Notes: a model not told the origin generated them from the sequence alone. A stretch of 64,000 bases of DNA from a bacterium (GCA_963662285.2 CAXXMV010000003.1:64001-128000); one strand, 5' to 3'; positions 1-64,000 are shown, numbered from the stretch's first letter. A program made the numbers and translations.

Positions 1-2
1 GT

Positions 3-932
3 GTTCGCGGGCCATCATGGGAATCAGCTAATGCGCCCGATAATGCTCTACCCGATGGTCAGACAGCTGATAAAGCCATTGAACTACTTAATTCAGTCAA
101 AAATCAACGCTTCTTTTTAGCGGTTGGTTTTCTAAAACCTCATCTACCTTTTGTGGCGCCCAAGAAATATTATGATCTTTATCCAGCAGATAAAATAACC
201 TTGGCCGACAACCTCTTTGCTCCTAAAGACGCTCCCAAACTAGCGCTGCATAATTTCGGTGAATTGCGCAACTACAATGATATTCCCAAAGAAGGTCCGT
301 TAACTGATAATAAAGCGCATGAACTTACCCGCGCTTATTATGCATCGACCAGTTATGTTGATGCTCAAATCGGCCGGGTGATAGATGAACTGGACAAACT
401 TGGATTACGCGAAAATACCGTTATAGTGGTCTGGGGAGATCATGGCTGGCAATTAGGCGAGCATTCCCTGTGGTGTAAGCATTCGAACTTTGAAACATCT
501 ACCCGCTCGCCGCTTATTATCAGTGCGCCAGAGATGCCGGCAACCAATATTAAAACTGATGGTCTAACTGAATTCGTCGATATATATCCCACGCTGTGCG
601 AGCTGTGCGATTTACCGGTTCCCGAAGGTTTGGAAGGCGTCAGTCTGACGCCGCTTATTAAATCCCCCGACAGGCCCTGGAAAAAAGCTGCTTTCAGCCA
701 ATACCCCCGCGGCGAAAACATCATGGGATATTCCATGCGCACCGATCATTTCCGTTACACCGAATGGATCAAGACGGATGAAGATAAAACTATTGCTGTT
801 GAACTATATGATCATAGCAATGATCCTGATGAAAATGTAAATGTCGCAGCAAAACCGGAATACAAGGAAATAATCCAGGAGTTGGGAATCCAATTGCATA
901 AAGGCTGGCAATGCGCCAAGCCCCCTGCATAA
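3..932 (+). CDS. Sulfatase, iduronate-2-sulfatase-like (5'-truncated by window edge)
   Basis: Frame is open from position 3 (VRGPSWESANAPDNALPDGQTADKA...FFLAVGFLKPHLPF). Contains YYASTSYVDAQIG, WGDHGWQLGEH and ELYDHSNDPDENVN sulfatase motifs. Confidence 0.9.
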   Translation, partial: VRGPSWESANAPDNALPDGQTADKAIELLNSVKNQRFFLAVGFLKPHLPFVAPKKYYDLYPADKITLADNLFAPKDAPKLALHNFGELRNYNDIPKEGPLTDNKAHELTRAYYASTSYVDAQIGRVIDELDKLGLRENTVIVVWGDHGWQLGEHSLWCKHSNFETSTRSPLIISAPEMPATNIKTDGLTEFVDIYPTLCELCDLPVPEGLEGVSLTPLIKSPDRPWKKAAFSQYPRGENIMGYSMRTDHFRYTEWIKTDEDKTIAVELYDHSNDPDENVNVAAKPEYKEIIQELGIQLHKGWQCAKPPA

Positions 933-941
933 AGCCTACAC

Positions 942-1042
942 GTAGGGTGGGTCAGCTTTACCGACCCACCGTAAATCCACTCCATCATAAAAATCCACCA
1001 ACCCCCGTGTAGGGTGGGCTAAAAGCGATAGCGTAGCCCACC
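942..1042. repeat. Two GTAG-type REP palindromes (family A)
   Basis: GTAGGGTGGGTCAGCTTTACCGACCCACC (942-970; identical copy at 11735-11763) and GTAGGGTGGGCTAAAAGCGATAGCGTAGCCCACC (1009-1042; near-identical inverted copy at 63361-63394). Confidence 0.85.
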
Positions 1043-1051
1043 AAGATCCAC

Positions 1052-1324
1052 TTATGACTTCTTCAAAACCATACGGATTGATATATATGCAATCAAGGCA
1101 AACACCATAATGCTTTTCCAGAAAGTCAATCCATAATAATTTAACAGAACAAAATTCTGTTCGGAAATACCGGATAGTTCAGAATGGAATTTAGAGAAGA
1201 AATCTCCTACCAAGAAGAATAAGATTATCCATACTCCCATAATTACTGCTTCGATGATAACGCAACGTATCAACACTTTGGCGGTTGCATCCAAGAGATT
1301 TGAAACTGTCATTTCATCGTTCAT
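1052..1324 (-). CDS. Small two-TM membrane protein (DUF6868-like)
   Basis: 90 aa, GGAGG RBS, two hydrophobic segments, NYYGLTFWK...YISIRM pattern. Last gene of the gntR-SPFH operon. Confidence 0.65.
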   Translation of the reverse strand: MNDEMTVSNLLDATAKVLIRCVIIEAVIMGVWIILFFLVGDFFSKFHSELSGISEQNFVLLNYYGLTFWKSIMVFALIAYISIRMVLKKS

Positions 1325-1350
1325 GAGTCGCCTCCAGATATATAGTTATT

Positions 1351-2499
1351 CTATTCGTTTACTGCATCGTCTATCGGTTCTGTAACTTCTGGTTCCTGTG
1401 TTTCCGGTTCTGGCGCATGGCCGCCGGGTATCTCTCTGCCTAGAGCGGTGAGACCTCCCAGGGCGCCCAGACCCATTGATTCGATGGCGGAAGATGGAAC
1501 GATAATCATTGATCCTTTCTGCCGCAGACCTTCGTAGACCATATTCATGGCGCGTAGATGGAGCGCGACGGGATTATCTATGTAATGCTCTGAGGCGCGG
1601 GCGAATTTTTCTGCGATTTCCGTCTCCGCCGTTCCCAGGATAATACGGCTTTGGCGCTCGCGTTCAGCCTGAGCCTGACGGGACATGGCATCCTCCAGGC
1701 CTTTGGGAATAATGATGTCACGAATCTCCACGGCTTGGGTGGTTATGCCCCAGGCGCTGGTTTTTTCATCCAGAGCTTTTTGAATTTCCGCGCCCAGGCG
1801 GTCTCGTTCTGAAAGAAGTACGGCCAAATCGTGTTTGCCGATGGCGTTTCTCAGAGCAGTTTGGGCTGACAGGATGACGGCTTCATCAAAGTATTCAACT
1901 TCCAGTACGGCTTTTTCTGCATCCCAGACAATCCAGAATGCTATGGCGTCAACGTTGACCGGTACGGTATCAGAGGTCAATGTGGTTTCCGCGCTGAAAT
2001 CCGCCACCCGGATACGCTGATCGACGAATTGGGCGACTTTATCCATAACAGGCATGATGATAAACAAGCCCGGTTTACGTAGACCCCTGAATTTTCCGAA
2101 ACGCAGCATAACCGCACGTTCCCATTGGTAAGCGATCTGAACCGATGGGGAGAGCAGGATGGCGATGATAATCGTAATAATCATGACCTCGCTTTCAGGC
2201 CGCATTAATATATAGGCTATAAGGCAATCCAGAGTTCCCAGTACGACTACCGTCTCCCAAACTTGGGCTAACCTCAGGCATACAGCCAAGGTTAAGGCTG
2301 ATCCAAGGCAGATTGAGACCACTTCGACTGAATAATCGTGAAATTGAAGATGAACGATAAGGCCAACAACAAAAATCGAGACCAGAATGAGTGCGTTCAG
2401 CGGAGAGAAACGAAAATCCGCCCGTGATGTGGTGGAGAATTTCTCCAGCGAAAATGATGGTTTGTCTGACTTGTTTGGTGTTTTGTACCTGTTACTCAT
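1351..2499 (-). CDS. SPFH/stomatin (band 7, slipin) membrane protein with N-terminal TM extension
   Basis: QWERAVMLRFGK, TLTSDTVPVNVDAI, AQTALRNAIG and DAMSRQAQAERERQSRII motifs. Start overlaps the gntR stop (ATGA). Confidence 0.92.
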   Translation of the reverse strand: MSNRYKTPNKSDKPSFSLEKFSTTSRADFRFSPLNALILVSIFVVGLIVHLQFHDYSVEVVSICLGSALTLAVCLRLAQVWETVVVLGTLDCLIAYILMRPESEVMIITIIIAILLSPSVQIAYQWERAVMLRFGKFRGLRKPGLFIIMPVMDKVAQFVDQRIRVADFSAETTLTSDTVPVNVDAIAFWIVWDAEKAVLEVEYFDEAVILSAQTALRNAIGKHDLAVLLSERDRLGAEIQKALDEKTSAWGITTQAVEIRDIIIPKGLEDAMSRQAQAERERQSRIILGTAETEIAEKFARASEHYIDNPVALHLRAMNMVYEGLRQKGSMIIVPSSAIESMGLGALGGLTALGREIPGGHAPEPETQEPEVTEPIDDAVNE

Positions 2500-2873
2500 T
2501 TCACTTCCTCCTTGCGTTGTTGTAATCCTTCTATTAATTCGTCAATTTTGAATCCATAAGATGAGGCGCGCGCCAGCATATCGGTTATAATTTGATCCAG
2601 CATACGCTGTTTTTCCAGTTGGTCGATTTCCGGTCGGTTTTTGCTGACGAAGGTTCCCGATCCTTGCTGCGTGGTAAGCATTCCCCCAATTTCCAGTTCA
2701 CGATAAGCCCGGATGACGGTATTAAGATTGATGGAAAGGTCTACCGCCAGTTGACGGACGGTCGGCAGTTGATCGCCGGATTGCAGGTTTCCCCGTGCAA
2801 TAGCAAATTTAACCTGCTCGATTATCTGCCGGTAGAAAGGTACGCCGCTCTTGGAATCAATAAGAATCTTCAC
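2496..2873 (-). CDS. GntR family, YtrA-subfamily transcriptional regulator
   Basis: PFYRQIIEQVK...GDQLPTVRQLAVDLSINLNTVIRAYRELE...QGSGTFV winged HTH with a short C-terminus, 125 aa. Confidence 0.93.
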   Translation of the reverse strand: MKILIDSKSGVPFYRQIIEQVKFAIARGNLQSGDQLPTVRQLAVDLSINLNTVIRAYRELEIGGMLTTQQGSGTFVSKNRPEIDQLEKQRMLDQIITDMLARASSYGFKIDELIEGLQQRKEEVK

Positions 2874-2891
2874 AAAATTGCTCCAATGTAA

Positions 2892-2933
2892 TATTGTACT
2901 AATAGTTTATAACAATAATACAATAGTTGTCAA
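2892..2933 (-). promoter_or_regulatory. sigma70 promoter overlapped by a putative YtrA operator
   Basis: Minus-strand TTGACA (2933-2928), 16 bp, TATAAA (2911-2906). An imperfect palindrome TATTGTAcTA...TAaTACAATA (2892-2925) spans it. Confidence 0.65.
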
Positions 2934-2987
2934 GCTTTTTTTTGTGGTGTGAGGGATAAAAGAAGGGATTTCTATGCGCACATACTT

Positions 2988-3016
2988 TTGACAAGCGCTA
3001 TAGAGTGATATATTCT
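2988..3016 (+). promoter_or_regulatory. sigma70-type promoter of the GT2 gene
   Basis: TTGACA-17 bp-TATTCT, ending about 36 bp before the ATG at 3053. Confidence 0.55.
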
Positions 3017-3052
3017 GCTTGAATAAGCAAAACCCAAGAGAATTCAACCACT

Positions 3053-4030
3053 ATGGAAAATCAATCAAAAAACACATATCTATCAGTCGTATTACCCGTG
3101 TATAACGAAGTTGAAAGTCTGCGAACTCTGCATGATGCGCTATGCAAGGAATTGCAAGCGACAGGATTATCCTATGAGATTCTGTATTGCGACGATGGCA
3201 GCGAAGATGGATCAGTAGATGTTTTGCGTGAATTCGCTGGCGGGGATTCTCGTGTGCGGGTTCTGGTTTTTAAAAGAAATTTCGGACAGACGGCGGCCAT
3301 TACTGCAGGGGTGGATCAAGCCCGTGGCGAGATCATTGTTCTAATGGACGCCGATTACCAGAACGATCCTGCGGATATCAGGAAATTACTGGAGAAATTG
3401 GATGAAGGTTATGATATTGTCAGCGGCTGGCGCCGTAGTAGAAAAGACCCGTTATTCTCAAAAAAAATACCTTCCCGCATAGCTAATTGGTTGATATCCA
3501 AAATTACCGGAGTCAAAATTCACGATCACGGTTGCACCTTGAAAGCATACCGTAGTGCAATATTAAAGCATGTCTCTCTCTATGGTGAGATGCACCGCTT
3601 TATCTCCATCCTGGGGCATTGGGCTGGCGCAACCGTAGCTGAAATCGAAGTCAATCATCTTCCACGGCGATGTGGGAAATCCAAATATTCATTGATCCGG
3701 ATTTTTAAGGTTCTGCTTGATCTGCCGGTTCTGGTCTTACTAGGCAACTACTTAACCCGTCCCATGCATTTCTTCGGTATGGTTGGCATTGGTTTTAATG
3801 CGCTGGGATTATTATGCGCGGTGCAAGTCGCCAAAGATCTTTTTATTGATGGAGAGCAAGCATCTGAAAATGGCTTTCTGATTTTGATGGTTTTCTTCTC
3901 TCTGGTAGGAATCATGATAATCATGATTGGACTGCTGGCTGAATTGCTTACACGTGTTTACTACGAAAGCCAGGGCAAGAAAACATACGTTATTCAGGAA
4001 AATATAAATGAGCCTGATCTTGATGAGTAG
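3053..4030 (+). CDS. GT2 polyprenol-phosphate glycosyltransferase (ArnC/DPM1-like)
   Basis: SVVLPVYNE, DDGSEDGS, RNFGQTAA, MDADYQNDP, LYGEMHRF and two C-terminal TM helices. Confidence 0.92.
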   Translation: MENQSKNTYLSVVLPVYNEVESLRTLHDALCKELQATGLSYEILYCDDGSEDGSVDVLREFAGGDSRVRVLVFKRNFGQTAAITAGVDQARGEIIVLMDADYQNDPADIRKLLEKLDEGYDIVSGWRRSRKDPLFSKKIPSRIANWLISKITGVKIHDHGCTLKAYRSAILKHVSLYGEMHRFISILGHWAGATVAEIEVNHLPRRCGKSKYSLIRIFKVLLDLPVLVLLGNYLTRPMHFFGMVGIGFNALGLLCAVQVAKDLFIDGEQASENGFLILMVFFSLVGIMIIMIGLLAELLTRVYYESQGKKTYVIQENINEPDLDE

Positions 4031-4039
4031 TATGAAAAA

Positions 4040-4450
4040 CTAACGATTAAGCGTTTCTTTGATTTTTTGCAATAAAATATCTGTACGGTATGGCTTATCG
4101 AGAAATCCAGTAATGCCGAGCTGTTTTAGCGACTTTATTTGCCAATCTTGAATATATCCACTGCTTATAATTATTTTGGCGTCAGGCGAACTTACCAGTA
4201 TCTTTTCTGCAACTTCAGAACCGGAAAGGTGGGGCATAGAAAAATCCAAGATTACTAAATCAATGTTATTTTTTTCTTTATAGAAAATATCCAGACCGTC
4301 TTCACCATCTGCAGCGGTAATAACCGTGTAACCCGAATCTTCCAGAATGGATTGGTTTAAACGCCTGATCAATTCTTCATCATCAATAAAGAGAATTGTT
4401 TCATTGTTGCCAGTCAATACTTTTTGAATTTCATCTTGTGCAGGTTTCAT
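4040..4450 (-). CDS. Stand-alone response-regulator receiver domain (probably the tail of a decayed hybrid kinase)
   Basis: ETILFIDDEE, LVILDFSMPHLSG, IISSGY, FLDKPY. An out-of-frame HisKA fragment lies immediately upstream. Confidence 0.8.
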   Translation of the reverse strand: MKPAQDEIQKVLTGNNETILFIDDEELIRRLNQSILEDSGYTVITAADGEDGLDIFYKEKNNIDLVILDFSMPHLSGSEVAEKILVSSPDAKIIISSGYIQDWQIKSLKQLGITGFLDKPYRTDILLQKIKETLNR

Positions 4451-4511
4451 TAATAACGATCAGTTTCAATTCCATGCGTGATTTCCGGCTGAAGGATAGC
4501 AGTTGTTTAAC
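4446..4511 (-). pseudogene. Fragment of a histidine kinase DHp (HisKA) domain
   Basis: Reads VKQLLSFSRKSRMELKLIVINE, the typical end of HisKA in hybrid kinases, one base out of frame with the receiver ORF. Confidence 0.6.
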
Positions 4512-4593
4512 TGGTTCCCGTAGCGGAAAGCCTTTTTTTGTTAGTCGATATCTATCAGGTTATGTTATATAACCTGAATAATGATAAAACGGG

Positions 4594-5256
4594 CTAGGCC
4601 ATTTCCAGGACTTTGGCTACCAGTTTTTCAATGCCTTCCGCTACCGGGGCGATGCTTTGCCCCAGCATATAGGCGGGCGTTGTCACCAGTTTGTTTTTTT
4701 GATCAACCACGATTTCAGTTACTGAGGCGGGTTGATTCTCCGCGCCCATGGCTCTTAATGCGCCAGCGGTCGAGGCGTCGGTTCCAATTGTCATAACTGG
4801 ATTCAAAGTCTTATCTTGCAAAGCGCGCGCCACAAGCGCAGGAGCAATGCAGATGGCGCCGATAACTTTATCATTATCGACCGCATCAATAATTACCTGT
4901 TGAACGACAGGATCAATGCTGCATGAGTCGCCATCCACCGCCAGCGTGCATAGGTTTTTGGCCGCCCCGAAACCTCCGGGGAAAATTACTGCGTCAAATT
5001 CGTTGATCTTAAGATCAGAGAGAGGCGTGATTTCACCGCGCGCGATTCGCGCTGATTCGATCAATACATTGCGGGACTGGTCTGCTTCAGGTTCCCCTTT
5101 GAGGTGATTCACTACATGCATCTGCTCTTTATCGGGAGCAAAGCACCGGGTATCCGCTCCACCTTTATCTAAATACAGCAGCGTCAGAACTGCTTCATGA
5201 ATTTCCGATCCATCAAATACGCCGCATCCTGATAGAATAACTGCAACTCGCTTCAT
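4594..5256 (-). CDS. elbB: ElbB glyoxalase, DJ-1/PfpI (ES1) family
   Basis: AVILSGCGVFDGSEIHEAV, ESARIARG, PGGFGAAKNL, ICIAP, LVTTPAYML. Confidence 0.95.
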   Translation of the reverse strand: MKRVAVILSGCGVFDGSEIHEAVLTLLYLDKGGADTRCFAPDKEQMHVVNHLKGEPEADQSRNVLIESARIARGEITPLSDLKINEFDAVIFPGGFGAAKNLCTLAVDGDSCSIDPVVQQVIIDAVDNDKVIGAICIAPALVARALQDKTLNPVMTIGTDASTAGALRAMGAENQPASVTEIVVDQKNKLVTTPAYMLGQSIAPVAEGIEKLVAKVLEMA

Positions 5257-5391
5257 GATTTCATCCTCCCGAATCTTTACTGAGTTGAGTATGCGATATA
5301 ATGGTTTCTTTTGTAAATAGTACTAAAGGGATTTTTATAAATATTTTTTTTTATAATTCCGCGAATATAAACCTTATCATTCAAACCAACC

Positions 5392-6876
5392 TTATCCAGC
5401 CGCCTCTTTAGCCTTCTCGCGCGACACGGATTGAACTGCTATTTCGGGTTGCGGCGACTGGCTAATATCACGGATAAACTTTGGTTGATGCCATACTGAC
5501 GGTAGACCGACAATGCCTTTCTTAATTAAACTTTGCTTGATGCTATAGAGCCATCCCAAAAGCATTAATTTAAGATTATTGGATGGCAGTCTTTTAATAA
5601 GCGTTTTTATGATCGGGAACAGCCGGGGATAACTCATGAAGAGATGAGCGCATTGCCCGATTTTTTCGATTAACTGCTTGTTTTCCAGTTTGATGCTTGG
5701 CGCCAGACAGTCCTGGTATTCCCGTGGTAGTTCCTCCAGTTTGCCGCTGAAACCGTATTTCTCTTTGCACAGGTTTCCCAGTTTGGTTCCTGGGTAGGGA
5801 CCATAAAAAGAAAAGGTATTGGTATGAGTCCGGCAGCGGATATTTAACTCGATGGTTGATAAAGCGGATTCAACCGTTTCTCCGGGAACGCCGAACATAT
5901 TTTGTCCAATCACACGGATGCCGTATTTATTATATAAGTCGCAGGATTCAATAATCTGTTGAGTGGTTACATTTTTGGAAAGAATCACGCGCCGCAGCTC
6001 GTCATCGCCATTCTCTATGCCGGTAGCGACTCTAATGCAACCCGCTTCAGCCAGTTTCTGCACTTTCTCTTCATTAGTAAGGTCGCAGCGCACGTTGCAG
6101 ACGAATGGCAAGCCGATCTCATCCCGGTAACGCGGCAGAAATTCCATCAACCATTTTTTGTTTAGAATAAAAGTGTCATCCTGGAATGCGTTATAAATAA
6201 CCTGGTATTTATCCTTCAACCATTTTAACTCGGCTATCACATTATCCACGCTGCGTTGACGGCACCATCGACCCGGTTGTGATTCGCGTGATACGTGATT
6301 AAAACAATACGAACAATCATAGGGGCATCCACGGCCCGCCATGATGTAGCCGGTGCGGTCATTCCATACTGTACAATCCCGGATAAGCTCGCGATCCGGG
6401 AATGGCAGCAGGTTCAGCTCTTCCTTGGTAAGAAAAGGTCTATTGGGATTGCGGAATATTTTACCATTGATTTTAGCGGTGATAGATGGAATATTGGTAT
6501 AATCACGGCCTTCTTCAATAGCGGTTAACAATTCTAATACCGGGTATTCACCTTCGCCGGTGCAGATGATATCCACGTCATCTTCTTCGATCATCTGCGG
6601 GAAAAAAATGGGATGCGGTCCGCCAAAAAGAGAGATGCATTTATAGGCTTTTTTTATGGCGTGGTTAGCAGCGTAAAAACTGGGCGCATGAGTAGTGGCT
6701 AAAGTATAAGCGACAATTTCAGGTTTCAATTGAAGAATTTTTTCTATATAATCGCCATCATCAATATTTACCACAGATATCTGGTGTCCTGCTTCTTTGA
6801 GAATGGATGAAATATATGATGCGCCTAGCGGTTGATGGCTAAGAATGATATTGTCAAATACAAAAGTTAAATGCAT
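5392..6876 (-). CDS. B12-binding-domain radical SAM protein
   Basis: N-terminal cobalamin-binding region (PLG..YISS, GGPHP, GEGE) and RGCPYDCSYC CxxxCxxC motif. Confidence 0.92.
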   Translation of the reverse strand: MHLTFVFDNIILSHQPLGASYISSILKEAGHQISVVNIDDGDYIEKILQLKPEIVAYTLATTHAPSFYAANHAIKKAYKCISLFGGPHPIFFPQMIEEDDVDIICTGEGEYPVLELLTAIEEGRDYTNIPSITAKINGKIFRNPNRPFLTKEELNLLPFPDRELIRDCTVWNDRTGYIMAGRGCPYDCSYCFNHVSRESQPGRWCRQRSVDNVIAELKWLKDKYQVIYNAFQDDTFILNKKWLMEFLPRYRDEIGLPFVCNVRCDLTNEEKVQKLAEAGCIRVATGIENGDDELRRVILSKNVTTQQIIESCDLYNKYGIRVIGQNMFGVPGETVESALSTIELNIRCRTHTNTFSFYGPYPGTKLGNLCKEKYGFSGKLEELPREYQDCLAPSIKLENKQLIEKIGQCAHLFMSYPRLFPIIKTLIKRLPSNNLKLMLLGWLYSIKQSLIKKGIVGLPSVWHQPKFIRDISQSPQPEIAVQSVSREKAKEAAG

Positions 6877-6941
6877 ACTAGATTACCTCAGAAAACAAAG
6901 CAACTTTATTTATACTGTAAGACAGTAGTTATTCGCGAAAG

Positions 6942-8816
6942 ATGATAGACCTTATTATACTCATTTTATTTGGATTGAGCATTCCTCTAGGAAGCGCATT
7001 CATCGGGCGGTGGGCTATAGGTCTATTTAAGATCGATCCGCAAGTAATACCTTACCCCTGCCGCATTGGAGCGGGATTAATAATTTTAACCTTCCTGCTG
7101 ATCCTGCAGGGCTTTCTAAGGCTATATTATTCACCTTTTCTGATCGCATTATGGTTATTATGGCTCATGGCGTCAGTGGGCGGATTATGGGAACTGCGCG
7201 GAATATCATTCTTTACCGAGAAATTTACAGACAGCAGTTCCAGTTGGAATTCGCTGTTTCTGCGAATCTGTATTGGCGTTATGCTGATCATCTACGTATT
7301 CAATGCCATGACGCCGGAAACGCGGCATGATCCTTACGATTATCATTTAACTATTCCCACCATTTACCTGGCTAATCATAGTATTGTCGAGATTCCCTGG
7401 CATGTGTTTTCCTATATGCCCAAGAATTGTGAAATCGTATATGGTCTGGCGCTGGCCATCGGTGAAGATCATCTGGTCAAACTATTGCATCTTATGTTTG
7501 GCTGTTTGTGCATTCTTACTATCGCCTCTTTTATTAAAAAAATCATAAGTCATGAGGCCGCTTTATTGACCGCTTTATTGGTGATAACCATTCCGCTTTT
7601 CGGTTTTGTAGCTACCGCATCATACATTGATCTCGGACGGGCGTTTTGGGAATTAGGAGCGCTGTACTTGCTTTCCATAGTGTGGGATAAACCAAAATCT
7701 GGAGCGAGAGCGCAGTTTTTCATCTTGTCTGGACTATTCGCCGGGATGGCGCTTGGGACGAAATACGTCTCATTTATGGTTTTTTTCATCCCATATTTAA
7801 TGCTGGTTTTAATAACTTTATGGAAACTGCGTAGAGATAGCGTCATTCGATTGACCATATTGTGGTCTTTAGCGGTTCTGATCCCGGTTGCGCCCTGGAT
7901 GATATGCAATATGATCTGGACTCAAAACCCGGTATATCCACTCTTGCCGCAAGTTTTTGGAATGAATATTCCCCCAGCGCAAGAGGCCTATCAATTTATC
8001 AGGAATCACGCGCCGCCTGCTGAGTTTTACCGGTTGAGCAATATTCCTCATGAGATTCTTAAAAGAATCAATAATCTTCTGCTTGAAGGTAATGCTCTGG
8101 TATTGATCGGGATGGTTGCTTTACTGGTCGCTCCCTGGTGGAGCCGGCAGCCTCAAGCAAAAAAAATGTCATCAGCTAGTTTGAGAGGTTTATCGGTTTA
8201 TGTGTTTATTTCATCAATGTTGTTTGTTATGGGCTGCGACAACATGGATGGCCGCTTTTTCTTTTCTACAATAGCGCTGTTATCGATTCCCGCAGCTTTT
8301 ATGCTTGAGGCGTTAGCTAATTACACTAAACAAACCAGTCCCTGGGGTAAGTATATTATTCCCGGATTCGCTTTAGTCCTGTTAGCTAATTCAGTAACCT
8401 ATCGTTTTAACCAGTTGAGCGCCCTGAAAGAATCTCCCATTCCTATAATAACAGAAGATCAGCGCGATCAATGGTTGGGCAAAAGATTCAGTTACTACAG
8501 AGCTGCCAAATGGGCTAATAAAACTTTGCCGGAAGATTCCTTGGTTCTTGGTATGGGATACCCGCTTAAACATAAGCATATCGCCAGAATTAAATATGGT
8601 TATATTCCATTTTTGCATGAACTTGATAGAGATATAACGCCCGGTCAACTGGCCAAAGTTTTATGGCGAAACCATGTAACCCATCTGGTCGATCCTTATC
8701 TTGATGATCCGGGGATCGTTGATCTATCAATATTAAAAAACGATTATCTAACTAAAATTTATGCAGATCACAGCGTAAAAATCTACCAACTCAAGAAGCC
8801 GGATAATGGCGGATAA
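6942..8816 (+). CDS. Polytopic membrane glycosyltransferase, GT-C fold (ArnT/PMT-like)
   Basis: Many TM helices, with D..DYHL.IP, GMALGTKY and PWMI.N.IWT.NPVYP patterns. Confidence 0.7.
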   Translation: MIDLIILILFGLSIPLGSAFIGRWAIGLFKIDPQVIPYPCRIGAGLIILTFLLILQGFLRLYYSPFLIALWLLWLMASVGGLWELRGISFFTEKFTDSSSSWNSLFLRICIGVMLIIYVFNAMTPETRHDPYDYHLTIPTIYLANHSIVEIPWHVFSYMPKNCEIVYGLALAIGEDHLVKLLHLMFGCLCILTIASFIKKIISHEAALLTALLVITIPLFGFVATASYIDLGRAFWELGALYLLSIVWDKPKSGARAQFFILSGLFAGMALGTKYVSFMVFFIPYLMLVLITLWKLRRDSVIRLTILWSLAVLIPVAPWMICNMIWTQNPVYPLLPQVFGMNIPPAQEAYQFIRNHAPPAEFYRLSNIPHEILKRINNLLLEGNALVLIGMVALLVAPWWSRQPQAKKMSSASLRGLSVYVFISSMLFVMGCDNMDGRFFFSTIALLSIPAAFMLEALANYTKQTSPWGKYIIPGFALVLLANSVTYRFNQLSALKESPIPIITEDQRDQWLGKRFSYYRAAKWANKTLPEDSLVLGMGYPLKHKHIARIKYGYIPFLHELDRDITPGQLAKVLWRNHVTHLVDPYLDDPGIVDLSILKNDYLTKIYADHSVKIYQLKKPDNGG

Positions 8817-9714
8817 AAGCATTCATCTACGGAGATGGCTTATTGTCCGGCAAGGCGCTATCGGCGACTCGATTCTACTCTCTTCTTTAATTCAAACCAT
8901 CCGGCGTCAGGCGCCTGAGGCCTGGATCGAAGTAATGGGGATCAAAGAACGCGCCTCATTATTGGTAGGTCAAGGATTGGCTGATAATGCAGTATCTTCT
9001 GATATTCAGGGTATGGAGCGCCTTTACGCTGAACATGATCCCCTTCCTGTTAGACTCATTAATTATCTACAGCAATTTGATGTGATACTTTACTTTGGCG
9101 GTAAGGATCACCAAATCATCGCCCAACGCTTACAGGTCAGGCCTGATGCTATCATCCGGGTGTGTGAGGCGCTGCCGCCACCTTCTGGGATGCATTGCGT
9201 TAATCACTATCATGAAATCCTGAAGGGATTGCTTGAGATTGACGAAATACCATTTCCTATGATTTCTCTAAGTGAGCATGAATTAACTGAAGCGGATTTA
9301 TATCTGGAATCATTGGGGATAAATCGCAGTGAGGAGTACATTCTTGCTATTCATGCAGGCGCTGGAAGCCGTTCCAAACAAGCGCCTGTGGAACTCTTCG
9401 TCCAAGCGGCCAAGAATATCGATTATGATTTACCCGTGGTTTATCTGTTAACCTGCGGTCCGGCAGATAAAGAAGCCGTTAACCAACTAACTGAGTTATT
9501 GCCAACGGATTCTCGTTTTCACATTCTTGAAGAGATGCCGTTGCGCAAACTGGCCGCCATTCTGAGTCGCTCAAACCAATTTATCGGCAACGACAGCGGA
9601 ATCACCCACATGGCGGCTGCGGTGGATTGCCCGGTAACAGCATTTTTTGTGGACAGCGATCACACGATATGGGCGCCGCTGGGAAAACGTGTTGTGATTA
9701 AGGTATTAGAGTGA
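8806..9714 (+). CDS. GT9 ADP-heptose:LPS heptosyltransferase-like protein
   Basis: RQGAIGDSIL, IHAGAGSRSK, FIGNDSGITHMAAAV, WAPLG. Confidence 0.9.
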   Translation: MADKSIHLRRWLIVRQGAIGDSILLSSLIQTIRRQAPEAWIEVMGIKERASLLVGQGLADNAVSSDIQGMERLYAEHDPLPVRLINYLQQFDVILYFGGKDHQIIAQRLQVRPDAIIRVCEALPPPSGMHCVNHYHEILKGLLEIDEIPFPMISLSEHELTEADLYLESLGINRSEEYILAIHAGAGSRSKQAPVELFVQAAKNIDYDLPVVYLLTCGPADKEAVNQLTELLPTDSRFHILEEMPLRKLAAILSRSNQFIGNDSGITHMAAAVDCPVTAFFVDSDHTIWAPLGKRVVIKVLE

Positions 9715-9764
9715 TTCTCCAAATGTTGTCCGACCAGGTCACCGCGCTCCATAAGAAACCAAAT

Positions 9765-9789
9765 GTAGGTGCGCTCCCCGTGAGCGCCC
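9765..9789 (+). repeat. GTAG-type REP (family B, degenerate)
   Basis: GTAGGTGCGCTCCCCGTGAGCGCCC, related to GTAGGGTGCGCCCCTCGTGGGCGCCCG at 43386. Confidence 0.65.
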
Positions 9790-9822
9790 AAAATCACCCA
9801 CTCCCCCAGCCAAGCATCCGCT

Positions 9823-10806
9823 TTAACTAAATTCCTTCTTCTTCAAAATCGAAAAAGAATTAGCTCCCGAATCATAAACCGCAGTTTGCAGGTAATCGAT
9901 AGCCAGAGGAAGGCAATAGCGGTCATCGAACCATGATGGATTAATCACATCGTTGTTTTCTAAACCATTAAGATGACGTTGTAGAAGGTCATTCTCATGC
10001 AATACCCGAAAACCGAAGGGATAAAAATACTGGGTTTTGCGGCTGGTGTTTTTATAATCGTAGGCGCCGTTTTCAGTAATCTTGTCATCAAGAAAGCGGA
10101 ATCCCTTAAGCGCCGCTTGTCGGGCGTCTTCATCTTGAGTATGAAGGATATATTGCCCTAAACAAGAGAGTGTGATGGTCTGATATCCGATATCATAGCC
10201 TCCATACTCTTCAAAAAAACCTTGTGGATTCTGTTTCTCAATAACGAAATTAATCCGTTTAGCTGATGCATCAATGATTGCGTCATCTTCCAATAACTCT
10301 CCAGTGATTCGTAAGGCTACGGCTGAAGCGGCCATCTGATTCATGACAATAGGATTATCACGTACTAATAGCCATTTAGCCGCCTGATAAAGTGAATCTT
10401 TGGGCGTCGGGCACTCAATCAAACGGCAGGTTTCCGCCGCAGCGTATAGGGTGAATGACGTTACGCAAAATGAGCGCTCGAAAGGCCAATACTCATCAAA
10501 ACTGCCATCGCTTCTTTGGATGCGGGTCCAGAATTTAACCGCTGACGACGCCCATTCATAGATGCGTTGTTTATGATAAAAACGGTTTTGGGGATGGTTA
10601 TATAAATAAAGCAGCGCCAGAAACTGACTGGCTTCCTGAAACCGCGCATTAACAAAATCAACCTGACGGTAATGCCAATAGTAGCGGTCGTAACAACCAT
10701 AGGATTCAGAAAACTCGTCACGGTCGCCCAGACCGAGGATGCGATTGGCCTGGCTTAACGCTATCTCGCCATATTTTTTACAAGAAATATTTGATGAATC
10801 TGACAT
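9823..10806 (-). CDS. Hypothetical protein, probable alpha/alpha-toroid fold
   Basis: 327-aa ORF with helical repeats ending QRSDGSFDEY, QNPQGFFEEYGG and ITENGAY (QxxDG-type). Confidence 0.6.
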   Translation of the reverse strand: MSDSSNISCKKYGEIALSQANRILGLGDRDEFSESYGCYDRYYWHYRQVDFVNARFQEASQFLALLYLYNHPQNRFYHKQRIYEWASSAVKFWTRIQRSDGSFDEYWPFERSFCVTSFTLYAAAETCRLIECPTPKDSLYQAAKWLLVRDNPIVMNQMAASAVALRITGELLEDDAIIDASAKRINFVIEKQNPQGFFEEYGGYDIGYQTITLSCLGQYILHTQDEDARQAALKGFRFLDDKITENGAYDYKNTSRKTQYFYPFGFRVLHENDLLQRHLNGLENNDVINPSWFDDRYCLPLAIDYLQTAVYDSGANSFSILKKKEFS

Positions 10807-10900
10807 TATTCTAAATAAGGCTCCTGTTCAGAAAATATATATTATTTTCAATTGATAGTTATGATAAAAGCAATTCGGGCGCCCGAATGAACTCATCCCC

Positions 10901-11596
10901 TTATTGAATCTGCGAACGGTAAATCAACTTCCAATAAATCATGCGAATCATGGTATTATGCAATCCCAACCATTGTTTGCGCCAGACGCTTTTTCCATCT
11001 GAGGGATATAGGATAAGTTCAACATCGTCATCAGGGAACGTGTCATCATGCATGATCTTATTCATGCGGGAATTATAACGCCGGGTGAACATGATATAAG
11101 AGTGGAAATTACGGATTTTGATCCAGTCGCGGATCATCAATTGACGGTCAAGCATATTGGTGGCTTTTCTGGGGATGCAGGAAATGTCTTCCAATGGGAC
11201 ATCGGCTTCATCAAGTTTCTGTTTAATAAAATAGAGCATCGAAACGGGGGCGTCAACATCTTTATACGTATCCGGGACGCCGCTGGTTATCAATATCGCT
11301 TTTACTTTATTCTGATGATATAAGTCAATCGCCATATCAAGATTGCCGCCCAGCCCCCCGACAAGAACTACGTCAGCATTGTGAAAGGGCGTCTCATATA
11401 CAAATATCCAATTGAAAAGCAGGTCAAGCGGCCTACAGAAATAGAAGAAAGTAATGAAAATCAGGATAAATCCAATTATCCACAACCGCCTGTGTTCTCG
11501 TCTCACATGGCCGATGTGGATTGAAGGGGATGAGTCGGATATTGGTTCAACCTGATGAGAGGTTGAACGGGATTTTTTCTCTGAAAAGAAAAGCAT
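10901..11596 (-). CDS. Membrane-anchored YdcF/DUF218-like protein (divergent; start uncertain)
   Basis: Single TM followed by ADVVLVGG, AIDLYHQNKVKAILITSG and LDEADVPLEDI. Confidence 0.55.
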   Translation of the reverse strand: MLFFSEKKSRSTSHQVEPISDSSPSIHIGHVRREHRRLWIIGFILIFITFFYFCRPLDLLFNWIFVYETPFHNADVVLVGGLGGNLDMAIDLYHQNKVKAILITSGVPDTYKDVDAPVSMLYFIKQKLDEADVPLEDISCIPRKATNMLDRQLMIRDWIKIRNFHSYIMFTRRYNSRMNKIMHDDTFPDDDVELILYPSDGKSVWRKQWLGLHNTMIRMIYWKLIYRSQIQ

Positions 11597-11734
11597 AGTT
11601 TCCCAATTATTAGAATTGCAATATAAATAGTACGTCTTTTTATCATCGCACAAATTTCTTAAAAGCGATATATAAAGAGATGTATTTTTAACAAAATATG
11701 TTACAGAGAAAATATAAAGCCACCCAACCTACGC

Positions 11735-11844
11735 GTAGGGTGGGTCAGCTTTACCGACCCACCAAAAATCCACCTATTCCGTCCAAAAATCCTACCCAAT
11801 AATATCACTCAAGCGTAGGGTGGTGTCAGCCTCATCGACCCACC
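11735..11844. repeat. REP cluster (family A)
   Basis: Exact copy of 942-970 at 11735-11763 and variant GTAGGGTGGTGTCAGCCTCATCGACCCACC at 11815-11844, each followed by AAATCCAC. Confidence 0.85.
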
Positions 11845-11860
11845 GAAAATCCACCCATTA

Positions 11861-14800
11861 TCACTCAGCATACATCAATACCGTCGGTATCGGGCAGTTT
11901 TTGGGGAATCGATATACCTCCAAAGCATCCAGGTATAAGGAAACGCCGCTTGTTTCAGAACCGCCAGCCAGTTGTACAATAGGCGCCACTGTTCCCGAAG
12001 GTGGATAATAAGTGAAAACTACCCAGTGATAGCCATCTTCATACAAACCGCTATCCATATCAATGTGGGATGCCAGCGAACCGTTGAATGATCCATCCAC
12101 GCCCACTACAGCAATAGATGCTCCACTGCCAGTCGATTTAATCCGTGCGCGGATCATAACCAGATCGTCGCCTGATTCGATAGTGGGGAAGAGAAGCAGT
12201 TCAACTTCTCCAGCCGATACGTCAAGCGTAGCGCCTATACCGTCGCTGATCATGCCATCTTGCGCGGGGAATTCGCCAACCGAAACTCTCCCTGCAGGAG
12301 ATTGCAAAAATCCGCCGGGTTGTTCAATATATTCATCAGTAGATAGTAAATTATAGGTTTGCGCCGGCAGCGGAGGAAATGACGGCGCTGTTTCCCGGGA
12401 AGCGCTTGAAGCCAGCAACCAACCGGGAATGCTTACGCCTTTGGGGATTTGGTATATCTCAATGTTATCTAAATACAGTTTGACCTCTTGTTCGCCTTGA
12501 AGGTTGGCTAATTGGAATACGGGAATCACTGTATCCGCCGGCGTCTCATAGATAAGCGTCATCCACTGATAGCGGTTAAAGAATACGTTACTATCAGCCG
12601 GGAAATTAGTGGCGATAGATCCATCCAGCTCGCCGCTCAAAGCGCCTAGCGCCACCGATGCTCCGGGGCCGTTTGAAGCAACCAATGCACGGACAAGAAT
12701 CAGGCCGCCGCCAGTTTCTACTTGGGGGAACTGCAACAACATTACTTCTCCAGGCGCGGCGGATATCGTGGCGCCTTTTCCATCGGTGATCTCATTGATA
12801 TTGGCCGGTAATGATCCAACCGAGACGCTTCCGGGATCCATTCCCGTAAATCCACCGGGAATCGGAATAAATTCTTCCTGCGCTTGGATATAAAAGACTT
12901 TGAACGGTTCTTGCTCGCTTACCAGATTGGGTACGCCATGCAGATGGATGGAATAAGTTGCATGACCATTAACAAATTCACTCACTTTAAGATAATAAGT
13001 TCCAGCGGTATCAGGTGAAAAACGAATCAGGAAATTGTTTCCCGAACCGCCGTCATCCTGCTCCACTACTGGTAGGCTGGCGCCAGCGTAATAAAGCGCG
13101 GCAACCGTGTCGGAGTTTCCGCTTGAATAAATTTCATAGGTTGCGCCGACCGCCAGTTGAATCATGAACCAGTCTTCAGTATCTTCATTCGACAAGGAAT
13201 GGGGGCCATGTTGTTGTTCAAAATCAGTCAGGACTCCCAGGTCGGTGGCGCCGGAATTCTGGTTGTCTCCTGGATCCCAATCATCAGCGATTGCGCTATC
13301 GGGGATTGATGAATATTCACTGTAATGCAGCAAGTACGTCCCACGGTTGCCCCGGTCGAACATTCGGACTCGAAGATAGTAAGTTCCACTGGTTAAGGGG
13401 CTGAAATGCATACTGAAATTATAACTGGAGCCGCCTTCGTCTTCCTGGGTGATTCCGTCTGTTCCATCGGCGCCGAATAATTCTCCTACCGTATCCGCTG
13501 AGCAGGAGGTGCGGAATTCATAATCAGTTCCCGCCGATAAAACAAAGACGAACCAATCTTCCTGATCTTTTAGAGATAGATTGTGCGAGCCATGCGTTTG
13601 AATCTCTAAACCTGGGATTCCCAATACTGTGGCTTGAGAGAAATCATCATCCACTGGATCCCATTGATCCAGGAAAAGAGGCGTCGGATCGGCTGTTTTA
13701 ATATAAGCGAGGTCATAGGTCGCATCCAGGTTTTGGAACGAGCGTATTCTCAAATAATAAGTTCCATCAGTTTGGGGAGTGTAAACAATGGAGAAGTTCC
13801 AGTCTAAGCCGCTGTCATCATCAGCGCTAACCTCAGTAATTCCATCGGATAAGAACAATTCAGCCAGAGTGTTCGAGTCGCCTTTTGATGAGAACTGGTA
13901 GGTCGCGCCAGCTGTAAGCTGGAATTGGAACCAATCAAAGCGGTCAGTCTGGTTTAAGGTATGTGGACCTTGAGTCTGTAGATAATTGGCTGGCTTCCCG
14001 ATTTTAATGCTTGTTTCAACGAAATCATCGACGGGATCCCAGAAGTCGCCTCCAGGTAAAGGTTCTACTCCGCTTTTGACATGCAGCACATAAGAGCCAA
14101 ACAGAATACTCTCAAACATTTTTATACGAATGAAATATCTTCCATCCTCAGATGGAGTGAAAATAAGCCTGAAATTCTTGTTTTCACCACTATCATCATC
14201 TGCTGCAACGCGAGTCTCTCCATCGGGAAGAAAAAGTTCGGCTGCTATATCAGAAGCGCCGGTAGAACTGAACTCATAAGTTTCAGCAACAGTCAAATCA
14301 ACTGCAAACCAGTCATAGAGATCATCATCTGATAACGTATGTAATGGATAATCTGTACCTTGCGTAATTGGAGCATCCAACAAAACGGCTCCATCAATGG
14401 TATCGTCGATGGGGTCCCAATCGTCTTTGGGCGCTTCAATGCCTCCTCTGATTACTGAATGAAGGCTATAGGTTCCATCCTGATAATCTTCATACATGCG
14501 AACCAGTAGGAAATAATCGCCTGATGTTTCTGCTTTGAATCTAATAGAAAAGTTGATGATCGGTCCATTATCATCATCAGCGGCGACTATGGTGGTTCCA
14601 TCTGTAGCATACAATTCACCTGAAGTATCGAATTCTCCGGTCGCAAAAAATTCGTAAATCACGCCTTGTTGCAGTGGAAACTTAAACCAGTCTTGAGGAT
14701 CACTTTCAGATAGGTTATGTGGTCCGTGGATATCTTCGGTAATGGTTGGAGAAATCATTTGAGTTGCGGTTTCCCGCAGGTTATCATTCGGATCCCATTG

Positions 14801-14884
14801 ATCTTCGGAGAATTGAGCGAAAACAGGCGCTACGAACAACATGGAGATACAAAAAGTAATAGAGACTTTCAACAACTTTTTCAT
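11861..14884 (-). CDS. Large secreted acidic repeat protein: five PPC-like domains plus two copies of a C-terminal domain
   Basis: Signal peptide MKKLLKV...VFAQ after GGAAGG. Five repeats DxWDPxD...H.LS..D..DWF...DD.G...NF.i.f.p...G.YylRv, then a duplicated PGGF...DGxGA...GEVxLLxFP domain. Confidence 0.8.
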   Translation of the reverse strand: MKKLLKVSITFCISMLFVAPVFAQFSEDQWDPNDNLRETATQMISPTITEDIHGPHNLSESDPQDWFKFPLQQGVIYEFFATGEFDTSGELYATDGTTIVAADDDNGPIINFSIRFKAETSGDYFLLVRMYEDYQDGTYSLHSVIRGGIEAPKDDWDPIDDTIDGAVLLDAPITQGTDYPLHTLSDDDLYDWFAVDLTVAETYEFSSTGASDIAAELFLPDGETRVAADDDSGENKNFRLIFTPSEDGRYFIRIKMFESILFGSYVLHVKSGVEPLPGGDFWDPVDDFVETSIKIGKPANYLQTQGPHTLNQTDRFDWFQFQLTAGATYQFSSKGDSNTLAELFLSDGITEVSADDDSGLDWNFSIVYTPQTDGTYYLRIRSFQNLDATYDLAYIKTADPTPLFLDQWDPVDDDFSQATVLGIPGLEIQTHGSHNLSLKDQEDWFVFVLSAGTDYEFRTSCSADTVGELFGADGTDGITQEDEGGSSYNFSMHFSPLTSGTYYLRVRMFDRGNRGTYLLHYSEYSSIPDSAIADDWDPGDNQNSGATDLGVLTDFEQQHGPHSLSNEDTEDWFMIQLAVGATYEIYSSGNSDTVAALYYAGASLPVVEQDDGGSGNNFLIRFSPDTAGTYYLKVSEFVNGHATYSIHLHGVPNLVSEQEPFKVFYIQAQEEFIPIPGGFTGMDPGSVSVGSLPANINEITDGKGATISAAPGEVMLLQFPQVETGGGLILVRALVASNGPGASVALGALSGELDGSIATNFPADSNVFFNRYQWMTLIYETPADTVIPVFQLANLQGEQEVKLYLDNIEIYQIPKGVSIPGWLLASSASRETAPSFPPLPAQTYNLLSTDEYIEQPGGFLQSPAGRVSVGEFPAQDGMISDGIGATLDVSAGEVELLLFPTIESGDDLVMIRARIKSTGSGASIAVVGVDGSFNGSLASHIDMDSGLYEDGYHWVVFTYYPPSGTVAPIVQLAGGSETSGVSLYLDALEVYRFPKNCPIPTVLMYAE

Positions 14885-15116
14885 ATTGATCCTTCCAAAT
14901 AAATAGATAATAAATTGAAAGACATTATCCAGGCGCAAAGCGTTAAAGCAGTTGTTATGATTTGCTGAAAAAAGAAATAAGGAAATATCTTGTTTTTTTC
15001 AACCCGAACATAAAATTGGCAACTACTTATGTCTATAGAATTCTACTTGAAATAAAACTTACTATCAAAAAAATTAACTTTTTTAGATTATTATGGTAAA
15101 CAAAAGTTTTGCTGGC

Positions 15117-16076
15117 TTATTTCATTCCCAAACGGACTTCTCTGATCCCTTTTTCGGCGCCGGTTGGTTGAGTGAGTGGAGTATATAGTTCAGGCCGCCT
15201 TGCCTGCATCCATCTGCGTCCTGAACTTTGCGGCTGCAAGGAGGCGTCCAGATCGGCTATGACCATATCGTCTCCAGCTTTCCAGGTCTCATTAATAATC
15301 CGTCCATAGGGATCAAGAATCATGGAGTTGCCGGTACGGATTTCATTACCATCGATGCCTATTCCATTGCTGAAAATAAGAAAAATACCATTATCGTGCG
15401 CTCTGGAGGGAAGCCAGCGCATCAACCATTCCCGCCCTTTTGGTCCGCGTAGTTCATTTTCAATAGCATGTGGGTCGTTATTTCTGTTATCCCACAGTTT
15501 TTTGTCCACTAAGCCCATTGCATGGGGGCTGCGGCAAAGGCAGCCGCCAGTCTGGTGAGGGGCGATCAGAATTTCCGCCCCCATGATTGCATTGATGCGG
15601 GCGTTCTCAATAATGTTATTGTCATAACAGATCAGCACCCCAACCCGGCATCCGTGGGGCGTGTCAAATACTGTATAGGAAGAACCGCATTTTATATGCT
15701 GATTGAAAAATGCATGCAGTTTGCGGTGACATTTGCATTGCCCATCAGGCATGGCGATTACATAAGAGTTATATAATTGGTCGTCATCGCCTAATTCGAC
15801 TAATCCGGCGCCAATGGTTATATTGAAATCTTTAGATAATCTCAATAAAGATTGTGAACAAGATCCGCTGGCAACCGGCTCGGCCAATTTAAGCATTTGA
15901 TTGCGGTCTAAATCACGTAGATTCCAATAGCCCGACAGGCAGCATTCAGGAAAGGCGATGATTTGCACATCTTGTTTTGATGCTTGTTCAACAAACTGGC
16001 GTACAATTTCTAGATTAGCATCTGGATCAAAAGGTTTATATTCGAATTGAACGGATGCTACGCGTATATTTTCCAT
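15117..16076 (-). CDS. Nitrilase / carbon-nitrogen hydrolase family protein
   Basis: Catalytic E-K-C triad in FPEC, HRKLH and ICYD, plus C-terminal RRPELY. Confidence 0.92.
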   Translation of the reverse strand: MENIRVASVQFEYKPFDPDANLEIVRQFVEQASKQDVQIIAFPECCLSGYWNLRDLDRNQMLKLAEPVASGSCSQSLLRLSKDFNITIGAGLVELGDDDQLYNSYVIAMPDGQCKCHRKLHAFFNQHIKCGSSYTVFDTPHGCRVGVLICYDNNIIENARINAIMGAEILIAPHQTGGCLCRSPHAMGLVDKKLWDNRNNDPHAIENELRGPKGREWLMRWLPSRAHDNGIFLIFSNGIGIDGNEIRTGNSMILDPYGRIINETWKAGDDMVIADLDASLQPQSSGRRWMQARRPELYTPLTQPTGAEKGIREVRLGMK

Positions 16077-16084
16077 GATTTCCT

Positions 16085-17635
16085 CTAGTTTTTATCACTG
16101 TATTCAGTTGAATTAACTTCGATTAATGATTGATGCTTGATTCTGCATTGTACGATAGTTCCACCATCCTGGTCCGGTTGGATTTCTAATTCAGCGCCGA
16201 TCATTCCAGCGCGGTATTGCATGATTCTTAATCCCATGCCATCTGGCCGGTTCCGGTGATTTGTCAATCCTATTCCATCATCTTTTACGGTAAGCTGGAA
16301 ATATTCATTCTCAGTTTCCAACCGAAGCCAAATATGTTTGGCCATGCTATGTTTGATGGCATTATTGAGCGCTTCCTGGGCAATTCGGTATAAGTTAATG
16401 TTGATAGTGGCATCTTGAAAAGAGATGTCTGAATCGCAATGAAACAGGCAAGGGACTTTATGGATATGTTCGGTTTGTTCCACCAGGTCTTGCAACGCGC
16501 CATCCAATCCCCCATCCTGCAACTTCACCGGCATCAGGCCTTGCGCTAGCCAGCTGGATTGATGAATCGCTTGTTTGACCAGGTCGGATATTTCGTGAAC
16601 ACTCTCTACTTCGTTGGGTGCATTGTTTTTTATTTTTTTTGATAATCCTTGGAGAAGACAGGAAATTCCGGTCAGCAGCTGTCCTAATCCATCATGCAAA
16701 TCTCGTCCGATGCGATTTTGTTCCCGTTGGCTGATTTCCAGGATCTCTTTTTCGAGCCGTTTCCTCTCCGTCATATCACGAATCATGACCAATACTTCAA
16801 GATTGCTGATCACTACTAGTCTCGCTTCAAAATCGTGCATTGTACCATCATGTTCGTATTGGAATTCGAAAATTTGAGGATTGCCGCTTTCCAAAGCATT
16901 CTGAACGGATTTCAATAAGTTTAACGCGGTTTCTTCCTGCATCAGTTCAGATAATAGAATTTCTCGCTCAGGGCCGCTAAAGGGGATTTTTCCTATGCCT
17001 TCGCCTGGTTTATATTCAAGACATACGCCGTCGCACCGGATTCGCAGAATACTGTCCGGAATGGAATTGATAAGGGTTTTCAATCTTTCCTGGCTGGCTT
17101 TACGGGCATCATCAGCTTTTTGGAGCATGTCCAGGTCAGCAGTTAATTGCCGGTTAAGAAACTGCAACTCCGCAGTGCGTAATTCAACCCGCGCTTCTAA
17201 TGCATTTTGAATGAACAGTAGTTCAGACTCGATTTTTTTTTGTTTTAGCATTAATTTGCCAATCATCTCACCACAAATAATCAGCAGCAATATTGCTATG
17301 GTCAACAGAGTAAATGATTCAATTAAAGAGATATGGATATAGAGAAAAATCCATGCTACGGCTATTGTTGTTACGAAAATAATTGATAAATAGTATTTTC
17401 TGGGATACATGAAAGCGGAATATACAATTGGAGCAATAAGAAGACCAAGCAGGTTTGATAAAGTATGTGAAAGATTGTGCGGTCCATACTCATGGCATAA
17501 TATAAATCCGCTTGCGATGCAAAAAAGCGATATGGAATATACCAACAAGAAAGTAAGACCTGATGATGAAACGGTTACTTTCTGCATAATTTTATCTATT
17601 CTTTCTTTAGAAAAACTTTGTTTTATCATACTCAA
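16085..17635 (-). CDS. Membrane PAS sensor histidine kinase (HisKA_3, NarX/UhpB type)
   Basis: About 4 TM helices, PAS, EQNRIGRDLHDGLGQ H-box, YRIAQEALNNAIKHS, DDGIG, GMGLRIMQYRA. Confidence 0.92.
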   Translation of the reverse strand: MSMIKQSFSKERIDKIMQKVTVSSSGLTFLLVYSISLFCIASGFILCHEYGPHNLSHTLSNLLGLLIAPIVYSAFMYPRKYYLSIIFVTTIAVAWIFLYIHISLIESFTLLTIAILLLIICGEMIGKLMLKQKKIESELLFIQNALEARVELRTAELQFLNRQLTADLDMLQKADDARKASQERLKTLINSIPDSILRIRCDGVCLEYKPGEGIGKIPFSGPEREILLSELMQEETALNLLKSVQNALESGNPQIFEFQYEHDGTMHDFEARLVVISNLEVLVMIRDMTERKRLEKEILEISQREQNRIGRDLHDGLGQLLTGISCLLQGLSKKIKNNAPNEVESVHEISDLVKQAIHQSSWLAQGLMPVKLQDGGLDGALQDLVEQTEHIHKVPCLFHCDSDISFQDATININLYRIAQEALNNAIKHSMAKHIWLRLETENEYFQLTVKDDGIGLTNHRNRPDGMGLRIMQYRAGMIGAELEIQPDQDGGTIVQCRIKHQSLIEVNSTEYSDKN

Positions 17636-17900
17636 AATTTACTAAAAAAGTAACACGATCAGATTATTTTAGGTTTAATTATATTTGGACGATTCTCAAA
17701 ATTATGCTCCTTGAATATCGTGTTTGGACTCGATGAAGATGAGGGCGAAACGATTAAATCTATAGATATGAAGATATCCATCTGCCGGTTGACTTGTAAT
17801 ATCACTTGTTGAATAAATAGTTTTTGCTTTATAATATGCAAACAAATATATATCACCTTGAATTCATGTCCACTATATCCATAACCTTGAGGATTAAATT

Positions 17901-18833
17901 GTGAACGAGCATCAGATGGAAGTTTTGATTGCTTATGATGATCTGTCTCTAATGAAATTGCTTCAGTCTAATCTCAAGCAATGGGGTTTTAACGTATTAT
18001 CCGTCACTGATGGCAATGAAGCATTATCTATCCTGAAAAGCAAGCAATCTCCCAGTATGGCAGTGCTGGATTCGCAGATGCGTGGATTGGATTCGAAAGA
18101 GTTATACCGTTCTTTAAGAGATAGTGGAAATATAAAATACACCTATATCATATCGCTGGCTGATGATGAACAATACAAAGAACTTATTAACGAAACTGAA
18201 TTTAATGCTGATGATTACCTGACCAAACCTTTCAATATCCACGAACTGAAGTTCCGTTTGAATACCGGGATGCGGATTCTAAGTTATCAGGAAAAACTGC
18301 TGCGCGAACGTGAGAGTTTGCGCAAAATGGTCACCTATGATTCATTGACCAATATATTCAACCGCCCCGCTATTTTGGGGATATGTGAGAAAGAGTTGGT
18401 TCGTTCAAGCAGACAGAAAAATGCAACCAGTTTGATTATGACCGATATTGATGATTTTAAGAGAGTAAATGATACTCACGGTCATATTGTGGGAGACCAT
18501 GTATTACATGATATAGCCAAGCTTATCGAAGATTCTCTTCGGCCTTACGATTCCGTTGGCCGGTATGGCGGTGAAGAATTTCTCATTGTCGTACCTAACT
18601 GCAAGTGTGTTGATGCGGTTGAACTGGCTGATCGAATCCGGCAAACCATTGAGGACAATCCCATTGTATATAATGGATTAACTATACCTATCACCTTAAG
18701 CCTTGGCGTTGCTTCAATGAATGGAAATGTTGGTTTCAATCCTAATGAGTTAATTAATTTAGCTGATCAAGCGCTTCTACATGCCAAAGCCAGGGGGAAG
18801 AATCGAGTAGAAAGATTGATAATGAACAGTTGA
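17901..18833 (+). CDS. Response-regulator diguanylate cyclase (REC-GGDEF)
   Basis: Receiver (VLDSQM, DDYLTKPF), DIDDFKRVND.HGH.VGD, RPYD I-site and RYGGEEF active site. Confidence 0.93.
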   Translation: MNEHQMEVLIAYDDLSLMKLLQSNLKQWGFNVLSVTDGNEALSILKSKQSPSMAVLDSQMRGLDSKELYRSLRDSGNIKYTYIISLADDEQYKELINETEFNADDYLTKPFNIHELKFRLNTGMRILSYQEKLLRERESLRKMVTYDSLTNIFNRPAILGICEKELVRSSRQKNATSLIMTDIDDFKRVNDTHGHIVGDHVLHDIAKLIEDSLRPYDSVGRYGGEEFLIVVPNCKCVDAVELADRIRQTIEDNPIVYNGLTIPITLSLGVASMNGNVGFNPNELINLADQALLHAKARGKNRVERLIMNS

Positions 18834-18900
18834 ATATATATTGTATGCTTCCACTTTTTGCCGATAAATCTTACCTGTATGCGACTGGATATCCTTCATT

Positions 18901-20244
18901 GTGAATCACGCAATTATTCCAAAAAGAAAACCGAATGATGCTTACCTGCTTTTAGATTCTTACCTATTTAAAATTTTCACCAAAATAATCCCCATTGTAT
19001 TCTTGTTCTTCTTTTTTTATATTCATCGCGCTCAGCATTTTTCCGGAGATGGCGCCTTGATCGCCCGCATGACAGAAGGCGGTAAATGGTTAGTCAAGAA
19101 CGAATTGCTATCTCAGGCAGTGCTTCAGTTGGTTTATCAATGCGCATCGCCCTTCAATCTTACCGCCATTGAAATAATGAATATATTATCTTGTTTGTGC
19201 AGTGTATTCGCTATATGGATATTGTTAAAATTCAGCCAGTTATATCAACTGAAATTGAGCTGGCCATTGCTCTTGTTTGGCTCATCAGGTTTTTTGATTT
19301 ATGCTTGTGGGCATACCGAATACTATCCTATCCTGCTCCCCGCAATGTTTATTTATGGTTTTGCAGCTGTGCTTTATCTGCGTGATAAATGCAGCATTAC
19401 CGGCGCCGCTTTGAGTTTCGTCATCGCTTGCGGATTGCACTTTGGCATGTTGATAGCATTGCCTTCATTGCTGTTGCTGCCTCTGCTCAAGAAGCGGTTG
19501 AGTGATTGGTGGACTATAGCATTATGGCTTATATTGATAATTCCTCTGGTTTTGATCCGCAACTATCCCCAGATGCTTGGACATAAAGCCGCTGGATTAT
19601 CGCCCGCCTGGAATTTCCTGCCCTGGTTTCACAGTGAAGGCATGTATCGTCACTATGCTGTTTTTCAGTGGGGACATTTAGGGGATTGGTTGTATGCCTG
19701 GAGTATGCGTTCCTGGATATTCTGGATTGCCATTCCTGCGATTATTACATCTGTGATTGCCCAGGATCATTACCATAATAAATACCGGAACGAAAGATGG
19801 TTTTTATTTGTCTACACAATTTGCTTCACTGTATGGAGTTTTTTATGGCATCCCGATCTCGGCATCGAAGCGGATTGGGATCTCTTCGCCATAGAAGCGG
19901 CGCCATGTCTTTTATTATTGATTACCTTCATGCCGATCATTAAGCATCGAACTGTAATGCAGACCATGCTGGCCATAGCCTGCTGCGCATCGGTGATGAT
20001 CAATTACGCCCATATCCTACGCAAAACCGATTTTCCCCATCATGGATATGGCCAGGTTGAACTACATCTCAAGACGCCTATTAAGGCCGAATTTACTTTA
20101 GGCGGCTATAATCGGGACTTGTCAATGCCGCATATCAGCGAAGGAACCTATCAAGCGAAATTGATAGATCAGACCAACCGCCGGGTTCATGAGATGAATA
20201 TCGTCGTCGTTAAGAATCAGTCAACTCGTATTGTTATTGAATAG
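18901..20244 (+). CDS. Polytopic membrane protein, possibly GT-C-like
   Basis: 447 aa, about 10 hydrophobic segments, soluble C-terminal tail. Confidence 0.6.
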   Translation: MNHAIIPKRKPNDAYLLLDSYLFKIFTKIIPIVFLFFFFYIHRAQHFSGDGALIARMTEGGKWLVKNELLSQAVLQLVYQCASPFNLTAIEIMNILSCLCSVFAIWILLKFSQLYQLKLSWPLLLFGSSGFLIYACGHTEYYPILLPAMFIYGFAAVLYLRDKCSITGAALSFVIACGLHFGMLIALPSLLLLPLLKKRLSDWWTIALWLILIIPLVLIRNYPQMLGHKAAGLSPAWNFLPWFHSEGMYRHYAVFQWGHLGDWLYAWSMRSWIFWIAIPAIITSVIAQDHYHNKYRNERWFLFVYTICFTVWSFLWHPDLGIEADWDLFAIEAAPCLLLLITFMPIIKHRTVMQTMLAIACCASVMINYAHILRKTDFPHHGYGQVELHLKTPIKAEFTLGGYNRDLSMPHISEGTYQAKLIDQTNRRVHEMNIVVVKNQSTRIVIE

Positions 20245-21040
20245 ATTTTATATATTGTTTCATCAATCGTTCAGAATTTCCACCCAAAATATCATTCAGA
20301 TCATCCTCTGAAAAGGGAAGCGATTTCAGGTAATCCAGATCGGTCTTCTGATCCGCCCAGGGCGAATCGGTGCCAAACAGAATACGTTGAGCGCCATGTT
20401 TATTAACCAGCGCCGTGAAATCCTCATCGGGAAAATGACCCAGTGAATAAGATGTATCCAGATATAGATCGCTTCCCGCCAAAACTTCCGCGACCTCTTT
20501 CCATTGATTAAATCCACCCATATGAGCCAGAATCATAACCATTTCGGGAAATTTCGCATGCAACGCTACGAAATCTTGAGGCGAACTGTTTAAAGTCGGG
20601 ATTCCAATATCATAACCTGCGTGAAACAGGGCGATCATATTTTCCTCAATTAATGCTTCATAAAGAGGAAACCAACGTTGGTCATTGGGATTGATCTTTT
20701 GGTATTCTGGATGGATTTTAACTCCTGGAAAACCACGTTTGGATAGGTCGCGAATCAAACCGGGAAGGTCTTCATAATCGGGATGGACTGCGCCAAAAGG
20801 AATTAAACGTTCAGAACGTAATGCGCCTGTATGCAGATTTATTTTATCTACCTGAGCCGGATGGGTTGCGACTGGTTGCAGCCACGAACAATCTATGCCT
20901 GCGTGATCCATTGAATCCAATAAACTACAGGTCCGCCCATCAATGGCGGCTGTAATGCCAGCGGTTTCAGCCATTTGAGGAACGCAACTAAGGGCGATTT
21001 TATCTGGAAAAGTATGAGTGTGAACATCAATTATCTTCAT
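20234..21040 (-). CDS. Amidohydrolase family (TIM-barrel metal-dependent hydrolase)
   Basis: IIDVHTH, GVKIHPEYQ, LFHAG, LAHMGG, RILFGTDSPW. Confidence 0.92.
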   Translation of the reverse strand: MKIIDVHTHTFPDKIALSCVPQMAETAGITAAIDGRTCSLLDSMDHAGIDCSWLQPVATHPAQVDKINLHTGALRSERLIPFGAVHPDYEDLPGLIRDLSKRGFPGVKIHPEYQKINPNDQRWFPLYEALIEENMIALFHAGYDIGIPTLNSSPQDFVALHAKFPEMVMILAHMGGFNQWKEVAEVLAGSDLYLDTSYSLGHFPDEDFTALVNKHGAQRILFGTDSPWADQKTDLDYLKSLPFSEDDLNDILGGNSERLMKQYIKSIQ

Positions 21041-21193
21041 TTATCCGTCTTCCAATCTCTATAACAGTTACATAGGTGAGTATATTACCATTATCTACAA
21101 AAATTCGGCCTAGAGTCAATGAGAATCAAATATATTTAATAATTCACCTGAAGAGAAGGATAGAACAAATACCACTATGACTAAACCAATAAT

Positions 21194-21262
21194 GTAGGGT
21201 GCGCCTCTTTTAGGCGCCCGGATGTTCTCTCTTCCGTCAGGAGAGGGCTAGGGTATGGGGGG
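21194..21262. repeat. REP cluster (families B and C)
   Basis: GTAGGGTGCGCCTCTTTTAGGCGCCCG followed by CTCTTCCGTCAGGAGAGGGCTAGGGTATGGGGG. Confidence 0.7.
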
Positions 21263-21273
21263 CTTTTCAAGTA

Positions 21274-22224
21274 TCAGGAATTAAGCCATTCAGCGAAACT
21301 GGAAGTTATGCGGTCACGGATACTGGCCATCAGGCTAGCCTCATTGGTTTTACCTTTTTCATCTGTAATGCTTGGAGGAGGATCGGCGTATTTTATGATA
21401 TCTTCAAGAAAATGAGTAACTTCACTTATTGTTTTGACTTCAGCGCGTAGACAATCAATATGATCGGTTAGTACGCTATCCAATGAATTCAATATTGTTG
21501 TGTTGATTTTATCTTTAACTGCGTCGAATTCCAAACCGCGTTCTTTTAATTCTTTCAAAGCTTGCACTAGAGCTTTAATCTTGGCTGGTTCCATTTTGAA
21601 ACTAGCGGATGCAAAATTAGGTATCAGGATTTCGCTGAGGTAGGTTTTAAAGAAGCCCGCAAGATGCAATTCGATATTATATATTTTGGCTTGAGATTCC
21701 AAAATATCTCTGAGGTATCCCACATATTTTGTAACCAGGGGATGAACTTGGTTATAGGTCGGCTTATCCTCTCCCATCAGGTCAAGCAGGCCTTTCTTCA
21801 TGTTGTATAATTTTACGGCCCGATCCGGCAATCTGTGTTCATATTTGTGCAGTACATCAGAATATTTATTTCGTTCGGTCAGGGTGAATTTATTATATCG
21901 AGATGTGAATAAGAAATAGGACAATTTCTTACAGCATTTGGCTGATTCCAGACTATCGTTGTAACTCTCGTTATCGCTGGTGGTTAAATATTCATAAAGA
22001 AGATCATCGCCTTTAAGTATGGAACTTATTTCACCTTGGACGCGTTGAGAAAAAAGTTTGTATTTCGCGGAATTTTTGAAGACAATCTCTATATTATCAA
22101 ATATCAATGCTCCATTAGGACAATTTTCAAACATCTTTTCACGAGGTATTTTTGGATTTTCACGAATGAATTCCGCAGCTACATCATCTTTTAATTGTTC
22201 GGCAGCTTGAATATAGGCTTGCAT
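21274..22224 (-). CDS. Hypothetical soluble alpha-helical protein
   Basis: 316-aa uninterrupted ORF with no recognisable motif. Confidence 0.65.
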   Translation of the reverse strand: MQAYIQAAEQLKDDVAAEFIRENPKIPREKMFENCPNGALIFDNIEIVFKNSAKYKLFSQRVQGEISSILKGDDLLYEYLTTSDNESYNDSLESAKCCKKLSYFLFTSRYNKFTLTERNKYSDVLHKYEHRLPDRAVKLYNMKKGLLDLMGEDKPTYNQVHPLVTKYVGYLRDILESQAKIYNIELHLAGFFKTYLSEILIPNFASASFKMEPAKIKALVQALKELKERGLEFDAVKDKINTTILNSLDSVLTDHIDCLRAEVKTISEVTHFLEDIIKYADPPPSITDEKGKTNEASLMASIRDRITSSFAEWLNS

Positions 22225-22649
22225 AGTTTTTATTGTACCTAATTGATATTGAAACCTTGCTGAGTATTTTAATGATTTTTTGTTTGTATTAAAAGGTTAA
22301 AAATAAATATATAACGTATATATACGTATCTCTTTCTATCTGGTTAACTTATAGAGATTCCTGTAATTTATTACTAAATTAACAAAAACAACTAAAATTA
22401 CATTACATCAAATCTAATAATCATATTATATATCTATACTAATCCATTTGATGGATTAAGTGAATACTTTTTTAATTTAATTTAATTTAATTCAAATCTA
22501 TTTATTAATGAACTAATAGTAAAGCCAACGATCAATAGAATAGCATTATTTTTAAAATATCGATAGATGTAATTCGATTGAATTTAAGTTTTTGTGTAGA
22601 TTAGGTTGATAATCACTATAAGTGTAGATAATATAATATAATACAAATA

Positions 22650-22689
22650 AATAATCGCCCGCGTAATCTGGTGTGCGCGGGCGATTATT
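22650..22689. terminator. Hairpin downstream of the ABC permease
   Basis: AATAATCGCCCGCG-12 nt-CGCGGGCGATTATT, followed by a T-rich tract on the minus strand. Confidence 0.7.
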
Positions 22690-22715
22690 CAGTGATAACT
22701 ATCGAGGTGGATCAA

Positions 22716-24023
22716 TTATATAGCATAGAAAGCCGGTTTCTTACGATAGGGCGCATTACTGCGGTGCAGCAGCAGCCACAGCCAAATTATGCTGATGAAC
22801 ATCAGGACTGCGAAGAAACTGATTCCCATAGTATTAATAATCATTACCATTTTATTATTGCCTAAACGGGAGTACTTGAAAAAAAACATTGGCCAAAAAC
22901 CAAGCACAACAAACATAAGGTTGGTGAAAATCAGGGATATCATTGTGTTCCATCTCAAGTAAAAGACCGACGCGCCTAGAAAAATGGCGACGCAAACCTC
23001 ATAGCAGAGCATAAATATCTTGAGATCAAAGTAGGAACATGCCGCTATCGGGAAAAAGAGCATAAAAGGCAGCAGGATGCAGTAAACCGAAAGTCGCGTG
23101 CGTGTAATGGGCAGGTTTGAGAACACGCGCAGCGCAACATAAAAATCCCGGGATATTCTTGCCAGTATTAAAACTGTGATAAGAAGAGACGCCAGCAATA
23201 TCATTTCAATTATGGTATTGTTATTGGAAAATAATTCTGCAATAACGTATACGCCAAAATTCAATAATATCAACAATAAAGAGCCAATAATGATGGATAA
23301 CACCGGTCTGGCCAAAAGCGCATCCCACCAACTAATCGAAGTATCTTGATCCTTCAAATCCCGGATACGACCAGTATCTTTTTCAGGTACTTGATCTTCC
23401 GGCATCTTGCGTTCTGACATCTTATCCAGAAACCGCGGCGCAAACCAAAATCCCCATGTTGTTAATAGCACAGACGCGCTGACCACCAGCATCTTTACAT
23501 TAAAACTGCTGTTCCACAGGTAAGCCAGGTAGCCGCAGACTATACAAAATCCAACAAACAATAAGCCATAAATAAATTCTGTTATTATTCCGGATTGTTT
23601 TTGATAAATGAAAGCTAAGTATATCGACCAGCTATTAGTTAAAAGCAGTGAGATCAAGAGAAAGGGCGCCAAATCCCAATAACTATACATTGCCGGAACA
23701 ACGTAATCACATGCAATTATTCCAGTGATCATTGTGACGAATCCTATGATTATTGGACTTATGACTGCTTCGAACCATAATGTCCTCGAAAGCGCCTCTC
23801 TTTTAACTGGTAGTGACTGAGCTGTCCTTCGTATATCGAGCCGGTGATAATCCAGCGTAAAATACCACCCCATTATAAAAAGTGCGATATATGAAAAAAT
23901 GATCAGCATATAGAAATCTTCATTTGAAGCCGAATAAGCGGCTAAACAGACGTAACATGGGATTACAAGACCAAATCCCGGAAGATAACGGCGCATGTAA
24001 TCTGCTAATAATCGCATATCCAT
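22716..24023 (-). CDS. Putative ABC exporter permease (two ABC-2-like halves)
   Basis: About 12 TM helices with two SLPVKRE/NLPITRT motifs, directly downstream of an ABC ATPase. Confidence 0.75.
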   Translation of the reverse strand: MDMRLLADYMRRYLPGFGLVIPCYVCLAAYSASNEDFYMLIIFSYIALFIMGWYFTLDYHRLDIRRTAQSLPVKREALSRTLWFEAVISPIIIGFVTMITGIIACDYVVPAMYSYWDLAPFLLISLLLTNSWSIYLAFIYQKQSGIITEFIYGLLFVGFCIVCGYLAYLWNSSFNVKMLVVSASVLLTTWGFWFAPRFLDKMSERKMPEDQVPEKDTGRIRDLKDQDTSISWWDALLARPVLSIIIGSLLLILLNFGVYVIAELFSNNNTIIEMILLASLLITVLILARISRDFYVALRVFSNLPITRTRLSVYCILLPFMLFFPIAACSYFDLKIFMLCYEVCVAIFLGASVFYLRWNTMISLIFTNLMFVVLGFWPMFFFKYSRLGNNKMVMIINTMGISFFAVLMFISIIWLWLLLHRSNAPYRKKPAFYAI

Positions 24024-24024
24024 T

Positions 24025-24903
24025 TTAGGCCTCCTTGGCTAAGGTCAGAGCGATGAATAACTCTTCCAAAGTCACGGGTGATTCAGAAATTTCCCGCGCT
24101 CCCATTGATTTAAGGCGGCTTTGGGCGTCGCTTTGCAGATCGATCAAGGCGCGCCAGCGGTTATTTGAATGCTCTTGTGGATAGACGCCATTGGTCTGTT
24201 CCAGCAGGCCGTTGTCATAGATGCAGTCAATCATGCAGAAGCGTTCCACTATATCTGAAGTCGGTCCTTCCAGCAGCATTTTGCCGTTTTTGATCATACC
24301 GATGTGATCGGTGAAACGTTCAATATCAGTCAGGCCGTGGGAAGAGATCAATACGGTTCGCTCTTCGTTTTGCACCGCGGCCAGTAGTTCGGTGAATATC
24401 TGCTTTTTGGATACTGCATCCACCCCTATCACCGGCTCATCTAGTAACAATAAATCAGGTTTATGTGATAAAGCGAGGATAACCGCCAGTTTGACTTTTG
24501 ATCCAAACGACATGGTACCGATCTTATCGTTCCAGCCGATGTTCATTTTTTCCATCAGTTCAACGCAATAGTCTTGATCCCAACTGGGATAGTATGGGCG
24601 GATGAAATGAATCAGCCTTTTGACCTTCTTCCAGGCGCCGAAAGATAGGTCGGGGCTGACATAGCCAATCCGGGCTTTTATGGCCGCTTCATTCTTGTCG
24701 TTATCAAGATCGAACACCTGAATGCTTCCATTATCTTTGCGTCCCATATTCATAATGAGATCGATAGTGGTTGTTTTTCCCGCCGCATTGGGGCCGATTA
24801 ATCCATAGATAGCCCCCTTGGGAACTGTTAAATCAATTGGACCGAGTTTGAAGCATTTGAAGGATTTTTCTAAATTACGTATTTCTATAGCATTAGCAGT
24901 CAT
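24025..24903 (-). CDS. ABC transporter ATP-binding protein (YtrB-like)
   Basis: Walker A GPNAAGKTT, MSFG signature, LLLLDEP and ISSH. Start placed at MTANAIEI (24903) after GGAGG. Confidence 0.92.
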   Translation of the reverse strand: MTANAIEIRNLEKSFKCFKLGPIDLTVPKGAIYGLIGPNAAGKTTTIDLIMNMGRKDNGSIQVFDLDNDKNEAAIKARIGYVSPDLSFGAWKKVKRLIHFIRPYYPSWDQDYCVELMEKMNIGWNDKIGTMSFGSKVKLAVILALSHKPDLLLLDEPVIGVDAVSKKQIFTELLAAVQNEERTVLISSHGLTDIERFTDHIGMIKNGKMLLEGPTSDIVERFCMIDCIYDNGLLEQTNGVYPQEHSNNRWRALIDLQSDAQSRLKSMGAREISESPVTLEELFIALTLAKEA

Positions 24904-25060
24904 TTTCTTTTTCCTCCATCTTTTCACGGATCAACCGCCGGGTCATTTCTAATATCTCGCATTCGCTCATGCCGGTTGCGGAGGCCTGATGCACCGCTTG
25001 CCGGATCATATAAAGATAAGTTGGATCAGGTTTTAACGCTTTAAGCTCTGCGTTATTCAT
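24893..25060 (-). CDS. 55-aa small protein paralogous to the C-terminal helices of the upstream GntR/YtrA regulator
   Basis: MNNAELKALKPDPTYLYMIRQAVHQASATGMSECEILEMTRRLIREKMEEKENDC. AAAGGAGG RBS, TAATG overlap with the gntR stop, and its 3' end overlaps the ATPase start. 17/26 identity to the GntR C-terminus. Confidence 0.8.
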   Translation of the reverse strand: MNNAELKALKPDPTYLYMIRQAVHQASATGMSECEILEMTRRLIREKMEEKENDC

Positions 25061-25473
25061 TATTTTGATCCTCCTTTAGCCTGGCGGATGATGCGGCGCG
25101 TCATGTCCAGTATTTCATCTTCACTCATACCCGCTTCGGCGGCTTCGGAGATTGCCTGCCGCATGAGTTTCTCAGCTTGTATACGTTTGGCTTCACGGTT
25201 GCGATCAGCGCCTTGTTCGGAGACGAATGTTCCCAGACCTTGTTTACGATAAATGATTCCATCATGTTCCAGTTCTTCATAAGCGCGTTTGACTGTGATA
25301 AGGCTGACGGTCAAATCTTCGGCCAGGTTGCGGAAGGATGGTAAGGATTGTCCCGGCGCTAATCGACCTTCACTGATTTCACGTTTAACGCCATCCACGA
25401 TCTGTTGATAAAGCGGCCCCGGCGCGGCAGGCGAGATCGGTGGTATGATTAGGTTTTTGATTGATGAATCCAT
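25060..25473 (-). CDS. GntR family, YtrA-subfamily transcriptional regulator
   Basis: PLYQQIVDGVK...GQSLPSFRNLAEDLTVSLITVKRAYEELE...QGLGTFV. AAGGAGG RBS before ATGATG (25476/25473). Confidence 0.93.
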   Translation of the reverse strand: MDSSIKNLIIPPISPAAPGPLYQQIVDGVKREISEGRLAPGQSLPSFRNLAEDLTVSLITVKRAYEELEHDGIIYRKQGLGTFVSEQGADRNREAKRIQAEKLMRQAISEAAEAGMSEDEILDMTRRIIRQAKGGSK

Positions 25474-25560
25474 CATTACCTCCTTGGTCCTAAAAACAGC
25501 GTTTAATTTTGACAATGTAAAAAAGAGTCATTTTCAATCAGTTTGATAAGAGAAAATTAT

Positions 25561-25760
25561 CAACCCTCACCTAGACTCTCCTAATCCAGTAGGGGCAATC
25601 CTTCATGGTTGCCCGATGTGAAATACCCGTTGTTGAAATGTAACACCCAAACGTAAGGTCAACATGGGTGCCAAGGGTAGTGTACTTTCTACCCTTGAAA
25701 GCCACTCACGATTAAACAAACAGGGTGGGCTAAAAGCGAAGTGTAGTCCACCAAAACCCA
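25561..25760. repeat. Composite REP cluster in the gntR leader (families C, B, D, A)
   Basis: CCCTCACCTAGACTCTCC, GTAGGGGCAATCCTTCATGGTTGCCCG (25589-25615), GGGTGCCAAGGGTAG...CTACCCTTGA (25666-25698) and AGGGTGGGCTAAAAGCGAAGTGTAGTCCACC (25722-25752). Confidence 0.75.
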
Positions 25761-25813
25761 CCCAAGCTTAGGATCAGCGCCTCACTGAACCATAAGAAGA
25801 CTACTTTATGTTT

Positions 25814-25850
25814 TACTGTATATAATAAGCATATACAGTATGCGTGTCAA
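25814..25850 (-). promoter_or_regulatory. sigma70 promoter with overlapping YtrA-type operator
   Basis: Perfect inverted repeat TACTGTATAT-7 bp-ATATACAGTA (25814-25840) overlapping minus-strand TTGACA (25850-25845)-17 bp-TATTAT (25827-25822). Confidence 0.8.
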
Positions 25851-25948
25851 TGTTTTTTTGACTTTTTTTTGCCGATATACACAAGTGTTCACTTGTGGCA
25901 CAGAACTTGCACTAATACGTTTCCAACCATTTCAAAGGAGAAAAAATC

Positions 25949-26314
25949 ATGAACACCATTACTGCCAACGAATATGAACAAAGCGTTTCCCAGGTATTTG
26001 AGCATTGCATCACAAAAATCGCTGCGGTTCTGAAGAAAAACTTTAATCCCACTGAATCAAAATCGATCATGCTATTTCGATTATTCTGTATGTCAATCAA
26101 AACCCGAAACTCTTGGATAAAAAGTACGACCAGCGCCAAAAATAAAAATAATCAAAATCCCAAGAGTTCTGCCATGCCAATCAACCAAAATAAAGATAAA
26201 AACATCGATCTTCAAAAGGTTCTATCTTTTGATATCCCCCAAAAGAATGGCGCAGAGTACCAACATCCCATAAAACCGGAGCACATGAAGAGCGGATTGC
26301 TTATGAAAAGGTAA
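25949..26314 (+). CDS. Hypothetical protein
   Basis: 121 aa, strong AAAGGAG RBS, helical N-half and low-complexity K/N-rich C-half. Confidence 0.55.
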   Translation: MNTITANEYEQSVSQVFEHCITKIAAVLKKNFNPTESKSIMLFRLFCMSIKTRNSWIKSTTSAKNKNNQNPKSSAMPINQNKDKNIDLQKVLSFDIPQKNGAEYQHPIKPEHMKSGLLMKR

Positions 26315-26559
26315 ATCTGGTTTTTTATTAATCCAAAAACGGCGGATAAAAATCGGGAAGGCGAATCTCATATTGTTGGTTATTTCTTTGTGAGGGTGGT
26401 TTATATCAACCCTCTCCTAACCTCTCCCAGTCTTGGGAGAGGAATGTATAACTACAGTATTTGGGATTACTAAGTCAAATTAATATAAATGGTTATATCT
26501 CAAAATCCCTCTCTTCCAAGTCTACTCTCCGTACACAAATCAAAAGAGGAGAATGAAAC

Positions 26560-26650
26560 GGGGAAAATCATAGATCGGGGAACATCATAGAATGGGGAAC
26601 ATCAAAAAGGGGAGCATCAAAAAGGGGAGCATCGGCTTCTAGCCGGTGTG
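26560..26650 (+). repeat. Tandem array of about 15-17-bp GGGGAGCATCAAAAA-like units ending in a GGAG-type REP (family E)
   Basis: Four progressively degenerate units precede GGAGCATCGGCTTCTAGCCGGTG. Confidence 0.85.
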
Positions 26651-26721
26651 TCAAATAGAATAGAATAAGCCCCATTACGCATAATCATTTCCATAGAGAT
26701 AGGGGGATGAAAAATGAATAA

Positions 26722-26933
26722 CCGATTTGTTTTGTGATGCCGGATCACGTGCACATCATCCTTACGTTATTGGAAATTCCAAACCTTGGATATCATTCGA
26801 TCACAACAATACTTCATAGCATTAAAAGTTATTCATCAATATAAGCAAACCGGTTAGGAAGGGATTGGATGAAATCGTAGAAGAGTATCCTTTTTTGTGT
26901 GAAGAGAATCGACGGGATTGGCACACCGGCTAG
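26722..26933 (+). pseudogene. Decayed REP-associated tyrosine transposase (RAYT / TnpA-REP)
   Basis: 26722-26844 reads PICFVMPDHVHIILTLLEIPNLGYHSITTILHSIKSYSSI* (HUH motif MPDHVH). Another frame, 26847-26933, reads KPVRKGLDEIVEEYPFL..., the NPVRxGL..eYpw C-terminal motif. Confidence 0.8.
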
Positions 26934-27006
26934 AAGCCGATGCTCCCCTTTTTGATGCTCCCCTTTTTGATGCTCCCCTTTTTGATGCTTCCCTTTTTGA
27001 TGCTCT
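26922..27006 (-). repeat. Inverted copy of the GGAG-REP plus four 15-bp tandem units
   Basis: CACACCGGCTAGAAGCCGATGCTCCCC followed by TTTTTGATGCTCCCC repeats, the outer ones degenerate. Confidence 0.85.
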
Positions 27007-27294
27007 CTGGTTATTGATAGAGTGTTTTTTCAGTTTATCAGAGGTAGGTGTATAGCCACTGCTTCAATTTCACAACAATGTGTACGGAGAGTAGCCCCCA
27101 AGTTGGGGGAGAATTCATGAGTGGGTTGTTTTCAAAAACTATTTTCCATTTGTCGTTATCATCATTATCCAACTGTTTTTTTTTGGAATAATCCACGTTT
27201 TTTTGAGTTGCTATTAATAAAGTGGCTTGAATTTCTTTGTTATGGATGTAGTATTACGTATATTCTATAAATAATACTTAAGGGGTCTGAAATT

Positions 27295-28113
27295 ATGAAA
27301 CGTAATACTGGGGTACTGACTGTATTGATTGCGTTATGCATGGTCGCAACCATGGTCAACGCGCAAACTGTTACTTCAATTGGAGAGATTAATCAGGTAG
27401 ATGATCAGGGTAATCCTGTGTTCGCAGGTTTGCAGACCACTGATAAATACACTATTGAAGGCGTAGCGGTTAACAGCACCGGCGCGTTTAATGGTATGAA
27501 TGATGATGGTTCAATGGCTACGGATTTCATCGTATTCGTACAGGATGAAACCGGTGGCATGCAGGTTTATTCCGGCGGCTGGTATGGCGGTGGAATGGCG
27601 CTTTATCCTGAGATAAAGCAGGGCGACCGGATTCGCGCTACTGGATTGACCGGGCATTTTGGCGGTAAGACCAATATGAACGACCGCCATAATCCTGACC
27701 AGAAATTTGAGATTACGGTGCTATCTTCCGGAGAAGAAATTAAACCTATCGCTATTGATAATCTGGCTGGCATAAATGATTTCGACCCAACCCGCGCAAC
27801 TGGCGGAGAGTATTACCAGGGACGTCTGGTTGAATTGAAAAACGTTGAGATCATTGAGGGCGAATGGCTGAATGGTTCCATGCTCACCGTTGCCGACGGG
27901 CAAGGGAATACATTTACTGTTGAATTGCGCCATGGCGCCAAAATCGCTGATTCCGCCCAACCGCAAGGTTTGCTGAATATCGTTGGAGTATTTGACCAGG
28001 AAGATCCCGAAGCGCCTTTTATGGAAGGTTATCTTCTCTGGCCGCGCTCCATCACAGATTTCACAGCTGCTGATGGTTCAAGCCAAGTCGATGAGTGGAA
28101 TCTTTACAAATAA
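27295..28113 (+). CDS. Secreted protein with two probable OB-fold-like domains and a C-terminal VDEWNLY motif
   Basis: Signal peptide ending VNA-Q, FVQDETGGMQVY, GDRIRATG, YQGRLVELKNV, NIVGVFDQ..LWPRS..DF. Confidence 0.75.
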   Translation: MKRNTGVLTVLIALCMVATMVNAQTVTSIGEINQVDDQGNPVFAGLQTTDKYTIEGVAVNSTGAFNGMNDDGSMATDFIVFVQDETGGMQVYSGGWYGGGMALYPEIKQGDRIRATGLTGHFGGKTNMNDRHNPDQKFEITVLSSGEEIKPIAIDNLAGINDFDPTRATGGEYYQGRLVELKNVEIIEGEWLNGSMLTVADGQGNTFTVELRHGAKIADSAQPQGLLNIVGVFDQEDPEAPFMEGYLLWPRSITDFTAADGSSQVDEWNLYK

Positions 28114-28117
28114 TTGG

Positions 28118-28777
28118 ATGATAAACGATAAGAATGCCTTTACCTTAATTGAACTGCTGATCGTGGTAGCCATTATCGGTATTTTAGCTTCGATAGCGGT
28201 TCCAAACTTTCTCAACGCCATGACGCGCAGCAAAATCGCGGCGGCTCAGGCTCAGATCGAAGCCTGTACGGTTGCTTTAGAATCTTACCGTCTTGATCGA
28301 AACGGCCTTCCGCCGACGCGGTATTACTGTCTGGCCTGGGGCGAGGAAAAAGCCAAGAAGTACTTTGAACTACCGTGGGAACTTACAACGCCAACGGCAT
28401 ATCTGAGTGACAGGCCGCTTGATCCGTTTAATACATTTCCGGGAGCATCCAGCGATGCTCCCGGACAAACTATTAAGTACCGTTCTCCCGGATTCGGTTA
28501 TTTCAACGATATGCCGACCGAAGAAGGCATGTGGATTCCAAAATCGTTTCCATTTGATGACGGCGACTATGTTTTTTACAACAACGCTTCGTTAGAGCAT
28601 CCAGCAAAAGATAGCCCGGTGCAGTATGGATTATGGAGCGCCGGTCCCATACCCAAAGTAGAAATTGGCATGCACACTTACGAACCGGTTCCTTCGCATA
28701 CATGGTACGACTCGACCAATGGAACCAGAAGTTCTGGCATAATCGTAAAATTAAGTTCAGGACAACATTCCCCATGA
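28118..28777 (+). CDS. Type IV pilin / GspG-like pseudopilin with prepilin N-terminal cleavage motif
   Basis: MINDKNA-FTLIELLIVVAIIGILASIAVPNF, then ALESYRLD, LTTPTAYLS..PLDPF, WSAGP and YDSTNGTRSSG. True start placed at ATG 28118. Confidence 0.9.
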   Translation: MINDKNAFTLIELLIVVAIIGILASIAVPNFLNAMTRSKIAAAQAQIEACTVALESYRLDRNGLPPTRYYCLAWGEEKAKKYFELPWELTTPTAYLSDRPLDPFNTFPGASSDAPGQTIKYRSPGFGYFNDMPTEEGMWIPKSFPFDDGDYVFYNNASLEHPAKDSPVQYGLWSAGPIPKVEIGMHTYEPVPSHTWYDSTNGTRSSGIIVKLSSGQHSP

Positions 28778-28831
28778 TGGGAATATGAAAAGTAAAAGTT
28801 AAGTTTTATGAATAACAGTGATGATATAGAA

Positions 28832-29066
28832 TTCTCCACCCAAGCCTGGGGGGAGTTAGAGGGGGGTTGAAGTGCAACCCCCTCCTAGCTGGGCGCCAAG
28901 GGCAAGAGCGCATTGCGCTCAGCCCTTGATCAAACCACCAATGATAGGGTGAAATTCCTTAACTTAATGACATTGCCTTTTATAGGCGCCCGATAAGCCC
29001 GACAATCCGGGTATGGGAAAAAACAAAGAGGATTCGTGGTCGGGTAACCACAAGGGTTACCCCTAC
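28832..29066. repeat. Composite REP cluster (families C, D, B)
   Basis: CTCCACCCAAGCCTGGGGGGAGTTAGAGGGGGG, GGGCGCCAAGGGCAAGAGCGCATTGCGCTCAGCCCTTGATC (28891-28931) and CGGGTAACCACAAGGGTTACCCCTAC (29041-29066). Confidence 0.75.
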
Positions 29067-29109
29067 GGTTATATAATAATCGTTACTCTATACAAAGGAA
29101 ACTAATAAA

Positions 29110-29694
29110 ATGAAACCAAGATCAATTCTATTGTTAATCGCATGTGGATGTTTAGCCGTGGTAGTCACGGCAGTGGCGGCGCAGAAGATATCCTATGCCC
29201 ACAAGTATCATGATCACGCAAAGAAAGAGTCTCCCAAGATGCATACAGAGGTTGAATTCCGCCCATCAACCATGAAGGAATTAGAGCGCTTCCATGGTCA
29301 CGTCGGACCGTTCGTCGTATTCGGATCACACATGGGAGAGTACGCTGTGACCAAATATGACATGCCAAGATATTTCGGCGTCACGGTTGAAGTCGAATGT
29401 CCCGCCCAGCCGCCCCACTCCTGCTTGATTGATGGTTTGATGGTTTCAACCGGCGCCACCTATGGCAAGAAGAATATCCATCATACCCACGCTAAAGATA
29501 TACGCGTCATCATTTCAGATGATGAAACCGGCGCACAAGTGATTTTCACCATCAAAAAATCAGCTCTGGATATGCTGAAAAAGTGGGAAGAAGAAAATAT
29601 GCCCGTTCCGGAACGCGGAGCAAAATCGTTCGCTATGAAATCCGAGGATTTATTTGATATTGAATACGTTAAAGGCGCAGTGGAATCAAATTAG
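29110..29694 (+). CDS. Exported FmdE-family protein
   Basis: Signal peptide, FHGHVGPFVVFG and SCLIDGL..STGATYGKKNI motifs. Confidence 0.8.
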   Translation: MKPRSILLLIACGCLAVVVTAVAAQKISYAHKYHDHAKKESPKMHTEVEFRPSTMKELERFHGHVGPFVVFGSHMGEYAVTKYDMPRYFGVTVEVECPAQPPHSCLIDGLMVSTGATYGKKNIHHTHAKDIRVIISDDETGAQVIFTIKKSALDMLKKWEEENMPVPERGAKSFAMKSEDLFDIEYVKGAVESN

Positions 29695-29845
29695 ACTCAG
29701 CCTAATCTGATACTATGTATTGTACTCAGTTCAACTCATAATGCCGGATAACCAAGTCCTCTCTCCCACCATGTTCCCGCTTTTTCAACCGGGAGAGGGA
29801 AAAGGTGAGGGGGGCGTAACAAAAAATCCTAATCCAAAAAGGTAC

Positions 29846-29874
29846 AAAAAAAGGGCGGCCAAGCCGCCCTTTTT
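29846..29874. terminator. Bidirectional intrinsic terminator
   Basis: A7-GGGCGGC-CAA-GCCGCCC-T5 between convergent genes. Confidence 0.85.
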
Positions 29875-29901
29875 GCATTATAGGTTCTAAATCAAAAACT
29901 A

Positions 29902-31320
29902 TTAATAAAGCGACCATTGATCAACATCAGTAACGCCGATCAAGTAACGCCCATAACCATAGACCTGACTCAAATACAGAATCTCACACGCGCCATCACC
30001 CATACCGGGCAGAGGATTGATCTTAATCTGGCTCATCAGACCATTCCAGACCGCAGCGGATGAACTGGCGTAAGAAGGTTCATCCGATTCAACAGGTGGA
30101 CGCTCTTTGGTAACGCCGAATACTACATCACCTAGAAAATCGCCCAGCGTATCACCGGCAACTGAATAAGCAGTGACGAATCCCGGTTGGTCGATAATGT
30201 CTCCATTACCCTGCGAGTTCCATCTAGGAGACGTCGCAACAACGAAATAATCCAATCCCTGATAGGTGGCCGCATCACTGGGTGATCCAGCAACCAAAGC
30301 GTGATTATATCCATCAGCGTCGTCCGGAGGGAACATCATAAACAATTCGCCGTCATCCTTCACAAAGGTTGATCCATCCCAATAATACCGCCACACGCCG
30401 CTTCCGGAAATATTTCCGGCGCCATAAATAACCTCTTCACCATCATCATTAATAACCAGGTCGCTGCAAGCGCCCGCTTCACCGAAGCAGCCATTTTTCT
30501 CTTCAGCATAAGCGCCTCGAATGGTCCAGGTATTGGTAGTGGCATCCACATCAAAAACCCGCGTCTTCATGCCATTACGCCATGTTTTACCCGACAAGAT
30601 AGCTTTCGTATTAGCGCCTGAACCTGAAATTTCAACGTCGCCCCAACGCCACTGCGACAGACGGTCAGTGCCGCCATGATTGCGGTAATCCTGCTCATAA
30701 ACCACAGTCGGACCGCTGAAGCCGCCCTGACCGTCAGGGTCGTAGCGCAAAATCATATACCAATAACCCAGGTAAATAACGCCATCATCGGATACGTCAA
30801 AATTCATATACTCAGGAGCGCTTTCTTCACCTGAAACAAAACGGCGGTTCTTCGGGTCGCCCCATCCCTCAATTGCGGGATTCCCACTGCCGCCGTCGAT
30901 CATCGACTCATATTCAGCCGAAAGTTCCACCGGCTTGAATCCGACATGAATCGCTACGCCCATCGGCGCTCCTGTATCAGGATCAATCCACAGAATAGAA
31001 CGGTCAGGATACTGAGCAGCTAGAGCCGCGTCATGATTAGGATCGGTCTCATCAATTCCATTATCCCGAACGCCCAGCATCAGACGGGTTTCATCGTAAC
31101 GGATAAAACCATCATACTGATCATGCAGGTTCACGCCATACCAAGGACCGTCTTCAGGGTCGCCATCCCAACGTGGATCAGGATCGCCATTAACCAGGAT
31201 CGGCAAAACTCCGCCGCCATCAATCAACGTATGCTCCCAGGCAGGAACAATCTCCAAAGCCCAGGTTGATGTAATGCAAACCAAAGCCATAATTCCACAT
31301 AAAACAAATGCCTTTTTCAT
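29902..31320 (-). CDS. Secreted acidic beta-rich protein with C-terminal VDQWSLY motif
   Basis: Signal peptide MKKAFVLC...TWA-L after AAGGAAGG. D/G/W-rich, beta-propeller-like composition. Confidence 0.75.
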   Translation of the reverse strand: MKKAFVLCGIMALVCITSTWALEIVPAWEHTLIDGGGVLPILVNGDPDPRWDGDPEDGPWYGVNLHDQYDGFIRYDETRLMLGVRDNGIDETDPNHDAALAAQYPDRSILWIDPDTGAPMGVAIHVGFKPVELSAEYESMIDGGSGNPAIEGWGDPKNRRFVSGEESAPEYMNFDVSDDGVIYLGYWYMILRYDPDGQGGFSGPTVVYEQDYRNHGGTDRLSQWRWGDVEISGSGANTKAILSGKTWRNGMKTRVFDVDATTNTWTIRGAYAEEKNGCFGEAGACSDLVINDDGEEVIYGAGNISGSGVWRYYWDGSTFVKDDGELFMMFPPDDADGYNHALVAGSPSDAATYQGLDYFVVATSPRWNSQGNGDIIDQPGFVTAYSVAGDTLGDFLGDVVFGVTKERPPVESDEPSYASSSAAVWNGLMSQIKINPLPGMGDGACEILYLSQVYGYGRYLIGVTDVDQWSLY

Positions 31321-31499
31321 ATTCACCTTCCTTTTTCCAATAGGTTTTTAAAATAATACATACCGTAAATCATAACAATAATACTATATCATTTCCCCCT
31401 CAACGACAAAATTTTTAATAAATAAATTTTGTCCTCTTTTCATTAACCACAATCCAAAAATCATCTATAGTTAATAAAAATTCAGGAGATTAATACCAA

Positions 31500-33827
31500 A
31501 TGACTTTTTCATTCCGAATAACTCTATGCGCATTAATAATCGCATCAAGCCTCTTCGACTCTTCAGCTGATGCTGACAACAGGAACTTACGGTTATGGTA
31601 TAACCAACCAGCCCAGCAATGGGTCGAAGCGCTGCCCATCGGCAATGGCAGCCTGGGCGCTATGGTATTCGGCGGCGTCAAACTGGAGCGCATCCAATTC
31701 AATCAGGACACCCTCTGGACCGGCGCACCCCGCGACTACATCAATCCCAGAGCACTGGAAACCCTTCCCAAAGTCCGCCAATTACTATTTGAAGGCAAAC
31801 AGATGGAAGCCGACAAAACCGCCAGCGATATGATGAGCATCCCGCTAAGACAGGAATCTTATCAACCATTCGGCGATGTCTACCTCGATTTCCCCGAACT
31901 GGAAACTGCCGAAGAATATGTCCGCGAACTCGATCTCGATCATGCCCTATCACGGGTATCATACAAAGTTAACGGCGTAACTTATAAAAGAGAAATACTG
32001 TCCAGTTTCGTCGATCAAGTAATCGTCATGCGCATCACGGCTGATCAACCTGGATCGATTCACTGCATCATCACCAAAACCTCTCCCCACTCCAATGGAA
32101 CAACCACCAATACCATCAAGGGCAAAACTGGATTAATCATACTCAGCGGTCAATTGCAGGACTACCACAAAGATCGTGAAAAACTGACGAAACCAAGCAT
32201 ATTGCGCTTCGAGTCGCAGCTTCGCATCGAATCGCCTGATGGTGAAATCTACAAACTGGGACAAGGCATCGAAATCAAACAAGCCTCAGAAATCATCCTC
32301 AAATTATGCGCCGCCACCAGTTATAAGAATTTCCGCGACATCGGCAATGATCCCGCCAAAATATGCGCTCAAACTATATCTCAAACAGCCGATAAATCCT
32401 ATCAAGAATTGAAAGATAGGCACATCGCTGATTACCAGAACCTGTTTAACCGCGTAGCAATCAACCTGGGCGATTCCGAAGCATCAAAACTGCCCACCGA
32501 TCAACGCATTGCAGACTTCACCAAAAACAATGATCCCGAATTGCTCGAAATATATTTCCAATATGCGCGTTATCTTCTCATCTCCAGTTCACGTCCCGGC
32601 AGCCAACCAGCCAACCTTCAGGGAATCTGGAACTATCAAATCCAACCTCCCTGGGATAGTAAATGGACCACTAACATCAACACCGAAATGAACTACTGGC
32701 CAGCGGAAATGTGCAACCTCTCTGAATGCCACCAAGCCCTCTACGACATGATTGATGACCTGACCATCACCGGCGCTAAAGTCGCCCGCGAACATTATGG
32801 ATGCCGGGGCTGGGTGCTTCATCATAACACCGATATCTGGCGCGGGGCCGCCCCCATCAACGCCGCCAATCACGGCATCTGGATGACCGGCGGCGCATGG
32901 CTTTGCCAACACCTCTGGTGGGGATACGAGTTCACTCAGGATAAGGAATTCCTCAAAAACCGCGCATATCCTGTCATGAAGCAAGCCGCATTATTCTTCG
33001 TCGATTTCCTCGTAGAAGATCCCCGCTCAGGCTTCCTCATCAGCGCCCCTTCCAATTCACCTGAAAACGGAGGTTTAGCGGCCGGACCAACTATGGATCA
33101 TCAAATCATCCGCAACCTGTTCGCCAACTGCATCACGGCCAGTGAAACGCTTGGAGTTGACAAAGCCTTCCGCAATAAACTAACCAAATTACGCCAAAAA
33201 ATAGCGCCCAACAAAATCGGGCAATATGGTCAACTCCAGGAATGGTTAGAAGACAAAGACGATCCCAAAAACCAACACCGCCACGTTTCCCATCTCTGGG
33301 GTCTGCATCCCGGTAATGAAATCACACCGCTAAAAACGCCTGACTTGGCTGAGGCCTGCAAAGTAACCCTATCCCATCGAGGCGATGGTGGAACAGGTTG
33401 GAGCAAAGCGTGGAAAGTCAACTTCTGGGCGCGGCTGCACGAAGGCGCCCATTCCTATAAAATGCTCAGCGAACTGATCGACAAAAGCACTCTGCCCAAC
33501 ATGTTCGATTCCCACCCGCCATTTCAGATCGACGGCAATTTCGGCGGAACGTCGGGCATAACCGAAATGCTTCTACAAAGCCACGACGGCCAGATTCATC
33601 TACTTCCAGCCCTACCCGACGCTCTCGCCCAGGGATCAGTATCAGGCCTATGCGCACGGGGAGGATTCGAAATCGACCTAACCTGGAAAAACGGCGCCTT
33701 AGAATCAGCAGCCATCCTATCCAAAGCAGGACAACCATTAATCCTGCGCTATAAAGACAAAGTAATAAAAATGAAAACTCAAAGCAACCAGACATACATT
33801 TTCGATCAAAACCTAAAAAGACAATAA
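31500..33827 (+). CDS. Glycoside hydrolase family 95 (alpha-L-fucosidase/L-galactosidase type)
   Basis: WVEALPIGNG.LGAM, RYLLISSSRPGSQPANLQGIWN, NINTEMNYW, HRHVSHL and HPPFQIDGNFG. Signal peptide present. Confidence 0.96.
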   Translation: MTFSFRITLCALIIASSLFDSSADADNRNLRLWYNQPAQQWVEALPIGNGSLGAMVFGGVKLERIQFNQDTLWTGAPRDYINPRALETLPKVRQLLFEGKQMEADKTASDMMSIPLRQESYQPFGDVYLDFPELETAEEYVRELDLDHALSRVSYKVNGVTYKREILSSFVDQVIVMRITADQPGSIHCIITKTSPHSNGTTTNTIKGKTGLIILSGQLQDYHKDREKLTKPSILRFESQLRIESPDGEIYKLGQGIEIKQASEIILKLCAATSYKNFRDIGNDPAKICAQTISQTADKSYQELKDRHIADYQNLFNRVAINLGDSEASKLPTDQRIADFTKNNDPELLEIYFQYARYLLISSSRPGSQPANLQGIWNYQIQPPWDSKWTTNINTEMNYWPAEMCNLSECHQALYDMIDDLTITGAKVAREHYGCRGWVLHHNTDIWRGAAPINAANHGIWMTGGAWLCQHLWWGYEFTQDKEFLKNRAYPVMKQAALFFVDFLVEDPRSGFLISAPSNSPENGGLAAGPTMDHQIIRNLFANCITASETLGVDKAFRNKLTKLRQKIAPNKIGQYGQLQEWLEDKDDPKNQHRHVSHLWGLHPGNEITPLKTPDLAEACKVTLSHRGDGGTGWSKAWKVNFWARLHEGAHSYKMLSELIDKSTLPNMFDSHPPFQIDGNFGGTSGITEMLLQSHDGQIHLLPALPDALAQGSVSGLCARGGFEIDLTWKNGALESAAILSKAGQPLILRYKDKVIKMKTQSNQTYIFDQNLKRQ

Positions 33828-33859
33828 ACTCTGAACAAGAAAAAATGAAAGCCTGTACA

Positions 33860-33901
33860 AAAAGAACGCCCGGACTTCAAAAAAAATCCGGGCGTTCTTT
33901 T
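33860..33901. terminator. Bidirectional terminator
   Basis: AAAAGAACGCCCGGA...TCCGGGCGTTCTTTT between convergent genes. Confidence 0.85.
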
Positions 33902-33917
33902 CATAGTTTGTATATGC

Positions 33918-34847
33918 CTAATGCATCTCCGTACTGCACTCGCCAATCCCGCCGCGATAGAAGTTAAACTGCACATTAGGATGATCAGCCAATAAAGACA
34001 TCGGCACTGCGCTATCAGCAATCCCCTTACCGATCATCAGCGTGGTCAAACGCATTCCGAAGGGGTTGTCGTGCGTCCCGGCCTGCCAGATAGAAACCTT
34101 CTCCGCCTGCCAGGTCTGCACTGGACCAACCGTAACCGCCTGCATAGGAACTCCGGTAACCACTCCACCGCCGCTAGTGCGGGCGTTCTGCATACAAGTT
34201 ACGGGATGCAGGTCAACGATGCGGGTGGCCAGTTTTCTATACTCCTCCGGCGCAGGCGGCTGGTCTTTATAATCACTATCTCTTCTCAGTGGATCATTAA
34301 ACGCCCAATGCTTGATATCGCCCTGTCCGCCCTGCATGACGGCGCAACGTACGCCATCCCAGCTCTTGATATATTCACTGACATCCGCTTTGGGAAAATG
34401 CAGGTTAACATCAGGCATACATAGTTTCTTATTGATTCTATCAAAGCAAAGCTCGCGATCAGCTTTTTCAAACGACAATGGATGAGTTACATCAACCGCC
34501 TTACCATCTTCGATCCATTCGTCCATGCCCCAGAAATGCGCGTCGCCCAGATTTAGTTCTAACTCATTGACTAACCGCGCAACCAATGGCAATTGTTCAG
34601 TCGGACCGATGGGGCCGCAAACTCCTACCGGATTATCCGCCGTAGACTGTTTCCATGCAGTGATATATTCCAACGCTTCAGCCAGATAGAAATCTTCCAG
34701 CGTATCATAGAAAACCACCTTGAATCCATCGCGCGACATCCCCAGCATATCCTCTGGAGTCAGCCGGGCTGCGTCATTCAGGATATCATCTTCCAAAGTG
34801 GTAAAATCCCACCAATCCGGCGCCAACATACTTATTTTTCGAGCCAT
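33918..34847 (-). CDS. Glucosamine-6-phosphate isomerase/deaminase (NagB)-like protein, divergent
   Basis: [50 protein letters not shown]. Confidence 0.8.
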
Positions 34848-34898
34848 GTCTTTACCTCCCCTGACTTATATTTTTTTTAATATGTGACGAGACGGGAC

Positions 34899-34939
34899 GG
34901 GCGCCAAGGGCAAGACCGCATTGCGGTCAGCCTTTGATC
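34899..34939 (+). repeat. REP family D copy
   Basis: GGGCGCCAAGGGCAAGACCGCATTGCGGTCAGCCTTTGATC, matching 28891, 58631 (inverted) and 63484 (inverted). Confidence 0.85.
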
Positions 34940-34992
34940 AAACCACCTAATATATACAAATCCCGCTATTTATCACTAAACCATCACTATAA

Positions 34993-35745
34993 CTATATAG
35001 TATGACAAGTCCCTACAGGTAATATTTCCTCAAGGATATTGTCTTTCGGATAAGCATGACCTCTATGCTGCCGGAAACCTTCCGCATATTCAACTCCGAT
35101 CATGCCTCCCCGGTTGGCCGACCACTCCTTCATGGAAATTATATACTGATCCACCCCATGATGAGCGCGCAGCCATTCCCGTTGCGATTGATGACAACCC
35201 AGCATCTGCTCTTTTAACTCTATTGAGGTAGTAATGTCAACGCAAAAATCCGGCTGGATCGAATTTCCGAAATGGTCAGTTCCTTCAAGCGGATCCATAT
35301 AATATAGAGCAGGAATCTTATTAATTGGTTTTGCGCCGTTGGTTTCATAATTCCGTATGCCAGCCACAAAACATGCGTTGCGCGTCAAAACCGATGCGCC
35401 TTCATGATCCGCCATATAATCAACCGGAGAAGCGGTTATCACGATATCAGGATTGATATTACGCAGACATTCAGTCACCTTGCGGCGGCTGGCGTCATCA
35501 TCGAATATTTCAAAATCCCTCATTTCGATGCAGGTATAACTGGCGCCCAGCAGATCCGCCGCATGTTTGGCCTCTATCCGGCGTATCTCTGATATCTCGT
35601 CCTGCGATTTATCCGGCGTCCCTTTATCTCCGGGACTCATGGTGGCGATAGCGATATCGTGTCCACGCTGCTTCAGCAAAGTCAAAGTACCAGCGCACAA
35701 AAATTCAACATCATCCGGGTGCGCATGAATAGCAAGTATTTTCAT
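34993..35745 (-). CDS. PIG-L/LmbE family N-acetyl-sugar deacetylase
   Basis: AHPDDVE, R..EA..AA..LG, DYMADHE, HQSQ and YAEGF. Confidence 0.92.
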   Translation of the reverse strand: MKILAIHAHPDDVEFLCAGTLTLLKQRGHDIAIATMSPGDKGTPDKSQDEISEIRRIEAKHAADLLGASYTCIEMRDFEIFDDDASRRKVTECLRNINPDIVITASPVDYMADHEGASVLTRNACFVAGIRNYETNGAKPINKIPALYYMDPLEGTDHFGNSIQPDFCVDITTSIELKEQMLGCHQSQREWLRAHHGVDQYIISMKEWSANRGGMIGVEYAEGFRQHRGHAYPKDNILEEILPVGTCHTI

Positions 35746-35757
35746 TAGAGCGCCTTA

Positions 35758-36780
35758 TTAGGATATAACAACCGTCTGGCCGGTATTAGCGGATTCTTCC
35801 GCCGCAAAACAGACTTCCATAACATGAGCGGCGTATTCAATCGGCGTGTCTGAATCAATACCCTTGGTGATGCAATCAACGAAATGATCGATCTCGCCCT
35901 GGAATGGATGATGACTTACATCACCGCTATCCGGCAAAATGGTTGGAATGGTAGAGAATCCAGTTTGTCCCGGCATGATATCTGAATAGAACTGATTATC
36001 TCTAATAGTTCCCTTGGAACCGAAAAGCCGGATGGGAAACATATAAGGCGACTTGCATTCAATCGAGCTGGTAACCTTGCCGATCTTACCATTGTCAAAC
36101 TTGCACATTGAAACAATGGTTGGATCATACTCATAGGTCTTATAATCTTCAGCGGTAGAATGAGTGGAAAAAGCATGAATTTCCTTAACTCGCCCCCCCA
36201 TAAACCAGATCAAGCCATCAAGCGCATGGCATCCCGCCGAAAGCAGCGAGTTGCCCCCGGCTTTCTTGGTCCGGTTCCACTCAAATTGCTTATACCAGGG
36301 GCCGATGCCGTGATAATAATCGACCTCGCCATAATATAAATCTCCCAGGGTATTATTATCGATCAACGAACGGATAATGGAAAACAATGGATTCCATCTC
36401 AAGACAAAACTTACGATAGACTTGGTATTATGTTCTTTAACTGATTTAACCAACTGGTTCATTTCTTCACGCCCCAGCGCGATAGGTTTCTCCAAAACAA
36501 TCTGCGCCCCGCTCTCAATAGCGCATAAGGCATGTTCCACATGTAGATGAGGCGGTGAAGTGATCGAAATAATATCCGGTTTTTCGTTGCGAATCATAGA
36601 TTCAATCGAATCGAAGCACGAAACCGATAAGTCGCACTCATCAGCCTTTTGGGTTGCTTCTTCGGTAGACAAAGAAGCCAATCCGACGATTTCAACATTA
36701 GGGTTATTCTGATAAGCCCGGATATGCTCTCCGGCAACCCAGCCGCAACCAACTAAACCAACACGATATTTTGGCGCCAT
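35758..36780 (-). CDS. Gfo/Idh/MocA family oxidoreductase
   Basis: GLVGCGWVA Rossmann motif, LEKPIA and GCHALD. Confidence 0.92.
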   Translation of the reverse strand: MAPKYRVGLVGCGWVAGEHIRAYQNNPNVEIVGLASLSTEEATQKADECDLSVSCFDSIESMIRNEKPDIISITSPPHLHVEHALCAIESGAQIVLEKPIALGREEMNQLVKSVKEHNTKSIVSFVLRWNPLFSIIRSLIDNNTLGDLYYGEVDYYHGIGPWYKQFEWNRTKKAGGNSLLSAGCHALDGLIWFMGGRVKEIHAFSTHSTAEDYKTYEYDPTIVSMCKFDNGKIGKVTSSIECKSPYMFPIRLFGSKGTIRDNQFYSDIMPGQTGFSTIPTILPDSGDVSHHPFQGEIDHFVDCITKGIDSDTPIEYAAHVMEVCFAAEESANTGQTVVIS

Positions 36781-36908
36781 TTTTCTCATCCTCATTTTTA
36801 TATAATAGAATCAAATATTTTATTTGTGCCGCACTATTACAATACCACATCTCAATAATAAATTAAACACTGATAAAAGCGCTTAACAAAAAACTGTTAA
36901 TTCAATAT

Positions 36909-36999
36909 GTAGGGTGCGCCCCTTGTGGGCGCCCGGAATTTCCAGCCACAAACGATAGATGCTTCTCCTCTCCCACCGGGAGAGGGAAAGGGTGAGGGG
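36909..36999. repeat. REP cluster (families B and C)
   Basis: GTAGGGTGCGCCCCTTGTGGGCGCCCG (36909-36935) and TCTCCTCTCCCACCGGGAGAGGGAAAGGGTGAGGGG (36964-36999). Confidence 0.8.
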
Positions 37000-37025
37000 A
37001 TATGTTCAAACACTTAATTATAAAC

Positions 37026-37054
37026 AAAAAAATGCGCCAGAGGTCATCTGGCGC
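37026..37054 (-). terminator. Intrinsic terminator
   Basis: Minus strand GCGCCAGA-TGACC-TCTGGCGC-A-T7. Confidence 0.8.
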
Positions 37055-37186
37055 CAACGGGGCACAAGGCCCCCAGGGTTGAGGGCGATGAGGGAGGAGT
37101 TCCAATACTACCATGAGGAATGGTGATACTCCTCTCACATCGTGGTTGCTAAATTTGGGTGTTGCTCGCTGCTCTCTTTTTCTTCT

Positions 37187-37501
37187 TTACACCTCGTCCA
37201 GGTCCCGGATTTTGTTGTGCTTTAAGGTTTGTACGTATTCATCGAGTTCCTGTAAGGTCATGTGATGATTAAAATTCACTTTCTGCATTTTAGGCTTGAG
37301 CAACGTATCTTTTCCTGCGAACTGCTTATCTGGATCAATGTCTATATATTGTAGCGCTTGATTCGACTTATTTCTCTTATTCATTTTCTTCCGCCCTGGT
37401 TCCCAGAAATAAACGATAAGCATGGCGGTTATAATCGTTAGGCAGATTAGGATTTTGATGCTTAGTGGTACTGTATATTCCAGGAACCCAATCATCCTCA
37501 T
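37187..37501 (-). CDS. Small single-TM hypothetical protein
   Basis: 104 aa with an N-terminal TM followed by a basic patch, and a sigma54-like promoter upstream. Confidence 0.6.
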   Translation of the reverse strand: MRMIGFLEYTVPLSIKILICLTIITAMLIVYFWEPGRKKMNKRNKSNQALQYIDIDPDKQFAGKDTLLKPKMQKVNFNHHMTLQELDEYVQTLKHNKIRDLDEV

Positions 37502-37541
37502 CGCCTTTGCTTCGTTTTGTTTGCTTACGATCTCTCATTAA

Positions 37542-37558
37542 AGCAAAGGCGATGCCAA
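37542..37558 (-). promoter_or_regulatory. sigma54 (-24/-12) promoter
   Basis: Minus strand TTGGCATCGCCTTTGCT fits GG-N10-GC, about 40 bp upstream of the 37501 start. Confidence 0.65.
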
Positions 37559-37757
37559 CTTCATTTTAACACACTTAACTAACTGTAATAATTAAACTTA
37601 TGCAATCCTTTCAATATGACAGTCAATTTGAAAGTGTAGAAATATTTGCTCTTTTTTACTACCTACCCGGTAAATAATTCCTTTAATGGCTCTTTCTTAT
37701 CTACCGAAACTATTATTTTTCAAGGTCTTGCAAGTATTTATAAATCCGTACCCGCAA

Positions 37758-40319
37758 TTATTCGTCAGATTCCTCAAATTCTGAAGCAATTTCTTCAGTT
37801 TCTTGGTCATCCACTTCATCTTCAAGCAATTCAGTCTCTTGGTCTTCCACTTCATCCTCAAGCAATTCCGGTTGATATTCGACGCTTTTTTCTTCTTTGG
37901 CTTCCGGCAATTTACCTATTGCGGAAACTTCATCGGACTCTTCTAGCCGTATAATCTTCACGCCTTGAGTATTACGCGAGATGGTTCGTACGCCTTTTAC
38001 GCTGGTCCGGATGGCGACGCCGCCTTTGGTAATAACCATGAACTCATCATCCTCGACGCATTCCAGGATGCCTATGACCTTACCATTGCGTTCTGTAGTC
38101 TGTATATCAATCACGCCTTTTCCGCCCCGGCGAATCTTACGGTATCCATCCACCAGAGTTCGTTTTCCATATCCCTTTTCCGTTACTGTTAATAGACAGG
38201 CGTCAGATTGAGTTACCACCATGCCGACGATTTCATCATCTTCAGCGATTTTCATGCCCACCACGCCTCGGGCGGTGCGTCCCATAGCCCGTACGTCAGA
38301 TTCGATAAACCTGATCGCCATACCGTTCCTGGTCGCCAAAATAACTTCATCGTTGGCGGTTGTCATAAAGACGCTAAGCAACTGATCACCCTCATCAAGG
38401 TTAATAGCATTGATGCCGCCGCGTCTTGGATTAGAGAAGGATTTTAAGTCTGTTTTCTTTACGATACCCTTACGGGTCGACATAAAGAGGTAGCGTTCCC
38501 CATTAAATTCAGCTACAGGCACCATTGCTGTAACGGTTTCGCCTTTATCCAACTGCAATAGATTAACAATCGCCTTGCCTTTGGATTGTCGCCCGACTTG
38601 TGGAATCTCATATACCTTGAGCCAATGAACCCGGCCCCGGTCAGTAAAGAACAGAATGTAATGATGCGTAGAAGCAATATAGAGTTGTTCTACAAAATCC
38701 TCTTCCTTGGTATTCATGGCGGTTATGCCGCGCCCGCCGCGAATCTGACGGCGGTAAGTGGAGGTTGCAATCCGCTTGATATATCCGGTATGAGAAATAG
38801 TAACCACCATGTTCTCTTCGGCGATCAAGTCTTCTATCTCCAGGTCTGATGCGGCGTCTACAATATGAGTCCGGCGTTCATCATTGAACCGCTCTTTGAT
38901 TTTAAGCAGTTCTTCTTTCATGATGCTCATAACAATTTCAGGCGTGGCAAGAATTTTTCTATAGTGTTCAATATCTTTAATTAATTGGTTATATTCCGCT
39001 TCCAGTTTATCCCGTTCCAGTCCGATAAGACGAGCCAACTGCATCTCTAAAATAGCCTTGGCTTGAATTTCAGATAGTTCAAAACGCGCCATCAAACCAG
39101 ACATTGCTTCCGGACGATCCTTGGATTTCCGGATCAACTCGACCACTTCGTCAATATTGTCTACCGCAATGCGCAATCCTTCAACAATATGACAACGAGC
39201 CAGCGCTTTATCCAGATCATACTTGGTTCTGCGCAGAATTACCTCACGCCGGTGATTGATAAAATGACTTATCATTTCCGACAGGGTAAGGTACTGCGGC
39301 CGGTTATCAACTAAAGCCAGAAGAATGATGCCAAAAGTGGACTGCATGCGGGTATGTTTATACAACTGGTTAAGCACAACCTCAGGATTCTCGTTGCGCT
39401 TAAGATCAACTACTATCCGCATTCCTTCACGGTCTGACTCATCACGCAGATCGGATATCCCCTCAATCTTTTTATGGCGCACCAGCATCGCGATCTCTTC
39501 GACCAGGCGGGCTTTGTTAACCATATAAGGAATTTCAGAGACAATAATTGACTCTTTGCCTTGAGGCGACTGTTCTCTCCGGGTCACGGCGCGCATGATG
39601 ACGCGCCCCCGTCCCGTCTTGTAGGCGGAATGAATCCCCTCCCGGCCGCATATATAAGCGCCGGTAGGAAAATCAGGACCTTTGATATGCTTCATCAATC
39701 CTTTTATATTAATATCAGGATTATCGATCATAGCCACAGTCGCATCAATCACTTCCCCCATATTATGCGGGGGAATGTTGGTTGCCATACCTACAGCGAT
39801 GCCCGATGAACCATTAACCAAAAGGTTGGGGTATTCAGCCGGAAGAACCATCGGTTCTTCCAATTGCCCGTCAAAGTTGGGCATATAATTTACAGTGTTC
39901 TTTTCGATATCGGTCAGCAGCATCTCGGTGATGGCGGACATTCGCGCTTCTGTATAACGCATGGCGGCGGCGCGGTCACCATCAATAGAACCAAAGTTCC
40001 CCTGCCCGAATACCAGTGGATAGCGATAAGAGAAGTCTTGAGCCATACGAACCAGCGTATCGTAAATGGCGGAATCGCCATGAGGATGGTATTTACCCAT
40101 CGTCTCACCTACGATACGGGCCGACTTCTTGAAAACTGAGCGATGAGTTAAACCCAGTTCTTTCATTGCGTAAATAACGCGGCGATGCACTGGCTTCAGT
40201 CCATCGCGAACATCGGGCAAAGCTCGTTGCACAATGACCGACATAGCATAACTGATGTACGAAGTGCGCATCTCGTCTTCAATATTAATTGGTTTGATGC
40301 GCTCATTTTGGCCAAACAT
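37758..40319 (-). CDS. gyrA: DNA gyrase subunit A
   Basis: [34 protein letters not shown] (catalytic Tyr), GyrA box QIRGGRG and acidic tail. Start placed at MFGQ after GGAG. Confidence 0.97.
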
Positions 40320-40389
40320 AGATATCACTCCACAAATTAGGTCTCAGACCGGAAAAATTATTTATATATAGAAACAGCGGCCCTGGGAA

Positions 40390-40506
40390 ACATCTCTCCG
40401 ACGTACCACTGGATCGTTGGCAGGAATACAGGGTGAGTCCTCAACCAGGGATTCTAAACCGTCAACCCGACACATAATAACCAAACCAGTGCGCGGGAGA
40501 AGACAT
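40390..40506 (-). ncRNA. Putative structured RNA (6S-like rod with central bubble, or gyrA leader)
   Basis: Nested complementary segments whose G-U pairs work only on the minus strand, starting just downstream of a sigma70 promoter. Confidence 0.45.
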
Positions 40507-40521
40507 TACAATAAGCTTTGT

Positions 40522-40550
40522 ATTTTACATTCAAATCATATATATTGCAA
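40522..40550 (-). promoter_or_regulatory. sigma70 promoter upstream of the structured RNA and gyrA
   Basis: Minus strand TTGCAA-17 bp-TAAAAT. Confidence 0.6.
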
Positions 40551-40738
40551 TAGTTTGCAAATAAAGGTTGCCCCAAAGTAAAAGGAAATTGAAATTCCCA
40601 GATAAAGATATGAAATTCCCCCAATTTTTGCTTTAATACAACATAATTAACATTTATGATTTTTTCGGGACTTTTATAGGATATTTCATTGGAAACTACC
40701 GCTTGTAGAATTATTGAACTTAAAATGAGGTTAGAATA

Positions 40739-41596
40739 ATGACTTTTCGTATAAATCCTTCCCGGTGCTTTTCTTCAATAATTGCAATAACACTGCTATT
40801 TTCTTGTATTTCTTTTCCCGCATCCGCTAAAATCCTGACTAGTTATCAGGATAGCGGCATCAATACCATCAAAATGCATGTTGCAGTTCATAACCTGATT
40901 ACAAGCAGTTCAAGCACCATTCGAACTGATCCTTCCACTGGCAATCCCATAGCGGGGGACGCGCACAATTGGGAAATAATCCTGATCGACGCCGCTAATA
41001 ACCGAACTGTACAAAGAATATTTGACGGAGTAGAAAAACCCGCTTTTGCGGCCAATCCTCAGGCTGAGACTTACTTGATCGGCGATATAATAACATCAAT
41101 AAACCATATCAAAAAACAAGCCTTTATCCAAAAATCAACTCCCGGCGCCATGTCCAGCATATCAATGGTTTACGCAGGCCGGGTGCATGATGGGAATAGT
41201 CTAGCCAAAATCATTTCTGAGGCTAGCAAAACTGGTAAGTTGAATAAACAAAACGGTTTATACAACTTGAAAATTGGCTCTCCCTACTTCACGCCACCCA
41301 AATATAGCCAACCCGTCATTCTGGAACTAAATTCCCATTATCTCCCCAACAAATTAATAGAGCAAAAACGCATCTTTACTTTTGACTGGAAACAAAATCA
41401 ACCTGGAAAACTCTGGTACGTCAATCACACGCAGATGACAATGCAAAATGGCGACTACCACATGAAATATGAGCAATGGATTAAAGAAATAGAGATCAAT
41501 GTTCCTATACTTGATAAAGAATTCGATTTCTCAATCCCCCCGAACTACAAAATTCACGATATGTCAAAACGTTTGCGCTCTCCCTTCTCGAGATGA
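40739..41596 (+). CDS. Secreted hypothetical protein
   Basis: Signal peptide ending ASA-K. The C-terminal EIEINVPILDKEFDFSIPPNYKIHD resembles LolA-like carrier tails. Confidence 0.6.
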   Translation: MTFRINPSRCFSSIIAITLLFSCISFPASAKILTSYQDSGINTIKMHVAVHNLITSSSSTIRTDPSTGNPIAGDAHNWEIILIDAANNRTVQRIFDGVEKPAFAANPQAETYLIGDIITSINHIKKQAFIQKSTPGAMSSISMVYAGRVHDGNSLAKIISEASKTGKLNKQNGLYNLKIGSPYFTPPKYSQPVILELNSHYLPNKLIEQKRIFTFDWKQNQPGKLWYVNHTQMTMQNGDYHMKYEQWIKEIEINVPILDKEFDFSIPPNYKIHDMSKRLRSPFSR

Positions 41597-41798
41597 TAAC
41601 TAGAATTTTCCAATGCATTATGCGCATTCAAATCCAATTTCAAGCCTACAATTATGCATTTTCTTTAACAAGATGCATTCAATCCCTTGCATCACACTTC
41701 ACAAATAGAGTTAAATCCAAGAATATATTATTGAGATATTTAAAATAATTTTTCTCCAAAAATAAATCATCGGTTGATCCGGTTTTAGGAGGCTTAAC

Positions 41799-43292
41799 AT
41801 GCGTAATACATCAATCGGCATCGCTATGCTGAACGACGAAAGAGAACACGTCTATACCGCCAATAATGCTGAAAACATAGTAGTGGTTAATGCGTGGGCT
41901 GATTATCTTAAAAATAACATTATAAATATTGACGGCTCAGCACCGGAAATTGTCATTGGCAGCGAGATCATAACCGGAACCCGCTCCGCTCAGAAAGTGG
42001 GGGAAGAACTGTCCCGAGCCAACTGCAAACAAGTTATAATGCTATACAACGTGTGGAATTTCCCCTTCCTCTGTTGGCCTTTCATCAACAGTTTGGGCGA
42101 TGTTCCCATTCTTAGCCTATCCAATAATAATGGTAAATTCCCCGGCAACGTCGGACTGTTAGCTACTGACGGCGCTCTCCGCCAGGCTGGCAAACGCACT
42201 CACCGCATTATCGGCGACTTGAATGATGAAGGAACCCAAAAGCAGGTAATCGCCTGGATTCGCGCCAGCCAAGCCGTCACAACCATTAAAAACGAAGTTT
42301 TCGGCTGCTACGGCGGTCACTCTATGGGTATGGAAACCGGATTCGCGCACCTGACCCCGACCCTGAAATCACTGGGTTGCACTGTACGTCAGATAGATCA
42401 ACTATGGCTGGTTAAAGTCATGGAAACCATTGACGATAAAGAAGTTAAAGCAGGACGTAAGTGGCTCGAATCATTGATGGGCGACCGTGTTAAGTATGAT
42501 AACAACATGCTCACCGAAACCACCCTCGAAACCCAGATCAAACTTTATCTGGCTATGCAGCAAGTTAATGAAGATAAGGGTTTCGATTTCTGCGGCCTCA
42601 AAGGCCAGCGCGAAATGACCGAACACATTTGTTTGGGCGACGTCCCCGAAATGATGATGAACGATCCATACGACTGGCGCGGATCCAAAGAATCAGTAGT
42701 ATGCTCGACCGAAGCGGACGCTTACGCCGCCATCACCATGCAACTGATGAAATACATCACTGGCGGCCTGCCCACTCTATTCATGGATGTCCGGCTTTAC
42801 CATCCCGAATTGGACATTTGGGACTTTTGCAATTCCGGTAACCATTCCAGCTACTACAGCGCATTAAGCATGGATCCTCAAGAGAATTTCAAAAACATTA
42901 CTCTACATCCGGCATTGTCCTTCTATTTCAAAGCCGGCGGCGCCTCAGTCGAATTCGACTGCGCTCCGGGAAAATACACTTATGCACGTCTCGGTTTATG
43001 GGATGAAAAACCATACATGGTCATCATCCCTGGGGAAGTAGCTGAACTATCCGCAGATAAACGTAAGGAATTGAACAAGTTAACCGATCCTACCTGGCCT
43101 CATTCTCATACAAAACTGGATTGCTCTTTCGAAGAATTCGCCAACGTATTCCCTTGCAACCATATTCTTGGAGTTATCGGCGACTACTCGCAAGCCCTGG
43201 TTTACCTCTGCGAAATTACCGGCATAACACCAGTAGTCCTAGGCAAAACCGCCGCAAATTATTGCACCCCAATTTGGGATCGCATAAAATAG
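41799..43292 (+). CDS. L-fucose isomerase (FucI/AraA) family protein
   Basis: VWNFP, PGNVGLLA, GGHSMGMETG, NDPYDWRG, STEADAYAAITMQLMK, LFMDVR, CNSG, TDPTWPH, CNH. Confidence 0.88.
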   Translation: MRNTSIGIAMLNDEREHVYTANNAENIVVVNAWADYLKNNIINIDGSAPEIVIGSEIITGTRSAQKVGEELSRANCKQVIMLYNVWNFPFLCWPFINSLGDVPILSLSNNNGKFPGNVGLLATDGALRQAGKRTHRIIGDLNDEGTQKQVIAWIRASQAVTTIKNEVFGCYGGHSMGMETGFAHLTPTLKSLGCTVRQIDQLWLVKVMETIDDKEVKAGRKWLESLMGDRVKYDNNMLTETTLETQIKLYLAMQQVNEDKGFDFCGLKGQREMTEHICLGDVPEMMMNDPYDWRGSKESVVCSTEADAYAAITMQLMKYITGGLPTLFMDVRLYHPELDIWDFCNSGNHSSYYSALSMDPQENFKNITLHPALSFYFKAGGASVEFDCAPGKYTYARLGLWDEKPYMVIIPGEVAELSADKRKELNKLTDPTWPHSHTKLDCSFEEFANVFPCNHILGVIGDYSQALVYLCEITGITPVVLGKTAANYCTPIWDRIK

Positions 43293-43330
43293 TTCATCTA
43301 CCAATCAATATCAATTAACTTATTATCATC

Positions 43331-43368
43331 AGAGACCGGAGATTAATCACCTCCGGTCTCTTTTTTTT
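43331..43368 (+). terminator. Intrinsic terminator
   Basis: AGAGACCGGAG-loop-CTCCGGTCTCT followed by a T run. Confidence 0.9.
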
Positions 43369-43385
43369 ACGTAATTCCACACCAA

Positions 43386-43412
43386 GTAGGGTGCGCCCCT
43401 CGTGGGCGCCCG
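43386..43412 (+). repeat. REP family B copy
   Basis: GTAGGGTGCGCCCCTCGTGGGCGCCCG. Confidence 0.85.
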
Positions 43413-43521
43413 ATATCGAAACTCCTCCGCCCACCATTCGCCAAATAAACAAAATTTATCTTTACAAATCAGCCACCCATCCTTGAAACAAACCATTCTA
43501 TTTGATATTGAATACAGTATT

Positions 43522-44334
43522 ATGAAATGCTACCGAATGGGCGATTTCGCATTACGATGGAGAGAACAGGAGAGTCAAGTATTATTGCTTGCTATCGGTA
43601 ACGAAATCTATAAAACCATCCTGGAACTTAATTTCCTACGATTATCTGTAAGTAAAACCATTAAATTATACAACTCTTATTTTGAATGGATATCTCACAT
43701 TGCAAACATTGAGCAGAAGGAGATCCCGCAAATTCACCAATTTTTTAAAGCCTTGCAGAAGGTTCTTTTCATCGAAAATGATTTAGATGTCTGTTTCGCC
43801 ATCTCACACCATTTCCATCACTCCCCCTATGGTGAACGTGAAAGAACCCCAATCGGGCAATTTCTCTATAAAGCAAAACCATACAACCACTCCGTAACAT
43901 TAAAAAATTACTGGTATGCACACCGATTGGCTCAACAAATGCACGGATTCTTAAAGCACTATCCCGCATTTATGCAAGCTGATTGGATTATTCCATCTCC
44001 TTATCATAAATCGAAAAACGGCTTCGATTTACCTGAAACTTTGTGCAATCATCTTTCAAAATGGTGTAACATCAATAACGGCTCTCATTTAATAATAAAA
44101 AACCGGGTAACCACGCCCATGAAGGAATGTTTTGGGATTTCTCAAAAACTAATCAATATCAAGGACGCATTTGATGTCACAGACCCGTCTTGCATAAAAG
44201 GACGCAAAATCCTCATAATTGATGACTTATATCAAAGCGGCGCTACCCTTGCCGAAATTTCCCGAACACTTAAAAAATCAGGCGCGCTTTGCGTTTATGG
44301 ATTATGCGCCACCAAAACTATAGGGGATGGATAA
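43522..44334 (+). CDS. ComF-like type I phosphoribosyltransferase-domain protein
   Basis: IGQFLYKAK, IIPSP, NIKDAF and KILIIDDLYQSGATL PRPP loop. The ORF-track start lies inside a REP, so ATG 43522 is used. Confidence 0.8.
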   Translation: MKCYRMGDFALRWREQESQVLLLAIGNEIYKTILELNFLRLSVSKTIKLYNSYFEWISHIANIEQKEIPQIHQFFKALQKVLFIENDLDVCFAISHHFHHSPYGERERTPIGQFLYKAKPYNHSVTLKNYWYAHRLAQQMHGFLKHYPAFMQADWIIPSPYHKSKNGFDLPETLCNHLSKWCNINNGSHLIIKNRVTTPMKECFGISQKLINIKDAFDVTDPSCIKGRKILIIDDLYQSGATLAEISRTLKKSGALCVYGLCATKTIGDG

Positions 44335-44401
44335 ATTGGATGATAGAATTAGGATTGTCGAGGTGACTTATGTCGGATCACACCAGTACGCGCCCTACTG
44401 A
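44327..44401 (+). pseudogene. C-terminal stub of a RelE/HigB-like toxin
   Basis: MDKLDDRIRIVEVTYVGSHQYAPY* overlaps the XRE start, and resembles the IEVxYVGTHExAPY ending of RelE-like toxins that precede this antitoxin type. Confidence 0.55.
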
Positions 44402-44726
44402 TAAATTGATTGAAATCCAGTTAGTAGGTCCAGCGACGAAAAAGAAATTCTTGCTTGAAGCCGTAAAGGCAATAGGATTTCGCTATGTCAACGATTCAAT
44501 TCCCTGGCGTGACGCTTTCCCGGAACTTACCAACGAACGGCTACCGGGCGCGTATTTAAAGGGAATTCGCAAACGTGAGGGATTATCCCAAGCAAAACTT
44601 TCCGAACAAACGGGAATCCCCCAACGGCATTTATCAGAAATGGAAAACGGGAAACGCCCCATCGGAAAAAAGAACACCGTAATCCTGGCAAATGCCTTAA
44701 ACGCCGACTACCGCAATTTGCTTTGA
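44370..44726 (+). CDS. XRE-family HTH protein (HigA-like antitoxin)
   Basis: LKGIRKREGLSQAKLSEQTGIPQRHLSEMENGKRPIG, GAGGTG RBS. Confidence 0.9.
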   Translation: MSDHTSTRPTDKLIEIQLVGPATKKKFLLEAVKAIGFRYVNDSIPWRDAFPELTNERLPGAYLKGIRKREGLSQAKLSEQTGIPQRHLSEMENGKRPIGKKNTVILANALNADYRNLL

Positions 44727-44739
44727 TAGGATAAACCGT

Positions 44740-45678
44740 ATGGACTCAATCGCAATTCTCATGCTGATGCATATATCAGGCTTTGGACATACGACCATCA
44801 ACCGTCTTCTATATAAAATTAAGGGTCAAGAACTAACTCCAGGCGCTTTGCTTGATTTATCACCGCAGGATATCTCTCATCAATTCGGCCTGCGGCCTGA
44901 TATCGCTGAAGAATTCTTTACCTACCATGATCAGGCTCAACAAACTTACCAGGAATTAGAGGATCATGAAATCAGGATAGTGCATAATGAAGATCAGGAT
45001 TTCCCCACAAACTTAAAACTAATCCTCGGCGATTCCGCCCCGCCTGTTCTATTCGTCCGGGGCAATACAGAATTATTGAAACAAAAAGCCTTGACCGTAA
45101 TTGGAGTCCGGGATCATTCCGAACAAGGCATGAAGGCCGCCCGAAAATGCGTTGAAACGGTAGTCAATGAAAAGAATATTGTCATTATCAGCGGAAATGC
45201 CCAGGGAATCGATACTTTCGCCCACCAAACCGCTTTAGAATCAGGCGGCGCCACTATCTTCGTTCTTCCACATGGAATCCTGCATTTTCACTCTAGAAAA
45301 TGGATGACGGATTGCTTGACTGAGCAGAACCACCTTATCCTATCCGAGTTTCCGCCAAACTTACCTTGGGCTGCTCACGCCGCCATGCAGCGCAACCGCA
45401 CTCTCTGCGCGTTATCTCAAGCTGTTCTTCTTATCGAAACGGGAACCTCCGGCGGCTCATTCGCCACAGCGCAGAACGCCTTAAAGTTAAATATTCCACT
45501 TTTTGCCATTGATTACGATCCTATCTCTCCATCAGCTAAAGGAAACACCATCTTCCTTAATCAGGGAGCGCAACCGATAAAAGAATATAAATCTGATTTA
45601 ACTCTTCTTTTCAGTGTGTTTAGTAACACTTATAAAAATCATAAACTATATGACGAACCCCGTCTATTTGACGATTAA
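44740..45678 (+). CDS. DprA/Smf-family protein (no C-terminal winged helix)
   Basis: FP.NLK..LGDSAPPVLFVRGN, IGVR, ISGNAQGIDTFAHQTAL, LSEFPP, AMQRNRT and SGGSFATAQNALK. Confidence 0.9.
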   Translation: MDSIAILMLMHISGFGHTTINRLLYKIKGQELTPGALLDLSPQDISHQFGLRPDIAEEFFTYHDQAQQTYQELEDHEIRIVHNEDQDFPTNLKLILGDSAPPVLFVRGNTELLKQKALTVIGVRDHSEQGMKAARKCVETVVNEKNIVIISGNAQGIDTFAHQTALESGGATIFVLPHGILHFHSRKWMTDCLTEQNHLILSEFPPNLPWAAHAAMQRNRTLCALSQAVLLIETGTSGGSFATAQNALKLNIPLFAIDYDPISPSAKGNTIFLNQGAQPIKEYKSDLTLLFSVFSNTYKNHKLYDEPRLFDD

Positions 45679-45844
45679 TGGGTTAAATTTCCAAAACATT
45701 GAGTAGATAGACGCAATCTGAACGTTCTATCCCTTGTACTGAAACGCTGCCATTGATAATCTTGAGTCTTACTGATTGTGAAGCGTTGATCTATAGATGA
45801 CGTTTATCGGTCTGATTTTCGTATTTGAAGAAGGAGTCAGGTTT

Positions 45845-47935
45845 ATGAAAGAGGTGGAGGTTGGCAAAAAACGTAATATCGCTGTCGTAGGACATCATGG
45901 TGCGGGTAAGACATCGTTAATCGAAGCCATTTTGTACCATACGGGAGCAACCGACCGATTGGGGCGGATAGACGACGGTAATACTACCGGCGATTATCTG
46001 GACGAAGAAAAAGAAAAAAAACACACTCTTACCTCCAAACTACTGCAATGCACCTACAGGGACCATCTATTCAATTTAATTGATACACCAGGGTATTCGG
46101 ATTTCTTGGGTGACATCAAAGGCGCTCTACGCGCTGCTGATGGCGTGATTCTCGTAATCAACGCGCAGAACGGTGTGGAAGTCGAGACGGAAAAGATTTG
46201 GGAATACATCGAAGAATACAACCTTCCCCGATGCGTTGTAGTCAACCGCATGGATAAAGAACGAGCTGATTTCGGCGCTTCTCTGAAATCTTTGGAAGAT
46301 GTTCTCGGAGCACAGGTTTGTCCAGTGCGTTTGCCCGTTGGCAGTGAAGATTCGTTTAAGGGGGTGATCAATCTGATCACCAACAAATTTGAAACTTTCG
46401 ACGACAAAGGCAAAATCATCAATCAAGCGCCAATTCCTGATGATATGAGCGACGAAGAAGAAGAATACCGCCAGAAAATGATAGAAGCATCAGTCTATGC
46501 CGACGAGGAACTGATGGAACGCTATCTTTCAGACGAAAAAATCTCCAACGATGAAATTCGTAAGGGATTGGCGGAAGGCGCGCTTCAAGGCGCTATCGTA
46601 CCTATATTCGCAACAGACGCATCAAAATGCATTGGCATTCAAACTCTTCTGGATGGGCTGATTAACTACATGCCCAATCCTCTCGCCAGTAAAACATTTC
46701 AGGTCATCAAAAAGGGAGATGACAAAATCCAGGATATGGATATGAAAGAAGATGGCCCTGGAATCGGTCTGGTTTTCAAAAGCATGATTGATCCATTCGC
46801 TGGCAAAGTATCTTTCATACGCGTATTCAGCGGTAAATTCCACTCCGAGACGGAATGGTATAATATTACGACTGATCACCGTTGCCGCGTCGGACATATC
46901 CAGTTAGTCAACGGCAAAAAACATAATTCCATAAACCAAGCCTCTGCTGGAGATATCATTGCTGTTACTAAAATGGATGATTTCGAAACCAACTCCACTC
47001 TCTCATCTCATGACGGGATTCTGCGAGTTGTTCCCACTAAATATCCTCAACCTCCTATACACATGGCGGTTCATGCTTCTGATAAAAACGAAGAAGATAA
47101 AATCGGCAGCGTTTTACCTAAAATCATATCCGGCGATCCAACTCTAAAAGTGGAACGCAGCCCGGAGACCAACGAAACCGTTATTAGCGCCGCAGGCAGT
47201 ATGCAAACTGAACTGATCGCCTATCGTCTGCGCCACCAGTTCAAACTGAACGTTGAACTCACTATCCCACAAATCGCTTACCGCGAAACCATCACCGCCC
47301 CGGGTGAAGGACGCTACCGCCATAAAAAGCAATCTGGCGGCCGTGGACAGTTTGGTGAAGTCCAGATGCGCATCAAACCCCTGGAACGCGGCAAGCAATA
47401 CGAATTCGTTAACAGCATCTTCGGCGGTTCAGTGCCTACTAAATTCATCCCTGCCGTTGAAAAAGGCGTTATTGAAGCGATAGCCGGCGGCGTCCTGGCT
47501 GGTTATCCAGTCGTCGATGTATGCTGCGAACTGTTCGACGGACAGTATCATGATGTTGACTCTTCTGAAATGGCATTTAAAATCGCCGGACGCCAATGCT
47601 TCCGGCAAGTCGCCCGCGATCAATGTAAAGCAGTGCTTCTCGAACCTATCATGAATGTTCGCGTCACCATTCCCGAATCATACATGGGTGATGTAATGGG
47701 CGATCTCAACTCACGTCGCGGTAGGGTTCAAGGCATGGATGCTGAAGGCAATAAACAGATCATTAAAGCCCAAGTGCCTTTATCTGAAATGTATACTTAT
47801 TCCATTGATCTTCGCTCTATTACCCAGGGTCGAGGCAGTTTTGAAATGGAATTCACCAGTTACGAACAGGTTCCTAAAGAACAGGCAGACAAGATCATCT
47901 CTGGCAAAAAGACTGACGAAGAAGAGGAAGATTAA
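45845..47935 (+). CDS. fusA2: Elongation factor G paralogue (EF-G2 type)
   Basis: GHHGAGKT, DTPG, NRMD, HKKQSGGRGQFG, DVDSSEMAF, LLEPIM. Switch I reads EKEKKHTL rather than ERERGITI. AAGGAG RBS before 45845. Confidence 0.9.
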   Translation: MKEVEVGKKRNIAVVGHHGAGKTSLIEAILYHTGATDRLGRIDDGNTTGDYLDEEKEKKHTLTSKLLQCTYRDHLFNLIDTPGYSDFLGDIKGALRAADGVILVINAQNGVEVETEKIWEYIEEYNLPRCVVVNRMDKERADFGASLKSLEDVLGAQVCPVRLPVGSEDSFKGVINLITNKFETFDDKGKIINQAPIPDDMSDEEEEYRQKMIEASVYADEELMERYLSDEKISNDEIRKGLAEGALQGAIVPIFATDASKCIGIQTLLDGLINYMPNPLASKTFQVIKKGDDKIQDMDMKEDGPGIGLVFKSMIDPFAGKVSFIRVFSGKFHSETEWYNITTDHRCRVGHIQLVNGKKHNSINQASAGDIIAVTKMDDFETNSTLSSHDGILRVVPTKYPQPPIHMAVHASDKNEEDKIGSVLPKIISGDPTLKVERSPETNETVISAAGSMQTELIAYRLRHQFKLNVELTIPQIAYRETITAPGEGRYRHKKQSGGRGQFGEVQMRIKPLERGKQYEFVNSIFGGSVPTKFIPAVEKGVIEAIAGGVLAGYPVVDVCCELFDGQYHDVDSSEMAFKIAGRQCFRQVARDQCKAVLLEPIMNVRVTIPESYMGDVMGDLNSRRGRVQGMDAEGNKQIIKAQVPLSEMYTYSIDLRSITQGRGSFEMEFTSYEQVPKEQADKIISGKKTDEEEED

Positions 47936-47973
47936 TTATACTCTTCCACTTTATTGCCTTTTAATTCAAATTC

Positions 47974-48004
47974 AAAAAGCGTCGGATTTTTCCGGCGCTT
48001 TTTT
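47974..48004. terminator. Bidirectional terminator
   Basis: AAAAAGCGTCGGA-TTTT-TCCGGCGCTTTTTT between convergent genes. Confidence 0.8.
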
Positions 48005-48042
48005 AGATAAGTTGGCATAAAAACGTTCTTATGGAAACGCTT

Positions 48043-49137
48043 TTAACTTCTCGTGACAGGGCTTTCAGTCGTTTCCAGATCAAGTCTTATTCTGTTTCGT
48101 AAAAAGTAGGCCTTAAATACATAAAAAAGAATCACTCCAACGCCGGATATACCGCTTGCAAATAACATCACTTTACTTCCCATATTAAAGTACACATCCC
48201 ATCCCTGATCCATATCCAGCCAACCTAACTGGCGAAGATAAATGGGTACTGCGATTCCCCGGCTAATAACGCACAGGAAAATAACAATAACCGTTACCAG
48301 CCGGATATAAAGTTCCTTGACTACTTTCGTTCCATAAGCGCCGATATTAAGTCCAATCAGTGAACCAACATATAGAAGCAGGGAAAGCCGAATATCCACA
48401 TAGCCCAAATATACATAGTTTGATGCCAGAAAAGCGCCCATAAACATAGCGAGAAACAATTCGGTTCCGGTTGCGACTGTTGTGGGTAAACCAAATACAT
48501 ATATCATGGCGGGAACACCGATAAAACCACCAACTCCAATTGTTCCAGCCAAATAACCCGTCGCTAATCCTACTATCAATAGAATCCACAAGGAAATACG
48601 AACATCAGCCACAGGAAAAGTGATCATGGGGAATAATTTTAAATGAGACAATAACTTTATGATCTTTCTGGAGGGCCCAATTGATTCTTTCATTGTATTC
48701 CGAACATCTCTCATCATGAATATAGCAACTAATCCAAGCATCACGATAAACACTATACTGATATATAAATCAGCGGCCGCTGCACCACCTGCTCCATGAG
48801 TATCCACTTTACCAGCGAACAAAAAATCGTTAATGCGAACTGCAAGGTAATTTCCGGCAAATGCAGTCATGATGAGAAAAATACCTAGCTTTTTATCCAC
48901 ATTCCCCATCTCAGCATGCCGCTTGGCGCCCATCATCGCCTTTCCGAATTTGTGCGCCACATTGCTGGCTACGGCGACAACACCCGGAACTCCTAGGTTC
49001 ATCAAGCCGGGCGTCATGAAAAAAGCGCCCCCGCTTCCAATAAAACCACTAAGCGTTCCTCCAATGAAACCTAAAAGTATTACTTCAAAAGCGTCTAATA
49101 AATGGAGATCGATAAATTGATTCAAATCCAATGGCAT
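48043..49137 (-). CDS. TSUP (TauE/SafE) family permease
   Basis: GFIGGTLSGFIGSGGAFFMTP and GYLAGTIGVGGFIGVPAMIY repeats, VATGTEL, multiple TM helices. Confidence 0.9.
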   Translation of the reverse strand: MPLDLNQFIDLHLLDAFEVILLGFIGGTLSGFIGSGGAFFMTPGLMNLGVPGVVAVASNVAHKFGKAMMGAKRHAEMGNVDKKLGIFLIMTAFAGNYLAVRINDFLFAGKVDTHGAGGAAAADLYISIVFIVMLGLVAIFMMRDVRNTMKESIGPSRKIIKLLSHLKLFPMITFPVADVRISLWILLIVGLATGYLAGTIGVGGFIGVPAMIYVFGLPTTVATGTELFLAMFMGAFLASNYVYLGYVDIRLSLLLYVGSLIGLNIGAYGTKVVKELYIRLVTVIVIFLCVISRGIAVPIYLRQLGWLDMDQGWDVYFNMGSKVMLFASGISGVGVILFYVFKAYFLRNRIRLDLETTESPVTRS

Positions 49138-49200
49138 CTTTTTTTCTCCTTCTCTTATGAACAATAACAAACCTTAAAAATAACAGAAATCAGATTCTCA

Positions 49201-50736
49201 TTACTCCAACCTTACTAACTTACACAGCAAACGGGAAAACATGCCATAGGAATAAGAAAATACAGGGATAAATATAAATAATACCACGATGGATAGAATC
49301 CTCATGCTAAATACATCATTCGATAAAAATCGAAGAACCCAAACCTGATTCTTAAACACTAAAACGAATAGTATTATGGAAAATAGTAAATAACCTATCA
49401 TTTGCATTAACTGTTTTTTCCCGAAAAGAAACTGAGTTTGTAGGTCTTCAGCCAATACAACATGGCATTTCAACCGTTCGGCGAGAAAAGCGCATAGTTC
49501 CCGGCATAACCTTTTACGGGCGTGAATTCCTTTTGAAAGAAACAGTTCACCAACCACCACCAAACTGTAATCAACTCCTTTATCAATTCCCGAAAAAATC
49601 TGCTTGGGGGATGCTTTCAAGCAACTGCCTCCACCGGCGCGCTCCATTTTTATGAGATCGCAAAAGGTTTCTTTCATCCCGGCGTCATCCAAGCAACTAT
49701 CTTTAAAATGGTCCTCATTTTTCTCGCTTTGATCAGTTCTCCGTGTAGGAGCGATTTCAGAAAGTTCCATAGGACTCAATGAATGAATTTCATCTTCTTG
49801 TGAAATTTCAATATGTTGTTCTTCATCCATGGGAATAAAACGAAGCAATTCAATGGCGGCGTCCCACTTATTTGCGATATCCATAAGATGATTAAAGGCA
49901 TCACAGGAAGGATCAAATTTTTCCTGAATCCATAAGATGTTCGTACGAGCCATGGTACAGTAAATTTGTTTAACGCCATCTAGGGATTCAAGCAGAGGTG
50001 AGATATATTCAGATACTTGCGCTTGAAAGGGTTGATATGTTACTGATACTACTCCATTTGTAGACTTCACTTTCACTTGAGCATCACAGGTTTTTTCGTT
50101 CTCAGCCAAAATAAGTCTGGCGCGGGAAGCCAGCAGCTTATCTTCCAGCGCTCTTCGGGATGCCGGAGTTTCTTGAAAATCCGGCAGTTGAGAAAAAGAA
50201 CATAAAGCCACCGCTACGTTTTCAACATTCATTTGCGCCAGATTGACGACCATGTCATAATTCTCAGTCAATTCCCAGTCTACATTGTATAATTGCTTGA
50301 CCCATATTTTCCTATCTTCTTCCACTTGCTCTATATAATCTCTAGCCTTTTCACGGGAATAATCAAAACGTTGCATAACCGCCTGAATCCGGTATTCCAA
50401 ATCCGATATGACGCGCACCCGCAATACATGGCTTACTCCACTTAACAGAAGGTGACCAGCTCGACCATGATAGACAATATTTGATGCCAAGGCCCGCTCG
50501 CAAAGAAACTTTGTAACAAATGCTAAATATTGATCTTTAGCAATAAGAAGCGATTCCGTCATATAGTATTTCTTAAGCATGGCGGCTTCTATTTCTTTCA
50601 CTGGAAATCCTTGACGGTTGGCTTCTTCAAGCATTTCTTCTCTAGAGACGCAATCATATCCCAATTTACCGGCTAAACGTTCCGCAAGTTCTTTACCCCG
50701 GCTATAACTGCCTCGGGAAATACAAATGATCTGCAT
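49201..50736 (-). CDS. Cytidylate-kinase-like protein with BON-like, alpha/beta and C-terminal two-TM domains
   Basis: IICISRGSYSRGKELAERLA..LGY, NIVYHGRAGH.LL, HVLRVRVI, YDMVVN, then VKVKSTNGVVSV and two C-terminal TM helices. Confidence 0.8.
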   Translation of the reverse strand: MQIICISRGSYSRGKELAERLAGKLGYDCVSREEMLEEANRQGFPVKEIEAAMLKKYYMTESLLIAKDQYLAFVTKFLCERALASNIVYHGRAGHLLLSGVSHVLRVRVISDLEYRIQAVMQRFDYSREKARDYIEQVEEDRKIWVKQLYNVDWELTENYDMVVNLAQMNVENVAVALCSFSQLPDFQETPASRRALEDKLLASRARLILAENEKTCDAQVKVKSTNGVVSVTYQPFQAQVSEYISPLLESLDGVKQIYCTMARTNILWIQEKFDPSCDAFNHLMDIANKWDAAIELLRFIPMDEEQHIEISQEDEIHSLSPMELSEIAPTRRTDQSEKNEDHFKDSCLDDAGMKETFCDLIKMERAGGGSCLKASPKQIFSGIDKGVDYSLVVVGELFLSKGIHARKRLCRELCAFLAERLKCHVVLAEDLQTQFLFGKKQLMQMIGYLLFSIILFVLVFKNQVWVLRFLSNDVFSMRILSIVVLFIFIPVFSYSYGMFSRLLCKLVRLE

Positions 50737-50921
50737 GGTACGGCTGCCTCCTCATAACTAAATAAAATGATTTGATGTCAAGACAAAACGGATTCTGCGT
50801 ATGCTTAAAATTCTAATTTTTAAAACCTCGAGTAGGATATTTGTGTAGTATTCGTCCCAAAAACGATAATACGTGGGAAAAGAAAAGGCATGTAGCATTC
50901 CTCAAAAAATCATTTCCCTTG

Positions 50922-50938
50922 TTGGCAACATGATTGCA
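50922..50938 (+). promoter_or_regulatory. Possible sigma54 promoter
   Basis: TTGGCAACATGATTGCA fits GG-N10-GC. The target is unclear. Confidence 0.4.
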
Positions 50939-51414
50939 ATGAAAAACACTTATGGTATTAGACCTGATAACATTTTATATGTCAATTTTTATATGGCATT
51001 TTTTCCAAAAAAATATTGAACAATGTTCAAAATCATGTTCCTTTATTATTCCATGCACTCTGGAACTTATTTCAACTCATAATGTAGATAGATCGAGTCA
51101 ACCACCCAAGGCATGGCCTGAGTTTAGCCCTATCATCGCTTTTGGAGACTTATTCTCTAAGAATCATAATAATATTATCTGTGACCGTATACATTACAAA
51201 ATATTATATATATGTAATCCTACAAGCTACTTATTTATTAGATGATTATCATTATCTCTATTTTAATATTAAATATTTCCCTATCAATAATTGAAATTAA
51301 AAAAAATATAACAATTATAACCTATTTATTCATAGATACTTACATCGTATACATCTGAAAATCCACCAATCTCTATTATCATTGAATTGCACTGAAATTA
51401 AATCAAATCATAAA

Positions 51415-51430
51415 TGGCGCCACTATTGCT
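51415..51430 (+). promoter_or_regulatory. sigma54 promoter of the chemoreceptor gene
   Basis: TGGCGCCACTATTGCT (GG-N10-GC), about 57 bp upstream of the ATG at 51488. Confidence 0.65.
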
Positions 51431-51487
51431 CATTAAGCAATGCGAGTTATCGCAAAGATAACTAATTCAAAAAAGATGGAGATTATT

Positions 51488-53680
51488 ATGTATAGAATTA
51501 ACTCGATAAAATCAAAAATAATGTTTCTCTGCTCTGGAGCGGTGTTGTTAACTGCCGTCGTTCTGGTTAGCGTACTTGTCTGGCAGAAGGGTATTTTAAC
51601 CACAAAGGTTACTAACGAACTAAATATCCTGGCCCAAAACGAAATCAGTAAAATTGCTAAAGACGTTTACCTGATGTGCCGGGCGACTAGCGAAAGCGTT
51701 AAACAAAAAGTAACTGAAAATGGCAATGTGGCTCGCAGTCTATTGGATAAAGCAGGAAACATCTCCTTATCTGAAGAAACGAACAGCATCAATGTCATTA
51801 ATCAATCTAACAATACATCGAGTCAAGTTCAACTGCCAAAATTAATGGCTGGCGATAAATGGTTGGGCGAATTCGATAGCGCATCAAATAGATTTCCTGT
51901 AGTAGATGAAGTTAACCATCTGGTTGGAAGCATGTGCACAATCTTTCAACGCATGAACGATCAGGGCGATATGCTTCGCATCAGTACAACAATAACTGAT
52001 TCAAATGGCGTACGGCAGATTGGCGCTTATATCCCAGCCAAGATGGCTGACGGCTCATCAAATCCCGTCATTTCAGCTGTTCTGAGAGGATCAACATTTA
52101 ATGGTAGATCAAAAGTCTTAGGTGATTGGTGTCTCTCGGAATACAATCCGATCAAAGATACAAACGGTAATATTGTAGGTATGTTGGGCGTTGCCGTCAA
52201 AGAAGAAAGCGTTAAAAGTTTACGAAACGGCATCATGGATATCGTGGTTGGAAAAACTGGTTATGTCTTCATCCTGGGTGGTTCTGAAGATCAAAAAGGA
52301 GACTATATAATTTCATATAAAGGCGAACGAGATGGAGAAAATATCTTGAACGCCAAAGATACTAATGGCAACCTGTTTATTCAAGAAGTTATACAAAAAG
52401 GTCTTACCACATCTAACGGCAAATCAGAATTTCACTCATACCCCTGGCAGAATAAAGGCGAATCAATTATTCGCAACAAAATTACCGCTATCACTTATTT
52501 CAAGGATTGGGATTGGATTATTGGCGTTGGCGCCTATGAAGAAGATTACTTAGACACTCAACAAAGGGTAAATGATTCGTTGAACACAATGCAATTCATT
52601 ATAATTTTAGGGGCAATTATACTCTGTATTGCATTCGGATTTCTGGCTATATTCATTGCTTCAAAAATCGCCAATCCAATTAAACAAGCCGTTGATTTCG
52701 CTTCCATTGTTGCTGACGGCGATTTGACCAAAACTATTGATAACAAACAAAAGGACGAAGTCGGAGTACTGTGCGCCGCCTTGAACCGCATGGTATCCAG
52801 TACGGCTGAAGCCGTTATGAGCATCCAGGCCGGCGCCGAACAGGTGGCCGCCAGCGCAGAAGAACTCTCCGCTTCATCCCAAAGCCTGGCCAGCGGCGCA
52901 ACCGAACAAGCCGCCAATCTCGAAGAAACATCAGCTTCAATTCAACAACTAACCAGTTCGATTGATGATAACGCGGCCAATGCCAGCGGCGCTAATGATA
53001 TTACCATAAAAGCGGCCTCTGAAGCCGAAGAAGGCGGCAAGGCGGTGCAGGAAACAGTCAGCGCCATGAAAAAAATCGCCGAACAAATCGGCATCATTGA
53101 CGACATCGCCGATCAAACTAACCTGCTGGCTCTCAACGCTGCCATCGAAGCGGCCCGCGCAGGCGAAATGGGTAAAGGATTCGCCGTGGTTGCGGTTGAA
53201 GTTCGAAAACTGGCTGAACGCAGTCAGGAAGCGGCTAAAGAGATCAGTTCCGTTGCTCAAGACAGCGTTATTAAAGCGGAACAAGCTGGCGCATTGATCG
53301 CAAGCGTTGTTCCCGCCATTCAGGATGCTTCCGATAGAGTAAAGGGAATCAATCAATCCTGCGATGAACAATCAAACGGCGCCGATCAAATCAAGCAGGC
53401 CATTATCCAACTGGATGAAGTAACGCAACAAAACTCCGCCGCCAGCGAAGAATCCGCTTCAGCCAGCGAGGAACTCGCTTCACAAGCCCAGTTCCTACAG
53501 GAAACTGTCAGCCGGTTCAAAACAAATCAGCAAAGGTTTAATCCAACTAAGTCACTCAGTCATACCAACAATGATATATATCATACTCAACCTGGCTCAA
53601 ATACAGCATCTTTGCCTGCTCCAACCCGCTTAACATCTAACAGTGGAACTAGCAACGCAGATGAATTCCGTGAATTCTAA
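51488..53680 (+). CDS. Methyl-accepting chemotaxis protein with tandem Cache domains
   Basis: [18 protein letters not shown] (Cache_3-Cache_2-like), [16 protein letters not shown] (Cache_2), [37 protein letters not shown]-terminal EFREF. Confidence 0.95.
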
Positions 53681-53691
53681 ATAAAGAATCA

Positions 53692-53724
53692 AGCGTCCTG
53701 CTTTGTCATAATCGAAGCAGGGCG
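53692..53724 (+). terminator. Hairpin between the MCP genes
   Basis: GCGTCCTGCTTTG-loop-CGAAGCAGGGCGT with a weak U tract. Confidence 0.45.
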
Positions 53725-53817
53725 TGTAATTTCGCATACATAACCTTTCTAGTGAACATCAATCATGATTTACTAAAACATTTTGTAGTAAACAAAACAT
53801 ATAAGTGAGGGATAATT

Positions 53818-55746
53818 ATGATGAGACTCAATATTCGTAACAAGATTTTTATTAGTGTTGTACCGGTAGTTTTGCTCGCATTAGTAGGAACGGGATTGAT
53901 CACCTATAATCAATCATCAAAAACAATCAAAGCTCAAGAATTAAAAGGCATTGAACAACTTACCGATAATCTTGTCCGCACATTAGACCACTGGTTTCAA
54001 TCCAGATTGAAATTCGCGGAGACTATAAGTGAAGACGCAATTTTTGCACAGGCTTGTAAAACAGGCGGAGTTGAAGCTGCCAACCTTTGCCTAAAAAACA
54101 TTTTTGACAAGCATGGAGTTTACGAAAATCTAATCTTGATGAATCCTGACGGAATCACCATCGCCGCCGCGATACCGCAAGCCATTGGATTGGACGTTAA
54201 GTCTGTCCCAGTTTATACCATCAATATTGACAAGGGAAGTCAAGGAAAAACCCATATCGGCGACGCTTTTGCCTCACCTGTTACCGGACGCCCTGTTTCA
54301 TTAATTACCGTACCAGTTTTTGATGCAGGACAAGTTGTAGGTATATTAGGCACCCCCATCGAACTCGAGACTTTCTCTAAGACGTTTATTGATCCCATCA
54401 CTCTTGGCAAGACCGGAAATATTGCGGTTATTGATAAAAACGGCATCACTCTGGCGCATAAGAATAAAGATTATATTTTGAATTTAGATCTTTCAAAACA
54501 CGATTTCGGTAAAAAAATCCTTGCTCAAAAAAATGGCAACCTCGAATATGAGTGGGACGGAATAGATAAAATTGCGGTATTTAAAGAATACGAAAACTTG
54601 AACTGGATCGTTCTTGGTCTGGTGGAAACAGAAGATTTTCTTTCTAGCATTAAAGTTATTCGAACAGTTGTATTTATCTCCATTTTACTATGCTTAATAA
54701 TTGTAGCTTTTATAGTCTTCTACCTTGCTCAATCTATCACCGGTCCGTTAAAAGAAAGCGTTCAATTAGCCAAAAAAATGGCTTTGGGAGATTTCACGGA
54801 AATACTGACCGCCCGAAGCAAAGATGAAGTAGGTGAATTGGTTACAGCGCTCAATGAAATGACTTTAACCCTGACTCCTATAATTGCTCAGATCAATGAA
54901 GCATCAGAACAGGTGGCATCCAGCGCAGAAGAACTTTCCTCTTCTTCCCAAAATCTTGCTAGCGGCGCTACCGAGCAAGCCGCTAATCTCGAAGAGACTT
55001 CCGCATCTATCCAACAACTTACCAGTTCTATCCAAGATAACGCTACCAATGCCAGTGATACCAATAACATCACAATTAAAGCTGCCTCCGAAGCCGAAGA
55101 AGGCGGCAAAGCTGTTCAAGATACTGTCGGCGCTATGAAAAAAATCGCTGAACAAATCGGCATTATCGACGACATCGCCGACCAAACCAACCTTCTGGCT
55201 CTCAATGCCGCCATCGAAGCGGCCCGCGCTGGAGAAATGGGTAAAGGATTCGCCGTGGTTGCCGTCGAAGTACGCAAACTGGCCGAACGTAGTCAGGAAG
55301 CAGCTAAAGAGATCAGTTCCGTCGCTCAAGACAGCGTTGTTCAGGCTGAACGTGCAGGCGCCTTGATTCAAAACGTTGTACCCGCCATCCAGGATGCTTC
55401 CGATAGAGTCAAGGGAATCAATCAATCCTGCAATGAGCAAGCCAACGGCGCCGATCAAATCAAGCAAGCCATTGTCCAATTGGATGAGGTCACCCAACAA
55501 AACTCAGCCGCCAGTGAACAATCCGCTTCGGCAAGCGAGGAACTCGCTTCACAAGCGCAATTCCTACAAGAAACAGTTAACCGCTTCAAGATTAATCGAC
55601 AATTCATCCATGCCAATTCATCCACCAGTAAACCAATAAGTAGTTATAACGCACGACCTGGTTCATCCAGGGCATCTCTTCCGGCGCCTTCCCGCTTCTC
55701 AAAAAAAGATGAAATTAATGATGCGGATGAATTCAGTGAATTCTAA
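53818..55746 (+). CDS. Methyl-accepting chemotaxis protein with dCache_1 domain
   Basis: [20 protein letters not shown]...IDKNG..LAH, TM, HAMP, MCP signal domain, C-terminal EFSEF. Confidence 0.95.
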
Positions 55747-55777
55747 GGCAACTCAATCCTTAATAACGTAAATAGAC

Positions 55778-55817
55778 GCGCCTCTTTTCTTTCAATAGAA
55801 AAGGGGCGCATATTTTA
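55778..55817 (+). terminator. Probable intrinsic terminator
   Basis: GCGCCTCTTTTCT-loop-AGAAAAGGGGCGC followed by ATATTTT. Confidence 0.6.
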
Positions 55818-55982
55818 TCATCCTCTCTAATACATAAGTCATATCAATACAGAGTATTAAAAGTCAATCTGCAATAATGCTGCTAAAATCTTTCCATGAT
55901 CATAATCAACTATAAAGATGTGCTGTAAAATGTCGATACTGGTACTAAGCACTTTAATTGAAATGACGAGGGCAGGTTGATT

Positions 55983-56180
55983 ATGCCAAGTAATAGAGAT
56001 CCAGATGATCCTACGCGCTCCGAGCGCACGCCATTCAATATCCAGGCGGATTTCCGCGAAACGGACCGCTCGTTTCGCATAAAGTTGGGCGCCATGCTGC
56101 CCAATGAGTTATCCGACCGGGTAAACGAAATTATCTCCGCCCGTTTTCCAGATGTGGAAAAAGAGCAGGAAGCAATTTAG
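55983..56180 (+). CDS. Small hypothetical protein (65 aa)
   Basis: GC-richer ORF in an AT-rich spacer, GAGGGCAGG upstream, protein-like composition. Confidence 0.45.
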   Translation: MPSNRDPDDPTRSERTPFNIQADFRETDRSFRIKLGAMLPNELSDRVNEIISARFPDVEKEQEAI

Positions 56181-56260
56181 TTATTTCCCTTTCCCCTATA
56201 ATTTATTCAAAATTACCTGATTTATCAACACTTAGTTTATAATAGACGCTATGTTTCATA

Positions 56261-56286
56261 GGGCGCCCACTAGAGGCGCACCCTAC
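56261..56286 (-). repeat. REP family B copy (inverted)
   Basis: GGGCGCCCACTAGAGGCGCACCCTAC. Confidence 0.75.
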
Positions 56287-56363
56287 TTTTTGTGCGGCTA
56301 TCAATAATACTTAAAAAATCATAATATGTTTGAGTTTGTAAAATTCGAATATGGAGAAAATCG

Positions 56364-58466
56364 ATGTGGACTTGGCGTTCAGAATTTAAATTAGTGCTTT
56401 CAATTTGTGTCTGTTTTACTATATTGGGAGGTTCTACTATAGTGGCATTTGGAAATGATGGATTTCGTCCTCCGGCGGTTCCTTTGATGGTTCATGATCC
56501 CTACTTCAGCATGTGGTCGATGAATGATTGTTTAACTGATGATTGGACCAAACATTGGACCGGGCAGACTCAAGCCATGTGCGGTCTGGTGCGTATTGAT
56601 GATAAACCATATCGCATCATTGGCCCGCAGCCGGATAAGGTTCCTGCGCTGAAGCAATTATCGGTTGAAGTTTTGCCGACTAGAACCATTTATTCTTTTC
56701 AAGGCGGTGGGATTGAGATTGAATTGACCTTTTTGTCTCCATTGCTGGTTGATAATCTGGAGATACTGAGCCGTCCGGTTAGTACGATTAATTGGAGAGT
56801 GCAATCGATTGACGGCAAAAAACATGAGGTATCGGTTTATTTGGATATTACTGGTGAACTGGTAGTTGATAATGCAAATCAAGCGATTACATGGACACGG
56901 TTGAAGATTGACGATATGAATGTGCTGCGTATGGGTACGGTGGAGCAGCCGGTGTTGGAGAAGACGGGCGACAGGCGGTGCATCGATTGGGGATATGGTT
57001 ATCTGATCGCTTCTGAAGATACAGATACGGTGATTGCAGAAGATAAATTAACGCGGAACCTTTTTGTTGAAAACGGGAAATTACCCGATACCGATGATTT
57101 TCAGATGCCCCGCGCTGCTTCTGATAAATGGCCGGTTATGGCTGGTCTGATGGATTTCGGCAATATCGGAGAACATCAGGTTGACCGTCAAATTCATGTC
57201 GCTTATGACGACCTCTATTCGATTGAATATCTTGACCGCCCCTTGAAGCCTTATTGGCGCAAGTTCTACAACAATGCGCAGGAATTGATTAGCGCTGCGG
57301 TGGGGCAGTATGATGAAGTGTTGGCTAAATGCATCAGGTTCGATGAAGAACTGATGAAGGATATGGAACGAATCGGCGGCGCTAAATTCGCTGATATCGG
57401 GGCGTTGGCTTACCGTCAATGTCTGGGGGCGCATAAACTGGCGATGGATTTTGATGGAACGCCATTGCATTTCTCTAAAGAAAACTTCAGCAATGGCTGC
57501 ATCGCTACAGTTGACGTCACTTATCCGGCATCACCGTTTTTTATGTTGTTTAACACTGAACTTTTGAAAGGTCAGATGATTCCCATATTGGAATACGCCG
57601 GGTCGAAGCGCTGGGTTTTTCCATTTGCGCCGCATGACCTGGGGCAGTATCCCAAAGCTAATGGGCAGGTTTATGGCGGGGGCGAGAAATCTGAAGAGAA
57701 TCAAATGCCGGTTGAAGAATCGGGCAATATGCTGATTATGTGCGCCGTTATCGCCCGGATTGAAGGTAATGCCGATTTCGTCAAAGAATACTGGCCTTTG
57801 TTGAGCCGATGGGCTGAGTTTCTGGAGCAGCAAGGCATGAACCCTGAAAACCAACTATGCACTGATGACTTCGCCGGACATCTGGCGCATAACAGCAACC
57901 TTTCGCTTAAAGCCATCATGGCCTTGGGCGGCTTTTCTAAACTATGCGCTATGGTGGGCGATGATGAAAAAGCGCAATACTATTTGAATCTCTCCAAACA
58001 GATGGCGCAGCAGTGGATCAAGATTGCTGATGATGGCGATCATTACCGTTTGGCGTTTGATAAATCAGGAACCTGGAGCCAGAAATATAATCTGGTATGG
58101 GATGAATTGCTGGATTTAGACTTGTTTCCCGAAGAGGTAGTCAAAAAAGAGATTGCCTATTATAAGACGGTGATGAATTCATACGGGTTGCCTTTGGATA
58201 ACCGTTCGAAATATACCAAGGCTGATTGGCTGGTGTGGACGGCGTCGCTTACCGATAACCGGGATGATTTTATTAGTTTTATTGATCCATTACACCGTTT
58301 CCTGAATGAAACGCCTGACCGCATCCCATTCACTGACTGGTATTGGACCCATGAACCGAAACAACGCGGTTTTCAGGCCCGGTCTGTTGTCGGGGGGGTG
58401 CTTATTCCATTGTTGTATGATGATGATATTTGGGAGAAATGGTCGCGGCGGTCTATGGTGAAGTAG
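56364..58466 (+). CDS. Secreted GtaA-like (DUF5127/DUF4965/DUF1793) six-hairpin hydrolase-like protein
   Basis: RPPAVPL..HDPYFSMWS, SKENFSNGCIATVDVTYP, APHDLGQYP, MPVEESGNM, QLCTDDFAG, WSQKYNLVWD, FQARSVVGG. Confidence 0.9.
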   Translation: MWTWRSEFKLVLSICVCFTILGGSTIVAFGNDGFRPPAVPLMVHDPYFSMWSMNDCLTDDWTKHWTGQTQAMCGLVRIDDKPYRIIGPQPDKVPALKQLSVEVLPTRTIYSFQGGGIEIELTFLSPLLVDNLEILSRPVSTINWRVQSIDGKKHEVSVYLDITGELVVDNANQAITWTRLKIDDMNVLRMGTVEQPVLEKTGDRRCIDWGYGYLIASEDTDTVIAEDKLTRNLFVENGKLPDTDDFQMPRAASDKWPVMAGLMDFGNIGEHQVDRQIHVAYDDLYSIEYLDRPLKPYWRKFYNNAQELISAAVGQYDEVLAKCIRFDEELMKDMERIGGAKFADIGALAYRQCLGAHKLAMDFDGTPLHFSKENFSNGCIATVDVTYPASPFFMLFNTELLKGQMIPILEYAGSKRWVFPFAPHDLGQYPKANGQVYGGGEKSEENQMPVEESGNMLIMCAVIARIEGNADFVKEYWPLLSRWAEFLEQQGMNPENQLCTDDFAGHLAHNSNLSLKAIMALGGFSKLCAMVGDDEKAQYYLNLSKQMAQQWIKIADDGDHYRLAFDKSGTWSQKYNLVWDELLDLDLFPEEVVKKEIAYYKTVMNSYGLPLDNRSKYTKADWLVWTASLTDNRDDFISFIDPLHRFLNETPDRIPFTDWYWTHEPKQRGFQARSVVGGVLIPLLYDDDIWEKWSRRSMVK

Positions 58467-58490
58467 GTATGTTGAATCGGAAGTGATCGT

Positions 58491-58748
58491 ATCAAGGGCA
58501 GAAAATACACTGCCCTTGGCACCCGCTCATCATTAACATAAGTTGTTTTGAAATTCCCCCTCACCCTTTCCCTCTCCCATCGGGAGAGGGGAAGCGTTGA
58601 TAGAAGGTGATAGATTTTAATAAGTGGCTTGATCAAGGGCTGACCGCATTGCGGTCTTGCTCTTGCCACCCGTCTCTCCCGATGGGAGAGGGGAGGTGTT
58701 GATAGACGGTGTTTGGTGATTCGGGCGCCCACGAGGGGCGCGCCCTAC
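58491..58748. repeat. Composite REP cluster (families D, C, D, C, B)
   Basis: Copies at 58491-58524, 58556-58591, 58631-58671, about 58674-58693 and 58722-58748 match copies elsewhere in the window. Confidence 0.85.
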
Positions 58749-58792
58749 AGGATTTATGGAATTCTTTATAAAACGATAAAGAAGGTGTGATT

Positions 58793-60382
58793 ATGGAGAG
58801 ACGGCAGTTTTTGAAAACTTCGATGAGTTCGTTATTGGGGATCAACTTTTTGGCGAATGTCAGCAGGGGTGATGCTAAAACCAAACGTCCCAATATTCTC
58901 TTTTGCATCGCAGATGACGCCTCTTATCCACACATGAGCGCTTATGGCTGTCCTTGGGTTGATAGTCCGGGTTTTGACCGGGTGGCTAAGGATGGGATTT
59001 TATTTACTCATGCTTATACTCCAAACGCCAAGTGTTCGCCGTCACGCGCATGCATCTTAACTGGTCGCAACTCTTGGCAATTGGAAGAGGCCGCAAACCA
59101 TATATGTAATTTTCCACAGAAATTCAAAACTTATCCAGAGACATTGTCGGAGAATGGGTATTTTGTAGGATTTACGGGAAAAGGTTGGGCGCCGGGGAAT
59201 CCTGGTGAGATTAATGGTAAGAAACGTCAACTCACTGGTAAAGCATATCAGAAGAAAACTACCAGACCTCCAGCTAAGGCTATCAGCAACCGTGATTATA
59301 CTGAGAATTTCCGTGATTTTATGGATGACAAACCTGATGATCAGCCGTTCTGCTTCTGGTATGGCGGTCATGAACCGCATCGGGGCTATGAGTATGGCGC
59401 CGGGATCCGTAAAGGGAATAAAGATATAAGTGATCTGGATCGCGTCTTATCTCATTGGCCGGATAACGATACGGTGCGGACCGATATGCTGGATTACGCC
59501 TTTGAGATTGAGTATTTTGACAAGCATCTGCGTCAGATTCTCGACCTGTTGGAAGAAAAAGGCGAACTTGATAATACCATCGTGGTAGTTACAGCTGATA
59601 ATGGTATGCCGTTTCCCAGAGTTAAGGGGCAGGAATACGAGCAATCCAATCACATGCCGTTGGCGGTTATGTGGAACGATGGCATCAAGAATACTGGCCT
59701 GGTGGTGGAAGATTACGTCAGTTTTATCGACCTGGCGCCGACGTTTCTGGATGCGGCTGGCGTGGATGGGGAGGATTGCGGTATGCAGCCCATTACGGGG
59801 CAGAGTTGGCGCGGAATATTTAATACATTCAAATCCGGGCAAGTTGATCCGAAGAAAGACCATGTGCTGATTGGCAAAGAGCGTCATGATATCGGGCGGC
59901 CTGATAATGTAGGGTATCCAGTGCGCGGCATCGTCAAGAACGGATATCTTTATTTGCATAATTTTAAGCCCGACCGTTGGCCGGCGGGCAATCCTGAGAC
60001 GGGCTATACCAATACTGATGGCAGCCCGACCAAGACTGAGGTTTTGCAGACGCGCAAAGATTCCAGGCCGGTTAAGTATTGGCAAGGCAGTTTCGGCAAG
60101 CGTCCCCAGGAAGAACTTTATGACGTGCGGATTGATGCTGATTGCACGAATAACCTGGCCGGGATTGCCAGTTATGAGAAGCTCAAAAAACAACTGAAAG
60201 AGCAGTTGTTCAAGGAATTGAAAGAGCAAGGGGATCCACGTATGTTTGGCAGGGGTGATATTTTTGATGAGTATCTCTATGCTGATAATAAATGGAATAA
60301 CCTCTATGAAAAGTTGATGAGAAAAGAGATTGAGACTCCAGGATGGATTAATCCATCGGATATTGAAGAAAGATTGGATTAA
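58793..60382 (+). CDS. Tat-exported sulfatase, N-sulfoglucosamine sulfohydrolase-like
   Basis: RRQFLK twin-arginine signal, PNILFCIADD, CSPSRA formylglycine motif, TADNGMPFPR.KG, ERHD, EELYD. Confidence 0.93.
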   Translation: MERRQFLKTSMSSLLGINFLANVSRGDAKTKRPNILFCIADDASYPHMSAYGCPWVDSPGFDRVAKDGILFTHAYTPNAKCSPSRACILTGRNSWQLEEAANHICNFPQKFKTYPETLSENGYFVGFTGKGWAPGNPGEINGKKRQLTGKAYQKKTTRPPAKAISNRDYTENFRDFMDDKPDDQPFCFWYGGHEPHRGYEYGAGIRKGNKDISDLDRVLSHWPDNDTVRTDMLDYAFEIEYFDKHLRQILDLLEEKGELDNTIVVVTADNGMPFPRVKGQEYEQSNHMPLAVMWNDGIKNTGLVVEDYVSFIDLAPTFLDAAGVDGEDCGMQPITGQSWRGIFNTFKSGQVDPKKDHVLIGKERHDIGRPDNVGYPVRGIVKNGYLYLHNFKPDRWPAGNPETGYTNTDGSPTKTEVLQTRKDSRPVKYWQGSFGKRPQEELYDVRIDADCTNNLAGIASYEKLKKQLKEQLFKELKEQGDPRMFGRGDIFDEYLYADNKWNNLYEKLMRKEIETPGWINPSDIEERLD

Positions 60383-60409
60383 GGTTTATGGATTTGGGAT
60401 ATTTATTAT

Positions 60410-61243
60410 ATGAATATAAAATCAATTATTGATAATACGCCGGATGCAGCGCATTTATGGGATGGCAAGTATAAGATTCCCTGGGATGATGTGGCGTTCA
60501 GCCGCAGAATGTTGAACGAGCATCTCTCGCAGGATCATGACCTGGCCAGCCGTAAGCAGGGAATTATAAAAGCGCAGGTTGAATGAATTCATGAAAAACT
60601 GAATAGTTCGTCTGCAAAGCGTCTGCTTGATGTTGGATGCGGACCGGGGCTGTATATCGAGCAGTTGGTTAAACTGGGATATGAATGCAGCGGGATCGAT
60701 TTTTCTCCCGCTTCTATAGAATACGCCAGAAACCATCTGGGTGACAAAGCGCATTTGATTGAAGGCGACGTTCGTACGGTAGACTTTGGCGAAGGTTATG
60801 ATATGGTCATGATGCTCTATGGCGAGTTGGATGTCTTCTCTCCAACAGAAAGCAAGCGAATATTGCAGAAAGTCCATAGTGCATTGAAGCCCGGCGGCCA
60901 GTTATTGCTTGAGGTTCATAAATTTGATGCAGTTAAGCGGTGTGGTGAGGCGCCAGGCAGTTGGTATAAATCGGGCGCTGGTTTGACGGGGCTTCTTTCT
61001 GATGATCCGCATATCTGTTTAATTGAAAACCATTGGTTTGATAAACAGAATACATCTTTGCAGGTTTTTAATGTTATATATGCTGACAGCGGTGAGGTTG
61101 AGTCATACCGTAGTACGACTCAAGCCCGGACGGATGGGGAATATAAGAATTTATTGATTGAATCGGGTTTTACCAATCCAACATTTCATGCTGATTGGCC
61201 GCTTCAGAATGAGGACTTTGCTTTTATCAGTGCAGTTAAATAA
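60410..61243 (+). pseudogene. Class I SAM-dependent methyltransferase with one in-frame TGA
   Basis: From ATG 60410: ...KIPWDDVAFSRRMLNEHLSQDHDLASRK...QVE*IHEK...LLDVGCGPGLY..., TGA at 60584-60586, continuing in frame into ORF 60665-61243. Confidence 0.85.
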
Positions 61244-61285
61244 TATTCAGGTACGTAACAAAGTAAATAATGGGAGGATGAAATA

Positions 61286-61486
61286 GTGGATTTATTAGCG
61301 CCTTTTCTCTATCAGTTTATTGGAGGCGGTTTGTTGTTGCTGGCGGGGATGTTCGGGGCGGTTCGAGTGGGCGCCATTGATCTTTCATCAGGTAAAGACC
61401 GCTTGTGGACGGTGCTGGTTTTCGGTGTTGTTGCAGCGTACTTTATCGTGCAGGCCGCATTCCAATTTATTTTCGGCGCTTCTTAA
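61286..61486 (+). CDS. Small two-TM membrane protein, likely symporter accessory subunit
   Basis: GGGAGG RBS, GTG start, two TM helices, 15 bp upstream of the SSS gene. Confidence 0.7.
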   Translation: MDLLAPFLYQFIGGGLLLLAGMFGAVRVGAIDLSSGKDRLWTVLVFGVVAAYFIVQAAFQFIFGAS

Positions 61487-61501
61487 GGAAAGGTATATTA
61501 A

Positions 61502-63352
61502 ATGACTCCCTCACTCGGATCTAATATCGACTTGACAGTAATTATTATTTACTTTTTGGCTATTCTGGTTTTTGGTAGTTTTTTCGGGAAATACACCAAG
61601 ACCACCAAAGATTTCTTCTTCGCCGGTCAGCGTTTTTCATGGTGGCTGATCGCCATGAGTTGCATCGCTACGCTGGTGGGATCTTATAGTTTTATAAAGT
61701 ACTCCAACCAGGCTTTTGAATACGGTATGCCCGCAACTCATGCTTATTTGAATGACTGGCCCTGGCTTTTTCTATGGCTGTTCGGCTGGTTTCCAGTGCT
61801 TTATTATTCAAGAGTTATTTCAGTGCCGGATTATTTTGAGAAGCGCTTTGGTTCGGGATGCCGGATGGCGGCTACTTTTATCCTATTGATCTATATGATT
61901 GGATACATCGGTTATAACTTTCTTACTATCGGTGTGGCGCTTGAGCCAATCCTGCAATGGAACCTATACGTCATTGTGGTTACGGTGGCTGTTATAGCTG
62001 CAATCTATGTTACGGCTGGTGGACAGACTGCCGTTATCATGACTGACCTGTTTCAGGGAGTGCTTTTGCTGTTGGCCGGACTGACCATACTAGTGGTCGG
62101 GTTCCATATGGTGGGCGGTTTTGGTGCGTTTTGGGATAGTTGGCCGGTTGAGCAGCGCAAAGCTTTCATGCCTCTTACCAAGCCCAGCGGATTCAATACC
62201 GTTGGAGTGTTCTGGCAGGACGGTATGGCCAATTCCGCTGCCTTCTGGTTTATGAACCAGGGGATTATTCTGCGCTTTCTCTCGGTAAAGAATGTTAAAG
62301 AGGGACGCAAGGCGATGATGGCTATTATGCTGATTCTGATGCCTCTTGCGGCCATTGCGGTCTGTTGCAGCGGGTGGATTGGCAGGTCTTTTGTGAATCA
62401 GGGAATTATGGAAATCCCTGAAAATTCCGAGACAGTTTTTGTATTGGTGGCAGATGCGGTAAGCCGGTTTTTGGAGATTCCCGGAATGTTCGGATTGATA
62501 ATCGCAGCGCTGACTGCGGCTTTGATGTCAACGGCGGATACTTTAATTAATGGAGTGTCGGTGGTTGCCACAAACGACGTCATCCGTCCTTATATATGGA
62601 AGAATCGTGCAGATGGATTTTATTTAAAATGCGCTCGATGGGTCTCTATCGGGGCGGCGCTGATCGGGATTTGTCTGGTTCCATTATTTCATTCATTTGG
62701 AAACCTGTATGATGCGCACGCAGCTTTTACGGCTTCGGTTACTCCGCCCATGGTTATGGCCATTATGATGGGATTTATCTGGAGGCGATATTCAGCCATG
62801 GGCGCCATGGCTACCTTGGTCGGCGGCATCCTATTCATGGCTTTGTCGATGGTGGAGCCTGCGGTGATTTATCCATTCAGTCATGGTATGGAAGCGGGAG
62901 GTGAAGGCATCAAGGCGTATAAATATATCCGGGCTTTTTATGGTATGTTTATGTCGGGCTTACTAGGAATCATTTTCACCTACTTGAGCGAGGCGCCGGT
63001 CAGAGAGAAATTGTTGCGTTATATCTGGGGCAGGGAACGGGTTCTTATGCAGGAATTTAAGGGATTTGAACCCAATACCGAATGTGGATCAACCGTGAAT
63101 TTAGCTATTAAGGTTTGTGAAGATTTGCAGGAAAACTCGGTTCGTATACCAACAGGCGCTATGCAAGAGATGAAGGCTTTGCAAGGCGACCTGGTGTTTC
63201 TTTCAGCGCCAGGTTGGATGCATGGCGGGCTTAAATCAGCTCATGGTCAGATACTGGGTGAATCGAAAACAGAGGTCGAAATTTCTGCGGCGTTGCTTGA
63301 TACAATTAGCGTCTCTGACGGTGATATGATTGTTGTGGAGAAGAATTTTTAG
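61502..63352 (+). CDS. Sodium:solute symporter (SSS) family transporter with extra C-terminal soluble domain
   Basis: DFFFAGQR, DYFEKRFG, YVTAGGQTAVIMTD.FQ, ILRFLS, AALMSTADTLIN. Confidence 0.93.
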   Translation: MTPSLGSNIDLTVIIIYFLAILVFGSFFGKYTKTTKDFFFAGQRFSWWLIAMSCIATLVGSYSFIKYSNQAFEYGMPATHAYLNDWPWLFLWLFGWFPVLYYSRVISVPDYFEKRFGSGCRMAATFILLIYMIGYIGYNFLTIGVALEPILQWNLYVIVVTVAVIAAIYVTAGGQTAVIMTDLFQGVLLLLAGLTILVVGFHMVGGFGAFWDSWPVEQRKAFMPLTKPSGFNTVGVFWQDGMANSAAFWFMNQGIILRFLSVKNVKEGRKAMMAIMLILMPLAAIAVCCSGWIGRSFVNQGIMEIPENSETVFVLVADAVSRFLEIPGMFGLIIAALTAALMSTADTLINGVSVVATNDVIRPYIWKNRADGFYLKCARWVSIGAALIGICLVPLFHSFGNLYDAHAAFTASVTPPMVMAIMMGFIWRRYSAMGAMATLVGGILFMALSMVEPAVIYPFSHGMEAGGEGIKAYKYIRAFYGMFMSGLLGIIFTYLSEAPVREKLLRYIWGRERVLMQEFKGFEPNTECGSTVNLAIKVCEDLQENSVRIPTGAMQEMKALQGDLVFLSAPGWMHGGLKSAHGQILGESKTEVEISAALLDTISVSDGDMIVVEKNF

Positions 63353-63469
63353 GTATTCTTGGTGGGCTACGCTTTCGCTTTTAGCCCACCCTACGCGTAG
63401 GTGGGTTCAATCAAGGGCAGAAAAAAATACTGATGGTGATATGATTATTGTGGAGAAGAATTTTTAGGT
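63315..63469 (+). repeat. 40-bp direct repeat of the SSS 3' end flanking REP DNA
   Basis: 63315-63354 and 63430-63469 differ at 2 of 40 positions. Between them are an inverted family A REP (63361-63394) and a truncated family D REP. Confidence 0.85.
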
Positions 63470-63483
63470 TTTACATAGGTGGC

Positions 63484-63523
63484 ATCAAGGGCTGACCGCA
63501 ATGCGGTCTTGCCCTTGGCACCC
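63484..63523 (-). repeat. REP family D copy (inverted)
   Basis: ATCAAGGGCTGACCGCAATGCGGTCTTGCCCTTGGCACCC. Confidence 0.85.
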
Positions 63524-63579
63524 GCTTTCGTCCCGTTATGGCGCCTGTCAGTATTCGTTTTGCCATTTTTTTATGATTA

Positions 63580-63999
63580 TCAATCAGAACTCCATCCGGG
63601 TTTTTTGAAAAAGTTGTTGTATTCGGAGTTGGTGATTCCCGGTTTGAATAACCAGACATACCATATATCGCCGTTGCTGGCTACTCCATTGGTTGAACCG
63701 TACGCAATGGTTTTGTAGTCGGGGTGCCAGTCGCCATTGTCGGCGTCAGGGCCTGAAGCTGCCAGTACGCCGAAATAACCTCCTTTATTAGAACATCCCC
63801 AGTCTTCATAGGAATAATATAATCCATCGGCGAAGGGATCGGTGGGGATGCTGCTGATGTAGGCGATTGGAGTGGTAAGAGGTAGATATATTTCTCCGTT
63901 GAAATGGTTAGCGCCTTTTTTTACGGAGATAGTAGATTGATCGGGATGCTTGCCGATGAAGGGGCCTTCGAAGCAGCATTCAGGAGTACCATCGCAATC
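63580..63999 (-). CDS. C-terminal part of a second GspG-like pilin paralogue (5' end beyond the window)
   Basis: Open frame reads ...LTTPIAYISSIPTDPF...AASGPDAD...YGSTNGVASNGDIW..., the same motif series as 28118-28777. Confidence 0.8.
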   Translation of the reverse strand, partial: DCDGTPECCFEGPFIGKHPDQSTISVKKGANHFNGEIYLPLTTPIAYISSIPTDPFADGLYYSYEDWGCSNKGGYFGVLAASGPDADNGDWHPDYKTIAYGSTNGVASNGDIWYVWLFKPGITNSEYNNFFKKPGWSSD

Positions 64000-64000
64000 G

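Follow-up and report, generated by a model that had tools for sequence, protein, structure and literature searches.

Repressors of the YtrA type head many ABC-transporter operons. Their two C-terminal helices form the dimerisation module, and in the passages of PMC6746942 that deal with this C-terminal domain it is held to be too small for a ligand pocket, with no natural ligand known as of 2019. The locus studied here adds a small protein to such a repressor. Between the gene for a GntR-family repressor and that for an ABC transporter ATPase lies an open reading frame of 55 codons, the product of which resembles the dimerisation helices of the neighbouring repressor. The question is whether this frame is a gene, where it comes from and what its product does to the repressor. 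The best overall explanation, which we hold tentatively and rate slightly below an even chance, is that it is a selected gene that arose by duplication of the gntR 3' end, and that its product acts as a SinI-like partner of the repressor that weakens repression.

The window, which is the whole stretch of 64,000 nt of bacterial DNA that was analysed, carries on its minus strand a compact operon in the order gntR, 55-aa ORF, ABC ATPase and 435-aa hydrophobic protein (Table 1). The original prediction, made from the sequence of the window alone, described the small frame as overlapping both neighbours, and both junctions are as it described them. The gntR stop codon TAA (25060-25062) and the ATG of the small ORF (25058-25060) share one base in the sequence TAATG, with a Shine-Dalgarno sequence upstream. 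At the other end, the small ORF terminates with TAA at 24893-24895, while the ATG of the ATPase gene (24901-24903) is internal to it, giving an overlap of 11 nt, and the GGAGG serving this start is likewise part of the small ORF. The 55-aa protein is found as a called gene product in a public protein collection (P0001). The last protein of the operon has no match to a Pfam or NCBIfam family, and an ORF homologous to it comes after the ATPase gene in the related loci L002, L003 and L004.

Table 1. Features of the operon and orthologs of the small gene. Coordinates are those of the window unless a contig is named.
Feature	Coordinates	Strand	Remarks
435-aa hydrophobic protein, presumed membrane partner of the ATPase	22716..24023	-	ORF; sequence judged by eye
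ABC transporter ATP-binding protein, 292 aa	24025..24903	-	Pfam ABC_tran; start from N-termini of orthologs
55-aa predicted helical-hairpin protein, paralog of GntR residues 104-132	24893..25060	-	ATG start
Shine-Dalgarno GGAGG of the ATPase gene, within the small ORF	24913..24917	-	9 nt before ATG 24901-24903
YtrA-type GntR repressor gene, 138 aa (137 aa from second ATG)	25060..25476	-	Pfam GntR
Shine-Dalgarno AAAGGAGG of the small ORF, within the gntR tail	25070..25077	-	9 nt before ATG
Long 5' leader, operator to gntR, with short dispersed repeat modules	25477..25813	-	genome matches
Operator-like palindrome TACTGTATAT-N7-ATATACAGTA	25814..25840	.	perfect 10-nt arms, 7-nt loop
Promoter-like site TTGACA-17 nt-TATTAT	25822..25850	-	11/12 positions match; overlaps palindrome
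58-aa ortholog in genome G010	L002:554-730	+	
49-aa ortholog in genome G023	L003:1492-1641	-	

Several lines of evidence assign the first gene product to the YtrA type. [quoted passage not shown] A profile of nine such GntR proteins matches the solved YtrA-type proteins 4r1h, 3neu, 4ham, 6sbs, 3by6, 3ic7 and 2du9 in the PDB, and the alignment extends across the C-terminal helices of 4r1h and 3neu. The AlphaFold2 model of the repressor (pLDDT 87.8) places helices at residues 89-114 and 119-133, and hence predicts the short C-terminal domain of two helices and about 50 residues that characterizes YtrA proteins (PMC6746942). The setting also agrees with this family, since a candidate palindromic operator lies upstream and genes for an ABC ATPase (Pfam ABC_tran, 74.6 bits) and a hydrophobic protein lie downstream.

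The small protein is a relative of the end of this repressor. Its residues 18-46 align with GntR residues 104-132 with 17/29 identical and 25/29 positive positions and without gaps (BLASTP, E 5e-11, the value for this single comparison of the peptide with GntR), which upholds the 17 identities in 26 residues counted originally. Two of these 17 identical residues are methionines; among the other 15, ten use a different codon and five the same codon, again as counted originally. The two hairpin sequences are identical at 54 of 87 nucleotide positions, and the proportion of synonymous differences is 0.88 compared to 0.24 for non-synonymous ones. Thus, to judge from the codons, the duplication is old and it is the protein sequence that has been kept. 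AlphaFold2 models the peptide as a hairpin of two amphipathic helices (residues 13-28 and 33-53, pLDDT 78.6) that follows 12 poorly defined residues. In these models the peptide would correspond to the distal half of helix 4, the A/T-G-M-S loop and helix 5 of the repressor. With a length of only 55 residues there is no room for the GntR DNA-binding domain, and the Pfam scan finds no GntR match in the peptide at E<=1. [quoted passage not shown] The dimerising role that the original prediction ascribed to these helices agrees with the literature cited above. Pfam contains a SinI model, and the only match of the peptide in that scan at E<=1 was a chance-level one to an unrelated family, which does not place it among the SinI/SinR helical hooks. 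A Foldseek search of the PDB with the peptide model gave no match at E<=0.001, in a profile search with the peptides the sole PDB match was a marginal one, to designed helical repeat proteins (E 0.0027), and the ESM Atlas gave no usable match for the peptide.

The best NCBIfam matches of the operon suggest one possible role for a small helical protein. They are PmtR for the repressor (93.9 bits, cut-off 200) and PmtA for the ATPase (189.9 bits, cut-off 350), that is, the phenol-soluble modulin export system. In Staphylococcus aureus the YtrA-type repressor PmtR heads its own ABC operon, as the repressor does here, and small helical peptides, the phenol-soluble modulins, cause it to leave its operator (PMC5080381). 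[quoted passage not shown] By analogy, the 55-aa protein might be a leaderless cargo of the adjacent ABC transporter that releases the repressor when it accumulates. We consider this very unlikely. Both NCBIfam scores fall far below the equivalog cut-offs, the peptide is strongly charged and hydrophilic (of its 55 residues 10 are acidic and 8 basic), and the module to which it is paralogous is part of an intracellular protein. The modulins, by contrast, are toxins whose genes lie elsewhere and show no paralogy to the repressor.

Whether the frame is a gene can be judged from its relatives. A profile search covering all 35 species genomes available for the phylum finds a GntR protein with a YtrA-type tail of this kind in 9 of them, and in three of these 9 a second match lies in a small frame of its own just downstream of GntR. 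These three, the genome of the window (G000), G010 and G023, span two families of one order. The junctions differ between them, and each small frame has its own start codon and Shine-Dalgarno sequence. In G010 a GTG start overlaps the GntR stop (GTGA) and is preceded by GGAAGGAG, and the end of the frame reaches 20 nt into the ATPase gene; in G023 an ATGA start overlaps the GntR stop, preceded by AAAGGAG, and the stop codon overlaps the GTG start of the ATPase gene. In a codon alignment anchored on the invariant Gly-Met, the 29-codon cores of the three orthologs are pairwise identical at 14-16 of 29 residues, and the matches at codon positions 1/2/3 are 20/22/13, 17/24/10 and 18/22/9 of 29. 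Non-synonymous differences amount to 0.27-0.29 and synonymous ones to 0.62-0.91 in this core; the homologous part of the GntR genes, with non-synonymous values of 0.19-0.33, is similar. The codon-substitution comparison across related genomes that had been proposed as a check yields coupled orthologs with an excess of synonymous change. Absence from relatives or disrupted frames, with dN/dS near 1, had been named as evidence against the idea; frame and selection are kept in three genomes, and the gene is missing from most relatives.

Such a patchy pattern, with clean and repeated loss, is what would be expected if the frame were what is left of a partial tandem duplication of gntR, without function and open only by chance, the more so as the direct repeats left by a tandem duplication would probably ease clean deletions. 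Yet the frame, its start, its Shine-Dalgarno sequence and its overlaps are maintained across two families, synonymous sites are saturated while non-synonymous difference stays at about 0.28, conservation is lowest at third codon positions, and one motif is common to 15 protein clusters (see below), so that we regard a remnant as extremely unlikely. The substitution pattern indicates that the ORF is under purifying selection and is not a chance ORF, and we are highly confident that it is a genuine gene.

The family extends beyond the phylum genomes. A search of 1.84 billion representative proteins with a profile built from the three peptides retrieved 12 proteins at E<=0.001, of which 8 are 41-63 aa long; the remaining four comprise one GntR fragment of 72 aa, one protein of 111 aa and two long proteins in which the match is repeated. 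With a profile of 10 sequences, 15 clusters of 41-63 aa were recovered from a collection of 5.8 billion proteins, in which a single-sequence search with the peptide had returned only the window's own protein. None of the 15 clusters carries a Pfam domain, and two are labelled 'hypothetical protein'. The genomic context of the peptide is known for three of the 15, and the 8 clusters that were looked up hold 1-3 sequences each, on 1-8 contigs. Their alignment gives the motif h-R-x-A-h-x-x-A-x-x-[AT]-G-M-x-E-x-E-I-h-x-h-x-[RQ]-[RQ]-h-I. In most of the other family members the tail has G-G or G-A shortly before its end, and several end in N/H-D. The G-G and G-A tails would fit a Shine-Dalgarno sequence for a tightly following gene, and the N/H-D ends would fit an overlapping ATG-AC start.

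Most homologous operons do without the peptide. Besides these three, six phylum genomes have this GntR; in five of them (G017, G021, G033, G034, G031) the ATPase gene follows directly, and in the sixth (G001) the operon is decayed; the peptide gene was thus lost from, or never present in, 5/8 intact homologous operons of the phylum. Among 401 widely sampled genomes, a separate small frame occurs in three, again only G000, G010 and G023. A scan of the genome contigs with the 3-peptide profile likewise hit only the contigs of G010 and G023, apart from L036, where the match is antisense to a 714-aa ORF and was rejected as spurious. Metagenomes give the same picture. A scan with the GntR profile confirmed 387 relatives, the best 80 of which were analysed. 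The peptide profile matches 76 of these 80 loci, always inside the GntR tail, and a second small frame with a peptide match was found in none of the 80. The GntR stop codon is present in 77 and an ATPase gene downstream in 64 of them; none of these 64 has the peptide gene, and the gap between GntR and ATPase measures -20 to +14 nt in 50 of the 64. Wider gaps could have hidden a hairpin copy, but the 11 largest ones that were read contain none; three of them hold other small ORFs, hydrophobic and membrane-protein-like (L087, L099, L045). Of the 465 pattern stretches that the 10-peptide profile picked out in metagenomes, 0 were confirmed. The peptide gene is rare and patchy, is no general feature of YtrA operons and is dispensable.

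How such a distribution arose can be approached through two trees. In the ATPase tree (53 rows) the six closest operons form one clade with support 98/85, arranged as G023, (G021, G010), (G000, (L038, G017)), in which operons with and without the peptide are interleaved. Peptide presence requires three changes on this tree, and one gain with two losses fits as well as three gains. The hairpin tree comprises 10 peptides and 35 GntR C-termini over 53 columns only. Nine of the 10 peptides form one group apart from the GntR tails, with weak support (63/88, and a single group in 8% of bootstrap trees); P0009 falls outside, and no peptide stands beside the GntR of its own genome. In addition, the G000 and G010 peptides have in common an N-terminal stretch, L-K-x-x-K-P-x-D-P, that is missing from GntR. 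Three independent duplications from the local gntR do not agree with this stretch or with the separation of each peptide from its own GntR. A programmed -1 frameshift leading to a GntR-hairpin fusion was rejected as well: the ORF is in the -1 frame in 3/3 genomes, but the differing junctions have no slippery heptamer in common, and each ORF brings its own start codon and Shine-Dalgarno sequence. Since the peptides stand apart from their own GntR tails and two of them have the N-terminal stretch in common, we prefer as origin a single old tandem duplication of the gntR 3' end with subsequent losses. Such an event would also account for the tight packing of the operon. The GntR tail, K-G-G-S-K in the window, encodes the ribosome-binding site of the next gene, so that a duplicated gntR 3' end may have been coupled on both sides at once.

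The regulatory region would place the peptide under the control of the repressor. The candidate operator that the original prediction gave as 25814-25840 does form a palindrome, with arms of 10 nt and a loop of 7 nt. It is the sole perfect site in the 7.29-Mb genome, where two sites with two mismatches occur, the same number as for the control pattern (2). Of 11 loci that were inspected, 7 have a palindrome of the type CTGTATAT-N7-ATATACAG ahead of the homologous GntR gene. As the candidate operator is unique in the genome, the repressor is most likely a dedicated autoregulator of this one operon. The promoter-like site overlapping the palindrome is the best in the region, in which the total of such sites is not above chance (10 found, 10.6 expected). 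The same promoter scan finds none within gntR, which suggests that the peptide is made from the same transcript as the repressor. The leader is long, with 337 nt between palindrome and GntR start compared to 7-184 nt in relatives. Pieces of its segment 25500-25810 match 80 places in the genome, some of them tandem arrays, and Rfam gave no match in 24800-26100.

These observations suggest the following sequence of events. The segment copied by a tandem duplication would have run from the middle of helix 4 through the loop and helix 5 to the tail with the ribosome-binding site for the next gene. The resulting hairpin without DNA-binding domain would be translated by coupling from the autoregulated mRNA of the repressor and would pair with the dimerisation hairpin of the repressor, as SinI does with SinR. 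Heteromers of repressor and peptide would have a lower affinity for the single palindromic operator. As soon as the operon is switched on, repression would thereby be weakened further, and the peptide would titrate the repressor or provide positive feedback. Given that expression is coupled to that of the repressor, such a titrating or positive-feedback role is to be preferred to a signal-driven switch; a simple signal-controlled anti-repressor is not possible for a gene with no promoter of its own and a near-fixed ratio to the repressor.

Binding itself is weakly supported by a complex prediction, one of the checks proposed originally. Full GntR, with an alignment of 70 rows, and the peptide, with one of 10 rows, gave a score of 0.41 compared to 0.00 for the best of three controls, with a contact agreement between runs of at least 86% and a partner pLDDT of at least 66. 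The mark for a pass is reached by 58/80 solved complexes and by 2/110 mismatched pairs, and scores at the mark that do not exceed 0.60 come from 7/80 solved complexes and from both passing mismatches; passes of this weak grade are wrong in the majority of cases, except where the guess had been a likely one to begin with. The score may also reflect likeness to solved YtrA homodimers. We consider binding of the peptide to the repressor an evenly balanced proposition.

The complex prediction gives no direction of action, and the hairpin might instead cap or bridge the dimerisation hairpins, for instance in a 2:2 complex, and so stabilize the DNA-binding form or alter its spacing. Coupled expression in a near-fixed ratio from one mRNA would suit such a stoichiometric subunit, and one of the solved YtrA structures shows a helix 5 that is flexible and of poor order (PMC6746942). 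Against this co-repressor stands the distribution: the repressors of the many phylum and metagenomic operons that lack the peptide are very similar, with 57-76% identity. Since similar repressors work in operons without it, the peptide is not needed for repression as such, and co-repression appears quite unlikely. We infer an anti-repressor direction, and antagonism is preferred by analogy with SinI/SinR (PMC3163267) and TrlR/TraR (PMC13043044).

It is also conceivable that the hairpin binds the transporter, either the ATPase or the 435-aa protein, as an accessory or regulatory subunit or as a shuttle that reports transporter activity to a repressor without ligand pocket. In each of the three genomes the end of the peptide gene and the start of the ATPase gene overlap, peptide and repressor tail both conserve the surface motif E-x-E-I-h-x-h-T-R-R-h-I-R, as would fit a common third partner, and the membrane-protein-like small ORFs mentioned above occupy the same position in related operons. 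That no natural YtrA ligand was known as of 2019 is in line with such a role, too. The overlap, though, is equally explained by the origin from a tandem duplication, and homology makes the hairpin of the repressor the natural partner, which leaves a transporter partner unlikely. The two ideas could be combined in a mobile relay, in which the transporter holds the hairpin in one state of the ATPase cycle and frees it in another, and the free hairpin pries the repressor dimer apart by mimicking the partner hairpin. There is a slim chance that this is so; if it were true, a YtrA repressor with no ligand would monitor how active its transporter is by means of a copy of its dimerisation module.

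Id and LITTLE ZIPPER are examples of eukaryotic microProteins. In microProteins, a small single-domain relative engages the interaction domain of a larger regulator (PMC9638782), much as proposed for the hairpin as antagonist of its repressor, although they are eukaryotic and unrelated to it in sequence. The original prediction knew truncated, dimerisation-only antagonists from eukaryotes; such proteins do exist there, but they are not confined to eukaryotes, as SinI/SinR (PMC3163267) and TrlR/TraR (PMC13043044) are bacterial. SinI is a small protein whose two helices have their homologues in the C-terminal oligomerisation helices of the repressor beside it; the two proteins hook together, and this heterodimer abolishes DNA binding (PMC3163267). 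SinI is of about the same size as the 55-aa protein, and in both cases homology is to the oligomerisation helices of the neighbouring repressor, here with 17/29 identical residues and matching modelled helices. This is an analogy of design and not homology. The families are unrelated, the repressor here being a GntR winged-helix protein, and the gene comes after that of the repressor, with translational coupling between the two, while sinI is transcribed under Spo0A control. A signal-controlled promoter of its own does not belong to the gene described here, whose start overlaps the stop codon of the repressor in three genomes, and binding is in this case only weakly predicted. In Agrobacterium tumefaciens TrlR is a truncated paralog of TraR without DNA-binding domain that forms inactive heterodimers (PMC13043044). 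There, the family is LuxR, the antagonised regulator is an activator, and TrlR keeps the whole ligand-binding domain in place of a hairpin core of 29 residues. The principle of the truncated-paralog antagonist is already known in bacteria, in other families.

Another small protein of a YtrA-controlled ABC-transporter operon is YtrG, encoded in ytrGABCDEF of Bacillus subtilis. YtrG is described as a small monotopic transmembrane protein, in contrast to the repressor paralog found here, in which inspection of the sequence reveals no hydrophobic stretch that could serve as a single transmembrane helix. The original prediction held that no bacterial YtrA system with such a component had been described, and literature searches on YtrA dimerisation, on YtrA anti-repressors and on ytrG/ytrA turned up none. 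A broader search on bacterial microproteins likewise gave no small protein derived from the repressor of a YtrA operon.

The family is rare and comes from uncultured bacteria, and the functional role proposed for it is one that we infer. The locus is a clean example of the birth of a small gene, in which duplication of a 3' end would copy a ribosome-binding site and so couple the new ORF to both neighbours. If the proposed role is true, a hairpin copy encoded in the operon would provide control at the protein level for a YtrA repressor without known ligand. It would also extend the truncated-paralog principle of SinI and TrlR to the GntR superfamily, with the antagonist hard-wired into the autoregulated transcript.

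In the window, the interval between the GntR and ATPase genes holds the 55-aa hairpin ORF. Three metagenomic loci (L045, L087 and L099) carry small or large membrane-protein-like ORFs in this position instead of a hairpin copy. In four further related loci, L052, L063, L112 and L114, the GntR stop is followed by a gap of 177-186 nt. They have in common a spacer that contains a short tandem DNA repeat, one frame of which reads C-P-S-C-P-S; the ATPase gene 3' of the spacer seems to have an N-terminal extension.

The GntR frame of G021 stays open over 121 codons only and lacks the usual N-terminus, owing to a frameshift or to an error in the assembly. G001 (locus L027) has no ATPase gene and has lost most of the membrane-protein gene, and its GntR tail has diverged.

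The profile built from hairpin peptides also matched longer proteins, in seven separate stretches of P0006 (1561 aa) and in five of P0013 (367 aa). In P0011 (111 aa) the hairpin motif is C-terminal and preceded by an unrelated N-terminal part.

In G000, the genome of the window, and in G023, the neighbourhood of the operon includes a gene whose product has a prepilin-type N-terminus (F-T-L-I-E-L-L-I-V-V-A-I-I-G-I-L-A).

Features in and around the gntR operon and its homologous loci
Feature	Location	Strand	Remark
gntR leader	window 25500-25810
Inverted repeat, first copy	window 26591-26654
Inverted repeat, second copy	window 26918-26981
Prepilin-type gene	window 27983-28777 (G000)	+	near operon
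Prepilin-type gene	L003:2487-3089 (G023)	-	near operon
Shortened GntR frame	L025:1249-1614 (G021)
Other ORF, GntR-ATPase interval	L087:2899-3258		membrane-protein-like
Other ORF, GntR-ATPase interval	L099:2128-2425		membrane-protein-like
Other ORF, GntR-ATPase interval	L045:794-2184		membrane-protein-like

From the putative operator to gntR the leader spans 337 nt in the window, while this distance is just 7-184 nt in relatives. It is a patchwork of short repeat modules, pieces of which match 80 genomic places, and some of these matches form evenly spaced tandem arrays, for example with a period of 89 bp in an array on contig 8 and of 133 bp in one on contig 1. The window also contains a pair of 64-nt inverted repeats (95% complementarity), composed of 15-nt tandem units. 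Between them lie 263 nt with an open frame of 40 codons, in which the motif P-D-H-V-H-I-I-L occurs. This resembles an IS200-like or REP-associated tyrosine transposase that has decayed. This element may be connected with the dispersed repeats of the gntR leader.
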